A stretch of DNA of 64,000 nucleotides from Podarcis pityusensis (Eukaryota). Shown piece after piece: positions 1 through 64,000 of the stretch; positions within the stretch are counted from its first letter, which is position 1, and each line of letters starts with the position of its first letter. The notes beneath the pieces are model-generated. The model saw only the letters and a list, made by a program, of their open reading frames with translations. It was not told the DNA's origin and searched no databases. The position numbers and the translations under genes are program-made. Location: NCBI GenBank assembly GCA_964106645.2, contig OZ078259.1; one strand, 5' to 3'.

Positions 1-440
1 CGCGCGGATGTTTAGGAGAGACGGCTGGAGAATGTGAAAAACGTGCTGAGCGACGAAGTAGGAGAGGAAAGGTGTGCCTTTAAATTCGCGCCTCCTCCTT
101 GTATTTAGAGGAAATCGTCGGAGACGGGCAAGGGGAGGTCGGTCGGAAGGAGGAGGCCAAAAACGAGGCGGAGTGCTCTAACTCTTGAGGGGAAAGCAGA
201 AGAAGAGTGTATAATGACCCGACAGAGCATGATGCGCCCTCTATTCTAAAAAAAAGCCCTATCTATTGAGGCGACATTAGAAAAAGCCAATGGGATGGGT
301 CTTTCTGCACCCCTCCAATTCCAGCACCGGATTCAGCCCCCTTAAATAAGTATCTCTTTCTAAGAATTCTGGGTTTCGCGAGTGGGCGAAGCTGATGGGT
401 AGGACTTCCGCCTACTTCCACCACTTTGTACGTGAGCTGT
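1..440 (-). promoter_or_regulatory. CpG-rich promoter-like region; probable 5' end of an unidentified minus-strand gene continuing beyond the left edge
   Basis: CpG-rich. TTTAAA (79-84) abuts E2F-like TTCGCGCC (85-92), a CDE/CHR-like arrangement on the minus strand, with Inr-like TCAGCA about 30 nt downstream. Also CCAAT at 287-291 and 315-319, TTTCGCG at 374-380, ETS-like ACTTCCG at 404-410. Confidence 0.55.
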
Positions 441-1231
441 AATGGTCCAGGAGGAGACTCCTGGAGCTCCGGAGACTTATCTTTTTAAAAGCCCTTTGCT
501 ATGTAGGCTGTTTGTCTCTCCACCTTTTCACAGATTCTATATGCCAAGTAGAATGGGGAGCAGCGGCTTACAAACCGGAAAAGAGGCCTTTGCAATTGGG
601 GGAGGATTGAGGGGATGTCCTCCCCCCCCCCTTTCTTTCTCCCATGCTCAGGCATGTATGGAGGGATTGTGGCAAACTCAGAGGAGGAGGTTCATTTCAT
701 GGAGCAATATTGTCTTCCTCCATCTCATACCCTTGTACCTCTTCCCATCTGAGGGTGTCTAGGTTCCTCCACACCATAGGAGCTTATGAAACCAACAAAT
801 TTCATTGATCCATCCAGACCTCCATGATCTCCTCTGACTGGCAGAAGTGCTTCAAAGCCCCCAGTGGAGCATAGGATACTATAGGGCTTCCTTGCTACTC
901 CTGCAGCTGATGAGGTCAGCTATGAGACCACCATGAGGTTTTTCAGGCAAGCCAGCTAACTGGTTCTGGGTGTTAAAATCCCATGGGTCATCTGCCTCAT
1001 TTAAGCCAATGTCTCAGGGAGACAGAGAATCACTGGCTGAACATCTGGAGAAGGTGTCCAAGGCTTAGTGAGTGGCAGAGGTGGGACTTGATCCTTTCCG
1101 CCACATCTCCACCCACTTTTGGGAACAAAATTCTAACTATTGGCCACATTGCCTTGTTCCACTGTGTCTGTGAATCTGGGGGTGGTGGCTCTTTAATCCA
1201 AATTGATGAACATGGTAATAATACCATGGAG

Positions 1232-1416
1232 AAGGGCTGTGGCTCAGGGGTAGAACATCTGCTTTGCATGCAGAAGGACTCAGGTTCGATCCCCAGCATC
1301 TCCAGGTAGGGAACAAAAAGAGGTCTCTATATGAAACCCTCAAGAGCTGCCGGTCAGTGCTAACCTAGAGGGACCAAATAGTTTTGTTCACTTTAAGGCA
1401 GCTTCCTTTGTTCCTA
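1232..1416 (+). mobile_element. tRNA-Ala(TGC)-derived SINE. Other copies: ~7005-7055, 9750-9990, 10065-10240, 20631-21785, 23378-23565(-), 25495-25650, 28080-28275(-), 37790-37960, 61690-61800(-)
   Basis: A-box TGGCTCAGGGGTAGA, anticodon arm CTTTGCATG, B-box GGTTCGATCCC, then a shared body ending AAGGCAGCTTCCT..GTTCCTA; many diverged copies. Confidence 0.85.
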
Positions 1417-1436
1417 TTGCAATAGTATGGCCACTG

Positions 1437-1437
1437 A

Positions 1438-1483
<46 letters not shown>
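1437..1483 (+). repeat. (AAT)n microsatellite
   Basis: perfect AAT run. Confidence 0.95.
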
Positions 1484-1487
<4 letters not shown>

Positions 1488-1704
1488 TTACAAATTATGT
1501 AGGGTTGCCATATTTCAGGCTACCATCCCAAACACATTTACTAAGGAGTAGACCTCACTGAACATGTTAGTGTTTTATAATCAGTCCAGGTTCCCTGATA
1601 TTTTATTGTTAAATGGTTGAAGTGACTCATATGTTGGCATGTGTACTACAAGGCTACAAATATTTTAAATAAATCATTCTGAGTACTCAGTATTTAAACT
1701 TGCT

Positions 1705-1943
1705 GAGAGCCAGTGTGGTGTAGTAGTTAAGAGCGGTGGACTCGTAATCTGGTGAACCGGGTTTGCTTCCCTGCTCCTCCACATGCAGCTGCTGGGTGAC
1801 CTTGGGCTAGTCACACTTCTCTGAAGTCTCTCAGCCTCACTCACCTCACATAGTGTTTGTTGTAGGGGAGGAAGGGAAAGGAAAATGTTAGCCGCTTTGA
1901 GACTCCTTCGGGTAGTGATAAATCCAAACTCTTTTTCTTCTTC
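1705..1943 (+). mobile_element. Squam3-like (MIR/Ther1-derived) tRNA SINE
   Basis: GAGAGCCAGTGTGGTGTAGT head, CORE-like GCTGGGTGACCTTGGGCTAGTCAC, (TTC)n tail; closely similar inverted copy at 43275-43529. Confidence 0.8.
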
Positions 1944-3548
1944 TCCTTGCTCTGGACATCACTTAATGCCCTGTTGTTACACTGCTAAGGCACATTAGAC
2001 TGAATTAACAGAGAAACCTGGCTTTCCTCAACATGTAAGGCACTTTCTTGGCAGTTTTTGAACCAGGGTGGTGGGTTTACAGGCATGCAACGTTTATGTA
2101 TACATCTGGGTGTATGGGTTTCTTCTCCCACATGGAACCTACACCCAAGAAAATCAAACAAGTGCTTGCTAACATCCAAACCACATCTGTTTCCTGCAGG
2201 CCACAGGCCACAACCCTTCCTTTCCCTTTTCAAAGGAATATATACAGATGATTCTCCAGCCTGCGCTTGCTCAGACACAGACATACTGTCCACTACATGC
2301 TCACAAAACCAAGACTCAGTGTGCTTGATCCTGTGCTCTAAACACACACAACCAGCCATATTTCAGTGTGTATGGGGAAGGAAATCCCTTTCCAGACACA
2401 TTTCCTGGGCAACACATACAACCCCATCTGAGGTTGAGGAGCATCTTAAAAAAGACACATGTGCGTAAGTTACGCACAGCTGATCACACTACATTTCTCT
2501 GCAGTAACAGCAAACCACAGATTGCCTTTGTTATTATTACATTAATACCTTTGCCTTCATCCAGTGAATCCAGGGAACTGTATGTGGCATTCCCTCCCAC
2601 CCTTTTTATTCATACAACAACCCTGTGAGTTAGACCAGAGACAGATGTGAAAATCCAGTGGTATTTTGAAAACAGAAGGTTCCAGTTTAAATACCCAGAA
2701 TTTCCACACACATATATATGGAGACAGCAAGTGATGAGAAAGACCTTCCTTTGCCTTAGACCTTGGACAGCTGCTGGCAGTCAGAGCAGACAATACTGGG
2801 ATAGACTGACAAATAGTTTGAGCTTATATAATAAGGCAGCTTATTATGCTAGGCCAAGGGTTTGTGGCTTGTAGGGCCAGGGCTGCAGTTTTAAATTCTA
2901 GACTTAATGGCTTCTACTTAACTTGCTTCACTAGAAAATTGTGGTATTCGCCACTGATCATTTTTAGCACCTCCCTTTCTTCTTTACTCTTTTTCATTGA
3001 GCACACAAAAGGTCAGGAGAAGGAAGAGGTATGTCTCTTGTTTGTACACAGATAAGGGGATATATTGGCTTCCCTGAAGTCGTTCCCCACACCCCCAGTG
3101 ACAAATGCTGTTGATATGCGGTTTGCTCAGGGTGATATTATACTAGCAGATAATATCTCCTACATCTAGAGCTAACTCCTACTACTGTACATGGCTGGGG
3201 ACCTCTATGCCTGTGGCTCAATATGGCTCTCTATGTCCCTTAATCTGACCCTCAGAACTCTTCCCAGGCCACACCCTTCATTAGCTCTACATTAAAACCG
3301 GAGTGTTCTTGCTAGGGCAGAACAAATTATTGAGTATTGATAATGGCTCTTGCTTCAGGATCAGGGTACGAGGTGAAATGTGTATAGAAACTATTCTACA
3401 ACATATAGGCAAAATGTACATTTGCGGCTTACTCACCTTTGCCTCTGGCTCCACCTACCATTGGCATGTGGCCCTCAGAAAGTTGTCTAGAAGGGAATGC
3501 AGACCTCAGTCTGAAAATGGTTCCCCACTCCTGTCCTACTATCTAGAT

Positions 3549-3681
3549 CAGGGATAGAGAGACTCTGGCCCTTCCAGATGTTGATGGACTCCCAGCTCCC
3601 TGATTATTGGCCATGCTGGCATGGGGCTGATGGGAGATGGCACTTAGGAACCTCTGGAGGACTACAATTTTCCCATCCCTG
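3549..3681. mobile_element. palindromic hAT-type MITE
   Basis: CAGGGA...TCCCTG termini; 8-bp TSD ATCTAGAT/ATCCAGAT; internal inverted symmetry. Confidence 0.75.
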
Positions 3682-4309
3682 ATCCAGATCATCAAAGAGC
3701 CACATACATAAGAAGAGCCTTGATGGATCAGACAAGAAGGTCTGTCCAGAAACCTGTTTCCAGCTGTGACCACCTAGATGCTTTGAGGAAGTCAGAGCAT
3801 GAAGGCATTCTTGATTACTTAAACTAAAAGACTAAAACTAGCCTATCTGATCTTCTTTTAAGCTGCAAAGGGATGGCACTCTGCTGAAGGAAGGAAGAAT
3901 AATATCTAATAAATGTATCTTCTCCTCTCCTAGCATCTAATCACTTGCTGTATGCAACAACACACTTCCTTTGATTCCCCAGGCCTGGTTCCAGAATGAA
4001 TGATCTGAGCACTGAACTTTGCCAGTGCTGATCAGGTCCTGAACTTTATCCACAACCCAGTCAAGCTGATTTTATTGTTGTCAGTATTTTCAGTGCTGGT
4101 CATGGTGGTGATGGCAGTGATTGTATTTTATAGGTCATTTCCACCCTACTTTAAAAGTACCCCCAAAATCAGCACACATAAAAGCAATAAATAAATATAT
4201 ATATTTGCAGTGTAATACAACTTCTCTATAAAAGAACCTAATGGTGAATCAGATGCAAAAGCAGCAGGCTAAATGGGTCAGTGAAGGCCAGCTCATCCAC
4301 ACACCTCGT

Positions 4310-4640
4310 TCAGTGCTTAAACTCCAATACTAGAGCATCCTCAGCAGATGGCTGACAACTTCAGGCAGGCAAAGACTTCTAGCCAGGGAGAGATCACTGC
4401 TCCTTCAGCTAATTGCCTCCACCTACAAATTACTGTTACCACAAAGTTTCTTGGCTGAAACGTTCATCCAAAATTGACTCTCTTATAACTTAAACACAAA
4501 AGATCTAGTCCTGTTCTCTGACACACCAAAGGACATGTATTTGCCCTCTTCTGTCTGACAGCCCTTCAGTTATTTGAAGACTACTGCCATGTCCACATCC
4601 AAGTCTTTTGTTGTCTAAGCTAAACATAACCAGTTCAGCT
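4310..4640 (-). mobile_element. old, diverged CR1 LINE 3' fragment
   Basis: recognisable similarity to the young CR1 at 58629-59363 (e.g. TGACAGCCCTTCAGTTATTTGAAGAC). Confidence 0.6.
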
Positions 4641-5207
4641 TAGATCTCTTTATGGATGTCCCCTCTCAGCAGCTTGCGAACTTTAAACTGATGGAAAGGT
4701 CTTCCAGAATTGGAAAGTCTTATCTAGTGACAAAAGGTGGTGAAATTTACATTAGGAGTGAATGTAGCTGCCAGGAACATTTTGTTCCATGACAGGGGTC
4801 CATGTTGAATGGGACTGAGAGACCCAAATAATCCCAGGAGCTGCAACTATTTGGCTAAACACAAGTATTTGGTTGTTTATTCTTACTTTATACCCATTTT
4901 TTGCTGTATAAAGTGAGAAAGAGAGGGGAGAGAGAGATGATTCAGAATGTCTTACAATCACACTTTCTACGGCTGCCTTCAAAACACCAGACTAGACTAC
5001 CAGCATTGACCCCCTGCATGGGGCTACCCTTCTTTACTTTGCAGAATCACAAGTTTAATTGCAGTGGAAGAAGATTAGAGCAGTGCTCCTGCACCTGCTC
5101 TGGTTTTGACCTATAAAGCACCCAATGCAATCCTATGCTTACTTCAGTGATACTAACTTCCAAGTAAATACACACCAGGCATCCTTGCCTCTCAGACACC
5201 CCATTCA

Positions 5208-5466
5208 GCCTGTGTAGCATAGTGGCTAAAGACTGAACCATGGAATCGGGAAGTCCATGGATCAAACCTTACCTCTGCCAGGAATTCCCACGATGGCCTT
5301 AAGCAAGCTGCTCTGTCTGATCCTCAGTCCTTCCCATCTGCAACATGGGAGGTAATAATACTGACTTGGACTGCAGGATTGTTGTAAAGGTTACGGTCAG
5401 GTAATATATGTGAGCTTAATGCTTTGGGCAGCTGGACACACTATTATAGTGCTAAGTATTATTATT
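5208..5466 (+). mobile_element. MIR/Ther1-like CORE SINE, old and near full length
   Basis: tRNA-like head, CORE motif CCTCAGTCCTTCCCATCTGCAACATGGGA..TAATA, (TAT)n tail. Confidence 0.75.
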
Positions 5467-5644
5467 CTCCTTTGTGTCCAGGTGAGAGCACCTGGGCACC
5501 AAATCAAGGCACAAACAGGCATCCTTTACTTTATGCCTCTGGAGCAAGCTTCTGTTGGAGCATTTTATTTCTATGAAAATGTGTTTTCTTTATCTAGGCT
5601 GGATTTCAAGTAGGTATGGTGCAATACAGATGTATTGTAGGATT

Positions 5645-6112
5645 TGTTGTTGTTTGGTCATTTAGTCGTGTCTGACTCTTCGTGACCCCATGGACCAGAG
5701 CACGCCAGGCACTCCTGTCTTCCACTGCCTCCCGCAGTTTGGTCAGACTCATGTTTGTAGCTTCGAGAACACTGTCCAACCATCTTGTCCTCTGTCGTCC
5801 CCTTCTCCTTGTGCCCTCCATCTTTCCCAACATCAGGGTCTTTTCCAGGGAGTCTTCTCTTCTCATGAGGTGGCCAAAGTATTGGAGCCTCAACTTCACG
5901 ATCTGTCCTTCCAGTGAGCACTCAGGGCTGATTTCCTTAAGAATGGATACGTTTGATCTTCTTGCAGTCCATGGGACTCTCAAGAGTCTCCTCCAGCACC
6001 ATAATTCAAAAGCATCAATTCTTCGGCGATCAGCCTTCTTGATGGTCCAGCTCTCACTTCCATACATCACTACTGGGAAAACCATGGCTTTAACTATACG
6101 GACCTTTGTTGG
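5645..6112 (-). mobile_element. BovB (RTE clade) LINE, 5'-truncated
   Basis: ORF 5606-6085 YGSESWTIKKADRRRIDAFELWCWRRLL...RRRGRQRTRWLD is the BovB C-terminus; (CAA)n tail; 11-bp TSD ATTGTAGGATT (5634-5644, 6113-6123). Confidence 0.95.
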
Positions 6113-6199
6113 ATTGTAGGATTACCACCCCCTTTTAACAACAGGGAATATCAGATTCTGATTTTAATGTTGCTCCTCCATGCTGATACATTGAGATGG

Positions 6200-6385
6200 T
6201 GTTGGAAGACTATGCAAATCCGTGGAGGATAAGACTACCAATGGCTACTAACCATGGTGGCTATGTGCCTCAGATCGCACTTGCAGACATTACCATTATG
6301 GCACCAGGTTGGCCACTGTGAGAACAGGATGCTGGACTAAATGAGCCTTTGGCCTGACCCAGCAGCCAGCTCTTCTTATGTTCCT
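6200..6385 (+). mobile_element. CR1-type LINE 3' end fragment (related copies 24430-24620 minus, 43230-43555)
   Basis: GGCCACTGTGAGAACAGGATGCTGGACTA...CTCTTCTTATGTTC terminus. Confidence 0.6.
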
Positions 6386-7529
6386 AGGGTGGGTTAAAAA
6401 TAAACTGAATTTTGAGAGAAGGGGAGCAAACTCTAGAGTCTGACTTTTTGCTTCCAAATTTCCAAACACATTATATTCAGATGATGATGATGATTATCCT
6501 CCATTTGTTACAGTGGGTTTTATAATTCTTCCATGACTTGAGATCACGGCTTTTTATCCTTAATGCTGCCACCACACCCTCCCTTTCACGCATAGAGTTC
6601 AAAGTGGCATTTGCTACAAGCCAGAAGTTGGCAGCAAGTGCTAAACCCATGAAATCCCTTGGGCTGCCACAGGATTTAAACCTAGTATGGATTATTCGTA
6701 AAGATAACATTTAGTTGGGAGTGCGCTCCTCCAGCTGAAACCACGTCTAGTCTTTAGGACGTTGTACATATATGTATGCAGAATCTCTGTCGTCGTTGGA
6801 CTCTGCTGAGGGCTATTGAAACAGGCAAGTGATATCTCAGGATCCTAACATCGGCTGGGAGCGAGTTCCGAGTTTCTCGAGAGTTGTAGCGGTAGTACGC
6901 GCACGCGGGTCATCACCTAGTGTTGGAATTATCAAGCGGTGAATGGGATCGTGTGAACGAGCCCTAAGCCAGTGCTCCAAGGAAAGTGGGGCGGGGCGGT
7001 GGAAACAGTAGCTTAGTGAAAGCAGTTCATGCTTAGCATGTAGAAGGTCTCTAGGCAGGACTGGAAAGGACCGCTTACTTTGAAAGCGTCTGCCTTCAAC
7101 AGTAGTAGCGGTGGTGGTAGCAGCAGCAGCAGAGATCTAGCTTTCCTGGGGTCCCAGGCGCCTGGGAGCTGTCCGCGGTTACTTAGAGAAAGAAAGGCAC
7201 TTTGCACATCCGCAGAGGTACCGTTTGGGTGTTACTTTCCCATGTGTCTTGACTGACCCCGGCGCTAAACCACGTGTCCCCCGCCCTCCCCGCCCAGCCT
7301 CCCCAACCCCAAATCTTGCTTCCTCTGATTCTCTGTTAGGGAAAGATCAGTAAACCGAGTCTCGAAGGCGAAAACGCTACTCGCTTGCGTGCGCCTAGGC
7401 GAGGAACGGAGGCAACTGCTTCTGAATGACCTGTGCACTATTTTCAAATTTGAGTTCTGCGGTTGGTTTCAGTAAGGTGTATAGCGCCGAACTGAGCGGG
7501 GTGTGTGTGTTAGATTTTTGTTTTATTTC

Positions 7530-7573
7530 CCCCTCTTTCTTTCTCTTCCCGTTCTTCATCTTCTAGTCCTACC

Positions 7574-7624
<51 letters not shown>

Positions 7625-7770
7625 CTAATTCCAGTTTCTCCTTCCCCCCTTTCTTCCTTCTCTTCCTCTTTCCTTCTTTCCATTTTATTATTCTCCCTTC
7701 CTTTTCCTCTTCCTTTCTTTTTTCCTCCCTCCTCTTTCTTTCTTTCTTTCTTTCTTTCTTCTCTGCCTCT
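7530..7770 (+). repeat. polypyrimidine tract including (TTTC)n; similar tract at 12590-12740
   Basis: almost pure C/T on the + strand. Confidence 0.9.
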
Positions 7771-8980
7771 CACCTCTGGAAGGCAAAGACTCTGTGCTTT
7801 TATCCGCGGTCTGGCTGTCAGAAATTCAACAGGTGCAGCTCTCCCCCCTCCCCGCTTCCCTGCCTCTCTCTTATACAAGCCATGCCACTAGAAGCTCGCC
7901 CTGCTCCCTTTCAGATTTCCCACCACCGTATTTTGCCTATGTTAACATTTTAAATTGTAAGCCGCCTTTAAAATTGTGAGCGCTATATAAATCAAGTAAG
8001 CACAAAGACCGAAGCCAACTGGTAAAGGCTCAATATGTCGCGGGAGGGAGGAGACATGACTTCCTGGAGGCCATCTATGAATGTCCTGAGCGTTTGTAGG
8101 AATTCCTTAGGAGATGCAACTTTCACGCACATTCCCCCCGTCATTTTAAACCTTTGTTGAGATTGAGTGTAGTGACACACTGACACACTTTTTTTGGTCT
8201 CTCATACCTAATTTAATTTTGTTTATTGCATGTTATATGCCACCATTCTCCTCAATGAACTCGGTGCAATGCGCATGGTTTTCCCGTACCCGTGTTGTTC
8301 CCACAACCACCCTGTGAGGTAGGATAGGCGGAGAGGCAGTGACCTGTCAAGGTCACCCTGTGCGCTTCAAGGGCTGGGTGGGGATTCATCCCTGGTCTTT
8401 CTTTCACCCTCTCGCTCCTCCCTCCCAACTGCATCTCCCCCTCAAACACTGAGAAAGACTCCCCGCTTTCCAGCCATGGAAATGCCTCTCTCTGACGCTT
8501 GTATTTAGACAGGACAGCAGCTCACACCTCTGCCACCGACTCTTTATGTGGTCCTGGGCAAATTACATTGACTGGAGAGAAAACCGTGATTTACATGCCT
8601 TTGCCAGTTCAGGGTGCCCTGGAAAGTATAACTAGATAACAGGTGAAAGCAGGGCAGTTGCGTTTCACACTTGGGGTGGAGGGACACTCTCTAAAAGACA
8701 GTAGAAAGCGCCCTTGGGCGTTACCTTCCTCGTTAATCTAAGATGGGAAGTGTCGAATTAATCGCCTCTCCCCACCCGCTCGGATTCTGCTACAGAAAGA
8801 TCCCGCAGGATCGAATGAGGATCCAGTTTACCCCACCCCCGGAACTGGGAACGGGGGGAGAGAAGCAGAGCACCCTCCCCCCTTGCCAGTAAATCGATTG
8901 TTCTAAACTTCTGCAGTGGGATACTCAAAAAAGAGAAATATAGAAAAGAGAAAGATCAGCAAAAGTATTAGCAGTTGAAT

Positions 8981-9015
<35 letters not shown>

Positions 9016-9044
9016 GCCGCTTGGAACAGGCACGTGCAAAAACA

Positions 9045-9283
9045 ATAGAATCATAGAATCTGAAGAGTTGGAAAGGACCTCAGGGGTCATCTAGTCCAAC
9101 CCCCTGTAATGCAGGAATCTCAGCTAAACCATCCATGACAGATGGTCACCCAACAACTGCTTAAAAACCTCCAAGGAAGGAGAGTCCACCACTTCTCGTG
9201 GGAATCTGTTACACCGCGGAACAGCGCTTGCTCTCAGAAAGCTTTTCCGAATGTTTAGTTGGGATCTCCTTTCTTGTAACTTG
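9045..9283 (-). mobile_element. CR1 LINE 3' fragment (shorter copies 19123-19215 minus, 9808-9890 plus)
   Basis: (ATTCTATG)-type tail and typical CR1 3' UTR GGTTGGACTAGATGACC. Confidence 0.85.
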
Positions 9284-12200
9284 ATACAAACAAACTAAAA
9301 TTATGTAACAGTGAATGAGGACTAGTAGCTTACTGTAGTCTTAAAACATAATGAAATGTAAAGTCATTTTGAATTTTTGTCCCTTTAATTAACATTTCTT
9401 AACTATATCCTTAGAGCAACAAATGGTGGGGTGAAAATTAAGGGTAGCGGGTTAGGAACTTTATTCCCTTAGAGCTAACATTATTTCCCGGGGGATGAGA
9501 AGTTACTTCTTGAAGCTGCATGCTCTGTCGTCTTCTTTTTAACAGTGCAGTCCTATGTATGCTAACTCAGAAGTATGAATCCCAGTGATTTATACGGGGC
9601 TCACCACAAAGGTTAGGGGGGGCGCCATTCGATTGCCCCTTCCGGGGTTTGTGAGAAGGAGGGGCGGTGGTTGAGATTTCTCAGGAGTAAGAGAGACAGG
9701 CTCTCTGCGCATCTGGCACTGAGAAAAGAGATCACGGTCCCTTTGGGAGAAGGAGCGTAGCTCAGTGGGTGGAGCATCTGCTTTGCGTGCAGAACGTAGC
9801 GGGTTCAGTCTTTGCTGAGATCCCTGCATTGCAGAGGGTTGGATATGACGCTGGGGTCCCTTCCAACTCTAAGATTCTGTGTTTCTATGATAATCCCAGG
9901 TACTGCTGGAAAAGACTCCTTTCTGAAACCACAGTATTGTCGGTGTATTGACAATACTGAGCAAGGCGGACCAATGGTCTGGCTCGCCTCAAGTCCCACA
10001 CCCCTCTTTTAAATCAGCCCTTAACTCAAAACCATGAGGACTGGAATCCTGCTAGTCTTCATGCCACAGCTGTAGAGCAAGTGTTTTTCAAGCAAAAGGT
10101 CTCTGTTCAATCCCTGGCATCTCCAGGTTCGGCTGGAAACGATTTCCTGCCTGAAATCCTGGAAAGCCGCTGCCAGTCAGTGCAGGCAGTACGGAGCTGG
10201 ATGGACCAATGGTGTGACTCGGTTAGAGGGCAGCTTTCTGTGCATGAAAAGTGAAAACCAGCTTCTCACTCAGAAAACCTAATGGTTCCTTGAGGCTAGG
10301 ATGGGGTTATCTCTTTCGCCTCTGTCACCCTCCCCGGCTGGGCATCGGGAAGCCACAGACCAGTTCAACCACAGTATGTTCAGGAGTTCATGGCTACGTC
10401 GCTGCTTCTAGGGCCAAAGGCAGCTTGCCGCAGAGATGGCTATTGTGCGCATACCCCGCTTGTATTGCACCTTGAGCGGAAAGGCGAGTTAAAAATCCAG
10501 TAGCAGCAACAACAACAACTCGATTTAGCAATTGGGGATGATTCACACATGCAGATAAATCACTTGATTTCTCATTGCACGGTCTCTCCTTACTCTAACT
10601 GTCTCCCTGAACGATGGGCATGGAAGTATTGCATTTCAGCTGACATTGGGTGATTCGGAAATACCTGCTTCTTCAGCGTGGCGAATCTGTGACGGCTCCT
10701 TCCTACGCCTCCACCCTTCACGCTGAAGGAAGGAACACGCGCTCGTGTGAACTGGCCGATAACCTTGTTGGTTTGGAACGAATGTACATTTCCAGGCTCT
10801 TTCCATCCTCTAGAAGCCTTTGAAGCAAGGATTTAGGCTTAACAGAGTCGGGGATCGGACTGTAGTCTTGGGTTCTCGCCGTCTCGCTTCCCGCCTTGGC
10901 AATCTCAACTATAAAACTGGTTTGCGTGTGTGTGTGTGTGTGTGTGTGTGCATGTGCTGATTTTCGTCTGATGCATTATTTGTTGTAACACCGACATGAA
11001 CATGACACAATATCACTCCACTCGTGTCTGCTCGAGCGTTTTTACCTCCAAGAACTAGGCTAAGAAAGCTTTAAGGAGGTGTGCACGTCTCTATCTCCAC
11101 ACACGAACACACGAACACACAGAGCCTTCCTGCTTTTCGATCAGTTTCTCTTGTGAAGTACCTGCAAAATAATTTAGCAACACCGCCCCCCTCAAGGAAT
11201 TCAGCAAGGTTCTGGATGTCAGAGAGGAAACATTTGAAACAACATGTTGAAGATTTCAAGAATTAAAGAGAACTCACACAATGCTTCATCTTTACTTCCT
11301 TTATAATTTATGCAGTTTTGGCTCATCCCAATCAAAAGCCGTCGCTCACTTAAAAGGAGACGTTAATTTTCTTTATCTCTCCCCCCGCCTCCCCTTCCCA
11401 CAGTCGAAAGGATCTGTCGGAATATATATTTAATTAGTTCCAAAAAGCCCTGAGATTCAGCTACGTCACTGGGGGTTTTGTTTTGGGGGGGTTGAAGCAA
11501 TATATACTTTTAGGGATCTTGGGGCAGGGTGAGGAATCATCCTAACAATCCAGATGTTTTTAAATGGAATGATGAAAATAAAAGGAGACCAAAACTCCAA
11601 TGGAACCAACATTTTGTTTCCTTTCACATTTGAAGAATGAAGGTTGCATGCAATTGCAGCTGTACTCTGAGCAGACCTACTGAAATTAATGGACGTTACT
11701 AATTTAAGCCTATTAATTTCAGTAGGTATACTCTGCATAGAACTTAGTTGAAGAGCACCTATTGTAATTTTTTTTGCAGGGGTGGCGGATATTTTGAGCA
11801 GAGGAAAATTGAAAATGTGTGCAATATATCTCCCAAGATCAAAAATCAGGCCTGGGCACACGTTTTTCTTTTCCTTTCTTTCCTATACCAAAAACAGCTA
11901 AATAATTCTTTAAGTCTTGTGGTTGTTATTATTGTCATTACGTGGTTACAAAGGAAATCAACTTTCCAGTTTCCCCCCATCAAAGGAGTGGGGGGGACAC
12001 CTCCTGCATTGATAGTAGGTTGGAATTCTAAACAGACTCCTGCACACCTAGATGTAATTAATGATGGGGGGTGGAAAGCGAGGGAAAGAAAGATCCAGGA
12101 AGACCCAGTTTGGCCTTCAGCAAAAGCAAAGTTTATTTGGGAAGCAGCTGAAATTAGCGCCCATTCTAAGTCACAGGTTGCCTGATGGTTTCCGTTGCCT

Positions 12201-13176
12201 TCCAACTCCACCGCCACCCCCCAAAAGGACCCTTTCCTCAACAGTTGTCCTGGCGAACCCCAGTCATTTCCCCTCTGCTAAAGTGACTAAGATGATCCTA
12301 AGGTTTCGTGTGCCCAGAGACTAACTGTGGCGTTTTGCATTTCATTCGCACGTCCCTGAGACAAGCAGATGGCTGGACAGACGGACGATCCCTCGCGTCT
12401 AAAATCGAATATTAACAAGAATGCTTTCTAGTGCTGTTCAACAGCGTTTTTAAAACGTTTGTGTGCCAAACCCGTTTGAAAAATCGGACTACTTATTTCA
12501 TTCTCCTTAATCAGTAGCAGATATTTCACTTTTAGTTTGGGTGTCGGGGGCTGCTCGGGTTCTTTGCTTCCTTATATTTCTCTAACTTATTTATTTCTCT
12601 TTCTCCATTCTCCTTCTCTCCCTCCACATTCGTTATTTTCCTTCCTTCCTTCCGAATCTTTCTCTCTCTCTTCCTTCCTCCTTTCTTCCCCTGTCTCCCC
12701 TTCTCTTCCTTCCTCTTTCTTTTCCTCCCTTACTTCTCTCCCGTTATATTGGAGCCACCCTTCCTCCGGAATGGAGAAGCGCTGGGCTTTCCCTTCCAGA
12801 TCTCCCAGGGCACCCTCGTCTGCCCCACAACCTATTGTGATTTGGGGAGCAGCTTCTCCCTGCAGTAAAAATAACAGGACTTCTCCAAACCCAGAACCGT
12901 CGAGGTTTGAGAGCTGGACCAAAGGGGGTCATACGGATTTCGACTGGAGTCTGTGAGGCCAACGAATGCAGGAAAGGCCCACCCTAACGTGAGGCCACAG
13001 AGGGACCAGGTCAGCCCCAGGTGGTAAATTTGAAGGTGCCATTAAATTGAGCAGGAGGAACTTCGGATTTTCTGGTTCTAGCTAGCCAGGTCCATCTTTG
13101 CAACACAGAGAACCTTCCTCTTCTACAAAGTGAGGTACACAGAGCAAAATTTGATTGGCAGATAGGCAGGTAATAA

Positions 13177-13310
13177 TAGTTGGTTAGAGCGTTGGTTAGA
13201 TAACGCCAAGGTTGCAGGTTCGATCGCCGTAAGGGACAGGTGCATATTCCTGCATTGCAGGGTTGGACTAGATGATCCTCGGGGTCCCTTCCAACTCTAT
13301 GATCCTAAGA
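13177..13310 (+). mobile_element. tRNA-Ile-derived SINE with CR1-derived tail
   Basis: head resembles tRNA-Ile (AGTTGGTTAGAGCG..ATAACGCCAAGG..GGTTCGAT); 3' half matches the CR1 3' end at 9045-9120; second copy at 53723-53870. Confidence 0.8.
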
Positions 13311-13622
13311 GATAGGATAGGCAGACAGACAGATACTTTGTGGGTACTTTGGTGCTTTCAGAATCGCATTGGCACTTCAGTCAAAGGAGCAGGTGTGTAT
13401 AGGCAGGGACTACCGTGCTGTGCAGTAAATGTAAATTGTGGTGCTTCTCATATACTGTATATACATATACATATATGTGTGTGTGTGTGTGTGTATGAGA
13501 TGCACCACAATTTACATATTACATATTACATATTACATATATGAATGAAATAAGTCTTCTGAAACCACCTCTCCCTGGAAAGGACTCCTGTGTAATCCGA
13601 AAGCTGCCTTCCAGCGTTTTCT

Positions 13623-13657
<35 letters not shown>

Positions 13658-16120
13658 AACTTGTTGCTCTCGTCGAAGCATGGTGTATTTTGCTTCTCTG
13701 CCATGAGGGTATGAGGGTTAGTTTCTGGGTCTCAACCTTTACTTGCCCCTCTTCTTCCCAGTGCGATTTGAATTAATATATACTGTGAGGAAAGTGCTTG
13801 AAACTTTCCTCCACCTGATACTTTAAATAACGGGGGAGTGATGAGTTACAAAAATGAAAAAAAACAGGGACTTCTCTCACTCACTCACTCACTCACACGC
13901 ACGCGCACCCCAAAACAACCACACAAAATAACATTCCAACATAGCAGGCTATTTATAATTCGGTGAGATACATCGCAAAGATCAGCATAGTTCAAAACAG
14001 CTGTCGATTAAAAATAAACAAAATGAAAGTTTTGTTCCACATTAGTATAATATTACTTCACATAATCGCGCGCTGGGGGCTGAGTTGGGTTAGGATCCTG
14101 GATAGCAAACTTCCAGGTATCGCTTCCATCCTCATACACTGACCATTTACCCTTTAATAATTATATAGGGAAATAAATTTTGTGAAATAAGTAAAAAATA
14201 AAAGCCCGGGGTGGTCTTGAAAGGGTTTTTGCGGAGTGTGTGTGGGGAATTTGATTTCAAAAAACCTTTCCCAGTCGGCCTAGATTCTGTGTTATAAATA
14301 GTAAGCACACACACACGATAGAAGGACGAAAAGGAGAGGGTTGGGGCGGCGGCGGCGGGAGTTGCTTTGCACTGAGGCAGGAACAGATAGTAGTTGGATA
14401 TAGATGTATCCCACAGCGCGCGCGCGCATGCACGCGCACGGTCTCCTTGCACTTTTTCATTTGCTCCTTCCCGTCTCTTTCTATTGCAGCTCTCCAGAAG
14501 CCGCATCTCACACACCCTCGCTCGCCAATCTTATTTATTTCTCTCTCCCCCCCCCCGCCTCCCCGCCTCTCTCACACACACTAAAGTTAAAGGCGTTGTC
14601 TCTCAGCCTAGGTAAACACAGTTGTTTTAATTAAAAGGTTTTGGCGCTGGAAGGGTGTCGAAGAGAGAGACGGGGAGAGGAGGAGACGTAACCGGTAGAT
14701 GGGCTCAGCAGACACTGGATAAAAGGCGACGGCTCAGAATAAACTAATTAAAACATTGTGTTTGGGCCACATCGGAGTTCTTTTTTTGATCTTCCTTATG
14801 TTTTAAAGAAATGTCAACGCACTAGAAAGCCGTCGCGGGGAAAGAAACTCACACTCACCCTCCCCAACCCCCCCAAGCTCCTTTTCCTAGAAAGCGCGGC
14901 GCTTTTCAAAGGCAACGCCGGTAGATTTTCCGAAAGATGCCCCGCTGGGATAGCTGGCGTATCTCCTCTTTGCCAAAGTAAGCTGCTGTCCATCAACGGC
15001 TTCCGCAGCCAATCCGCGTCCTCCTCTCCTCCGAGCCACCCTTCCTGCTGTGCTTTTATGGAACACGCCTCAGCATGTTTAGAGGGAGAGAGAGAGGCTG
15101 TATTTCTCTTCTCTCCCCCCCCCCCAACTCCAGCCTGAAATCCCCCCCTTCTTTCCCCGTTCTCTCTGCTATCCCTTTAAGAGGAGGGGGGCTCTGATGG
15201 GGCAGGCATGGCTAAAATACAGGGGACCCTCTCCCAAAATGCGCTCCTCTTTCTCTTCGTCCAGATAAACACGCGCACAAACTCGTGACTGTTCAGATTA
15301 GTCGGTTTTGTGGTTCCTCTGGAGGGCCGCATTGATTGTGGACCCCTGCTCTTACTGAATGAATGAATGAATGAAACTGGGGCTAAATAATAATTAATTA
15401 TACAGGATTGTGTGTCCATGGTAGCTCTACAACTGGCGTCCTTGAGCGGGGGCAGGGCGGGGGCAAAGATGAGTTGCCCCCTCCCCCGTGAACCATAATT
15501 CCCGGATTTATTTATTTCCTTTCCTTCTTTTTTAAAGTAAGTTTCTAGCATTAATAGAACCTGCGATATGAGCCTAAATGTGCAGGCGCAATTTCTCACT
15601 CTCTTTTGTAAGAAGCCAGCTTGCTCTCCGCCCTCCCCCTTTCCAGCATGTTGTCGTCCCCCCCCCCGCCCGCGCACTGTCTTGTGGGGGGGACCCCCTG
15701 CAGGTCTGGGGTTGCCAGTCCTCCAAGTCAGAATGGGGAAACTGCCACCTTTTTCATGGTGTGGTGATTGCAGCGGGTTGCGGGGTGGGGGGCGGGAGGG
15801 AAAGGGGCAGCTGTTTTTAAAAGTCGGAGTTCTCCCACACTGTAGCTCGCAGACCCTTCGGAACTGCAAGGAGGTGTCCGCATTTCCCTCGCCCACCCTT
15901 TGATCCTTCCCTCCCCTTCCCCGATCTTACTTGTTAGGACTGATCCAATCAGACAAGAACTCGTCCAGGAAAAAATAAACAATAATCCCAGGGGCACCCC
16001 CTTCCCCCGCCCCCATTCTTAGCAAATAAAATAAAATTAAAACGTCTCGATTCGGTGATGAGATATGGTCCTCTATCCTGACCTCACCATGGCCTGGATT
16101 TAGTGCCTTGAAGTGCCTTG

Positions 16121-16656
16121 CGGGGCGGGGCGGGGGGGGGCGGAGATGCGCACTGGTCATCTGAGCCAGCTGGAACCAGGAGCTGGAGAAAGGGCTGTCT
16201 CGGTGAAGTGAACCATCAGCGTCCCAAAGGCCCTTCCAGAATGCAAAGACACCCTGCTTTGGCACCTCTTAGAAGGGCGCCAGCAGCGCCGCCGGCACCA
16301 CCTCGCTCAGGTCTGGCACCACCCACAAGAAGATCGAGTCACCCTCAGTCTCCTTTGGACTGTCCAGCAAGGGTGCTCTTCGGGGGAAGAGGCTAGGAAA
16401 CAGGCCACAACGTCACCACGGAACGCGACGCGGGAGAGCAGAGTGCCAGGGTGGCTCGAAGCGTTGCTCTGGTGGGGAGAGACCTTGTCAAGGCAAGTGC
16501 ATGCTGCTATGCCCCAGGGGCCAGAAGCCTTTCGCCTTTGCCCTACTCCTGGATGCCAGGGAGTTTCTGCCCGATCGGAAAAGTGGAGGATCCACCGCAG
16601 AATCCACACAGGTTAACTAGCGGCCAGCAGAAAAATCGATCAGTTTCTGGGTGAGT
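16121..16656 (+). ncRNA. candidate first exon of a non-coding transcript
   Basis: tandem GC boxes at 16121-16141, CpG-rich body, consensus donor G|GTGAGT at 16651; no recognisable protein. Confidence 0.3.
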
Positions 16657-17249
16657 GCTTGGTTGTGCGTGGTGTGTGCGTGTGAGTGAATCTCAGTTAC
16701 GTGCTCACACACCGCTACACATACACGACATCTCTGCAGTCCTACACGTATCTATTATGAGTCTCTCTCTCTTTTTAAAGGTGTTTATTTCATAGATACA
16801 TAAATTCACATACATACCTATTTATCCATTTTTGTCAAGATCAACAACAAAACTATAACCCAAATATCTGAATATTCAGAAGTATGTCTAGTTGTTTTTA
16901 ATGAGGTTTGGTGCCAGAATTGCCCTCGAAACATACTCAAGTGGCAAAACCCATCAGTTTTCGTTTCCCTGGAGTAAAGCTGCAGTCCTTTCCACATTTA
17001 CTTGGGAGCAAATGCCATTGGACTCAGTGGGATTTCAATTGTGAGTAAACACGCATAAGATCCGGTTGCATCGCATGTTTACGGATGATCACCCAGATGT
17101 TATTCTTAACCTCAAACCGCAATATTATACTCACTTTTCTGGGAGAAAGTATCCTTGAAATCAGTCGAGCAGACTGATATATGAGATATAAAAAGCAAAG
17201 GTAGCAGCGTTGTTCCAAGAAGCGCCCCCCCCCCCCCAATTCACAGCTG

Positions 17250-17345
17250 AGCAATGCCTTTATTAGGACCAACGAAAACGCCACAAGATAGTGGCAAACT
17301 TTATAGAGTTCTCCAGAACTCTTCCTCAGAAAAGATGTTAGGCAA
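17250..17345 (-). mobile_element. Penelope-like terminal fragment with degenerate minimal hammerhead motif
   Basis: minus strand CTGAGGA-AGAGTTC-TGGA-GAACTCT-ATAAAG followed by GTTGGTCCTAATAAAGG. Confidence 0.5.
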
Positions 17346-17743
17346 AGCAGAAGGGGTGGGGGAAGGAGAAGGAAATTTTTTAAAGAAATGTCAAAAGTAC
17401 AGGAATTTGGCTGAATAAACGCAAGTTGTACCTTGTGGAAACTATAATCAGCCAGCAAAACCACCATATAAAAGGCAATGTTATAGCTGGTTCTTTTTCA
17501 TTTACACACCAAATGGATGAACATTCTACCTAGCAAATGTGTTGGGCGTGTGCGTGAGAGAAAGGGGTGGCGGCGCGGGGGGCGGAGAGCTTTACCTTTC
17601 TGACCTGGAAGGCTGGAATTAACCCCAACGGAAGAACTTGTTCCAACCCCAACACTATTTTTAAAAGTTCCCCCCTCCTCCCTTCTTCCAAACGGTTGCA
17701 CCAAAACTCGCACTAGCAAGAGATCTCTGTATCCCTATCTAAG

Positions 17744-17820
17744 CTTCTTCTTCTTCTTCTTCTTCTTCTTCTTCTTCTTCTTCTTCTTCTTCTTCTTCTT
17801 CTTCTTCTTCTTCTTCTTCT
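17744..17820 (+). repeat. (TTC)n microsatellite
   Basis: about 25 perfect TTC units. Confidence 0.95.
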
Positions 17821-18185
17821 TGCTTTGAATTATGGTGCTGGAGGAGACTCTTGAGAGTCCCATGGACTGCAAGAAGATCAATCCTATCCATTCTTAAGGA
17901 TATCAGCCCTGAGTGCTGACTGGAAGGACAGATCCTGAAGCTGAGGCTCGAATACTTTGGCCACCTCATGAGAAGAGAAGACACCCTGGAAAAGACCCTG
18001 ATGTTGGGAAAGATGGAGGGCACAAGGAGAAGGGGACGACAGAGGACGAGATGGTTGGGCAGTGTTCTCCAAGCTACCAACATGAGCCTGACCAAACTGC
18101 GGGAGGCAGTGGAAGACAGGAGTGCCTGGCGTGCTCTGGTCCATGGGGTCAGGAAGAGCCGGACACGACTAAACGACTAAACAAC
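17821..18185 (+). mobile_element. BovB LINE 3' fragment
   Basis: MRREDTLEKTLMLGKMEGTRRRGRQRTRW; ends CGACTAAACAAC. Confidence 0.95.
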
Positions 18186-19374
18186 ATCTACGTTTTGTAT
18201 GAAGAAGCCGCATTCGCTGCCACCCTGTCTCTCGCCTAAAATGTCTTCCTGCTTGTTTCTAGCAAAGGCCACGACTCACCACTCCTCAAGTGGGTTATTA
18301 GGAAGAATAGCAACGAAAATCTCCAAGACAGTGTTTACCACGCCCCACTTTCTAAGATTGCGCGGCTGCGACTTCAGCTGCGTCTCTTCCTCTTGAGAAG
18401 AAGATGTGGGAAAGAGGCTGTAGACTACAATACAAAGGAGGCTGTCCTCTTCCTCGCGCGCGTGTTTGTGTCTTCAAATGTCAGTTTCCGGCACTTTGTA
18501 AAAAGACCCTGCAGTTCTTCCCCACCCGCCCCAGTCAATCAATACTACTCAACTTAACCATTTTTTGTTTTTTAAAAAAAACACTCTCAAAACTCTCTTA
18601 ATAGTCTTCAGAAGCGCGTGCGTTTCCTTCCTTGCCTATTTCCAATCTTAGTGTGTTTTGAGGATTTCCTGGTTGATTTACCGGTTTCAAAATATTTCTC
18701 CCCATCCAACCAAACGCATACATTTAAAATGGGATGGAAATGGATCTCCTGCGATCCTTCCCAACCACTTCCCCTAGAAGCGTACCATTTATTGCCATTC
18801 ATTTGTTTCTTACTGTTTTCTGAGTCTGTCACTTTTGAAACAAACAAACAAACAAACAAACAAAAACCCTTCCAAAAAAAATAAATCTCAAAGTGGTTTA
18901 ACAGTGTGGGGATTCCATCTCCCTCCCCGTGGCATTTTTGTTTCCATAGAAATAAGAACGAAGACTTTTCATAAAACATTGAAAAGTGTAAGTGACCACC
19001 AATGAATAAAGTTGCAGTCTTAGGCATGCTTACTAGGGTGGAAATCTGCAGGAACTGAGTGGGACTCACTTCCAGCTAATCAGAAATCGAGGAGTAATTA
19101 CAGAAAGATTTCTATTCGGTGAAGAATCATAGAATCTTAGAGTTGGAAGGGCCCCCAAGGGTCATCTAGTCCAACCCCCTGCAATACAGGAATCTCAGCT
19201 AAAGCATCCATGACAAAGAGTTAAAAAGTGAGATTTCCCCCCCTCCTCCAGCTGTGATAGATGGCTGGACAGAAGGAAGGAAAGAAGGACATGTACATTA
19301 TACAGATGCACACATATATATTCAACCATACATACGCACACTTTGGGGGAGGTTGTCAACTTTTCTTGTTCTTA

Positions 19375-19717
19375 AAGGTAAAGGTACCCGACCCTTGACG
19401 ACTCTGGAGTTGCGCCCTCATCTCCCTTTACTGGCCGAGGGAGCCAGCGTTTGTCCGCAGACAGCTTCCGGGTCATGTGGCCAGCAGGACTAAGCCGCTT
19501 CTGGCGAACCGGAGCAGCGCACGGAAACGCCGTTTACCTTCCCGAGGGAGTAGTACCTATTTATCTACTTGCACTTTGACCTGCTTACGACTGCTAGGTT
19601 GGCAGGAGCAGGGACCGAGAAACGGGAGCTCACCCCGTCGCGGGGATTCGAACCGCCCTCCTTCCGATTGGCAAACCTTAGGCACTGTGGTTTAGACCAC
19701 AGAGCCACCCGCGTCCC
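19375..19717 (-). mobile_element. Sauria SINE
   Basis: (ACCTTT)n tail on minus strand; B-box GGTTCGAATCC; TSD TTTTCTTGTTCTTA (19361-19374, 19718-19731). Confidence 0.9.
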
Positions 19718-20222
19718 TTTTCTTGTTCTTAGCACCCCAAATAAAGGGAAGGGGGAAAGTTTACCCGTTACTGCATTCACGCGCATGCACCAGCTTAAAA
19801 CTATTTGCAAGTCAGGTTCTGAAGAACGAGGGAAAGGTTAAAAGGTTTAAGAGTCTGTGTGAGAGGAGTTAGCTTCTCTGCCCTGCCAAAAAGAAAAAAA
19901 GAGCGCCTTTGATCTTAATCCGGATGTAGATCCGGGTTTTGATTTAGCGATGAATTACTTGTTGCTTACCACACAGAAGTTGAAATTATCAGAGCGAGAG
20001 GAAGACAGGCAGAGCCGCGCGTAGGCGGCGCCGCAGGCTGGGGTTTGTATGTCAGTGCCCACCGCGCACAAGCGTAACTCGCGCGCATACAGGCACACTC
20101 ATAGACTACCTGCCCTCGGGTGGAAGCGGTAATGAGAAACAAACTATTATTTGAGATATCTAGCATATAAGAGAAAGGTCATCCCATTTCCTCAGAAGTG
20201 CATTATGCCCCCTCTATGACCC

Positions 20223-20389
20223 CATGGGCGTAGCCAGGATTTATTTTAGAGGGGAGGATTTATGTTACGGGGAGGAAACGAGTTATCTGCGATGCAATTG
20301 GTCAGTTAATCAAATATTTTTTATTTATTTACTTGATTTGGAGGTGGGGAAGCTGACCCCCCCCCCTGCACTCCCCGGCTACACCCATG
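20223..20389. mobile_element. hAT-type MITE, same family as 23662-23803 but opposite orientation
   Basis: TIRs CATGGGCGTAGCC / GGCTACACCCATG. Confidence 0.7.
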
Positions 20390-20709
20390 ATGCCTCCAGT
20401 ATATTATTCTGAGACTGCCAGGGAGATGTGGGTGGTCTTCTCACCAGCCCCTCGAGCTGAAGGTGGTTCCTCTGTTCCTGGCGTGAATCCGCTCCTTAAG
20501 GAGTTCGCGGAAGTTCGTCAAAAGCAGTAGCGAGAAGCAGACCCGGGTTAACTCCTGCGTCACGGCCTGTCTGGACGAAGCAGGGATCCCACACGCCCCA
20601 CTCACAGCCAACTTCTCCAGCTGTCTGAAGGACCACAGCTCAGTACTAGAACACCTGCTTTGCATGCAGAAGGTTCTAAGTTCATTTTCCAACCATGTAC
20701 GGATGAGAG

Positions 20710-21694
20710 CAGTGGCGTAGCGTGGGGGGTGCAAGGGGTGCCGGCCGCACCGGGCGCAACATCTGGGGGGGCGCACTCGCCACCTCCAGAGTCGCCGAAG
20801 AGCCTCGGGGCTCAGCTCCTTTGGGAGGAGGGGTCGGGCTGGGTGACCAGGGGGAGTAGCAGGCGCTAGCAAGGAGGTCCGGAGCCGGAGCCTGGCCAGG
20901 ATCGGGCGCGGGATGGGGCGCAAGAGGGAGGGGAGAGTCGAGCCTGTCCGCCCCGCGAGGACTGCTGCGAAGAGGCGGGAGGGAGAGGAGACCCCTTGGG
21001 AGGAGCGGGCAGGTGCTGGGGCGGCAGTGCCGGGCGGGGGCCGAGGGGTGGGCGCCCCCCTGCGCGGGCATCGCCTCGCCGCCGCCGCGGGCATGGCTGG
21101 GCGACCGGCCGAGGGGAAACGCCAAACAAGGCCAGGATCCAGGCCCCCGCTCTCCTTATTTGGCGCCCATTTCCGGCTCCCGGGTGGCCTCCTCCCACCC
21201 GCTCTCGCTACCAGTGGAAAGAGAGACGGAGGAGCAGCGGAACCCGCAGCCTTTGCAGGCGCTGCCGGCCGGGAGAGGGGAGCGCGGAGGAGCCCCGCGG
21301 GGCCTGGGCCCGGCCAGCCGAGGGATCTTGTGGCGAGGAAGGAGCCCAGTCTGCGCCCTCCTTCCCCACAGAGCTGCAGAGGGAAATCAAGGTTCTCCTG
21401 CTAGTTTCTCTTCTTCTTCCCCCCCCCCCCACTGCGTTACAACCGTGCCCCCCCTCTCGGTGCACATAGCACGATTGCAATCTCTCTCTCACCCCCCCCC
21501 CCCAAGTTAAACTAATGGAGCAAGCCAGCGCCAAAGATTTGTAGAACTGTGAATACCCGGCCCAGGCAGCAGCAAGAAGCTGGCAGCGGCGGCAGGTTAG
21601 GGGTTAGGGGCGCAAATTACTTGCCTTGCCCCGGGTTAGGGGGCGCAAATTACTTGCCTTGCCCCGGGTGCTGACAACCCACGCTACGCCGCTG
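20710..21694. mobile_element. GC-rich non-autonomous hAT DNA transposon inserted in a tRNA-Ala SINE
   Basis: TIRs CAGTGGCGTAGCGTGGG / CCCACGCTACGCCGCTG; perfect 8-bp TSD GATGAGAG (20702-20709, 21695-21702); SINE halves flank it. Confidence 0.9.
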
Positions 21695-23661
21695 GATGAG
21701 AGAGACCCCATTCTGAAACCCTGGAGAGTCGCTGCTAGTCAGAGTAGACAATTCTGAGCTAAGTGGCAGCTTCCGTCGTTCCCAAGACCATGAGAAGATC
21801 TTCCAGGGGGAGGGGGAGTGCCCATCCCTGAGACTTCCTTATGCCGCATTCGCCAATCGAGGGGACACAGACCTTCAGGCCTGGTCCAAATGAGAGTCAA
21901 AAGTCTCCCCGCCAGAACTTCACTTTCCCAAACCAGAATCTTTGAGTTGTTTTGTTTTTCCCGGGAGGGAGGAGGGGGGAGTGCAAAGCCTAGACAGCAT
22001 AGGAAGCACTCCGCCCTTCAACTTTCTGCCTCTGGTAAACGCAATTTGGTCGACGTTTCTGTGGCGCCTTAAACACCACACAGCTGCCTTTCCCGCTGGG
22101 GATTCTTTTCGGCGCAGGCGCGTTCTGGCATAAATCAGCCCGAGCCAGTTCCTTCATTACAAGCACACTTCTGTACTTCTATTAACTTTAGCTGAAATGG
22201 ACATCCAGATGGCAGCATGCCTCTCCCAATGTATTCAGCACATACCTATTCCTGTTCTCCAACGCACCCATTCTTAGCCACCTGTCTCCGAGGGACGTGC
22301 CTCTCCTAGCCTGTGCGCTCCTGCACACCTGCTCGTACATCCCAGCTGCCAGGCTACGGATACATGGGAATTACCCCCACAGAACTCAGCGAGACTTGCT
22401 GCTGAGTAAAAATGAACAGTCGTTAAGAACGCAAGAGCCCTGCAGCTGCGTAAAACCAAAGTCCGATCCATTCTATCATCCTGTTCTAATACTTTGCGGC
22501 CAAATGCCCCCATGGGAAGCCCACGAGCAGGGCCTGGGAGCAAGAGCTCTTGCCACTTGTGATTCCCGGAGGCTGTTATTCAAAAGCTTACTGCCTCCGA
22601 CAGTGGCGAGATAACAAAGCCAAGCCATCGTGGCTAATAGCTACGGATAGCCTTATCAGCCATTCACACGTTCATAACTTTGCGCTTTTTAGTAGTTGCG
22701 CGCCCTCATCCACCAAAAATACACACAGGCGAATTTTCCCTGGGTCTTCTGTCAACTCTTCTACTGGGACTCTTCCACCGTGTAATAATAATGACCACTG
22801 TTCTCTATCCTCCAGTAGCTTCCAAACCGGTAAGTATGTATTTATGTAATTCAGTTAACGTGGAAGAACTGGCTTTAACGAATCTGTGGCGGGTAGGGCA
22901 GGAGGTTTCCTGTCCCACAACCTTTCCAGTGAAAATTCCTTAAATTAAAAATAGCGGACATTTTGGATGTGTGCCCCAGAGAGAGAGAGAGAGAGAGAGA
23001 GAGACGAGATACCCCTCAATTCCACTCCGTATTTAAATTTGACCTGCTTTGTCTGAACCGAGGACAGCGCCTGGAAGAAACCGGAAGGTTTAAAACTCAC
23101 AAAACCTCTAAATGTGTTTCAAACTGAGTGTGTCTTGGAGATAGGCTGATGGATTGGGCGGGGAGTAGTCGAAAATCTACGTTTCTGATTGTGGCAGATC
23201 ATTCTGGTACAGAGATACAACCACAGTGGTTCCTTATGAATTAAATCCCCACCTACCTTCATGACATTTTTCTTTTTTGCAATGGGAGACCCTGAGAGTA
23301 CTAAATCTCTCTCACTGTTCCAGCCACTGTTGCAATTCGGAATTGCTTTCTCCTGTCTGCCTCAGGAGCTGGTACAGGAACATAGGAAGCCGCCTTATAC
23401 AAAGTCAGATAATTGGTCTAACAAGCTCAGTGTCTACACTGACTGGCAGAAGCTCCCCCGGGGTTTCTCACACAGCACCCTCGCCCAGTCCTACCAGAAA
23501 ATGCAGGGGACTGAAACTGTGACCTTCTGCATGCAAAGCAAATGCTCTACCAGTGAGCTATGGCCCAACGACTGTGTGTATGTTAATGTGTAACCTTTAG
23601 AAATATGTTTCATAAATACTATTTAGGTTGGCAATCAGTGCAAATGGGAGATGGGCAGGAG

Positions 23662-23803
23662 CATGGGAGTAGCCAGGGGGGCAGGGAGGGGCAGCTGCCC
23701 CCTAAATCAATACAAATCAATAAAAATACATAAGAAACTGAGGTTCTAGCCCCCACTAACAAAAGGCCTGCCCCCACTAACAAAAATCCTGGGTATGCCC
23801 ATG
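23662..23803. mobile_element. hAT-type MITE
   Basis: TIRs CATGGGAGTAGCCAGG / CCTGGGTATGCCCATG; 8-bp TSD GGCAGGAG. Confidence 0.85.
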
Positions 23804-25959
23804 GGCAGGAGGGTCATGTGCTCTAGTGCCTCAAGCCCAAAGGGGATGTCAAATTAAACATTTGTTCATTTTTTTACATTCTCTAAGTTTCACAATCTGT
23901 TTTTCATTTACAGCTGCAAATTCAAGCAAATAAGACATATGGTTTGGTGCCTTATTTGTTTTCAGTGTGTCATCATTTTTAATTTTTCCAATGGCTTGGG
24001 ACCTTGAAATCTAGAAATGGCCTGCACCTCCTGGACTTTTGAGAGGACCTACTGGCAGCGATAAGTGTCTAACGACAACCCTTTGTGACATTAACACCAT
24101 ATACCTCTCTGACTAGCTGCTTAGGGAATTACACAATTTACACTTTCTCTCTTCCTTTAGTTAAAATGGGAGCTTTTTAATTGACTGGCCACATGTATTT
24201 CTATATCAACATCTTTGCACATATTTTTTTTAATTGTGTAATGGAATTCCTTTTCTATGGAGAAGCATTCAGTCATGTGATTCCCTGTCGCACACTGAAG
24301 TGGTACAGTCCAGACACAAGATTTCCACTTCATCTGTTGTTTCTGGGAACTTGGACTATGATTTTCTTTTTTTAAAAAAAAAAAAAGTGGGGGGACAAGG
24401 CTCACTGTCTATTTTTAAGAAGGCTCTTAAGAACTACATAAGAACATAAGAAGAGTTCTCTTGACCCGGTGAATGGTTCTCCATAGTCCAGCATCCTGTT
24501 CCTACAGAAGCCAACCAGATCTGTATGGGAAGGCCTCTCCAGCAGGATCAGTGCGCAAGGGCACAGTCCTTCCACCCGCCGTTTCCAGCAAGGGGCATTC
24601 ATAAGCATTGCTGCTTTCAAATATGCACAAGAAGCAGCATGATGGAGAACTCAAGGTAACTGGGATCCCTGGTCAAATTTGTGTACAGATGCAGTCTTAA
24701 ATATGGGTATGGATGCCTTATAAATCTCCCAGGGAGAAAAAGCTTGATTGAAATTAGGAACCCGTTTCCTGCAGACAGGCTAGAGGATAGCCCACACCAT
24801 CAGGACCCCAACTCATGATGTACATTCGTAGGGTAGCTTCTCAGGGATGATCAATGGTTGGCATGGCAACTAGCCTCCTTTCCCACAAGAACACAGTTCT
24901 TCTTATTAAATTTGGTTGGTTATTGATCAGTTCTGGATCCATGCATTAGAAACATGACAAATACTTAGCAGAAAACAAGCACTTTTTTAAAATGAAAAAC
25001 AATATTACACTCCTTCAGAGCTTACAACACAGTGCAGTTATGCTATATATAATGCCCTGAATCCTTTGTATATTGCATCCATTCCTTAATCCTGACCACC
25101 AAAAGACTGGCCACACACAGAGGTCTTATCCAGTAACCAGAACGTGAACTAGTAAATGCATTTGTTATCATTCACCTTCTTTTACTGAGTGTGCATGAAT
25201 CATAACTCTTACACAATCTCATTTTCAGATCTTTTGGCTTCGGCATCTGATCTCGTCCCTCAGTAGCTCAGATCTATTTATTGATACATCTCTCCTCTGT
25301 TTGCTTTTAAGTTAGCATCAGAACTGATTGTGTTTCATGGGATTACACATAGAGAGAGGGGGGGGTTTGTTGGCATTCCTGTCTCTTTTTCAAAGTGTGA
25401 TCTTCTGCTTAGGTTTACGGAATCAGACCCATGCATCAGAATTGATTTACTGCAGGGCAAAGGAGACTGAAGTTTAGCATGTACTTTGAGAAGAGGGGGC
25501 ATGGCTCAGTGGTGGAGCATCTGCTTTGCATGAAAAAGGTCCCAGACTCAATGCCTAGCAAGGGCTCCTTCCTAAAAGCCTGGACAGCTGTTGCCAGACA
25601 GTGTAGACAACACTGAGCTAGATGGGCCAAAGATCTGACTTGGTATAGGTATTAGGCCATTGTTAGGTGGTGGAGTGGCTGCTTTGCTTACAGTCTCCTC
25701 CTTAAAAGGATCTGACACCAGGTGATGTAAAAAACCTCTGACGGACAGCCACTGCAAGCAACAGCAGGCTAGATGAACCAACAGCCTAATGTGGAATTTG
25801 TTTATTGCAATGATTTATATCCCACCTTTGCACATATTTCCTACCAAACTGGCTCACAAGCAATGCTCAATTACATTTTAAAAAACATCAACAATATCAA
25901 AAACACATAAGGATTCTTCCCACAGAGGACAGTGGGTGGTAGATCAACCTGCCATTTCC

Positions 25960-26230
25960 CCCTGTTCACCCCCTTGCACCTTTTTCAAGCTAGGAGGTGA
26001 GATCAGATTTGGGCACCAGAGGCCATTCCAGATTCACCACCATCTCACTGTTGTATAGCAAGGCATCCCTGAACAGAGCTCTTTGGCCTGGATCCAGAAG
26101 AGCCTGCTCTTCCCTGGAGCATTGTAGAGCCACCCCCTTGAAAGAGAAAGGACCCTCCTCAGCAGTGCACATAAACTTACATCTTTGTTCCACAGTGCTC
26201 TCCTGGTCCTCCTCAACCAAGGAAAGCTGT
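25960..26230 (-). pseudogene. degenerate, apparently intronless KRAB (A+B box) fragment of a KRAB zinc-finger gene
   Basis: GPFSFKGVALQCSREEQALLDPGQRALFRDALLYNSEMVVNL runs directly into EWPLVPKSDLTS*LE (KRAB-A plus PKPDLISWLE-type B box, W changed to stop); no zinc fingers nearby. Confidence 0.75.
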
Positions 26231-26441
26231 GGAGAGCTCTTCCCATTACCTCATTGCCTAAGCAGCCTGAACAGAAGATCTTTCCGGTACATCCCAAAGA
26301 GGAGAGAATCCAAAATGTCTTCCTGCTACCTCTTGGCACCTTCTGAGCATCAACTAAAAACATACCCTGCTCATATCCCTTCCAGGAATGCAGTTCCCAG
26401 AATGAAGAAGCTTCTTTTGTTTCTGGGACCATGACCTATGC

Positions 26442-26591
26442 CAGGGGTAGGCAACCTAAGGCCCGTGGGCCAGATGCGGCCCAATCGCCTTCTCAATCTG
26501 GCCCACGGATGGTCTGGGAATCAGCATGTTTTTACATGTGTAGAATGTGTCGGGAGACCAGCCCATGGCTGAAAAAGGTTGCTGACCCCTG
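26442..26591. mobile_element. hAT/Charlie-type MITE
   Basis: TIRs CAGGGGTAGGCAACCT / AGGTTGCTGACCCCTG; 8-bp TSD ACCTATGC. Confidence 0.9.
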
Positions 26592-28590
26592 ACCTATGCC
26601 TACTTCAATTTCACACCTGCCCCAGGCCCCTCCCAGTAACCAGGGGAAAGGAATGTGTGCTTGGGTAGTGTATTCACACTAGAGACAAATTGCTCATACT
26701 GGGGAACAGACTTTGAATTCAGATGCAGCTTTCTGGCTGACCCTTGCTGGAAAGAGGTGGAGCTTTTCTTATGCAGTAAGCCAGGATGGGGGATCTGTGG
26801 CCCTCCAGTTGTTGTTGGACTAGAGATCAGGGAGTTTGATTTAGACAACCCAGGGAAGGGCCCAAGTGGACTGAGGCAGGCAAATTGGGGCTTCAAGAGA
26901 TGTTGGAGCTGGCAGAAGGGACCAGGGATCAAAGTAAATCAGGAGCTGGATCCTGCGGAAGGTTCAAGCAGGTTGTCACAGAGTGGTGTTCTGCCCCTGT
27001 GATATCAGGCACCTCCAAAAGGACCATCACTGGTCCCTCCTGTCAATAAGGAGAGGGGAAGCACCAGAAAGTAAGCTGGATACTAAGGCAGCACCTCTGT
27101 TGCCAAGGACACAGAGACACCAGCACTGAAATGAACAACACCACAGCCCCAGCCTAGTTGCAGTAGTTTCCATTGGTTTGCCCAGAGCTGAAACACCTCT
27201 CATTTGCCACACAAAATTTTGTGCTCACCCTGATCTTCAGAACATGTAGCTGGTTGGAAGAATATCTCAGCTTGCACTTAGCCATGCCATTCACCTGCTG
27301 TGCCTTCCCTATGTATCACTCAGAGGTATGCATTAAATAATTTGACAGAAGCAGAAACTCAGGTTCCAGTTCTTCATCAGGCAGTGAGAGCCAGAACAGC
27401 TCCCACCACCCCTGACTGCTGGGGTTGATGGGAATTGGGATCCAACAATGTCTGCAAGGCTGCATGTTCTCAATCCCTGGTATAAAGTGAAACTCCTGAT
27501 CTTTCCTTGGAAGGTACTCCACTTTTAGAATCAAACAACCAGAAAACATATGCTCAAGAATGAGTTATGGATCACGAATAATTCTGAATAATTAATAGGG
27601 TTTTGAGAAAATCCTACTGTATTTACAGAGAAGCTGTGGACAAGACCAGAGGTGACATTGTCACGATGAATTATTCATTGTCATCACTTTCATTCACTCC
27701 CACTCTCTCTACCTCTCAGTCTACAGACGGAAAAATGGCCAACCTGAAGATGAATTTGGGGGAATTAAAACTTATAGTGGGAAAGACCACAACCCAGCTC
27801 ATTTTTTTCTTTTCTTTTTTAAAAACATCACTTCTTGTCAATGTGTATCTAGGAGGGACTACCTCTGGCAATCATTGGGCACTCATTCTGGTTGAAGAAC
27901 TTGAACATCTAATTTGACGTACGGTAATTACATTCTCATGACCTGAAGAACAAATAAACTTGAGCTACAAACTAAGCAAAGGTAGGAACTAAGATCACCA
28001 AGAGACAGACATGTTAATTTGGTGATAGTATTCAGCAAGTAAGATCAACACAAGTATGGATAATGGTGCCATCACCAACACAGGAACTGAGGAAGCTGCC
28101 CTAGACCAAGCAAGACCCTTGGTCAAGCTAGCACAGTATTGTTCAGACCAACTGATTGAGGTTCTCCAGGGTTCCTAGCAGGTGTTACTCACATGACTAC
28201 CTGGAAATGCAGCAGATTGAACCTGGGACCTTCTGCATGCAGAGCAGATGTTCTATCACTGAGCTGTGGTCCTTCTCCATTATTACACATTACTACATAC
28301 TGCACTTCGCACAAGAACACAGATCCCCATGTCAAATGCTAAATTTGACAGCAGAGGAAGGATTTTTAAAAATTGAGGCAAGAGGGATAGAATGACTGGA
28401 ATGTATGTATTTGCTTCCATGACGCACATAGCTCAGCTATAGTCAGGTCCAGGATGAAGGACTTAGATTTAAGACTATAAGCTTTTTGCATCTATGTTGC
28501 CAAACTGGTTGAAATCAGTATTAAAGGACTTAATTCATCAAGATCAGGCTGGATTTTTTACAGGCTGACAGTTGAAAGGCAATGTAAGGA

Positions 28591-29747
28591 GGGGGGGCCA
28601 CCAGGTGGCACATTGGAAGATGGCCGACAATAACATCTCTCTGACCCATACGAGGTAATTAAGAGGCTGCTATGGGAAGTATGCAGTCTTCCTACCCCCG
28701 CCCCCAAGGAGATGGGGGGCTGCCTTGCCAGCGGTGTCCACAATGCACCCCCGGATCCGAGAGTCGGGGGTGCCGGTCACTTGGCACGAGCCCTCGATGA
28801 AGTCAGCTCTTCCTGACACCGATTCCAATCAGCGCGCACTGGTTAGCTTCAGCTCGGAATTATAATTGGAAATACATAATTGGAATGAAGCTGAAGCACT
28901 TACATCAAGCAAAGTTCGAGAGATAAGGCTGCTGATTAATGCATCTCTGTGTTTGGAGCGACGGGAGGAGACAAATAAATCAAGCGATGAGCCACCATTA
29001 CGAGACTGGTATGTGTGGAGCGAAAAAGGGGGGGTGGAGGAAAAAACTTTTATTTTCTTTGCCTCATGTGAGTATTTATAAACCTCCACCCCAAGAGAGA
29101 CGAATCGTCACCTTTTACTAATCGCAAGCAAGAATTTAAGAGCTGTGTGGAGTGAATTATTTATTGAAGAGAGGACTGGTAAATATGGAGTGCGGAAGGA
29201 AAATTCTATGACGCAGTTGTTAATGGCGTCTTGCTAAGACAGGCTTGTTGAAGAAAGACGAGGGGAGGAGGACCAGGGTCATTGGAATGTAAATGATGGA
29301 TTGAATGTGATAACCTGGCAGAGCCCCTTTGTGATATATGTGGCAAGCTTGGGAAAATTAATAGGACGGACCGAGGATAAATTTTTGAAGAAGGGGAGTA
29401 ATGGCGGCTGTCCTTATGAGATATGACTTTTGGAGTGTGCAAAATCCACGCAGATGTTGTTTGTTCTTAACCTGCTTGCGAAGATTATCAGAGATTGCAA
29501 AGAAAGGAATACATGATAACAACAAGAAGATGAAGAAGTAATAAAGAGACTATCTGGACAGAGCTGGATAGAATCATTTGATAAAAGCAGTAACAGAAGT
29601 GATGCTTTGATTCTCGTTCGGAGCTTGATGTAAGGGTACCCCCAACAAAATTTTAAAATCTGGTTGTATAATTTGGAAGTAATATGATTTGGAAATAATG
29701 TGATTGGATTGGCCTGTTAATAAAAATTATGTTTAAAAAAAAAGAAA
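28591..29747 (+). mobile_element. non-coding, L1-type non-autonomous retroposon
   Basis: 17-bp TSD GAAAGGCAATGTAAGGA (28574-28590, 29748-29764); 5' G-run and AAGATGGCCG; AATAAA at 29719-29724 and A-rich tail; no long ORF. Confidence 0.8.
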
Positions 29748-30290
29748 GAAAGGCAATGTAAGGAATATAATGGATGTTATAGAATACTTAAAAGAAATGA
29801 TAAACAAGTTGCATTGGTGTGAAACAGAAAACCAAAGTTTCAGGGGGACTCCCAGTCCCCTGCATGTGGGAGTCAATGGGTCCTGACTCCTAAGAACTAC
29901 CATTGCTAAGTATTTCTGCCATTTACTGTCAGACATAAGTAGCTGGATTCAGCATGGTGGAGCAGAGAGGGGAGACTTATTCTTACCACAGTACCAGTTA
30001 TGTTATGCTACCAGCTTCAGAGTTGCCTGCTCCTCCCTGGGGAGACAGCCTCTGCCTTCTGCCAGCCTCTCCCCTATCCTTACCATGACACCTTCTGAGG
30101 TTTAGAAGCCACCAGAAGGAAATAGAGAGCTTGCAGCATCTCACTAACCCTACTGGGCTGCTTGCTAGTAAGCAGTTGATCTAGTGTAGGTGCAGCTAAC
30201 TTCCGGCCCTCCAGATGTTGCTGGACTGCAGCTCCCATAAGACCCATCCAGTATAGCCCAATAGCCAGGGGTGATGGAAGTCATAAGCCA

Positions 30291-31801
30291 TCTATTATGA
30301 ATCAGCTGCTTTTTGCTGGCTGAGAGAATGGCTGCTACTTGAAGACACTGATGTGTTGGACCTAGAAGGTTTTACCAACATATTTGGTTGGCATGCATAT
30401 CTGTGGTATGATAAGGTGAAAGCACATAAAGCGTTTAAAAATCATATTGTTAGAAAAGCATTGTTTAATGTATGGATAAAATATAAAGATTTGTTAGAAA
30501 AGAAAACCCCAAGATGGTTGTCACCAATGGAAGCAAAGGCACAGAAAAAACTCAATATGGAGGCCAAATGGCCGAAATATTGGGAAATTCTGGAACAAGA
30601 GGGAGACAGACTAAAATTGCAGAGCTTTGAAAAATTGAAAAATAAAGTGCGAGATTGGCTCCATTATTATCAAATAATGGAGGCATACAATCTGGACAAA
30701 AAAATTGGTTTCCAGGTGGAAAAATCAAAATTGGAAACAGAACTGTTAGATTCTAAAATCAAGAATTTGTCAAAAATGTATAACTTGCTGTTGAAATGGA
30801 ACACCCAAGATGAAACGGTGAAATCTGCTATGATTAAATGGGCACAAGATGTCGGACATAATATAATGATGGCTGACTGGGAACAGTTATGGACCACAGG
30901 TATGAAATTTTACGGCATGTAATGCTTTAAGAGAAAACTTAATGAAAATGATTTATAGGTGGTACATGACACCAGTCAAGCTTGCAAAAATCTACCATTT
31001 GCCCAAAAATAAATGTTGGAAATGTATTGAGACTGAAGGTACATTCTTTCACCTTTGGTGGACATGCCCAAGGATTAAGACATTCTGGGAGATGATTTAT
31101 AATGAAATGAAAAAGGTATTCAAATATACCTTTCTGAAGAAACCAGAGGCCTTTCTCCTGGGCATGGTCGGCCAATTGGTGCCAAAGAAGGACAGAACTT
31201 TTTTTATGTATGCTACAACAGCAGCAAGAATACTCATCGCGAAGCATTGGAAGACTCAAGATTTACCTACCTGGGAAGAATGGCAGATGAAGTTGATGGA
31301 CTACATGGAATTGGCGGAAATGACTGGCAGAATCCGAGACCAGGGAGAAGAGTCGGTGGAAGAAGATTGGAAAAAGTTTAAAGACTATTTACAGAAATAT
31401 TGTAAAATTAATGAATGTTAGAAAAATGTTGGAATGAAGTTATAGGCTTCAGTAGAAATGTTATAAGGAATTAAGCATAAATAGATTAACAGAGAATTAA
31501 AGGGAAAAATAAGGTTAAAATGTGTTAAGATAAATATAGGATGGAAAGCAGAGGAAGATGGAAAGGAATTGCTGAAACAACTAAATAGAAGTGCAATACA
31601 AAAAGGGAGGTGTGAGGAGGTCATGGAAATAAGTGAATGAAAGATTGAAATTACGTGATGTGTTTTAAATTGTTTTTGTTTTGTTTTGTTTTGTTTTGTT
31701 TTGTTTAGTGTTAGCTATTGTTTTTGTATTGTATTGTCTATTTTCTTTCTCTATGTATGTTCAAATTGTTGGAAAGTAATAAATATCATTTTTAAAAAAA
31801 A
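30291..31801 (+). mobile_element. L1-clade LINE, 5'-truncated (ORF2 C-terminus plus 3' UTR), inserted into a palindromic MITE
   Basis: ORFs 30353-30922 and 30942-31421 join through one frameshift near 30908; CCHC knuckle CWKC..GTFFHLWWTC; AATAAA at 31778 then poly-A. Confidence 0.92.
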
Positions 31802-33634
31802 CAAGATCTGGAAAGCCACAGGTCATCCATCCCTCATCCAGCAGCTTCTTCCTCCTGTTCCTCACCCACAAATAAAAGTTTCACTATGTGTTCAGCCTCT
31901 TAAAACTGTGCAGAGGAGAGTGGCAGGGGGTGTGTGGCATCATATGTGGCAGAGTAGTGGTGGCTGGTGTCCATTGGGACTGGTAGGGCAGAAGATGGGG
32001 AGACAAATAGTAGGTGGAACCAGTGAATGGTAGGCACAGCTGCTCCCTCACTGGTTGTAAGTAAGGAAACAGGGAGGTAGGGTCTGAGAGGAGAGTCTGA
32101 GGTTAGTGGGGCAGTGCACAATTCTCCCTAATGAATCAACCACCAGCTGTAGGATATTTAAATGCAGTCAAACCAACAATTCATGTTTTGCCAGATAGGT
32201 GCATGTAGCTGTTGAGCCTCACAGTGTATTCCTGTAAATTTGCTAGAGAGAACTCTGTGAGAACACTCCCTGTGTGTCCTAAGAGGAAAAGGGCTTAGCT
32301 ATATATCCCTCCTGCCTGCCTGGGCAAACCCTCTTTTTGTTCTTCTTCACCATGCTTGCAACATGACAACATCTGCATGTCTGAGCTCCAAGTTCAGGCT
32401 CCATTTTTAAGCTAAACTTAAATATGTCTTTGCAACTGAATTAGTATTTTAAGCCTGCCTGAACAAAGCTGTGGTATCTGTTATTCTTCAAGAAACATAC
32501 CGAGTGAGTGAACATAATTTTTACCTTTTCTCAAAATTATCTGTGAGTGGTTATTGTTTTAAGGGGGAGAAAAGGAGGGAAGTACCAGGAGAATCCAGAC
32601 TGCCTTAAAGCATCCTGGATTACTTAAACTAAAAGGCTAAAACTAGCCTATATAAGCTTCCATTTTAAGATGCAAAGGGATGGCACTCTGCTAAACTTAC
32701 GGACATGAGGAAGGAAAGTATCTAATAAATATATATTCTAGCATCTAATCACATCCCAACACCAGGGGTGCAAAAAGATGCAAAACTTTTGTACAACGAA
32801 GTGTTGCAATGGCAGAAAGAAGTCTAAAGAAGTGCTTAAAAAATGACAAGGTAGGCTAAGGTAGGTGAAAGGATGGTTGCAATTTGGTTAAGTGCAAACA
32901 AGAAGACCTGGCAAATATAGGAGGATGTCAGTAAAGGAGAAAATAAGCCTTTGACAAAGGACAATGGATGCACAGGTTTAGGCAGAGAGGCAGAGAACTT
33001 TGCTTGCTTCCAACATGAGGATGAGTGGCAAGGGAGATATTAAATGACACCCAGTTCACACTGCAATAGGCAAACAAGAAATTAAAACAGATGTAGACTG
33101 AAAGATCTGTGGGGTTAGCTGAGGTCCAGCTCAATATAATTATAAAAAGGGAAAGGAAGGACTAAACCTTTTGCAAATACATTTAAAACTTAATGTGCAC
33201 ATGAGGTTCCAGTGTTCTGAAAATGAGCAAATGTGACCGTTGTGTCTATGCATGGAAATGAATCTACAAGAGAAGTTCTCAGTAAGACAGTGGGAGCCTA
33301 GGAATCTCTGATGCAATTAACACAGAGGAATCTCAAGGTCCTGGCCAGGTTCCCCAATCCATGAGACATCACTCAAACCACTCCAGTCAACAGCTGTTTT
33401 AATTGATGGGAGGCTGGTAATCTACATGGTAAAAACTTCAGCATGGGGCCAGCATAATCCCACCCATCCATGCCAAAAAACATCTTCAACAGAAACTGTT
33501 CTGTAACAGTGGTAAGCTGAGGAACACCAAGAAGGCTGAGGTAGTCAGGGTGGTAAACCTACGGCCCTCCAGGTTTTATCTCTCAAACTCCCATAAGCCC
33601 CAGCCAGCATATCCAATGGCCAGAATCTCAGGAG

Positions 33635-34419
33635 CTGTTGTTGTAGGCATCCATTTGTCTCAAGAGACAATAGAGTGCACCTCCAGTGGTGAAGTCAAAT
33701 CGTTGTGTTTGCAGCACCAAAGTTACCTCTCTGGGGCACAAGCATGGACATTGTGCATGGAGGGCCTGGGCTCCCCAGAAGACAAAACCTTGGCCTCACG
33801 GAGGAGGTTGACAGGAAAGCAGAGCAATACCTTTGGCACTGACTTGGCTGCAGGAATTCAAGGTGCCATCCAAGCATCTTAAGGACTCCACTTCAAATTT
33901 GTGTAGGGTTTACTTCTTAGACTTTTCTACTCTCTAAGATACCCCACAAGGCTGCAGAGGTTTAGGATCAGAGTTTTCCTCTGCCTGGACGGGCTCCCTT
34001 CCCCATGGTAGGGACCAAAGGTGGACAAACTATCCCAGAAGGAGCACAATGTGCCTCCAGCAGAGGTACTAGCCCTTCCCTAATACCCCATACAACCCAA
34101 TATTACAATGTTAGTGTAAACTGGTATAAATGGCACATGCACAGCACAGTCCTAGACTACACATGGCTGTTGGCAAGTCCCACCTGCCCATCACTTTCAT
34201 CTACAGCATGTGCAGAAACTGCCTTCTTGACCATTGAACCCACCATTGCTCTCATCAGCTCAATCCACCAGAGCCTGCTTTCACATGCGGGGGGCGGGGG
34301 GGGAGTTCCTAACTCACATAAGGTTTGAGATCCATTCACCTGGTTTAGCCAGCCAGCTGAAGTTGTTTCCCAGGGTGTGGCCTCTGTCATATTCTGACAG
34401 CTTCTAGGAACCACAGGTG
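33635..34419 (-). mobile_element. short RTE-related non-autonomous retroelement, interrupted at ~34005-34180 and inserted in a MITE
   Basis: (CAA)n tail; RTE-type 5' motif GGAAAACTCTGATCCTAAACCTC; homologous plus-strand copy at 44296-44835. Confidence 0.65.
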
Positions 34420-36064
34420 TTTCAGTTAAACAATATTTGGGGAGTTACAAGTGTTCATCCCTGACTTAAAACCTCTAGTGCTGCCTGGAAGCTGCTGGTG
34501 CAACAGTCTTCCTAGACCTGCTCCTAGTTTAGCAAACCTCCTGGACAGCTCCCTTATTGCTCAGTACTAGCCCCTGACGGAGCCTGCTGGACAGCTCCCC
34601 TGCCTTGCCCAGAAAGCCATACAGCTAAATTTATGGATTTCTCATTGTGCTTTGGCACTGTCTCCTAGCACACAGTTTTGGAACCTACCAGAAGCCCTCC
34701 TGGTCTTTTGAACTACAACTCCCATCAGCTCCCAGTCAAGGTTGATGGGAGTTGTATACCATAACATCTGAAGGGCACCAGGTTGGGGAAATGCTGTTTT
34801 ATGCCTAGTGCGCCTGAATCTTTACATATACTTTGACTGGTACCCCAGGAAGGAATGCATCGCAGGCTTATTTATTGAGCTAACAAAGTCAGGACAATTT
34901 ATGCAAGGGAGATTTCTTTACATCTTATCACAAATTTTGTTTTCCCCATTTGAGCAGAAGTCCCCAATAGGATAATTTCTCCTCATGATGATAATTTTGT
35001 TACATGCTTTTCATTAATCCAGTTATAACTCCCATAATATTATTTGGCAGCTTATTGAAGCCTTGAGGAACCATGGGGGTTCATATGCGCATTGTCGGGT
35101 TATGTTTTAAAATAATAATATAATAAAATGAGTCCAATTAAAAATTCTTTTAGTACTGTATGATATAAGAAATTCCCCAAAGAAAGAGATGAAGCATCAC
35201 CATTCTGTCCACATCATTGCTTCTCTTTGAGAGACAGTGAGGAATAAATATGCAAATGTTGATATCACATAAAAGTCTATCTATCTGACTACCTTATTTC
35301 CCTGAGATATTTGGCTAGTTGAAGAATTGCGGTGGGGGGGTTTTTTGGGGGGGGTTGATGGGGTAGGACACATTTCTTTATGACTTAGGGGGGAATCTTT
35401 CTGTAGAACAGTTTTAACTCCCTCAAGCTTTTGCAAATATATTCAAATTATCATGGGTGGGAGGAGAGATAATTCACATATCACTGAAGATAAATAACTG
35501 GAAAACTATAATATTTACCCTGACATGTTAGGAAATATGGTGGTGTGTGCTGATTTTGGTTTTTGGGAGGGTGTTATTTGTAGGCTGTGCACAGACCCCC
35601 CTGATCCACCCTCTGATTTGTGACCCCCAAATGGGGCCAGTTCACCCTCTGCCACCCCAGAGACCACCCACCTAATTGTGAATACTTTCCCCAAACAATG
35701 GGGGTAGCTAAGGGGTTTTTTTAAGGGGTTCAAAACATATGGTCAAAATAGAGTTTTTAAAGGGTCTGGGTTTATTGGGATCATACAGGGTCAGATCCTG
35801 TAGGAATGCCACTTACATTCCAACCTGCACCTCAACAGCTGCTGAGTGGAGTCATTGATCCTGCAAGGAAGCAGGAAGGAAGTAGAGTTGCAGTGTTGGG
35901 CCTACCTTCTCCTGGGAAGACACGGCTACCAGTCAGGTAGGTCTCTGCTTTTTTGTGGGGTTTCCCCATCCAGCCTGCCTCTCCTTCCTGCCTGATGCCC
36001 CATCCCTTGATAGCCATAGATTTTTCTGGACAGTCCAACCCAACTCACAACTTACACACCTTTT

Positions 36065-36255
36065 CTCTGAACGAAAAAGCCCTAAATGTTATGGCCTTTC
36101 TTCAAATGGGAATTGTTCCATTCCCTTCTGCAGCCTCTTTTCTGAACCATATCCAGCTCTACCATATCTAGTGAGAGAGCCAGAATTATACTCAGTATTC
36201 CAAGTGTGGTATCACCCTAGATTTGTATATTGATGTTACAGTGTGGACAGTTCTG
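36065..36255 (-). mobile_element. old CR1 RT fragment
   Basis: CCAGAATTATACTCAGTATTCCAAGTGTGG resembles the CR1 LEYCVQFW region. Confidence 0.55.
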
Positions 36256-36959
36256 TTTTGGGTGCTCAGGATAAAACTGCATTTGAATCAAGGAAATAGC
36301 AAATCCCTCGTTTAAATGTACACATATATTCAAGGCATCCCTTGCTCATTTGTAAGTTTTTGCCACTCTGGCAATTTATCCATACTTGAAGGCTCAGCTA
36401 TCCATGCTTCACTGAAGGCATGAATTATTGCAGAGTGTGAACAAGGCAGAACATGGTAGTAATAAGCAAAGGAGCCCATGTTTTTCTTAATGGCTATATG
36501 TTTCCATTATTAACCGACACTGTGTGACGTGATGGAAAGCCTTGCCTCCCACCCTCTCCCCCTCCACCTTTGCATCTGTCACATCACAATAATTGTGAAA
36601 CAATCCATTCTGATAACACCATTGAGACTAATTGCCCTGGGACCTGCACAAGCCATTTTCAGATGTGTAGCAATCATGGAGTTATGATTATTATGAGACA
36701 TGGATGTAATGAGTGGGTCCCTAGTGGAAAATGTAAATCAAGGTGGCATGAGGTCACCGTGCCCATCACAACTTTTTCAGCCTGCCTGCTTTCCTGACAA
36801 GGGAAATTTATGCAAATTGATTACCCTCAGAAGCTCCATTCATTATGGTTTTGAGTTTGTTCTTTGGCTTTGTTTATGAATGGCGTTGTCTTTCTTTCAC
36901 TCTCCCCAGCAGTGCTTTGGAATGGGAAATGATAGTGATAATATCATTGATTGGATCAA

Positions 36960-37310
36960 ATTTTTATCCTGCCCTTCCTCCTGAATGAGCCCAGGGTGGC
37001 AAACAGATACAGAATGTAAAAGCAAAAACATTCTAAAACTGGCCAAAACATCCTAAAAACAATTACAATAATAATAATTTTAAAAACACACCATTGAAAA
37101 GCAGTTTCAGTTAAAAACATCCTTGTATCATCTGATCTCGGGATTGCCAGGGACAGTATTCCACCACCACCAAATGCTCAGGTGAACAGGAATGTTTTCA
37201 AATTCCTCCTGAAAGTTACTAAATGATGGAGACAGGTGCACCTCACTAGGGAGGGCATCCCACATCTGGGGAACCACCACTGAAAAGGTCCTGTTATGAG
37301 TCAGCACCTG
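36960..37310 (-). mobile_element. L2-type LINE 3' fragment (others ~49165-49460 and ~63760-64000, plus strand)
   Basis: typical L2 3' coding end with GCCACCCTGGGCTC..GGGCAGGATAAAA terminus on the minus strand. Confidence 0.6.
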
Positions 37311-37717
37311 CCAATCATAGGGTTTGAGGCAGCTGGTACTGGGGATGATACTCTTTTAAATGCTTGGGTCCCACTAACAAGAACACTATTAAAACTGACA
37401 GCAACTAAGGGCCTTGTGCTAATGCTGAAGCCAGAGTCAATGCGTTGCATATGAAGCAACTGCAATATCTTCCTTGTATAAAATAGACCTTGTACAGAAG
37501 AGCATGCCAACTCCCAGCAACCCCAACCAACATAGCCAATGGTCACTGAACATGGAATCTGTAGGTCAATAACCTCTGGAGGACACCATGTTATCTGTCC
37601 CAATTCTGAATAAAGCATGAACTCTACACTGGTACTATCATTCCTCCCATGTTAATTAATCTGTAATAACTATCAGCCCCCTGAATGCTTACTATTAACA
37701 GCTATGCTTAGTAATAT

Positions 37718-37784
37718 TAATTAAGTACACAGAGTTATTTGTGTACAGAGTAATTAAGTACACAGAGTAATTAAGTACACAGAG
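37718..37784 (+). repeat. 17-bp minisatellite TAATTAAGTACACAGAG, about 4 units
   Basis: three perfect units and one degenerate unit. Confidence 0.9.
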
Positions 37785-39873
37785 ATTTGCAACTTAGTGG
37801 TAGAGCATATGCTTTTCATGCAGAAAGTCCCAGGTTCAACCCCTAGCATCTCCAGGTAGGGCATGGTGAATTTTTCACCTGAAATATTCAAGAGCCACCA
37901 CCAGTCAATGTGGACAATACTGAGCTAGAATAACCAATTGTCTGATGTGGTACAACCCTATGTTCCACAAGAGCACCCTACTCTCCTGTGGTTTCTGGCA
38001 TGGAGGCAGAACACAGCCGTAGATAGCCATACCTTCAATGAGTTTGTCTAATCCTCTTTTAAAGCCAGCATGGGGAGCAAGGTGGCTCCTGATCAGACTC
38101 AGGAAGGTTGCTTCACTGTGTGCCTTCAGAACCAACTGAGGATTTTGCATTTCTGTAACTTCAGAGTTACAGAACTTCAAAACACTCCACAAGCACAAGG
38201 GTGGTATCCAATGCTAGACCCACTCAGAGTAGACTCATTGATGCTAATGGCCATGACTAACTTAGGTTCATTCATTTCAAAGGGTCTACTCTGGGCAGAA
38301 CTTAGTTGGATACAACTCATTTTCTTGTAGCCTGCACCACAATCCTAGCAGTATTGCCCTCATATGGCAGCTGGGGTGGGGGGTTCAAAGTGACTTGAGA
38401 ACAGTCACATAGTGGGCCTTATTGCAGAGGCAAAATTACCAGTGCTGTTAGTCACTATGCCAGTACCTGTAAACCAGCAAGTTCCTTCTTTGTTTCAAAA
38501 CACGGGAAGCAGGAACACTAGGAGAACTAGAACATGCTGCAGTGTCAGTGCAACTACAAAAATGCTTTATTTGGAATAACTTGCATAAGGGGTAGTGAAC
38601 CTGTAGCACTCTAAGATGTTGCTGGACTACAACTCCCCTTGTCCCTGACCATTGGCCATCCTACCTGAGGTTGATGGGAGATGTAGTCCGATAACTTATG
38701 CAGGGAAACAGGTTTCCGATGTCTGGCTTTCATGAAAGGCTTTGGGGGCAAAAACACACCCAAAATGCCTCAGCTGGAATGAATGCGAGCCATGCATAGA
38801 CACTTGTGAGCAGCTGCGCACATTCAATGCAATGGCAATTGTGCAAGGAAAAGGTGAGAATGCCTTTTTGTTCTCTTTCACAAAGGCAGCAGAACAGTCT
38901 GCAAATCCAGATCTGGCTGATAAAATAAGGTCATGGTTTGTTGCTGCTTCTACAAGTAGTGATAGCAACACTGTAACTGATGACTTTTCAGTGCATTCAG
39001 CACGCAAACACAACACATTGCATCCTCAGAAAGTGTAATAGTTCACCTGCTGGGACTAATTTTTTCAAAGAAGCAGACGCAGTAAGTAACATTGCCTTTT
39101 AGCCAAGCAAATTTATGGCTTTGGATTTTCAGAGATTTTTTTATAGACTAACATGCTTCCAGCACCGCTCAAGAGATGGGGCTACTGGGAGTTACAAGCA
39201 AGTGGCTGCATGAGCATGTCTGCATGATTTAGGAACAGTGTCTATTTCCACATCAAGCTGCACTTCCCTGCCTGACCCACCTCTACCCCCACCTATCAAG
39301 CTTTAGAATTCATGACACCTCCCTGTAGGCTAAAAGTGTTGGCTTGTGAATGGATCACATTTTTCAGTCAACCCGCATGGATCATTTCTGGAAGGAAGTG
39401 CATGCTTTAGGGATACCCAAGGCATTGACTATCAGCCCCTCTGCCCATGCTTCCATGTCATAGCACAAACTGCTCTTGCATGCCTCCCCTTTCAAAATTA
39501 TTTACTGAATGAGTGAGACTTGCAACAAAACGTAACAGTGTGCTCCTGCTTAAAGTGGTCACCTGTCAGTCATGCCCTTTCCTAAGCTACTCCATTTCCA
39601 CTCCTCCAGTTTTCTATTCCCCTGCCACACACGACAGGCAGCATTTCATATCCACTCAGCATGCTTAGTCGTCACCACTCCGGGTTTGTGTTTTGGTTGG
39701 GGTATTTATGCTCCACCACCTTTTTTGTACTCCTACAAACCTTGGAGTTTCCCCAAGTTTCTTGATAGTTCCTTATTGCGCATGGAAGATGAGGTTTTGG
39801 CTAAAGCACTAAGGTTGCATGCTGAAAAGCCAATGGAAATTCTTCTGAAGATCTTAAATATCCACTTGGTCTG

Positions 39874-42800
39874 TATGGGTTCAGAAAGCAGGCTTCGGAG
39901 CTCTGCAGGACTCTAATTGACTTTAATTGCTGTGCAGGGAAGTGATTTTCCCTTTTCCACTTTTAAACCTATCAATTCACTGAGAACTTATCAGCACTTT
40001 CTTATCTATGTTATAAGAAACACTCTGGGCAAGCACTGTGAGAAGCATCCTGGGCAGGCCGTTAGCTGCTAGCTGTTAATTGCCAGCTCCCTTTTACACT
40101 TTGTTTTTTGACTTCCTGGCAGTCATTACACAGAGAAGCTCTTCGACAGAATAAACTGCACACTTTTTTCCTTTCCTTTCCTGCTAAGGAATCCTCTCTT
40201 TGTTTACTCATCACCGCATTATTATGCCTGCTTGTAAATGCTACAGGGATACAGAAGAGGCAGTCCTTTCACCAGCTCTCAAACAATTAAAAATGGATTT
40301 AATAAATCTGTTTTCAGTTTCAACAACAAAAAAACGGTTTTCTCCTCTTGAAGTTGATTGTGAATGTGAGGAGAATACTTGGAGTGGGGGTGTAGAACTA
40401 GATTCAGCGATGGGGCAAGCTGACTCTGAGCTTCAAATAGAGGAAGAAATAACAAGTAGGGAAAGCACCCAATTAACTTTAATTGCAAGAATGGTTGAAC
40501 ACATCTTCCAACAAATTTGAGGTATCGCCTCCCAAATAACTCATTTATCCCAAGAGGTCCATAGATTATCTGTAAATAATAAGCAGGTACCAATAGACCA
40601 CCAAAGCACCGAAGTGAAATGGCGTCAACAAGAGCAGACCCCTAAGCTTGATGCAGAATGTGTAGAGGTCCTTAAAATTAACTGTTCTCATTTAATCTTT
40701 CAACCAAAAAAGATCTGCATGACAATCTGTCGAAGTTCAGATCAAGCTCCTAACTGGAAAGGCGCCCAGCGTGCCAAACGACATCTATCAGACTTACTTG
40801 GAATTGGACTTACAGAGATCAATCTAATTGGGACTGAATCCCTGAATACCACAAACCAATTCCAAAAAATCATGTTAACTTTTTCCTCTACCAGACTGCC
40901 CTTACTGATCCACAAATTGAAACCCAGATTGTCAAGCAGAGGAGTTTTTCCAACCCGGGTATTTCACAATTCTATTGTCGTGCCCTTATGCAAGATGAGG
41001 ACTAGGGCTACAGAGCGACCCATAAAACCAAAGCCTGGATCTCCAATGGTAGTAATGACATCGCAAACAAACTTGATAAGCCGGGAGGAAACAGACATGT
41101 CCAAGTTGAATCCACAGAATCATGCTCAGCATCAGTATTATCCCTTGGGAAATGATTTCCTCAACTCCTTTAGGAACCTCTCTCAGGAAAAGCAACAAAC
41201 AGTTATCAAGAGGCTTGACCTTATGAGCCAGACATTGAAAGAGAACAAAGAATCAGAGGTAGAGACTGACAACAGACCCAGTGTCCATAACTGTTTGATA
41301 TCTACGGAACCACCGGAGTTCTGGACAAAGATGAGACATTTAGATGAGGAGGAATTAGGAACTACGCTTAAGGAATCTCCGCTGGTGAGTAATTTTCAAA
41401 GTAAAGATCCAGTGAACTCAAATGTGAGCACTTTATGCCCAACGACTGAAATTATTGAACATCTGAATCACACTACTAATATAAATGATACCCTGTTGCC
41501 TCAAAAATTGGCAAACTCTAAAAGCACAATGACCAGCAATTTACTAAGAGGAAATCACTATAAAACAATCAAACTTCTATCATGGAATGTAACAGGGTGG
41601 CTGAACAAGATTCAAGACAGCGATTTCTGTTCCTATTTACAAACACATGATATCATTTTCCTGGAAGAAACCTGGGCAAAAGAAGGTACTATGGTTGAAT
41701 TACAGGGTTTTATAAGTTACACCCAGCCAGCACTTAAAACTGCAAAGTACGGAAGGCCTAGCGGGGGCTGGGGGGGCTGGTGTCAACATCTCTTAATGTA
41801 ACAATTCAACTGTGCCCCTCGCTGACCACCCCTAATTTTTTAGTGTTATCCCTCTCTGATTTCTCTCTGAGAAATACTGTATTTGCGTGTATATTCCTCC
41901 AGTAAAGTCCTGTGGGGAACCCTCCGCTAGGCCTTCCGTGCTTTGCAGTTTTAAGTGCTGGCTGGGTGTAACTTATTGGGAAAGACTTGACCAACTACTC
42001 GAAAGTATAGACTCTTTGTCGCCCAACCCTCGGTTTGTCTTGGGGGGCGACTTCAATGCCCAGATTGGCCTTGTCTCCCCACAAAATACAATATTAGCTG
42101 GACTAAACTTGAAGGACGAACCCGAAATCTGCCAGAGGGCAGCAATGGACACCACCTCTAACTACGCTGGGAAATACCTCTGTGAACTTATAATTAAGTA
42201 CAATCTTTTGTTATGTAATGGGCATGGACAAGGGAATCAGGAGGAGTATTTTGCTTTTATTTCCCCCAGTGGATTTACTAGCACCATAGATTATATACTA
42301 ACATCTAATAATGTTCCAGTTAATCGAGACACCCTTAGGATAATCCCCAGAGATGAAAGTGACCACTTTCCACTTGAGTTATCTCTTGCACCATTTGTTT
42401 CTCCTGCTTTCCCTAAAATATTGGATGAAACGGAATATCTGATACTTGGAAATAAAAGGTTAAAATGGAATGCACAGGTCCAGGAAAAAATGATCCCGAT
42501 CCTGGATTCTCATGAGTTTGCTTTATTAAAGGCGGAAATGTTGTTAGAAACAGGAAATGTAATCGGACTCTATGAGAATATAATTAACCGAATGCGCCCA
42601 CTGATGACCACAACCAGTGTGATCAAAAATAAAAAGTTCAAAAGACAGACATGGTTCGATAAGGAATGTCAGAATAGTAAAAAGTCTATCTAGGGAACTT
42701 AGAAAATTGAAGTTAAAGCACAATAAGCACAATCTTGCTCTACAAGCTGAGGTAGCTCAATTGCGATATAGTTATAAACTATTACTTAAAAGTAAGAAAC

Positions 42801-43175
42801 AAATATATTATGAGCAACAGTGGAAAGCCCTGGGAGATGCAGCACTTCAAAAGGACTCACGGAAATTTTGGTATCTGGTTGCCCAAGGTACACCAAACTG
42901 TATGTTTCTCACTAGACATAATTGTCTATTGTATTATTTAATATTACTTTTAATATATTAGTGGCCCCGTTGTGATTTTAGCTTATAAATTTTATTGTCT
43001 GATGTTTCAATTTGTATATTAAGGAGTTTCTATAGCTTTGTGCAGATTAGGTCATGTTTTGACAATGCAAATATTTTACGTTTTTGCATCAAACTAGTAT
43101 ATATTTTATTGATTGACATTGTATACATTGCAGCAGCCTTTGGCTATAAGCAATAAACTTGACTGACTGACTGAT
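39874..43175 (+). mobile_element. internally deleted APE-type LINE (RTE-X-like, clade uncertain): ORF1-like region and endonuclease present, RT absent
   Basis: KKRFSPL ORF1-type motif; APE motifs LLSWNV.G, IIFLEETW, GRPSGG, YIPP, GDFNA, TIDY, SDHFP; linker WFDKEC..FW; then a jump to an AT-rich 3' UTR, AATAAA and (GACT)n tail; candidate TSD TTGGTCTG (39866-39873, 43176-43183). Confidence 0.85.
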
Positions 43176-43274
43176 TTGGTCTGAACAAGGCAGTGTGTGC
43201 AGATCTGCCAGGTATTCCATGGACATGGAACATAGGACACTGTGAGAACAGGGTGCTGAACTAAATGGGCCACT

Positions 43275-43529
43275 GAAGAAAAAGAAGAAGAGTTTGGATT
43301 TGATATCCCGCTTTATCACTACACGAAGGAGTCTCAAAGCGGCTAACATTCTCCTTTCCCTTCCTCCCCCACAACACACACTCTGTGAGGTGAGTGAGGC
43401 TGAGAGACTTCAGAGAAGTGTGACTGGCCCAAGGTCACCCAGCAGCTGCATGTGGAGGAGCGGAGAAGCGAACCCGGTTCACCAGATTACGAGTACACCA
43501 CTCTTAACCACTACACCACACTGGCTCTC
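43275..43529 (-). mobile_element. Squam3-like SINE inserted in a CR1-type tail fragment
   Basis: reverse complement of the 1705-1943 family. Confidence 0.8.
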
Positions 43530-43673
43530 ACTGGTCTGATCCAGCAGCCTCTTATTCAAAGCACATGACCTCCCTCCAAGAATCCTGGGATTTTAAAAGG
43601 TGCTGGAATTGAGGCTCTGTGGGAGGTAAACTACAGTTCCCAGGGTTCTTTAGGGGAAATCAAGTGTTTTAAA

Positions 43674-44279
43674 CATAGCTGTCAAGTGTCCCTTATTTGA
43701 AGGGACAGTCCCTTATTCCAGTGCCATGTCCCGCTGCTGTCCCTTATTGATGGATGTCCCTTAAATGTCCCTTAAATGATGTCCCTTAAATTTCAAAGGA
43801 AGCAGCTCCTCTCCCTCCCTCCCTGCCGGCCAGGGAGGAGGGAGGCTCCAACTGTGTTGCTTGGCTGTGTTGCTCACCCAATAAGAAGTCTAAGAACGAC
43901 TGGGGGGTGGAGCTTGCATGCCTTGTGTGTGGCTAGGTAATGCAAGTGGAGGGCTTTTTTGAATGCTGGATGCCATTTTGTTGCACGTGCTGCTGCAAAC
44001 TTTGCAGTGCAAAGCCAGGCTGGGGAGCCATCTTAAGTTGAGGCTGCATAGGCCTTGTGGTGCATGTGATTCAGATTCTATTCAGTTGAACCTCTGGTTA
44101 CAAAGTTGGTTGGACAGTGTTCTCGAAGCTACCAGCATGAGTTTGACCAGACTGCAGGAGGACAGGAAGACTGGAGTGCCTGGAGCAGGTGAGGCTGCAG
44201 GTTCCTTATTTTGGCTGGTGGTCCCTTATTTTCAAGGCTGCTGGTCCCTTATTTTCAAATCTGTAAGTTGACAGCTATG
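43674..44279. mobile_element. hAT-type MITE with subterminal GTCCCTTA repeats, carrying a BovB fragment
   Basis: TIRs CATAGCTGTCAA / TTGACAGCTATG; 8-bp TSD GTTTTAAA. Confidence 0.9.
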
Positions 44280-44295
44280 GTTTTAAATGTGTTTT

Positions 44296-44835
44296 GGAGT
44301 CCCTAAGATAGTTGGAGGGTGCCTTGTATTCCTCCGTCTGACAACTCCTGAAGCCAAGCTGATGCCAAACATATTGAAAGGATGAGGCCAGCAGTGGGTC
44401 CAACGGTCCAATGATCAAGAAGTATTTGCACAAGCTGTGGAGGGAAGTGAGGGACAGGTGGGGCTCCTCAACGTTGGAAGGTAGCCCATCGAGGAGAACT
44501 CTGATCCTAAACCTCCGCTACCTTGCTGGATAACTTTGGAAGAAGAAAAGGCTAAGGAGCAAACTCTACACAAATCCAGAGTGGAGTTCCTGGATGGCCT
44601 TGTATGCCTCCTTCTGGCAACTCCTGCAGCCAAGTTGGTGCTGTTGCTCTTCTTTTCTTTGGACCACATCAGCAAGACTAAGAGGAGGGTCTTGTCATCT
44701 GGGCAGCCCAGGACCTCCATAAACACTGTCCAGGTTTGTGCCCTGGGGTCACTTTGGTAATGCTAAGGTAGCTGTTTGACCTCACCCCCAGAGCTGCACT
44801 TCATTGTCTTTCAAGACAGACAGATGCCAACAACA
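44296..44835 (+). mobile_element. RTE-related non-autonomous element (partial, rearranged)
   Basis: homologous to 33635-34270 (minus); ends GATGCCAACAAC. Confidence 0.65.
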
Positions 44836-45714
44836 AATGTGCTTCAGATGTATGTTGTGTTAGCAGCCCATGAGTTTGCTACTAGAATATAGGATGGAAC
44901 TACTTTAACTCTTGGCTTTTTGTCCATTAATTTCAGTCTAGTAGTTTCCTCATCACCTGAGATGCACCCAGCCACTTCTTTCTTCTCCAATTTGCCGACA
45001 CACTGCTTGTCTTTGCCCTTCACTTCAAGAGCTCCTCAGACACTGTTTTGAGCCCTGTTTGTTTAACCGACACTGACTTAGATTTGATATGATGCTTGTA
45101 ACCTGGAGGTGAAAGGCTCTAGATCCCATTACACTACCCATGACCTCATTCTGTAGGGTGACCTACCAAAAACAGTTGATATCTATCTTGACATGTATTG
45201 TTATCTGATGCACCACCTCTTGAGGTGATCTTTTCATATTGCCAGGTCAGATAGGCTCATACATGTCACCACCGAGAATGTTTTAAAGGACTGTTATCTA
45301 CCTAGTTGCAGCTATTTGGTCCAGAGAGGTCAAGTCCCATCGGAAAGGTCTGCTGGAGCAGTGATGGCAGCTTAAGAGAATTTCAACAAGTTCATATAAT
45401 TTCACATCTTTGTTCACTGAGTGCACTGACTGAGGGGCCCCCAGAAAATGTGACTCTTTAATTATGTAACAGAATCTGTATACTGCTTAACTGTATAAAC
45501 CACACATGATCAACAAAAGTATGAAGTTAAAAGCAAGCTGGCCAAACACACACACAAAAACAAAACCCCACAACCCAAAATACAAATTAGATCAGCTGTA
45601 GATCATACATGCATTATATATGATAAATACATATTTAAATGCATGCAAATACATATTAAGATGCATGCCAAATACATATTAAAATGTACATGTCTGGTTA
45701 GCCTGGCCTATACC

Positions 45715-46140
45715 TGTCAGGGAACTGCCATCGGAGCCAGGGGGAGAGGGAGGGCTCCAGAGGGATTCCAGAGAGCGTCCCGGGAGGGAGAGAAGCAGCA
45801 CATCTTCTGGGGAAGGAAATCAGCGTAGCACCAGTGGAGAAGGGGGGCAGATGGGGGAATCGGCGAGGTGGCTCCATGACTCTTCGCCGGGGACCAGCGG
45901 GGAGAGCACGGGTCCTCCGCTGCCCACACCCTCCCTGCGCAGAAGGCTTCCGCGCAGGGAGACTAGGTGGAGACTAGGCGTCAAAGAACTTCTTTGCTGG
46001 AAGAAGTTCAAGAAACGCCCACTGACGGATTCGGCCAGCGATTGAGACAGCCACGGGCGAGTGGCTGTCCAGACAGAAAAGGTTCACTCAGGCAACCCAG
46101 CCAGGTGTGACGCCAATTTACACACGAGCAACCCCTAGAA
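45715..46140 (+). mobile_element. probable solo LTR
   Basis: abrupt GC/CpG-rich block starting TGTCAGGG in AT-rich flanks; 3' end ACCCCTAGAA only loosely inverted; no clean TSD. Confidence 0.45.
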
Positions 46141-46254
46141 CCATTACAATACCAAAAGGTTTTCAGCAGACACTGAAAACAGTGCCATGTAAGAGCTCCA
46201 GAAGAGCTGCCACACTGGAAGATCAGTTCATTCCAAGTGTGGAAAGCATGTGTA

Positions 46255-46606
46255 AGATAAAGGTAAAGGGACCCCTGACCGTTAGGTCCAGTCGCGGACG
46301 ACTCTGGGGTTGCAGCACTCATTTCTCTTTACTGGCTGAGGGAGCCGGCGTACAGCTTCTGGGTCATGTGGCCAGCATGACTAAGCCACTTCTGGTGAAC
46401 TACAGCAGCGCACAGAAACACTGTTTACCTTCCCACCAGAGTGGTACCTATTTATCTACTTGCACTTTGTGCTTTCAAACTGCTAGGTTGGCAGGAGCAG
46501 GGACCAAGCAACAGGCGCTCACCCCGTCTTGGGGATTCAAACAGCTGACCTTCTGATCAGCAAGCCCTAGGCTCTGTGGTTTAACCCACAGCACCACCTG
46601 CATCCC
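46255..46606 (-). mobile_element. Sauria SINE, full length
   Basis: same family as 19375-19717; 14-bp TSD GGAAAGCATGTGTA (46241-46254, 46607-46620). Confidence 0.92.
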
Positions 46607-47347
46607 GGAAAGCATGTGTACTAGCTCAAAATGCTGTGGCCTGGCTGGTCACAGGGGCAAACAGTTGCCACCATATTGTACAGGGCCAGGGCAGAAATTG
46701 GGTAGGGTGAGGCTGTTGCCTCAGACAGCAGAAGCCCTTGAGGGGGTGTCCCCATGGGCGCCTCCACTGGCGGAGGAAAAGGCATGCAGGGGGAGCGTGC
46801 CACCCCTGGCAGCACGATCCCGGCAGGGTGTCATCGCTGCTGCCATGCCCCTGGGACGCGTGCCAGCCCCGCCCCCGCCTGCTCTCCGCCTGAAGCTCTG
46901 CCACTGGGTGCCTCCTCTGCCTAGCAGCATCTGTAGAGAAGTGATGCTGGCATCCATGGCAATTTCCAGTGAGAAGTTGCTAATTTCCAGCAAGAACTGT
47001 GAGAATGATAAGGAACATATCAGAGAGTAAACCCTTTTAAACTCAGTGGGATTTAATTCTGAGTAAAAATGCTTAGGATTGCAGTGTAAGGCTGCACAGT
47101 CTTTACCCAGTTACCTGGGAGTAAGCTCCATTGAATTCAGTGGGACTAACTTCTAAGGAGACATGTAAAGGCTTGCAGTGTAAGGATCAATTTACGATAA
47201 AGGAATAAACACTCCACACGTTTCCTTAAAAAATTGCTGGCTGCTGGAGTATTGCAATTAAATAATTTAAAGTGGATTGGTTACACTTTCCTTCAAAATT
47301 ACAGGAAGAGCTTCACTGTTTCCTTCATTTTTGCATGCGCATGCACA

Positions 47348-47379
<32 letters not shown>

Positions 47380-48734
47380 TCCTTTTAATTGTTCTCCAAG
47401 ACATGAAGGGGAAGTAAATAAGAAAACTGGAACATTCCAGGGTCAAATCAGCAACTGAGATGGCTTCTGTAATTCCGGGACGGTCCTTAGAAGCTTTGCA
47501 ATTTGATTCAGACTCCAGCCAAATCCGGTGCACAGCCCTAGTTTCCAGACACCTCACCTTCTCTGGGCATGCTCTAGTTTGTCAACTAAAAGCAGTTAGT
47601 TGCTCTGGAGCATTTGTGCTGCTATTTTAGGTTTTGTTAAAGAAAAACATGTGCAAGCACCCCAAGGCCACAGAGGTGCAAAATCAATTTCTGCTATTTT
47701 CTATTTAGACTCCCATCTGTCAGAAAATAGGGTGAAAGCAATAATAATTCCTTATAGATTGGAACACCTGAGAGGAGGGGGGGAGGTACAAGGGAAGGAT
47801 CAAGAAAGTAGCCTAAATACAGTCTCAAATGCAAATTAAAATTAGGGTGCTCTTTCACACTTGGCCCATCAGCTGAGCCTTCCTGATTGTCGGCTGCATG
47901 TCTCTGGTTCTGGATGTGTGATTTGTGTGCCTAGAGTGAATGGTTGCAGAGTAAACGCCCACTCTGCTGACTCCATATTTAATCATGAGAAACAATGTCA
48001 GATGATTGCACTGTGCTCCTAGTAAGCCCTTGGATGTCCTACTTGTTTTGCTCCATTGAAGCAGTAGGTGGCTAGATTATTCTGAGAACACCCGAATGCA
48101 GGAATTGCCTTGTGAGATGGGACTGAGACCCCACCTAGTCCACTGCGTTGTTGCCAACTGCAGCAGCCAGGAACTCGCAAGCAAACCATGAAGGTGATGC
48201 CCTTTCCTTAATGTTTGTCTGGTAACCAGAGGCATACTGCCTCTGAACATGCCAGTTCCATTATTCAAGGGCATAGCGCTTGAAGCAGGAACTATTCTTC
48301 AACGGCAGACAGGAGGAAGGCTATTTCTGCCATCCTGGTTAAACCAGTAATGGGGAACATTTTTCAGCCTGAGGGCCACATTCCCTTCTTGGCAACCTTC
48401 TGGGGGCCACATGCCAGTAGGAGACATGTCCAGAGGTAAAAGTGGGCAGAACAACAATGCATTCCTCCCCCTCCTCTGTACAGTAAATTATTTTCCACAC
48501 ATACTCACTCTCTATCGTCCACCCAGCCAAGTAAGAGGCATTATCAGAGTCTGGGGGCAAATTGCAGCCAGGCAAAAACACTAAGAAGGTGCAAAGCAAG
48601 GCTGGATGTGTCTGAGTCTGAAGAAGGTGGTGACCTAGAGAAAGTCCTGACTGCCAGCTAGAGATATCTGGAGGGCCACATTTGGCCTCTGGGCCTCAGG
48701 TTCCCCACCTCTGAGATGAAGTGACCATTTAGCA

Positions 48735-48870
48735 CAGTGTTCCCCAAACTTGGGTCTCCAGCTGCTTTTGGACTACAACTCCCACCATCCCTAGCTAGCA
48801 GGACAAGTGGTCAGGAATAATGGGAATTGTAGTCCCGCAACAGCTGGAGACCCAAGTTTGAGAAATGCTG
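48735..48870. mobile_element. palindromic hAT-type MITE
   Basis: long inverted arms AAACTTGGGTCTCCAGCTG / CAGCTGGAGACCCAAGTTT; TSD ATTTAGCA/GTTTAGCA. Confidence 0.85.
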
Positions 48871-51649
48871 GTTTAGCATATGACGAGCAGAACCTTTGCC
48901 CAAGAACTTGGAGAACTACTGCCAGTTAGAGTATGAAACAGTGAGCTGGATGAACAAATAATCTGGCATATTGTTAAACCATTCAGCTATAATGGCTAGC
49001 AGCCTTTGGCTAGGGTGACACTTACATGTTCTTAAAGCCATCAAACTTTACTGACTTGTACAATCGCCTTACCCCATGTATGCCTACTCAGCCACTTCTG
49101 TATGTGAAACTGGCAGGGTTATAGGTGTGATATCATACTCATTCAGCACTTGTAAGAAATCAATCTCTTACCCTTTGGAACTCCTTGCCTATTGACGATA
49201 GGCAGACGCTTTCACTGTACTCTTTTCTGCACCTGCTTAAAACATGTTTGTTTAGTCAAGCCTACCAAGACATGTAGAATATCGACATCTGTTTAATCTC
49301 TTTTTCCTTGCTGTTGATTTTTAATCCTCTTTTGAATATTTACAAACACCTGCTTTTAACTGTATTTGAATGGTAATTTCATTGCTGTTGTGTTTTTTTT
49401 GTAACTGACTTAAGAGTTTTTATTATTTAATCAAACAGTTTATAAATCTTGATACATAAAAATAAACATGGGGGTGGTAAATTCCGTAATTAGGCATGGT
49501 GTTGTGTGCCCCCTTTAGGCACAGCATCAAGGTATGGCATGGCTGGGCATCTATCTGGGGCCCATGCCCTAGCACAGGCTCCACAGACAGGAAGCCCCCT
49601 GGGCCTTGCAGCAGGGAGGAGGGAGATTCAATGAGGGAGGGAGGATCTATGGAGTGTCTTTCCTGGGGGGTGGGGCATCTCTTGAAAACCTGGAGCCAAC
49701 ATTGCCTCCATCTTGGATCAGCCCAAAATCTTTGCCACCTGAGACTTCTAACGCAGCAAGGCAGAAGTGCTTCTCTTTGTTGCCTCTCTCCTAATTTTAT
49801 AAACTCCTGTCTTTTCTCCCTTCACCTTTTGAGTTTCAAGCTTTAGCCTTTCCTTGATGCACCCTTGATGTTTTGAGTTGTTCTTTTCTGTATCTTTCCC
49901 AGCACTATGATAACCCTTTTTTCCCCTTCAGATTTTCCAGGTTAAAAGGTAGCAACCTCAAGCAAAATATGTGAGAAGGCGATGCGTAGCAACAAAATAC
50001 AGCTGCTTTCAACTGTGCAAACTGTCTGTCTGTCTGTATTGCAGTGTGCAAAGAATTAATTGATCCCTTACTTCAGTTTTCCCTTCCTGCATTAGTCAGG
50101 AGGCCCCTTTCCTTCCATTAGCACTGCAAAGCGTTTCCATTTCTGAACATTTCCGACTAATCACAGTAGGAGAAACCACCATTTTGTTTCCTTACCCCAC
50201 AATTCTGGGTAAAATGGTGGCATGAAGATGAAATGCTGCCAGATCAAATACGCTCCTCGTCTGTCTTTCATCACCTCCTACAGCTCTTCCCTGTCTGAGA
50301 CGTCAATCTGAATTCTTAATCATGTTAATATTTGATTTGTTGGAAGTTAAAAACAACACCAAACAGTAGTGTTTACATTGCAGTCAAGCTCTGGTGAGAA
50401 GCAGGGGGGTTATTTCTCATTTTCCCCTTTGCAAATCAAATCGTTTACCCAAAACAGTTTATTAGAAGGGTTGATTCAAATTTTGAAATATGATAACTGT
50501 TCCTGGGGATAGAGGGGCATCCAATGAAAACAACAACAACCCACATTAAATTATACATTTTCTAGTCTCAGTCACAGATGCTTGAGGAATTTCTTCTTTA
50601 CACATTCCAATGCAAGCAGACATAAACCACCACTCCTGGATTAATGTGTGGGTTGGAATGCATTTAACCTTCGGATTTCACCATGCTCTGAATTTTGCAT
50701 TGTAGCTCTTGGCTTAAATGAAAAAACAAAACAAAAACAACCTTATATAATGATGTGTATCTTAGGATAAAATACGTTTAGAGAGATGAACTTTAAGAGA
50801 AGTGTGTCTTTTTGGAGAAAATAAGAATGCATAAACTTATTTAAATACTGTACACTGATTTATTTATTTTTTAAAGTCAGAAATTAATATGAGAACAAGA
50901 TAGGATTTACTTATAAATGACCCACATATAAAACTTAAACAGACTGGAAATATTAGGCTGAGATTTTTCTGTGTCCCTGGTAAACCACTCTCCCTGTGGT
51001 TCTCTATTTCTCTCTTTTGGATATGTAATGTTAATATTTAGATTGTGAATTCCTGGAGTGGTTCTTCTTCAGGATTCATCTCCCCATAGAACAGAGGCTG
51101 TGAGTGGCAAGGTGGTGCCAAGGTCAGCATGGTGCAAACACACCAGTGAATCCAATCTGGCAATCCTGCTGGCATGTTTGCACCTCACAACTGCCCTATC
51201 CTTCCATCCTGGTATGCAGCAGCAACCAGAAGGAGACCAAGTGAGTGGTGCAGACCCACCACGGCACCTGATACCTTTGTAGAAAAATAAAGCATCTCAT
51301 TTGGTGATGGGTGGATCTTAAGTCCAGGGTACATAAATGTATCAACATCAATATGTCATTTTATCTGCTGCAAAAACTCATTTCAAATAATATGTAAATG
51401 AACACAGCACATAACAGAGTAGATCTTCCACTATAATCAGGCTGCAGCAATGGGAAAGACAGCACTGCCGGGTCTGCTGTCTTGAGAGACCAGTTCCATC
51501 ATGCTCCTCCTTCAGCTGTCATCTGCAGAAGCCATTCCATCTGGCTACATGAAATGGGAGGGAGTCAGGGTTGAAGGGCCTCTCCAGCAGCTGTTGAGAG
51601 ACCTGCAACTTTCAACTCCTTTAACTTCTTCCATTCACACTGGTCATTA

Positions 51650-52443
51650 TTGCATATTCAGACCCAGAGACCTCCCCCCTAAATAAATTCACACTTGACT
51701 CAAATTTTAGTTTTGGTTCTTGGCAGAATTTAGGCCACAACTTTATTGATTACAGAAGGTGACTGGTTGCATAGGCACTGGTTTGACTAGCTCCCTGCAC
51801 CCTTGCAGGCAGCGCTGACCAAGGGCACCAGCATAGGTCAGCCAAGGGTGAACACCTGGGTAGGCGAAAAGCCGGGAACGGACTATGTTCACCACTCAGA
51901 TGCCCCCCTGGACTCAGGCACGGGCACAACCCCCTCTCTGGGGTTGACCAAACTAGCTGAGTCCCTGGATTCCTTTAACAGAATACCCTTCACATAGGGA
52001 TGGAGAGACCGCTCTCCCATCCCTATCACCTTGAACCAGTGCCTATCCACCACACGAGCACCGCGCTTGCCACCAACCTCTCACACCTGTAACCAGTCCC
52101 TTAACCCCGCTGACACTGCTGTCAGCCACAAATCATTCCCAATTACAGACAGATGAACCCCATCAAGCCTGTAACGAGACGCATCACGGAAGGTAATGCC
52201 TGGGTGACGGATCACTGTCCCGCCCAAGGCCAGAACCTTCTTGGCCACTGCACTCTGGACGCACTTCCTGGCCCTCTCGGTGGCAGCTGGGCATTGGCTA
52301 CCATGTCACACATGTCGCTGCAACAGCTGCGACCAAAAAATTTTGAGTCCAGGAAGAGCTGCCTTCAACTCTTCTAAGTCCTCCTGCATGCAGGTCTGCA
52401 GGCTCAAGCAGGGAGCTTCTGGCAAATCGTTCTCACCCAGCTG
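51650..52443 (-). mobile_element. DIRS/Ngaro-like retrotransposon 3' fragment with decayed SGNH-hydrolase ORF (52081-52443)
   Basis: minus frame QLGENDL...IFWSQLLQRHV*...RHPGITF..RLDGVHLSVIGNDLWL..RDWLQV*: SGNH block III (GxND-like) and block V (DGVH); downstream AATAAAGTTGTGGCC terminal region. Confidence 0.7.
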
Positions 52444-53722
52444 CCTTGTTCTCTGAATGACAATGGCACCCACCTGAGAGGTACCAGTACTGAGTTCTGG
52501 CAAGTTCCCACTGAAAAAAAGCCCTGCCCTTTTGTGTCATGTTATTTAGCTTGTAAGCTTGAGGGCTGGGGCTGTCTTAGTACCAATATTTGTAAGCTGC
52601 TCAGGGATTCCTCCCTCTGTAATGTGTAATGGGATGGAAACAGCAATCGGACAGTACAGTATAGCATAATATAAGCAGATTCATAGGTTCAACCCTGGAA
52701 GGTGTGGTTAAACCTCTAAACATATTATTGCAAGCAATCTGAAGCTGGTGGAAGGGATCCAACACCTTGCCAAGCTTATTATCAATGTTCCCTTTAATAT
52801 TATTTTATAGCCTGTCTTGGGTTAAATCCAAGCAATTGTACCTAAATGGCTTGCGGATTGAGCTTACATTCCAAGTATGCTTCTTCCACAGTGAAATAAA
52901 ACTGTGGCGGGAGGGGGACGACAACAGAGCAATTTTTAAATATGCACAAACCCATGTTTAGACAGTTCTGACTTTGTATTTTTCTTTTGTGCTGGTGAAT
53001 ATTTCATGCACTGATTTTTATTTTATGGCAGGATCATAGTTCCAGCAATGTAATTGCAAGCAAGGGAACAGTTATGCTTTCTACAGTACAGAAATGAAAG
53101 TCTTTATCTTTAAACTAAGACCTGCTCCACAGAATCAAATGCCTACAGGGACTCAGGAACAAGGGCAGGGGGGGGGGAGTATAGGATTGAAGATAGCCTT
53201 TTAATGGGTTCACATGGGCTTCCCCCCTCCAATAATATATGAATGTGGCCATTGTTTCTCTCTGCTTCATTTTGCTTTCAAACCTAGCTTAACAGTACAA
53301 CCAGAATTTTTTCGCCAGTTGTAAATGACGGCTTGACAAAATAATCTGAAATGAGGCTGTGCTGAGTGTAATTACAACCCATGTTTCCAAAATTGAAACT
53401 CCTGAAGGGGTTAGCCTTGGTTAAATTTTTAATTCAGTTATTTAAAGTGTCTGACTTACTGATCAGAATATTGTTTTAAAAGAGTGCCAGTTTAACACAG
53501 CACAGAGTAGATTTCCTCCTTCTGTAAGTAGTGCCTCCTCTAATTTTTGAAGTTGGCAGAGGTTCAAAGTCAAAATATTGTATTCCCAATAACATCTCTC
53601 TCTTGCAAGCACTTCCCTTGCAAAACACTGAACCTTTAAAAAAGATTTTTAAAAATGCAATTTGTGTGCATTATTTCGTTTGAAAACGTCCAGCTATTCT
53701 TATATTTTTGCTGATTTATTTT

Positions 53723-53870
53723 GGTCAAATAGCTGAGTTGGTTAGAGCATGGTGCTGATAATGCCAAGGTTGCAGGTTTGATCCCCATATGGGACAACAG
53801 ACTATTCCTGCATTGCAGGGGGTTGGCCTAGATGATCTTCAGGGTCCCTTCCAACTGTGTGATTCTATGA
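53723..53870 (+). mobile_element. tRNA-Ile-derived SINE with CR1 tail (CpG-decayed copy)
   Basis: TAGCTGAGTTGGTTAGAGCATGGTGCTGATAATGCCAAGG followed by CR1 3' end GATTCTATGA. Confidence 0.8.
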
Positions 53871-56449
53871 ACTCTATCCCATCATTATTCCATCATGGAA
53901 CCCAATATGGAGGTCATATGAATGGGAACCACTCATCCAGGAACTGACCAGACCCAGATGTGATTAGCAGCAGCAAAATAGTAGCCTCCTGTGCCTTCAG
54001 ACCATACGCTGGACCATTGCTATAAAGCAACCTCAAAGAGGAATGGTCCATTGTTCTGTATCAGCCATGACTGCTGAATAGAAACTCAGAACTCAGCAAC
54101 CATGGAGACTTTCATGCTTTGTGAGTTTCTCAGAGGGATCCAACTGTCCAACATTGGGTGATGGATGATGATGGGCTATATCAGGGGTTGGGAACCTTCA
54201 GCCCATGTGCCTAATTAAGTACAGCATAGGCCTCAATTTGGCCCAATAGGCAGTTTCCTTCAATCCACACCCATTTGCCCGACACCTGCCACCATATGTA
54301 ATGTCAGGTGACAGGAAAGGGAATATGCAGCTGCCAGTGTCCAAACAGGAGCCTTAAACTGCACTCCTAATTGCAGATTGGCCAGGGAGCCTTTCTGTCA
54401 CCAGTCTTTGAAACAAGCCTATCAGGGAACAAAAGAGGAAGTGAGAGAGGAAATGCAATAATTGGTTTGTTTGTTTAATGGGCTAAAAAGATGTTAAACT
54501 CTTTTGCAGTCTCCAGATACCATGGTGAGATGATATAAATTTTCATTATTAAGAAGGATAAATATATATTTATATGGTGCTTGCTTTGCTTCAAACCCTT
54601 CTAATTAAATGCTTAGTTTTCTTTTTACAACTGAAATTTGCCAGGGACAAAGCTGATTGCCTTAATTGATTAAACAGATTCACTCCAGTGCGACCGCGCT
54701 TGATTGCCGAGTTCTTTTTATCAAGACAGTTCACGAGGGAAACAAAATGGGGTTACCCTTAGTCAAGTCAAATGAATGGCAAATATATGTTTTTAAAATG
54801 GCTGGAGATTAACTTCTTCAACATTGTCACACACATAAACAGGGGATGTGTTTCAAAATAATAAGTCTTTGAGTAGTTTTTTCTTTTTAGTTTATATTTC
54901 ATATAAGAGGAGATGAAACAAGGGGGACCAGCAACAAAAGGTTGCAGTGCAGAGTGCTCCTGTTTGCGGTGCCCGACAGCCCCATTTTCCCCCATTACCC
55001 ATTTTCTTCCACTCAGCAAGCATTCAGCATTCCATGGCCACTGAGCATGCTCAGTCCCCCTTACATTTCCCCCCCTAACTTTATCCTTTCACAAACCTTG
55101 TGGAACATCATCAGATCTCACACCCAGGTGGTGCCATACATAAGGATCAACACTGAGGGGTAAATTCACTAATCTTTTATATATTTTTGGAAGTAGCTTG
55201 TTCACTATGCATATGGACACTTCTGAAGATAGCATGGCCGCATTTTGCATGATGGTCCCCGAGATCAAGAAGCAAGTTTTGCCTATGTTTGGATACAACT
55301 GGAAGCCATTTTGAAGCAAAATGGTGGACTGAACTTTCAAAATTGCATTGATTTTAACCACTGATTTCTAAATGTCACTAAGTTTCTTTTTGTTTGTTTC
55401 TTTTCATTCCCAAGCACTGACAAACATGAAGTTTCAAGTACAGGAGACTCCCCACTTACACAGGAGTTAAGTTCCGGGCCCCTACACGCATAAGGGAAAT
55501 GAGCACATGTGGGGTGCACCCTTATTGAAGTAGGGAGTCCTTGTGACTCATGAAGAGTCTCCTTGTGAGCCAGAGTGGCAGCGGTGCTTTATTGAGGCTG
55601 TTCAGCATCCTCAGTTAAGAGCTGACATGTGGGGTATTGCAGCCACCGCCGCTGCTACCCTGCACATCAGCTGAGCAGCCTCAACAAAGCCCCACTGCCC
55701 CTCTGGCTCACAAGGAGACCCACCCCAGAGCCAGAAGTGGAAGACCTGTGGAGGGTCTCCTCGTGAGCCACGAGGACTCTCCAGGGTGCTCCCCACTTCT
55801 GGGTTCCCAGTGCCGCACATGTGCATGGTTGCACACAAGTGGGGAGCTGCCTGCAACATAAAGAGCCCAATTCAAAGTGCTGGTTTTGACATATAAAGCC
55901 CAGTATATATTGGTTCATGACCCCCAACATCTTTCAGAGCACCTTGAGACAATTGCATAGAAGGCAATTGATTAATGATAACAAATAACAGCAGCAACAA
56001 TTTATGCTCTTAAGTAGACAAATGAATAAAAGACTAAGAAGAAGGCAAAGACAATGAAGAAATTTCACAAACATGCCATTCTAGCCAGCCACTTCTGCTC
56101 ATACTCTTGCTGCAAACCTCCTGGGCAGGGAGGGCCAGCTAATGTCATTCTGTATGACTTCAAGAACAAGCCACATTCACACCGTACATTTAAAGCACTA
56201 TGATACCACTTCAAAGACTCATGACTTCCCCCAAAGAATTCTGGGAGCTGTAGTTTACGGGTCCCAAGAGGAGGCATCACAGAGTTACAAATTCAGAGTA
56301 CCTTGTGAAAAGGAATTGATTTTTAAACCACTCTAGAAATTGTAGCTCTGGGAGCAGAACAGAGGTTTCCATACAACTCCCAGCAGCCTTAGCAAACTTC
56401 AGCTCCCAGAATTCTTTGGGGGAAACCACAACTCTTTTAAGTGGTACCA

Positions 56450-57032
56450 CAGACCTTCAAAGTGTCCCTATTTTCCAAGGACATCCCTGAGTTAGAGAAG
56501 CCGTTCCAGTTTCTGATTTAATCCTGGAATGTCCCACTTTTCCTTGGGACGTCCCTATTTTCATTGGAGAAATGTTGGAAGATGTGGAATTATCTGACCC
56601 CTGAGCCGTCTGAATGCAGTCCTGTATAGGGAAGTTTTTTTGTTTTGTTTTTTAAAGTTCAACGTTTAATTATGTTTTTATATTTTGGAATGTTATGTAC
56701 TAAGCTTGGATCCTAGAAAATTGGCAGGTAGGATCCTAGAATGCAACAACCTGATTGGCCTGCAGGAGCAGCCCAATCAGGCTCCAGGACCCAATCAGTC
56801 AGACAGTACTCATTGTGTAAATAATGTATATAAAGCCTGAGGTTTGGGGGGAAATTCAATCACTGTTCCTATGATAAAGAACATGAAATTATTACTCGAC
56901 TCTGAGTATATTTCATGGAAGCTGCCCAGAGTGGCTGGGGCAGCCCAGTTAGATGTGTGGGGTATAAACAGTAAAATTCTCATTATGGAATGGGACAGCC
57001 CTATTTTCATTGGAGAAATGTTGGACAGTATG
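56450..57032. mobile_element. hAT-like MITE with GTCCC subterminal repeats, nested in another palindromic repeat
   Basis: imperfect TIRs; GTACCA duplicated at the flanks; internal direct repeat CCCTATTTTCATTGGAGAAATGTTGGA. Confidence 0.6.
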
Positions 57033-57049
57033 GTACCATAGTGGTTTAA

Positions 57050-57093
<44 letters not shown>

Positions 57094-57814
57094 CCTTCTC
57101 CACACAGAGTTGTTCCAGGCCCTTCGTACAGCAATCACAATTGTTTGTGGATTTCCTGAGGTCTTCCGCAAAGATGAACTGTGTGGATGCTGATGCGCCC
57201 AAAAGGAGAACAGGGTGGGGGGAGAGAGAGACCTGAGGAAATTAGGATTTCCAATATGGAATCACGGCTGGCACGGCTCTCCGAGCAGTAGTAGAGCTCA
57301 GTTACCATGGGGTGTTAATTACATGTTCTCTGTGTTGCCATGGAGATCTGCACCACAGGGGCTTCCAGGTCACAGCGTTCTTCAGGGCGGTCTCTCTCCT
57401 TTGCCCCAAAGAACCACACAGATCCCGATTGCCACTTTGCACCTGTGAGAAGGTACCGTAGTGCACACGTCAACCGTTTGGCCTGAGGCTTCAGAACAGA
57501 GTGTGAGGAGGTGGCACTCCAAATGCATGGCTGCCCAGTAGATGCCACACTGAGGCTGTCAGCTATCTTCAACTACAGAAGCAAAAGGCAAGCTGTTTAA
57601 AGCAGGGAGCTTTCAAGAGGATTTTTTTTACAGTGCAGTGGTAGGAAACAGAAGGAAGGCCAAAATGGCACTGGCCATAAGGGGAATGAGAAAGACTATA
57701 GGAAGTGGTAGCCCACAAATCTAGGCCATATCTGCACCTTACGTAATAAAGCACTGTTGATACCACTTTAAACACTTATGGCTTTACCCAAAGAATCCTG
57801 AGATTCTTGATGCT

Positions 57815-57958
57815 GTGATCCTGCTCCAGGTGGATCACGTTTAATCAAAACTCTCCACTATGACCTGTCCATCTTGGGTGGCCCTGCACGGCATAGCTCA
57901 TAGCTTCTCTGAGTTATTCAAGCTCCTTCACCATGACATGGCAGTGATCCATGAAGGA
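57815..57958 (-). mobile_element. BovB/RTE 5'-region fragment
   Basis: minus strand GAGCTATGCCGTGCAGGGCCACCCAAGATGGACAGGTCATAGTGGAGAG. Confidence 0.7.
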
Positions 57959-58533
57959 GAATCAAATGGTACTGCAGCCAATAAGGCAGTTACTTGCCAC
58001 TTTGGTTGTAGTAATGTTTGATTCAAATGAAGAAGGCCAAGACATTTATAACATTAATATCCCTATATCACTGTGATATACACACATTTTGATACACAGA
58101 CACCACATATGACTTGGGGAAGCCCGCTTAACAATGTTTAGAAAAATAAGGATATGACAAGAATTTGTTTGTATTGTTTGTCTTTTCTGTTTGTGTTTAT
58201 TATTTGTGTTATAAAATGAATACATTTGGGGGGGGGAATGACAATTAAACACTCGACCCCTATTCCACAATCTGTTGTGTGTGAACCAGTCAGTTTATTG
58301 TGACTGGTAGCTGAACTTGTGAACTGATCATCTGTGGTGCTATATCTGGGGATGCCCATTCACATATGCAAGTCCCCACTGGTTGTTGCAGGTAGACATA
58401 CAAGTATAATCCAGTCCCATGGACAAGCTGGAAGGCATGGAGACTCTTTGATGGGGCTGGTCTCTGATGGACATGGGGAGGTTGGACTAGAGTGCCCGAC
58501 TAAGGACAGAAATTGGCAAGGATAATTGAAGTA

Positions 58534-59519
58534 CAGTCATACCTTGGATTCTGAACGCCTTGGAACTCGAACGTTTTGGCTCCCGAACGCTGCAAACCAG
58601 GAAGTGAGTGTTCTGGTTTGTGAACGTTAGAATAGAATCATAGAATCATAGAATCATAGAGTTGGAAGAGACCACAAGGGCCATCGAGTCCAACCCCCTG
58701 CCAAGCAGGAAACACCATCAGAGCACTCCTGACATATGGTTGTCAAGCCTCTGCTTAAAGACCTCCAAAGAAGGAGACTCCACCACACTCCTTGGCAGCA
58801 AATTCCACTGTCGAACAGCTCTTACTGTCAGGAAGTTCTTCCGAATGTTTAGGTGGAATCTTCTTTCTTGTAGTTTGGATCCATTGCTCCGTGTCCGCTT
58901 CTCTGGAGCAGCAGAAAACAACCTTTCTCCCTCCTCTATGTGACATCCTTTTATATATTTGAACATGGCTATCATATCACCCCTTAACCTCCTCTTCTCC
59001 AGGCTAAACATGCCCAGCTGCCTTAGCCGTTCCTCATAAGGCATCGTTTCCAGGCCTTTGACCATTTTGGTTGCCCTCCTCTGGACACGTTTCCAGGCCT
59101 TTGACCATTTTGGTTGCCCTCCTCTGGACACGTTCCAGTTTGTCAGTGTCCTTCTTGAACTGTGGTGCCCAGAAGTGGACACAGTACTCCAGGTGAGGTC
59201 TGACCAGAGCAGAATACAGTGGCACTATTACTTCCCTTGATCTAGATGCTATACTCCTATTGATGAGGCCCAGAATTGCACTGGCTTTTTTAGCTGCCGC
59301 GTCACACTGTTGGCTCATGTCAAGTTTGTGGTCAGCCAAGACTCCTAGATCCTTTTCACATGTTCTTTGGAACCTGAACGTCCAATGGGGCTTCCACAGC
59401 TTCCAATTGGCTGCAGGAGCTTCCTGCAGCCAATCAGAAGCCGTGCTTTGGTTTCCGAATGTTTTGGCAGTTGAACGGATTTCCGGAACGGATTCTGTTC
59501 GATTTCCAAGGTACAACTG
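58534..59519. mobile_element. Tc1/mariner (Tigger-like) MITE split by a CR1 insertion
   Basis: TA|CAGTCATACCTTGGA ... TCCAAGGTACAACTG|TA. Confidence 0.8.
58629..59363 (-). mobile_element. young CR1 LINE, 5'-truncated
   Basis: [52 protein letters not shown]; (ATTCTATG)n tail. Confidence 0.95.
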
Positions 59520-60516
59520 TATGTAAAGCTAGGTTTACTCCAGGCATGATGGCAGAGTCTGGTCCCCAGTGCCTCTCTGCCACTATTCACTCCAGCTTTT
59601 ATTTAATAAACAGCTACAGATTAAGTCCACGTTTGAAAAGACAGAGATGGCATCCAAGATCACAGATGGCAAGCTCAAGGCCTCAGCAACAATAGCTGTC
59701 AAGTTTCTAAATGTGTAGAGTATTAATGTCCTTGCACAAACAGGGATGGGACACGAAAGGAAAGTTTGTTTGAGTTGCAACTTTGTAGAAAATTAATTCA
59801 GGGCATGTGCTCAGAGTTTTGTTGGCCAGATAAAATACTTGCCTGGCTCCTCCTATCAGCTCCCCTGTCTTCTCTCTGCTGGCTGAACAGGAAGGTGGGA
59901 GTCAATGTTATCTACCGGCAAAGGTACACCAATGGAACAAGGCTGAGGCAGAGGGAGGGATCTTCTCTCCACAAAGAACCTCACTTTACTCCTTCTTTCA
60001 ACTGATTCCTAAGTTAACAACTATCCTGAAGCTTCAGTTGTGGAATGCTGCTGGCCTATTATTATTATTATTAATTATTTCAACGTATTTGTTGCGTTCC
60101 ATGAAACCTCAAGGTGACATACAATAATGTGGTTATACTACCCTGCAGCTGAAGGATTCAAATATTATATAGCCATCAAGTTCTTGCTTGGTCATGAAAT
60201 GCAATAGGCTGATTCTTTGTCAACAGGGCTCTCTCAGCCCTACTGACCGGGCAAGGATAAGATGGCATAATATTCATGTACAACACCTTCCTTGGAGCAA
60301 CACCAAGAATGAACCTGATAAAACAGGGGTGTTGACCCTCCTGGTGCCATTGGGAATCTCCCATCAGTTGCAGCAACCAGCATGGCCAAAAGTCAGAGGT
60401 TATTACAGCAGTTGTAGTGTAGCAACTTCTGGCTGGGTTGCAAACTTGAGTAAAATATTGGGGGGAGGGCCAGGTAAAGCCCTGCCCCATATAATTGATC
60501 ACATGACATGGCGTGT

Positions 60517-60553
<37 letters not shown>

Positions 60554-61439
60554 TTGAATGGCAATGCCCATCAACTTTGCAGGAGCTCAGCCCTCTCAAA
60601 TATGGGGGGGGGGGGCTGAAGGAACCTCAGCCCCTGGGAGTTTGCTGCTATGACTTCGGGGAACATCAGGTCCACCATCCCTGTAATTTAAAAAAAAAAA
60701 AAAAAAGCTTTTTGAGAATGATTTCTTTCTAGGGCTGTTACCTGATTAAAGTAATTATAGTTGATTAACCACATGGGGTTAATCCATTAAATCCACTTAA
60801 TGTATATTCTGGTTGAGTTGTGTTGTCTTGGTTTTAACTAATGTTGGGGCTTTTGAGTTTATGATTAATCTGTTCTTATTTGCTGTTTGATATAGTTTTT
60901 TATTATAGCTTTTTTAAAGGGTTTTGCTGTACTTATTGCAATCTTGCCTTTGTTACTTTATTGGACACTGCCCTCAGATTACAATGTGATGAAGGTTTTT
61001 TTATATATAAAACTGGTCAGTAAATGACAAATAAACAAACATCTGCAATAAAAAGTAGAGCAATAAATAAAGCAACAATTCTGGAGGGAAACACATATTT
61101 TATGTTATTTTTTCAGAACTACTGTGCACATTTATTGCAGCCACAATGAAGTCTGTTGGAAAAGGCATTCCCTTCCGCATGTGAGATGTGAGGGCTGCTT
61201 CCAAGATTTGTAATTTTACATTATCATCATCATCATCATCAATGCATTATAGCGTCACTGATTTAAATGGCACCCTACAGAATATAAAGAGGACAGGTCT
61301 CTGCCTGTATGAGCTTGCAGTCTGAACCAGCAGAGAGGCAAGGGACTAGGATCTAGGATTCAAATCCCAACTCAGCCATGATGCTCACAGGGTTGTTGTC
61401 AGGATATTAACAGCTACCATACGAACCTGCATGCACCAG

Positions 61440-61645
61440 AGCTAGGGTAGTATAGTGGTTAGACTGTTGGAACTAAGCCCTGGGAGGCCAGGTTTCAAAT
61501 CCCTACTTAGCCATGAAGCTTGCTTGGTGGTTTTTGGCCAGGCACCTGCCTCTCAGCCTAACCTATGTCATCAGGTTGCTGTACAGATAAAACACAGGAG
61601 AGAACTGTCTACTTTGAGTTCCTTGGAAGAAAAATAGACAATAAA
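61440..61645 (+). mobile_element. old Squam3/MIR-like SINE (similar decayed copies ~8200-8400 minus, ~63480-63560)
   Basis: TAGTGGTTAGA A-box, GGTTTCAAATCC B-box, CTCTCAGCCTAACCTA core. Confidence 0.65.
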
Positions 61646-64000
61646 TTGAATAGAAAGCTGTTTTGGTCTATGTAGTACAGAATTGTCTACAATGACTAGC
61701 AGTAGCTCTCCAGAACTCCAAAAAGGGTTCTCTCCCAGCCATACCTGGAGATGAGAGGGATTGAACCTGGGACCTTCTGCACTGAGCTGCAGCCCTTCCC
61801 AAGAAAATGCTTTGCAAGTATTTTATGAGTAATTCTATCAAAAATAATTCTAAAAAAGAAGAACCTACCTGTGTGTGGGAGAGAGTTTATAGATTTAGTT
61901 CTTATTCTTATTCATCGCTGAGGATGGCAGAATTCATTCTGTACTTTCTCCCACACACATTATAAGCCCACAACTGTTTTAACCAGCTCTCCCGCCGCCA
62001 ACCAAGTTCAACTGCTAGACTCCCTCCCAGCCAGACTTTTCAAGAGTTTGGTGTTCAATCTTATATGACATTGTGAAAATGAACTTTGTGAAGGTCCAGT
62101 CAACCTGAAAGTGCCTCATACGTGAGACCCAGGATGACTTAACTATAAATATTTGTTCCATTATTTTTACCTTCATCACTCCTTTTCTGCGACCCTAATA
62201 CTCACCCCCCCCCAAAGATTCTTATTTTTATTTCACTTCCGTTAGCCCTTAACTAGAGACAAGACGCACCTAGAGACAAGGGTGAAAATCGAAGCAGGGA
62301 AGACTTTATTCCCAGTTAATCTAGAACACTTTTGTCTCTGGCTCCTTCCACTGCCAGCATGTGGCCCCTGACAGATTTCCTACATGGGAATGTGGTCCCT
62401 CACAGGGAAAAATGGTTGCCCATCTCTCTGCTAGTTACACACACACACATTTTGGGAAAGCATTCTAGTGATTTCCCAGGACAGGTAATTAAATACATGG
62501 ACTATTCCTTGGAGCATTTGGACAAGGAGGTGTCATTACTGGAAGCCTTAAGCCGCTGGTCCTGGTATGTAGCGTGTTTAAAGAGAGAGGCTTAAAAATA
62601 AGGTTGGATTCTGAAAAATGGACCAGATTCGAATGTACGTACATGGTGATGACTATTTTGGTGTGAACCATCTCTTTCCTACTTTACTATTTGCAGTACT
62701 TGGCTTTGATCTTGAAGGCATGAGATCATTCTCTGTCCACCCGAAGCCTTCTAGGTGTTAGGATCATTCTTCAGTAGAAAAAACACACACAAACTTGCAG
62801 TAAAAGCAAACAGCAGAGTTATCTAGGATTACAGTAGTTAAAGTTTAATGTGTTCCCTGGTTTTACAGCAATTCTCAGGGTGGAAGGATCTTCAGTTTGG
62901 GCCATAAATCAGTCTTCAAGATGTATAATAAAGCAGACCCTTGGTTGTGTGTACTCTAATAAAGATAATAAACATTCTTCTCCCCTCAAAAAGCAGAAAA
63001 GTAATTGCATGAATTGTGTGTTTTGCATCTATTGTACAATTTACATCTGCCACGGAAGATCAGAGCTAATCAAAGCTCATTTCCAATGAATCTGCTTAAA
63101 AATAAACAAATCTTGTATGTGGAAAGCTAGCATGCCAATAAGAAGATTGTGAGTCTACAGGAAAAGTCTGGCTCTTTCTCTTTCTGTATATTTGAAGGGA
63201 TTTTGGAGGGAGAAAGAGAGAAATTCTAAGGGCTCTAATCTTTCTCCATTACTACTAAATGCATGGCTTAATGCAAAAATAGTATCTAGGTGACTTACAA
63301 ACAGAGTAAAAATGCAGAGTTTAAAACACAGCAATTGTGAGCGGAGTCTTGTCACCTGGGCAGCCTGGGACCTCCATGCACACTGCCCAGGTCTGGACTG
63401 TATCAGCAACTGCTAGAGACCAAAAGGGACTGCTTCCCACCTCCCATATCAAAATAACTAAAATTAAGACATTTGTCTGCAGTGGTCAGGATCCTGGACC
63501 AGGAATGCAGAGACCCAGATTCAAATCCTCACTCAGCCCTGCAGCTCCCTGGGAAACCGTGGCCCAAGAAATGCCTACAACTGGTTTCTCCTGCTAAGGA
63601 TACATACCCAAGCACTTCCCCATCATCTCAGACGACTATCCATTGATGGAGGCTTGATTTTGTCCCCTGTAAGTTCTATTAATTGACAGCGCAATTGCTG
63701 GGCTGGACACTTACATAACCCTGAAAAAGGTTTTGTCTAAATTGCTTTGATCTATAAAACCTTATGCAGCTCAGGGCCCCAATACCTCAAAGGCTGCCTC
63801 TCCCCACATGAACCAGCCTTCACCCTATGTTCACCATCTGAGATCCTGCTCAGTGTGCCATCTCCAAGGGAGGCGAAGAGGGAATGGCAAAATGAGAATG
63901 GGCCTTATGGAATGCTGTCTTGAGGGAACTGCATCTGGCACCATCACTGGCTAGTGTTAGGCACCAGGCAAAAACATTTTTCAGCCAGCCTTTGGCCTTG

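Follow-up and report, generated by a model that had tools for sequence, protein, structure and literature searches.

An ORF-less retroposon family with L1-type ends in Podarcis pityusensis, and the apparent late and repeated gain of a CTCF-consensus match at its head

What is the 1,157-bp segment that lies between two copies of the same 17 letters in a 64,000-nucleotide stretch of Podarcis pityusensis DNA (GenBank assembly GCA_964106645.2, contig OZ078259.1; hereafter, the window)? A first-pass annotation, made from the letters of the window, had described a non-coding retroposon with a perfect 17-bp target-site duplication (TSD) at a TT site, and had suggested looking for an empty orthologous site in related lizards. 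The element occupies 28591-29747 on the plus strand, and its flanking TSD pair (28574-28590 and 29748-29764) is 17 nt long and 100% identical, with TT just before it. Contigs of four sequencing runs were placed on the insertion site. In a related species (organism D), a contig joins 28573 to 29748 and omits 1,174 bases, and the 17 letters, which stand there as a single copy, fit both sides. Both junctions of the insert are present, without any difference, in two runs of organism A. Because the related species has the empty site, the segment was truly inserted here and its TSD is genuine; it is not a chance arrangement.

Read from its 5' end, the insert starts with a run of seven Gs (28591-28597), followed by an exact match to the CTCF consensus CCASYAGRKGGCRS as taken from PMC6746451 (28598-28611; a predicted site, and a derived state), ATTGG (an inverted CCAAT, 28612-28616), and a predicted YY1-type motif, AAGATGGCCG (28617-28626). 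The motifs that the first-pass annotation had named in this cassette are in the order and at the places that it gave. Two hairpins follow, one with a 7-bp stem and compensatory changes (28663-28690) and one whose stem sequence varies among lineages yet stays paired (28701-28718). The fast-evolving, A-rich, non-coding body (28720-29630) has 15-48% invariant columns per 60-column interval in an alignment of seven subfamily sequences. It gives way to a conserved 3' block (29634-29646) and to a terminal portion (29717-29747) that comprises the poly(A) signal, the last 17 nt, and the tail; the AATAAA and A-rich tail already pointed out are located at 29719-29724 and 29735-29747.

The absence of a long ORF and of Pol III promoter boxes, also part of the original description, was borne out. 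The longest stop-free frame overlapping 28400-30000 has 100 aa and lies on the minus strand, and a Pfam search of eight frames of the element gave one weak match (E 0.089). No A box or B box was found in the element by pattern search, and it contains six runs of four or more Ts; family-wide, internal T4 runs occur from about +370 to +480 onward. A tRNA search of the element found nothing, Rfam gave no match at E≤1, and a search for a tRNA-, 7SL-, 5S-, or snRNA-derived head returned five matches, all far below gathering scores.

Is this a single oddity or one of many? Searching the 1.5-Gb genome with the window copy gave 41 match rows, drawn from the 40 places that were scored; of these rows, 35 are near full length, at 84-100% identity. 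A 25-letter head motif detects, by exact matches, at least 1,072 5'-intact copies (control 0), which is the multi-copy family that had been predicted, mostly full-length and with TSDs of its own; the single-copy alternative fails. This motif omits the CTCF part, and the heads sampled by it are therefore an unbiased set. Of the first 100 such heads, 85 run through to the tail typical of the family, which lies at 993-1,361 nt (median 1,121 nt). Ten of the other 15 were traced over 8-9 kb: four belong to lineage D, introduced below, and the remainder are interrupted or truncated. An exact TSD of at least 10 nt flanks 83/96 distinct full-length copies, compared with 1/96 in a mismatched-flank control, and TSD length has its mode at 16-18 nt. 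The 5' run holds four to seven Gs in 89 of these 96 copies. Copies that are 5'-truncated and have tail and TSD also occur. Target preference is loose, the base before the cut being T in 49/82 copies, and the cut is followed by A-richness, in which the A counts are inflated by the tail. The family sequence is present in sequencing runs of seven organisms. An origin as an LTR element or a DNA transposon was considered and ruled out because of the poly(A) end, the variable TSD, and the 5' truncations.

The family is subdivided. The window copy belongs to subfamily A1 of lineage A, in which its nearest copies are 97.7-97.9% identical to it. Lineages A, B, and C are mutually 61-71% alike, and each contains young copies, in clusters only 2.6-7.5% apart; young lineages as distant as this do not, therefore, come from one parent gene. 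The first 60 alignment columns are 85% invariant, compared with 15-28% in the middle. F2, a more distant sister family that also lacks ORFs, measures about 1.35 kb and gave 45 match rows; 17 of its 20 full-length copies have a TSD of at least 8 nt. Its two ends run collinear with those of A-C (E 8e-5 and 4e-6); nhmmer with the family profile gave no match to F2, and the link to A-C rests on blastn, shuffled alignments, and lineage D. The latter (L328, L329, L330, and L336; about 1.28 kb) is intermediate between A-C and F2, and is likewise collinear with A-C at both ends. Family copies are 1.1-1.36 kb long, with 42-44% GC, and the whole consists of several parallel lineages with successive subfamilies.

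Where could the machinery for copying come from? Several LINE families of this genome have two ORFs, and their intact ORF2 frames (1,241-1,263 aa) contain endonuclease and RT domains; they are named L1 here by layout, poly(A) ends, and starts. Those with a located 5' end start with GACTTCCGG or a close variant, and their 5'UTRs (1.0-1.8 kb, 43-49% GC) resemble the family in length and composition. For lizard clade-1 L1, Boissinot and Sookdeo (2016, PMC5381506) give the start as GACTTCCGGTGN8ATGGCG and the 5'UTR as 792-1,465 bp with 45% GC, the first 120 bp being the most conserved; the starts of the host L1s agree with this consensus. In our material, lineage D and F2 retain this lizard-L1-type start, and the ATGGC core of the YY1-type motif recurs in lineages A-D, in F2, and in one of the host's L1 families. 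The first-pass annotation had used human L1, with its G-run start, as its model, and a role of YY1 in human L1 initiation is documented (PMC506791, as cited in PMC5381506 and PMC8535693). The apt comparison is instead the lizard L1 start, GACTTCCG (ETS-like) and then ATGGC, and the G-run/CTCF head is best read as a later derivative of a lizard L1-type head.

The head of L328 (lineage D) matches the L122-type head in motif order, spacing, and first bases, and when it was compared with the heads of L1 loci L122 and L125, 0/5,000 shuffles scored as high; a second lineage D copy, L329, matches L1 heads weakly (p 0.015-0.04). Tried against nine L1 heads, the heads of A2, B, C, and F2 match only the L122/L125/L128 family (cut-off p<0.05), with p 0.001-0.002 for A2, C, and F2 against L122 or L125. 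The likeness spans about 30 nt. A match of this length could also arise by convergence on ETS and YY1 sites. At the other end, one L1 family of the host ends in the same 17 nt as the window copy; it is a different family from the one with the matching head. The D and F2 counterpart of the 3' block has a short motif, picked after the sequences had been viewed, that is also found in 9/9 host L1 3'UTRs and in 5-12% of shuffles; it is absent from lineages A, B, and C, and no shared fold of the block was found.

Between the two ends, the picture is different. The claim of an L1-like head and tail stands as far as the ends are of L1 type, but the body of the family could be aligned neither to any of the nine L1 5'UTRs sampled (the best z, 4.0, came from A-rich positions that do not match) nor, with blastn or nhmmer, to 23 LINE loci. 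It is important to remember that different L1 5'UTR groups of this genome likewise do not align with one another. When 618 family frames were searched with profiles of the host's ORF1 and ORF2 and of a wider ORF2 C-terminus, nothing stood clearly above reversed controls; the best E was 0.067, in one old copy, and the next 1.3. With tblastn, the element showed a faint likeness to the C-terminus of L1 ORF2 (best E 0.23), which was followed up as a possible relic and disappeared with a 169-sequence profile (E 7.7, compared with 3 for reversed controls). Of the indels between A subfamilies, 51/59 are 1-2 nt. No ORF1 lies downstream of the family head among 100 heads, nor in the 3'-truncated or interrupted copies checked, and there is no autonomous partner with a family-type head among the heads examined. 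Among the sampled L1s, no partner LINE could be aligned over more than about 30 nt at either end.

The retroposon family, then, is real and large, has no ORF, and behaves as a bipartite non-autonomous LINE with ends of L1 type would; in the strict sense it is a candidate member of that class, since partner alignment stops at about 30 nt. That it is a non-coding family mobilised by L1 is very probable. Since lineage D starts like the host L1s and its head matches one L1 family, an origin from the 5' and 3' ends of an L1 is likely; as the body aligns to no sampled L1, the proposed descent is drawn from the ends.

Three other accounts of the origin need to be weighed against this one. The most serious holds that the family is mobilised by L1 and was derived from a cellular Pol II transcript, such as an lncRNA or promoter fragment, with ETS and YY1 sites that merely look like those of L1. 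Such motifs are common at host promoters, the L1 head match is short, and the unalignable body is what this account would lead one to expect. Convergence of this kind sits poorly with the D head, which agrees with the L122-type head not only in its motifs but also in their order and spacing and in its first bases, and with a length, composition, and 3' terminus that are all L1-UTR-like. No single-copy parent turned up among the 40 places scored per genome search, which is a weak test, and we consider a cellular source quite unlikely. A simpler relative of it, in which the copies are plain retrocopies of a single cellular mRNA or lncRNA, would account for the poly(A) tail, the TSD, and the lack of Pol III boxes, which fit any retrocopy. 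With more than 1,000 copies, and lineages only 61-71% alike that each contain young members, one parent is insufficient; several paralogous parent genes, one per lineage, would be needed, so this reading is largely refuted and hardly credible. It is also very unlikely that the family is a decayed HAL1-like element (5'UTR, ORF1, and tail) or a Pol III SINE. HAL1 is a known L1-derived non-autonomous form (PMC5786205), yet the 618 frames hold no ORF1 or ORF2 signal above the reversed controls and the indels between A subfamilies are mostly of 1-2 nt; a SINE of Pol III type is contradicted by the missing A and B boxes, the internal T4 runs, and the lack of a tRNA or Rfam head. Descent from an L1's own two ends remains the probable origin.

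Comparison with known elements helps to place the family. In its treatment of bipartite LINEs, Kojima (2018, PMC5786205) gives ORF-absent forms only for RTE, Ingi, Vingi, and R2, and HAL1, with ORF1 kept, as the non-autonomous form of the L1 clade. The ORF-less bipartite forms described there, RIME (from Ingi), the Vingi derivatives, Bov-A, WALLSI3/RTESINE2, and the R2 derivatives, resemble our family in lacking ORFs and in having both ends of LINE type, and presumed transcription by Pol II and probable mobilisation in trans would be further points in common; the family differs from them in having L1-type ends and a partner match limited to about 30 nt at each end. Like HAL1 in the same source, it is a non-autonomous element of L1-clade type with L1-type ends; unlike HAL1, it has neither ORF1 nor a relic of it, and measures 1.1-1.36 kb in all. 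The whole element resembles the lizard clade-1 L1 5'UTR of PMC5381506 in length, in GC content, and in the concentration of conservation in the first 120 bp, and the heads of D and F2 resemble its start. Unlike in those L1s, no ORFs follow, the bodies do not align, and A, B, and C have a G-run and a CTCF-like word in place of GACTTCCG. No description of this family was among the open-access papers listed by our searches; an uncurated repeat-library model may exist. If the family is L1-derived, L1 would join the LINE clades known as sources of ORF-less Pol II parasites, and a gap in their list would be closed.

The SVA and LAVA elements of primates are also long, non-coding, L1-dependent retroposons that are thought to use Pol II. 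Unlike these, the family has no composite Alu/VNTR/ERV structure, is of constant length, and has an internal head of L1 type.

The strongest surprise is the repeated late gain of the CTCF-consensus match. The first-pass annotation had suggested that the family could spread CTCF, YY1, and inverted CCAAT motifs; the CTCF match is found in only 41/100 unbiased heads and is late, and the inverted CCAAT, in 64/100 heads, is not conserved family-wide: lineage C and subfamily A5 lack it in their majority sequences. Please note that a higher figure for the CTCF match, 87/96 copies, was discarded because CTCF-containing patterns had picked part of that set. The commonest misfit to the consensus is one G fewer. 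Trees were built from the body only, with the head excluded, as a 93-row tree, in which one outgroup row was wrongly trimmed, and a 40-row subset chosen after the larger tree had been seen. In both, the basal rungs of A, of B, and of C carry 4-G heads, and the 5-G heads sit at the tips. The 5-G label needs four changes, of which three are forced by well-supported branches, and a single clade of 5-G copies is rejected (p-AU 1.4e-55). L254, the earliest 5-G copy of A, still has the older CCGC word, so that the gain in A is a separate one. The match is not ancestral; judged from these trees, it seems to have been gained late, by one base, two or three separate times. One early 5-G gain would require many losses along the basal rungs. 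B and C may share one gain through 5'-end conversion. With 30/92 rows in the 4-G state, the lineages multiplied without the CTCF match, and it is therefore not required.

Two exact CTCF-containing head patterns have 128 and 281 matches, respectively, which makes at least 409 exact heads genome-wide, and all 60 loci inspected from these matches are family members. The genome contains 4,428 exact CTCF-consensus sites (control 105), and the family's share of them is at least about 9%.

Did the match spread because it is bound? The repeated gain could instead be neutral, a product of slippage in the G-run riding on master-copy turnover, with neither binding nor effect, and we give this close to an even chance. 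A one-base slip readily lengthens a G-run, the older subfamilies multiplied without the result, and the events number only two or three. Against slippage as the whole story, other short runs are stable: four short C/G runs kept their length in 72/94 (15 of the remaining pattern matches being mis-hits of length 1), 53/54, 87/90, and 51/56 cases. The change also went in the same direction in each surviving lineage, no lineage-wide reversal was seen, and both later differences within the site in lineage A (T to C and G to T) fall at degenerate consensus positions. That the gain was favoured by real binding, a reading that the sequences permit, is a tentative proposal to which we give rather less than an even chance. 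The 4-G and 5-G heads, one base apart in copies that are otherwise alike, are a natural control for deciding between a CTCF gain for the element's own benefit and chance.

The account that we consider probable makes the insert a young, full-length member of a protein-free, L1-derived family with an internal Pol II promoter, copied by intact L1s, in which the CTCF gains came late. An old lizard L1 would have lost both genes and retained its 5' and 3' ends. Its descendants are likely to be transcribed from their own internal Pol II promoter and to be copied in trans by the proteins of intact L1s. The ancestral head would have been of lizard-L1 type, an ETS-like CTTCCG and then a YY1-type ATGGC, and would persist in D and F2. 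On the line to A, B, and C, the ETS-like word may have been altered stepwise, from CTTCCG to GCCG to GCCA, until, late in A, in B, and in C alike, one added G completed the CTCF consensus. The presence of CTCF where transcription starts could keep a source copy open and expressed, and carriers of the match would then have taken over each lineage, leaving, as a by-product, several hundred oriented CTCF-consensus sites scattered through the genome. The most far-reaching version, an old lizard superfamily of gene-less L1 derivatives whose promoter passed from ETS/YY1 to CTCF/YY1, with three parallel self-serving gains that supplied about 1/10 of the best-match CTCF sites and rewired loops, seems to us rather unlikely.

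The closest precedent is the SINE B2_Mm1 of Mus caroli, in which a one-base change gave rise to a spreading carrier of CTCF sites (Thybert et al. 2018, PMC5880236); it is a Pol III SINE of tRNA descent, its CTCF binding has been proven by ChIP, and it has a single origin. Unlike B2_Mm1, the present family is reptilian and probably of Pol II type, its CTCF sites are predicted ones, and it has two or three gains at a predicted start. Repeats that spread YY1 motifs have been described in a fish (PMC10760456). In its dated copies, the lizard family keeps a stepwise record of promoter states, and its species-specific copies, the window locus included, permit the effect of new CTCF-consensus sites on reptile loops to be tested. 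If the most far-reaching version is true, many species-specific CTCF sites would rewire chromatin loops between related lizards.

Two covarying hairpins are present near the 5' end. They were assessed in 27 copies hand-picked across A-D and F2. In hairpin 1, 188/189 cells are paired, with both-side changes at 3/7 pairs; this paired share was reached by 0/500 shuffles, and the number of both-side-changing pairs by 55/500. In an arm-swap test, own arms bind better than swapped arms, with 0/20,000 permutations as good for each hairpin. RNAalifold did not recover hairpin 2, owing to a loss of register in that part of the alignment. Covariation signals of this sort can also be raised by kinship and by palindrome-correcting mutation. 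Compared with shuffles, the first 150 nt have z -2.3 (C), -2.5 (D), -3.7 (F2), and -1.3 (B), and those of the window copy fold no better than shuffles (z +0.53). Host L1 heads are likewise predicted to form tandem hairpins. From the fold models, we infer that the hairpins may act at the RNA level.

RNA of the family was looked for in four organism D runs, at a depth of 10-13 million reads per run, and 206, 153, 137, and 119 reads were found at ≥85% likeness. None was found at 99%, as expected with the locus empty in that species. The family reads form no transcription-start pile-up in organism D, and some extend into upstream flanks, so that read-through contributes to them. In two bulk libraries, the first-mate minus:plus counts are about 195:45 and 118:58, a leaning that would be towards sense if both libraries follow the common stranded design.

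Directly 3' of the head of the window retroposon lies a splice-donor-like word, AG/GTAAT (28652-28660), which is conserved in lineages A, B, and C of the family and in most copies of the more distant lineage D. This word could make the retroposon head a first exon of adjacent genes; no splice joints were seen in the RNA reads of organism D, in which only joints within the stretch are detectable. The body of the copy carries two extra YY1-type ATGGCG words (29221-29228 and 29399-29406), one of which has counterparts in lineage D and in the sister family F2. Approximately 7 kb upstream of the retroposon, a GC-rich island (20400-22000, 58-63% GC) is probably a host promoter.

Lineage D, represented by loci L328, L329, L330, and L336, has elements of ~1.28 kb that link the G-run/CTCF head to the start of lizard L1s. 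F2 is a second family without an ORF and a distant relative of the family studied. Its copies are ~1.35 kb long (for example, L209:281-1650, equivalent to G000:C10:74904580-74905950 in the host genome; further loci, L220-L249), with TSDs, poly(A), and an L1-like head of the ETS/YY1 type. Many of the F2 copies and intact L1s located in the host genome lie on one 38 Mb contig, C19, which also carries duplicated copies sharing flanks; such content is what a repeat-rich sex chromosome might show.

The window also contains LINE-like sequences. A separate, 5'-truncated L1 (30287-31800) begins ~500 bp downstream of the retroposon on the same strand; it retains the C-terminal part of ORF2, in which the reading frame changes once, as well as the 3'UTR and poly(A). 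Its family is very abundant, with 55,441 candidates in a host genome search. At 40521-42690, an ORF1-like frame is followed by an endonuclease frame (PF03372), and by eye these appear to resemble the LINE of locus L208, whose tail is (ACTG)n and whose start is likewise a YY1-type motif. In the 5'UTRs of one host L1 family (L213-L217), a partial CTCF-like word is found deep within the 5'UTR, on the minus strand.

Follow-up and report, generated by a model that had tools for sequence, protein, structure and literature searches.

Positions 34337–34419 on the minus strand of the window, i.e. the 64,000-nucleotide stretch of Podarcis pityusensis DNA analysed here, are likely to be the decayed core of a self-cleaving ribozyme of HDV-like type at the head of a short, non-autonomous, RTE-derived element; the copy itself is rearranged and probably inactive. 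The minus-strand letters from 34419 to 34337 are exactly those quoted in the original prediction, which had been made from this DNA alone, and the covariance search proposed there as a check recovers them: a model derived from 51 genomic copies, with the window copy excluded, scored 82 bits at the motif, its sole strong match in the window. Read from the letters and the covariance model, the core comprises the following parts:

34337..34419, minus strand: core of an HDV-like fold, decayed copy (P2, P3, L3, P1′, P1.1 GG, P4, J4/2, P2′)
34413..34419, minus strand: P2 5′ strand, including the T at 34413; 7 of the family's 11 pairs are left
34410..34412, minus strand: P3 5′ strand, GGT in the window copy and GGC in the family
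34382..34409, minus strand: L3, 28 nt, made up of UCCUAG (equivalents of HDV U20, C21, C22 and G25), AA, the inserted hairpin and G
34383..34401, minus strand: hairpin inserted in L3; the family form has a 6-bp stem and a 7-nt loop
34379..34381, minus strand: P3 3′ strand, GCC
34372..34378, minus strand: P1 3′ strand (P1′), ACACCCT, 7 nt
34366..34371, minus strand: P1.1 GG and J1.1/4 GAAA
34350..34365, minus strand: P4 hairpin; the family and the distant relatives L128 and L129 have 5 bp, one pair being broken in the window copy
34345..34349, minus strand: J4/2, GCTAA, with the candidate catalytic C at 34348
34337..34344, minus strand: P2 3′ strand; it contains a bulged C and is cut short by a deletion of 9 nt directly after it

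The overall architecture is as first proposed, with different registers: P3 is a 3-bp GGT/GCC helix, P1′ extends over 7 nt, and P2 takes in the T at 34413.

On its own the motif is weak, and we take it as real because of the family evidence. A core-only HDV descriptor (P2, P3, UCCnnG, GG and CnRA, with no term for P4 or the L3 hairpin) matched twice in the real window, at the motif and at a site at 18628+, as compared to five matches in 30 shuffled windows (0.17 per window). A strict form of the descriptor is passed in full by only 6/51 genomic copies and misses the distant relatives L128 and L130. Rfam scans with E values up to 10 returned no ribozyme family, either in the 32–37 kb region of the window or in L128, L129, L130, L035 and L089.

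The repeat family and its 5′ edge

The motif is part of an old repeat of ~750 nt that has no ORF. Searching the 1.5-Gb genome with the window stretch gave 1,350 first-look candidates, 40 of which were scored and 30 fetched, and a 5′-end query of the same genome gave 2,660; neither figure is a copy number. Over long stretches, copies match the ~750-nt consensus at 75–91%, and they terminate in a (CAA)n tail; one of them (L033) is inverted beyond consensus position 187. Among the 51 core copies, 256/612 cells deviate in CpG columns, as compared to 216/4,056 at other columns. P4, described as decayed in the original prediction, is intact in the family; its breaks reflect CpG decay of dead copies, and it is therefore this decay that gave the helix its eroded appearance.

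Other family copies begin ~107 nt upstream of the motif with GGGGTGT, which pairs 7/7 with P1′ and is followed by AT and then by a second, similar strand. A partner for P1′ at the very 5′ edge of the element, the first thing that the original prediction had suggested looking for, thus exists. Of the copies retrieved with the core alone, 21/29 reach consensus position 12 or earlier. A target-site duplication of at least 11 nt lies beside the tail in 6/28 two-ended copies, its edge being at most 3 nt from the G in all six (within 2 nt of the GGGGTGT start in five, 3 nt inside in one); no clear target-site duplication was found in the other 22/28. In 54 copies with the 5′ part, a sample biased toward a start at G1 because about half of it was retrieved with a query beginning there, G occupies position 1 in 26 and position −1 in 6, and the match to the consensus is 61–85% at positions 2–9 and 80–94% at positions 10–25. 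Overall, 5′ ends differ among copies by up to 8 nt.

Fold and core letters of the family and its distant relatives

The family parses into a P1 of 7 bp, a J1/2 of ~95 nt, a P2 of 11 bp with one bulge, a P3 of 3 bp, an L3 that starts from UCCUAG, a CC/GG P1.1, a GAAA junction, a P4 of 5 bp and J4/2 GCUAA. Across the 51 copies, 93% of the cells in the 11 pairs of P2, a core-enclosing helix of at least 5 bp in HDV-like ribozymes, are paired, P3 reads GGC in 41/51, and the two C-G pairs of P1.1 are formed in 48/51 and 37/51, the second being a CpG site. The reverse-wobble letters of L3 are kept as U in 50/51 and G in 49/51 copies, and both recur in L128–L130; the candidate catalytic C of J4/2 is present in 49/51 copies, and the next AA in 50/51 and 51/51. 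The available text of PMC6326823 lists G1-Y, the P1.1 C-G pairs, U and G of L3 and the C of J4/2 as letters required in HDV-like ribozymes, all of which are found in the family; J4/2 has U at its second place, unlike the CRRA design motif given there. P1 conforms to a helix of 6–7 bp counted from the cleavage site and opening with a purine-pyrimidine pair, with 7/7 pairs from G1 in the family and L128 and 7/7 pairs from an A1-U in L129; in the window copy, the P1 strands do not follow this order. In dead copies, such conservation is the state of the source element and not selection; likewise, the absence of covariation among the 51 genomic copies is expected for dead copies and lends no support to the fold.

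Distant relatives were sought in metagenome contigs with a pattern that fixed only loop, junction and P3 letters, and three loci matched (L128, L129 and L130). L128 and L129, which come from other organisms, are complete autonomous elements with intact endonuclease-RT frames of 1,109 and 1,102 codons, respectively, and share 55% identity; L130 is degraded and without ORF, and its P2 does not pair. Scored against the covariance model, the three reach 88, 85 and 45 bits. Position 1 is A instead of G in L129. Both sides of P1 pair 2 have changed in L128 (G-C to U-A), and the first of the two tandem strands is therefore P1.

The original prediction had also called for covariation in P2, P3 and P4. 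In an alignment of three copies from this genome with L128, L129 and L130, i.e. with a distant part of three sequences, one degraded, two-sided changes occur in 8/25 nested pairs of the six sequences: three in the L3 hairpin, three in P4 and two in P2. Eight such changes were reached by 2/500 shuffles, a control that ignores relatedness, and slid partners give 1–3. P2 carries a U-A to A-U change in L129, and one of the two P2 changes may be a misalignment. Covariation thus appears among distant relatives in P2 and P4, but not in P3, which is invariant in 6/6 aligned sequences. The enlarged L3 that had been ascribed to intact members is indeed a family trait: L3 is 27–28 nt long, hairpin included, in all members seen, outside the 7–8 nt of solved HDV-like ribozymes, and the hairpin is retained with compensatory changes in the distant relatives. 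Its loop (window 34389–34395; L128:206–212) contains a self-complementary 6-nt word, GCATGC in the family and ACATGT in L128, that is absent in L130; by its sequence, the word may serve for one more pairing or for a kissing contact.

Pseudoknot-free folding of both intact elements recovered a helical J1/2 domain and P2, with folding no better than that of shuffles (z −0.27 and −1.62); the best such fold of L128 competes with the core by pairing P1′/GG to an arm of the L3 hairpin. The L128 sequence is present in 20 listed runs from 10 studies, which are labelled as invertebrate or freshwater metagenomes or as coded organisms, and none of the runs listed is an RNA run. Contig depth on L128 in run X2 rises from 980 (bases 61–80) to 50,189 (bases 81–100), with G1 at base 78, although contigs cannot fix the start. 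Pattern matches on viral contigs (4 + 1) were rejected, as four fail the covariance model and the fifth resembles neither RTE elements nor the family; at the protein level, scanning viral contigs yielded no relative. The corresponding scan of prokaryote genomes returned nine stray contigs, none with the motif; these contigs in prokaryote assemblies (L135–L143) encode relatives of the LINE proteins and are probably host contamination. The L128/L129-type loop pattern matched 15 sites in the present genome, 10 of them ordinary family copies and 5 unrelated, with no second family.

The size of L3 bears on the strongest alternative, in which a ribozyme-derived fold is slow or dead through the L3 insertion and has been kept as a 5′ shield, a protein-binding site or a translation element, an internal promoter setting the 5′ end. 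L3 belongs to the active site, its solved loops being 7–8 nt in the available text of bioRxiv 10.1101/2022.09.22.508989, and HDV-like folds are said to protect 5′ ends and to aid translation in the portions available of PMC13708176 and PMC6765202; the variable 5′ ends would fit as well. Nevertheless, we judge this account unlikely, as the source element and the three distant relatives all retain the C of J4/2, U and G of L3 and the pairs of P1.1, and the element's edge is where P1 starts. R2 elements that are cut at their exact end show variable 5′ junctions too, as far as described in PMC3774820 (available text). We thus favour a self-cleaving ribozyme in the source element.

Rearrangement of the window copy

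The window copy lies within a MITE, and its pieces follow one another in the order B (consensus 108–358), S (70 nt), A (1–96) and C (361–748):

34420..34463, minus strand: first half of the host MITE, assigned by eye and from the terminal repeat
34169..34419, minus strand: piece B, consensus 108–358
34099..34168, minus strand: piece S, 70 nt from outside the element, matching the L205 5′ flank at 66/70 positions
34004..34098, minus strand: piece A, the element's 5′ end (consensus 1–96), now lying behind the core; it holds the P1 5′ strand and the greater part of J1/2
34092..34098, minus strand: displaced P1 5′ strand, GGGTTGT, forming 6/7 pairs with P1′
33638..34003, minus strand: piece C, consensus 361–748, with the remaining RTE 5′ UTR, the RTE 3′ end and the (CAA)n tail
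33546..33637, minus strand: second half of the host MITE, resuming after the element's tail; BLAST match to other copies

The original prediction had the P1 strand missing and MITE sequence resuming at 34420. The flank is MITE-like, but a P1-type strand is present, 240 nt downstream. Another MITE copy, at 34684–34786 of the window, and one in L089 are weakly matched by the Rfam model mir-5408 (20.7 bits for the window copy, the cut-off being 90); the mir-5408 family may derive from this MITE.

Piece S has one other genomic occurrence, 60 kb away and inverted, where it forms the 5′ flank of family copy L205 (G000:C20:46350008), which lacks piece B and has a partial target duplication. Piece A is 68/79 identical to L205, within the 77–91% range of 37 other copies, and has four non-CpG departures from the consensus in common with it; piece C is 72/90 identical to L205, like unrelated copies. 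We infer that a copy truncated at 108 may later have gained S and A from its neighbour L205 during repair. Reverse-transcriptase jumps on one RNA had been considered as the source of the piece order and were dropped, since S is the flank of another copy.

Given the displaced strand, the window copy might still cut as a permuted ribozyme that takes its P1 strand from 240 nt downstream. Both displaced strands pair 6/7 with P1′, the core letters are intact, and, according to the available text of PMC5640933, HDV-like ribozymes made of two pieces, the P1 strand being a separate molecule, function in vitro. Set against this are a P1 mismatch, a G-U in P3, the broken P4 pair and the short P2, together with a nested core energy of −9.0 kcal/mol, as compared to −24.6 in L129 and −21.9 in L035, and a competing window fold at −25.5, so that cleavage by this copy is very improbable; the modelled energies suggest that it is probably inactive. 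Least probable of all, and largely refuted, is a chance reading of repeat sequence, which would be in line with 0.17 core-only matches per shuffled window, unremarkable folding z-scores and no Rfam ribozyme match, but leaves unexplained a P1 partner ~150 nt off and exactly at the 5′ edge, as well as changes on both sides of pairs in four helices, none of them fixed by the search pattern.

Probable origin from an RTE-type LINE and relation to known ribozymes

Judged by its sequence, the short element is the 5′ UTR plus the 3′ end of an RTE-type LINE, a putative clade name taken from the architecture; the family, which has no ORF, is non-autonomous and probably RTE-related, as had been suspected. 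A subfamily with 65 extra nt retains the last ORF codons (SHSRRC). LINE fragments that share the element's tail are numerous (2,073 candidates), and the tail follows the ORF end in 19/29 of those fetched. The element's inner sequence continues into the start of an endonuclease frame in 3/7 loci examined, where consensus parts 423–685 (L194), 157–628 (L198) and 420–506 (L200) lie ahead of the frame, and one endonuclease locus retains a decayed ribozyme core (23 bits). The partner LINE encodes a single endonuclease-RT frame of ~1,050 aa with a C-terminal Cys/His motif; its RT part is 58% identical to P0001, and its relatives are endonuclease-RT proteins of ~1,050 aa, one of which is named after F52C9.6, the C. 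elegans RTE-1. An intact full-length autonomous partner was not found in this genome, which holds decayed pieces only. At the junction of the two LINE ends, a crude pairing test gave best duplexes not above those of shuffled UTRs in 5/5 cases (14–55 of 60 shuffles as good); the junction lies inside a predicted hairpin in 4/4 short copies folded.

The genome carries other LINEs as well. A second, younger RTE-type family (L144–L173), with copies up to 99% alike and many of them clustered on contig G000:C19, has a different 5′ end, and the ribozyme model matches 0/30 of its loci. Many contigs of G000 carry dozens of ~1,036-codon open frames with a more distant endonuclease, presumably from a recently active BovB-type LINE, and two long frames at 40521–42693 (plus strand) of the window resemble the ORF1 end and the endonuclease of a LINE of another clade.

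For the source element, we propose that a double pseudoknot composed of P1 (7 bp), a structured J1/2 (~95 nt), P2 (11 bp), P3 (3 bp), P1.1, P4 (5 bp) and the J4/2 C would cleave host read-through RNA immediately 5′ of the first G. New copies would begin at G1 or a few bases later, as described for R2 elements in the available text of PMC3774820. The freed RNA would be mobilised in trans, i.e. copied by the LINE protein, with reverse transcription from the shared 3′ tail.

Ribozyme-headed bipartite retroelements are already known, and the part that may be new is the hairpin in L3. Ruminski 2011 reportedly predicts RTE ribozymes. In the available text of PMC5786205 and PMC6765202, RTE elements are reported with HDV-like ribozymes, several of them predicted only; the present family resembles these in its position at an RTE-type 5′ end, five-helix layout, core letters and expected role, and differs in its 28-nt L3 with a covarying hairpin, a form that the examples of Ruminski 2011 may include. 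With the Drosophila R2 and R2/R1 SIDEs it shares the lack of an ORF and the combination of a ribozyme-bearing 5′ end with a LINE 3′ end; as far as PMC3414825 (available text) describes them, however, those elements have 28S rDNA as their insertion site, come from R2/R1 and have demonstrated cleavage, whereas this family is dispersed and RTE-derived, with a predicted ribozyme. The bipartite RTE LINEs WALLSI3 and RTESINE2 likewise join an RTE 5′ UTR to a 3′ end and keep the original 5′ end, but are given no ribozyme structure in the available text of PMC5786205; the present family may already bear a name.

Among individual ribozymes, drz-Agam-2-1 has a structured J1/2 (P1.2) domain, an extended P2 and short linkers, as here, and its structured J1/2 and long P2 are an activating layout; its peripheral insertion is in J1/2 only, with no L3 hairpin described in the available text of PMC4908430, in contrast to this family. 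A 3-bp P3, a CC-GG P1.1 and the J4/2 C are common to the genomic and antigenomic HDV and CPEB3 ribozymes, and J1.1/4 is as in the genomic HDV form, yet HDV and CPEB3 have an L3 of 7–8 nt and a short J1/2, as compared to 28 nt and ~95 nt here (bioRxiv 10.1101/2022.09.22.508989, available text). Fungal HDV-like variants differ in P4 and at P2–P3, not in L3, in the available text of PMC5640933, and that of PMC10879173 has nothing to say on L3. A full-text literature search found no L3 hairpin described, and the figures or supplements of Ruminski 2011, Webb 2009, Webb and Luptak 2011 and Jimenez 2015 may show one.

More tentatively, and leaning slightly against it ourselves, we consider that the family may belong to an active, undescribed HDV-like subclass with a helix in the catalytic L3, heading RTE elements from invertebrates to reptiles and invisible to Rfam, in which the hairpin serves a distinct purpose, e.g. 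core docking or RNA–RNA pairing via its loop. If so, the HDV fold would tolerate a whole helix in its most constrained loop, and the search space for such ribozymes in vertebrate genomes would widen. RTE UTRs serve as gene-writing templates (PMC13708176, available text), a use to which a 5′ end that cuts itself would be relevant should the motif occur in these UTRs. A ribozyme of this kind would, finally, explain the defined 5′ end of promoterless RTE elements and of their two-ended parasites.
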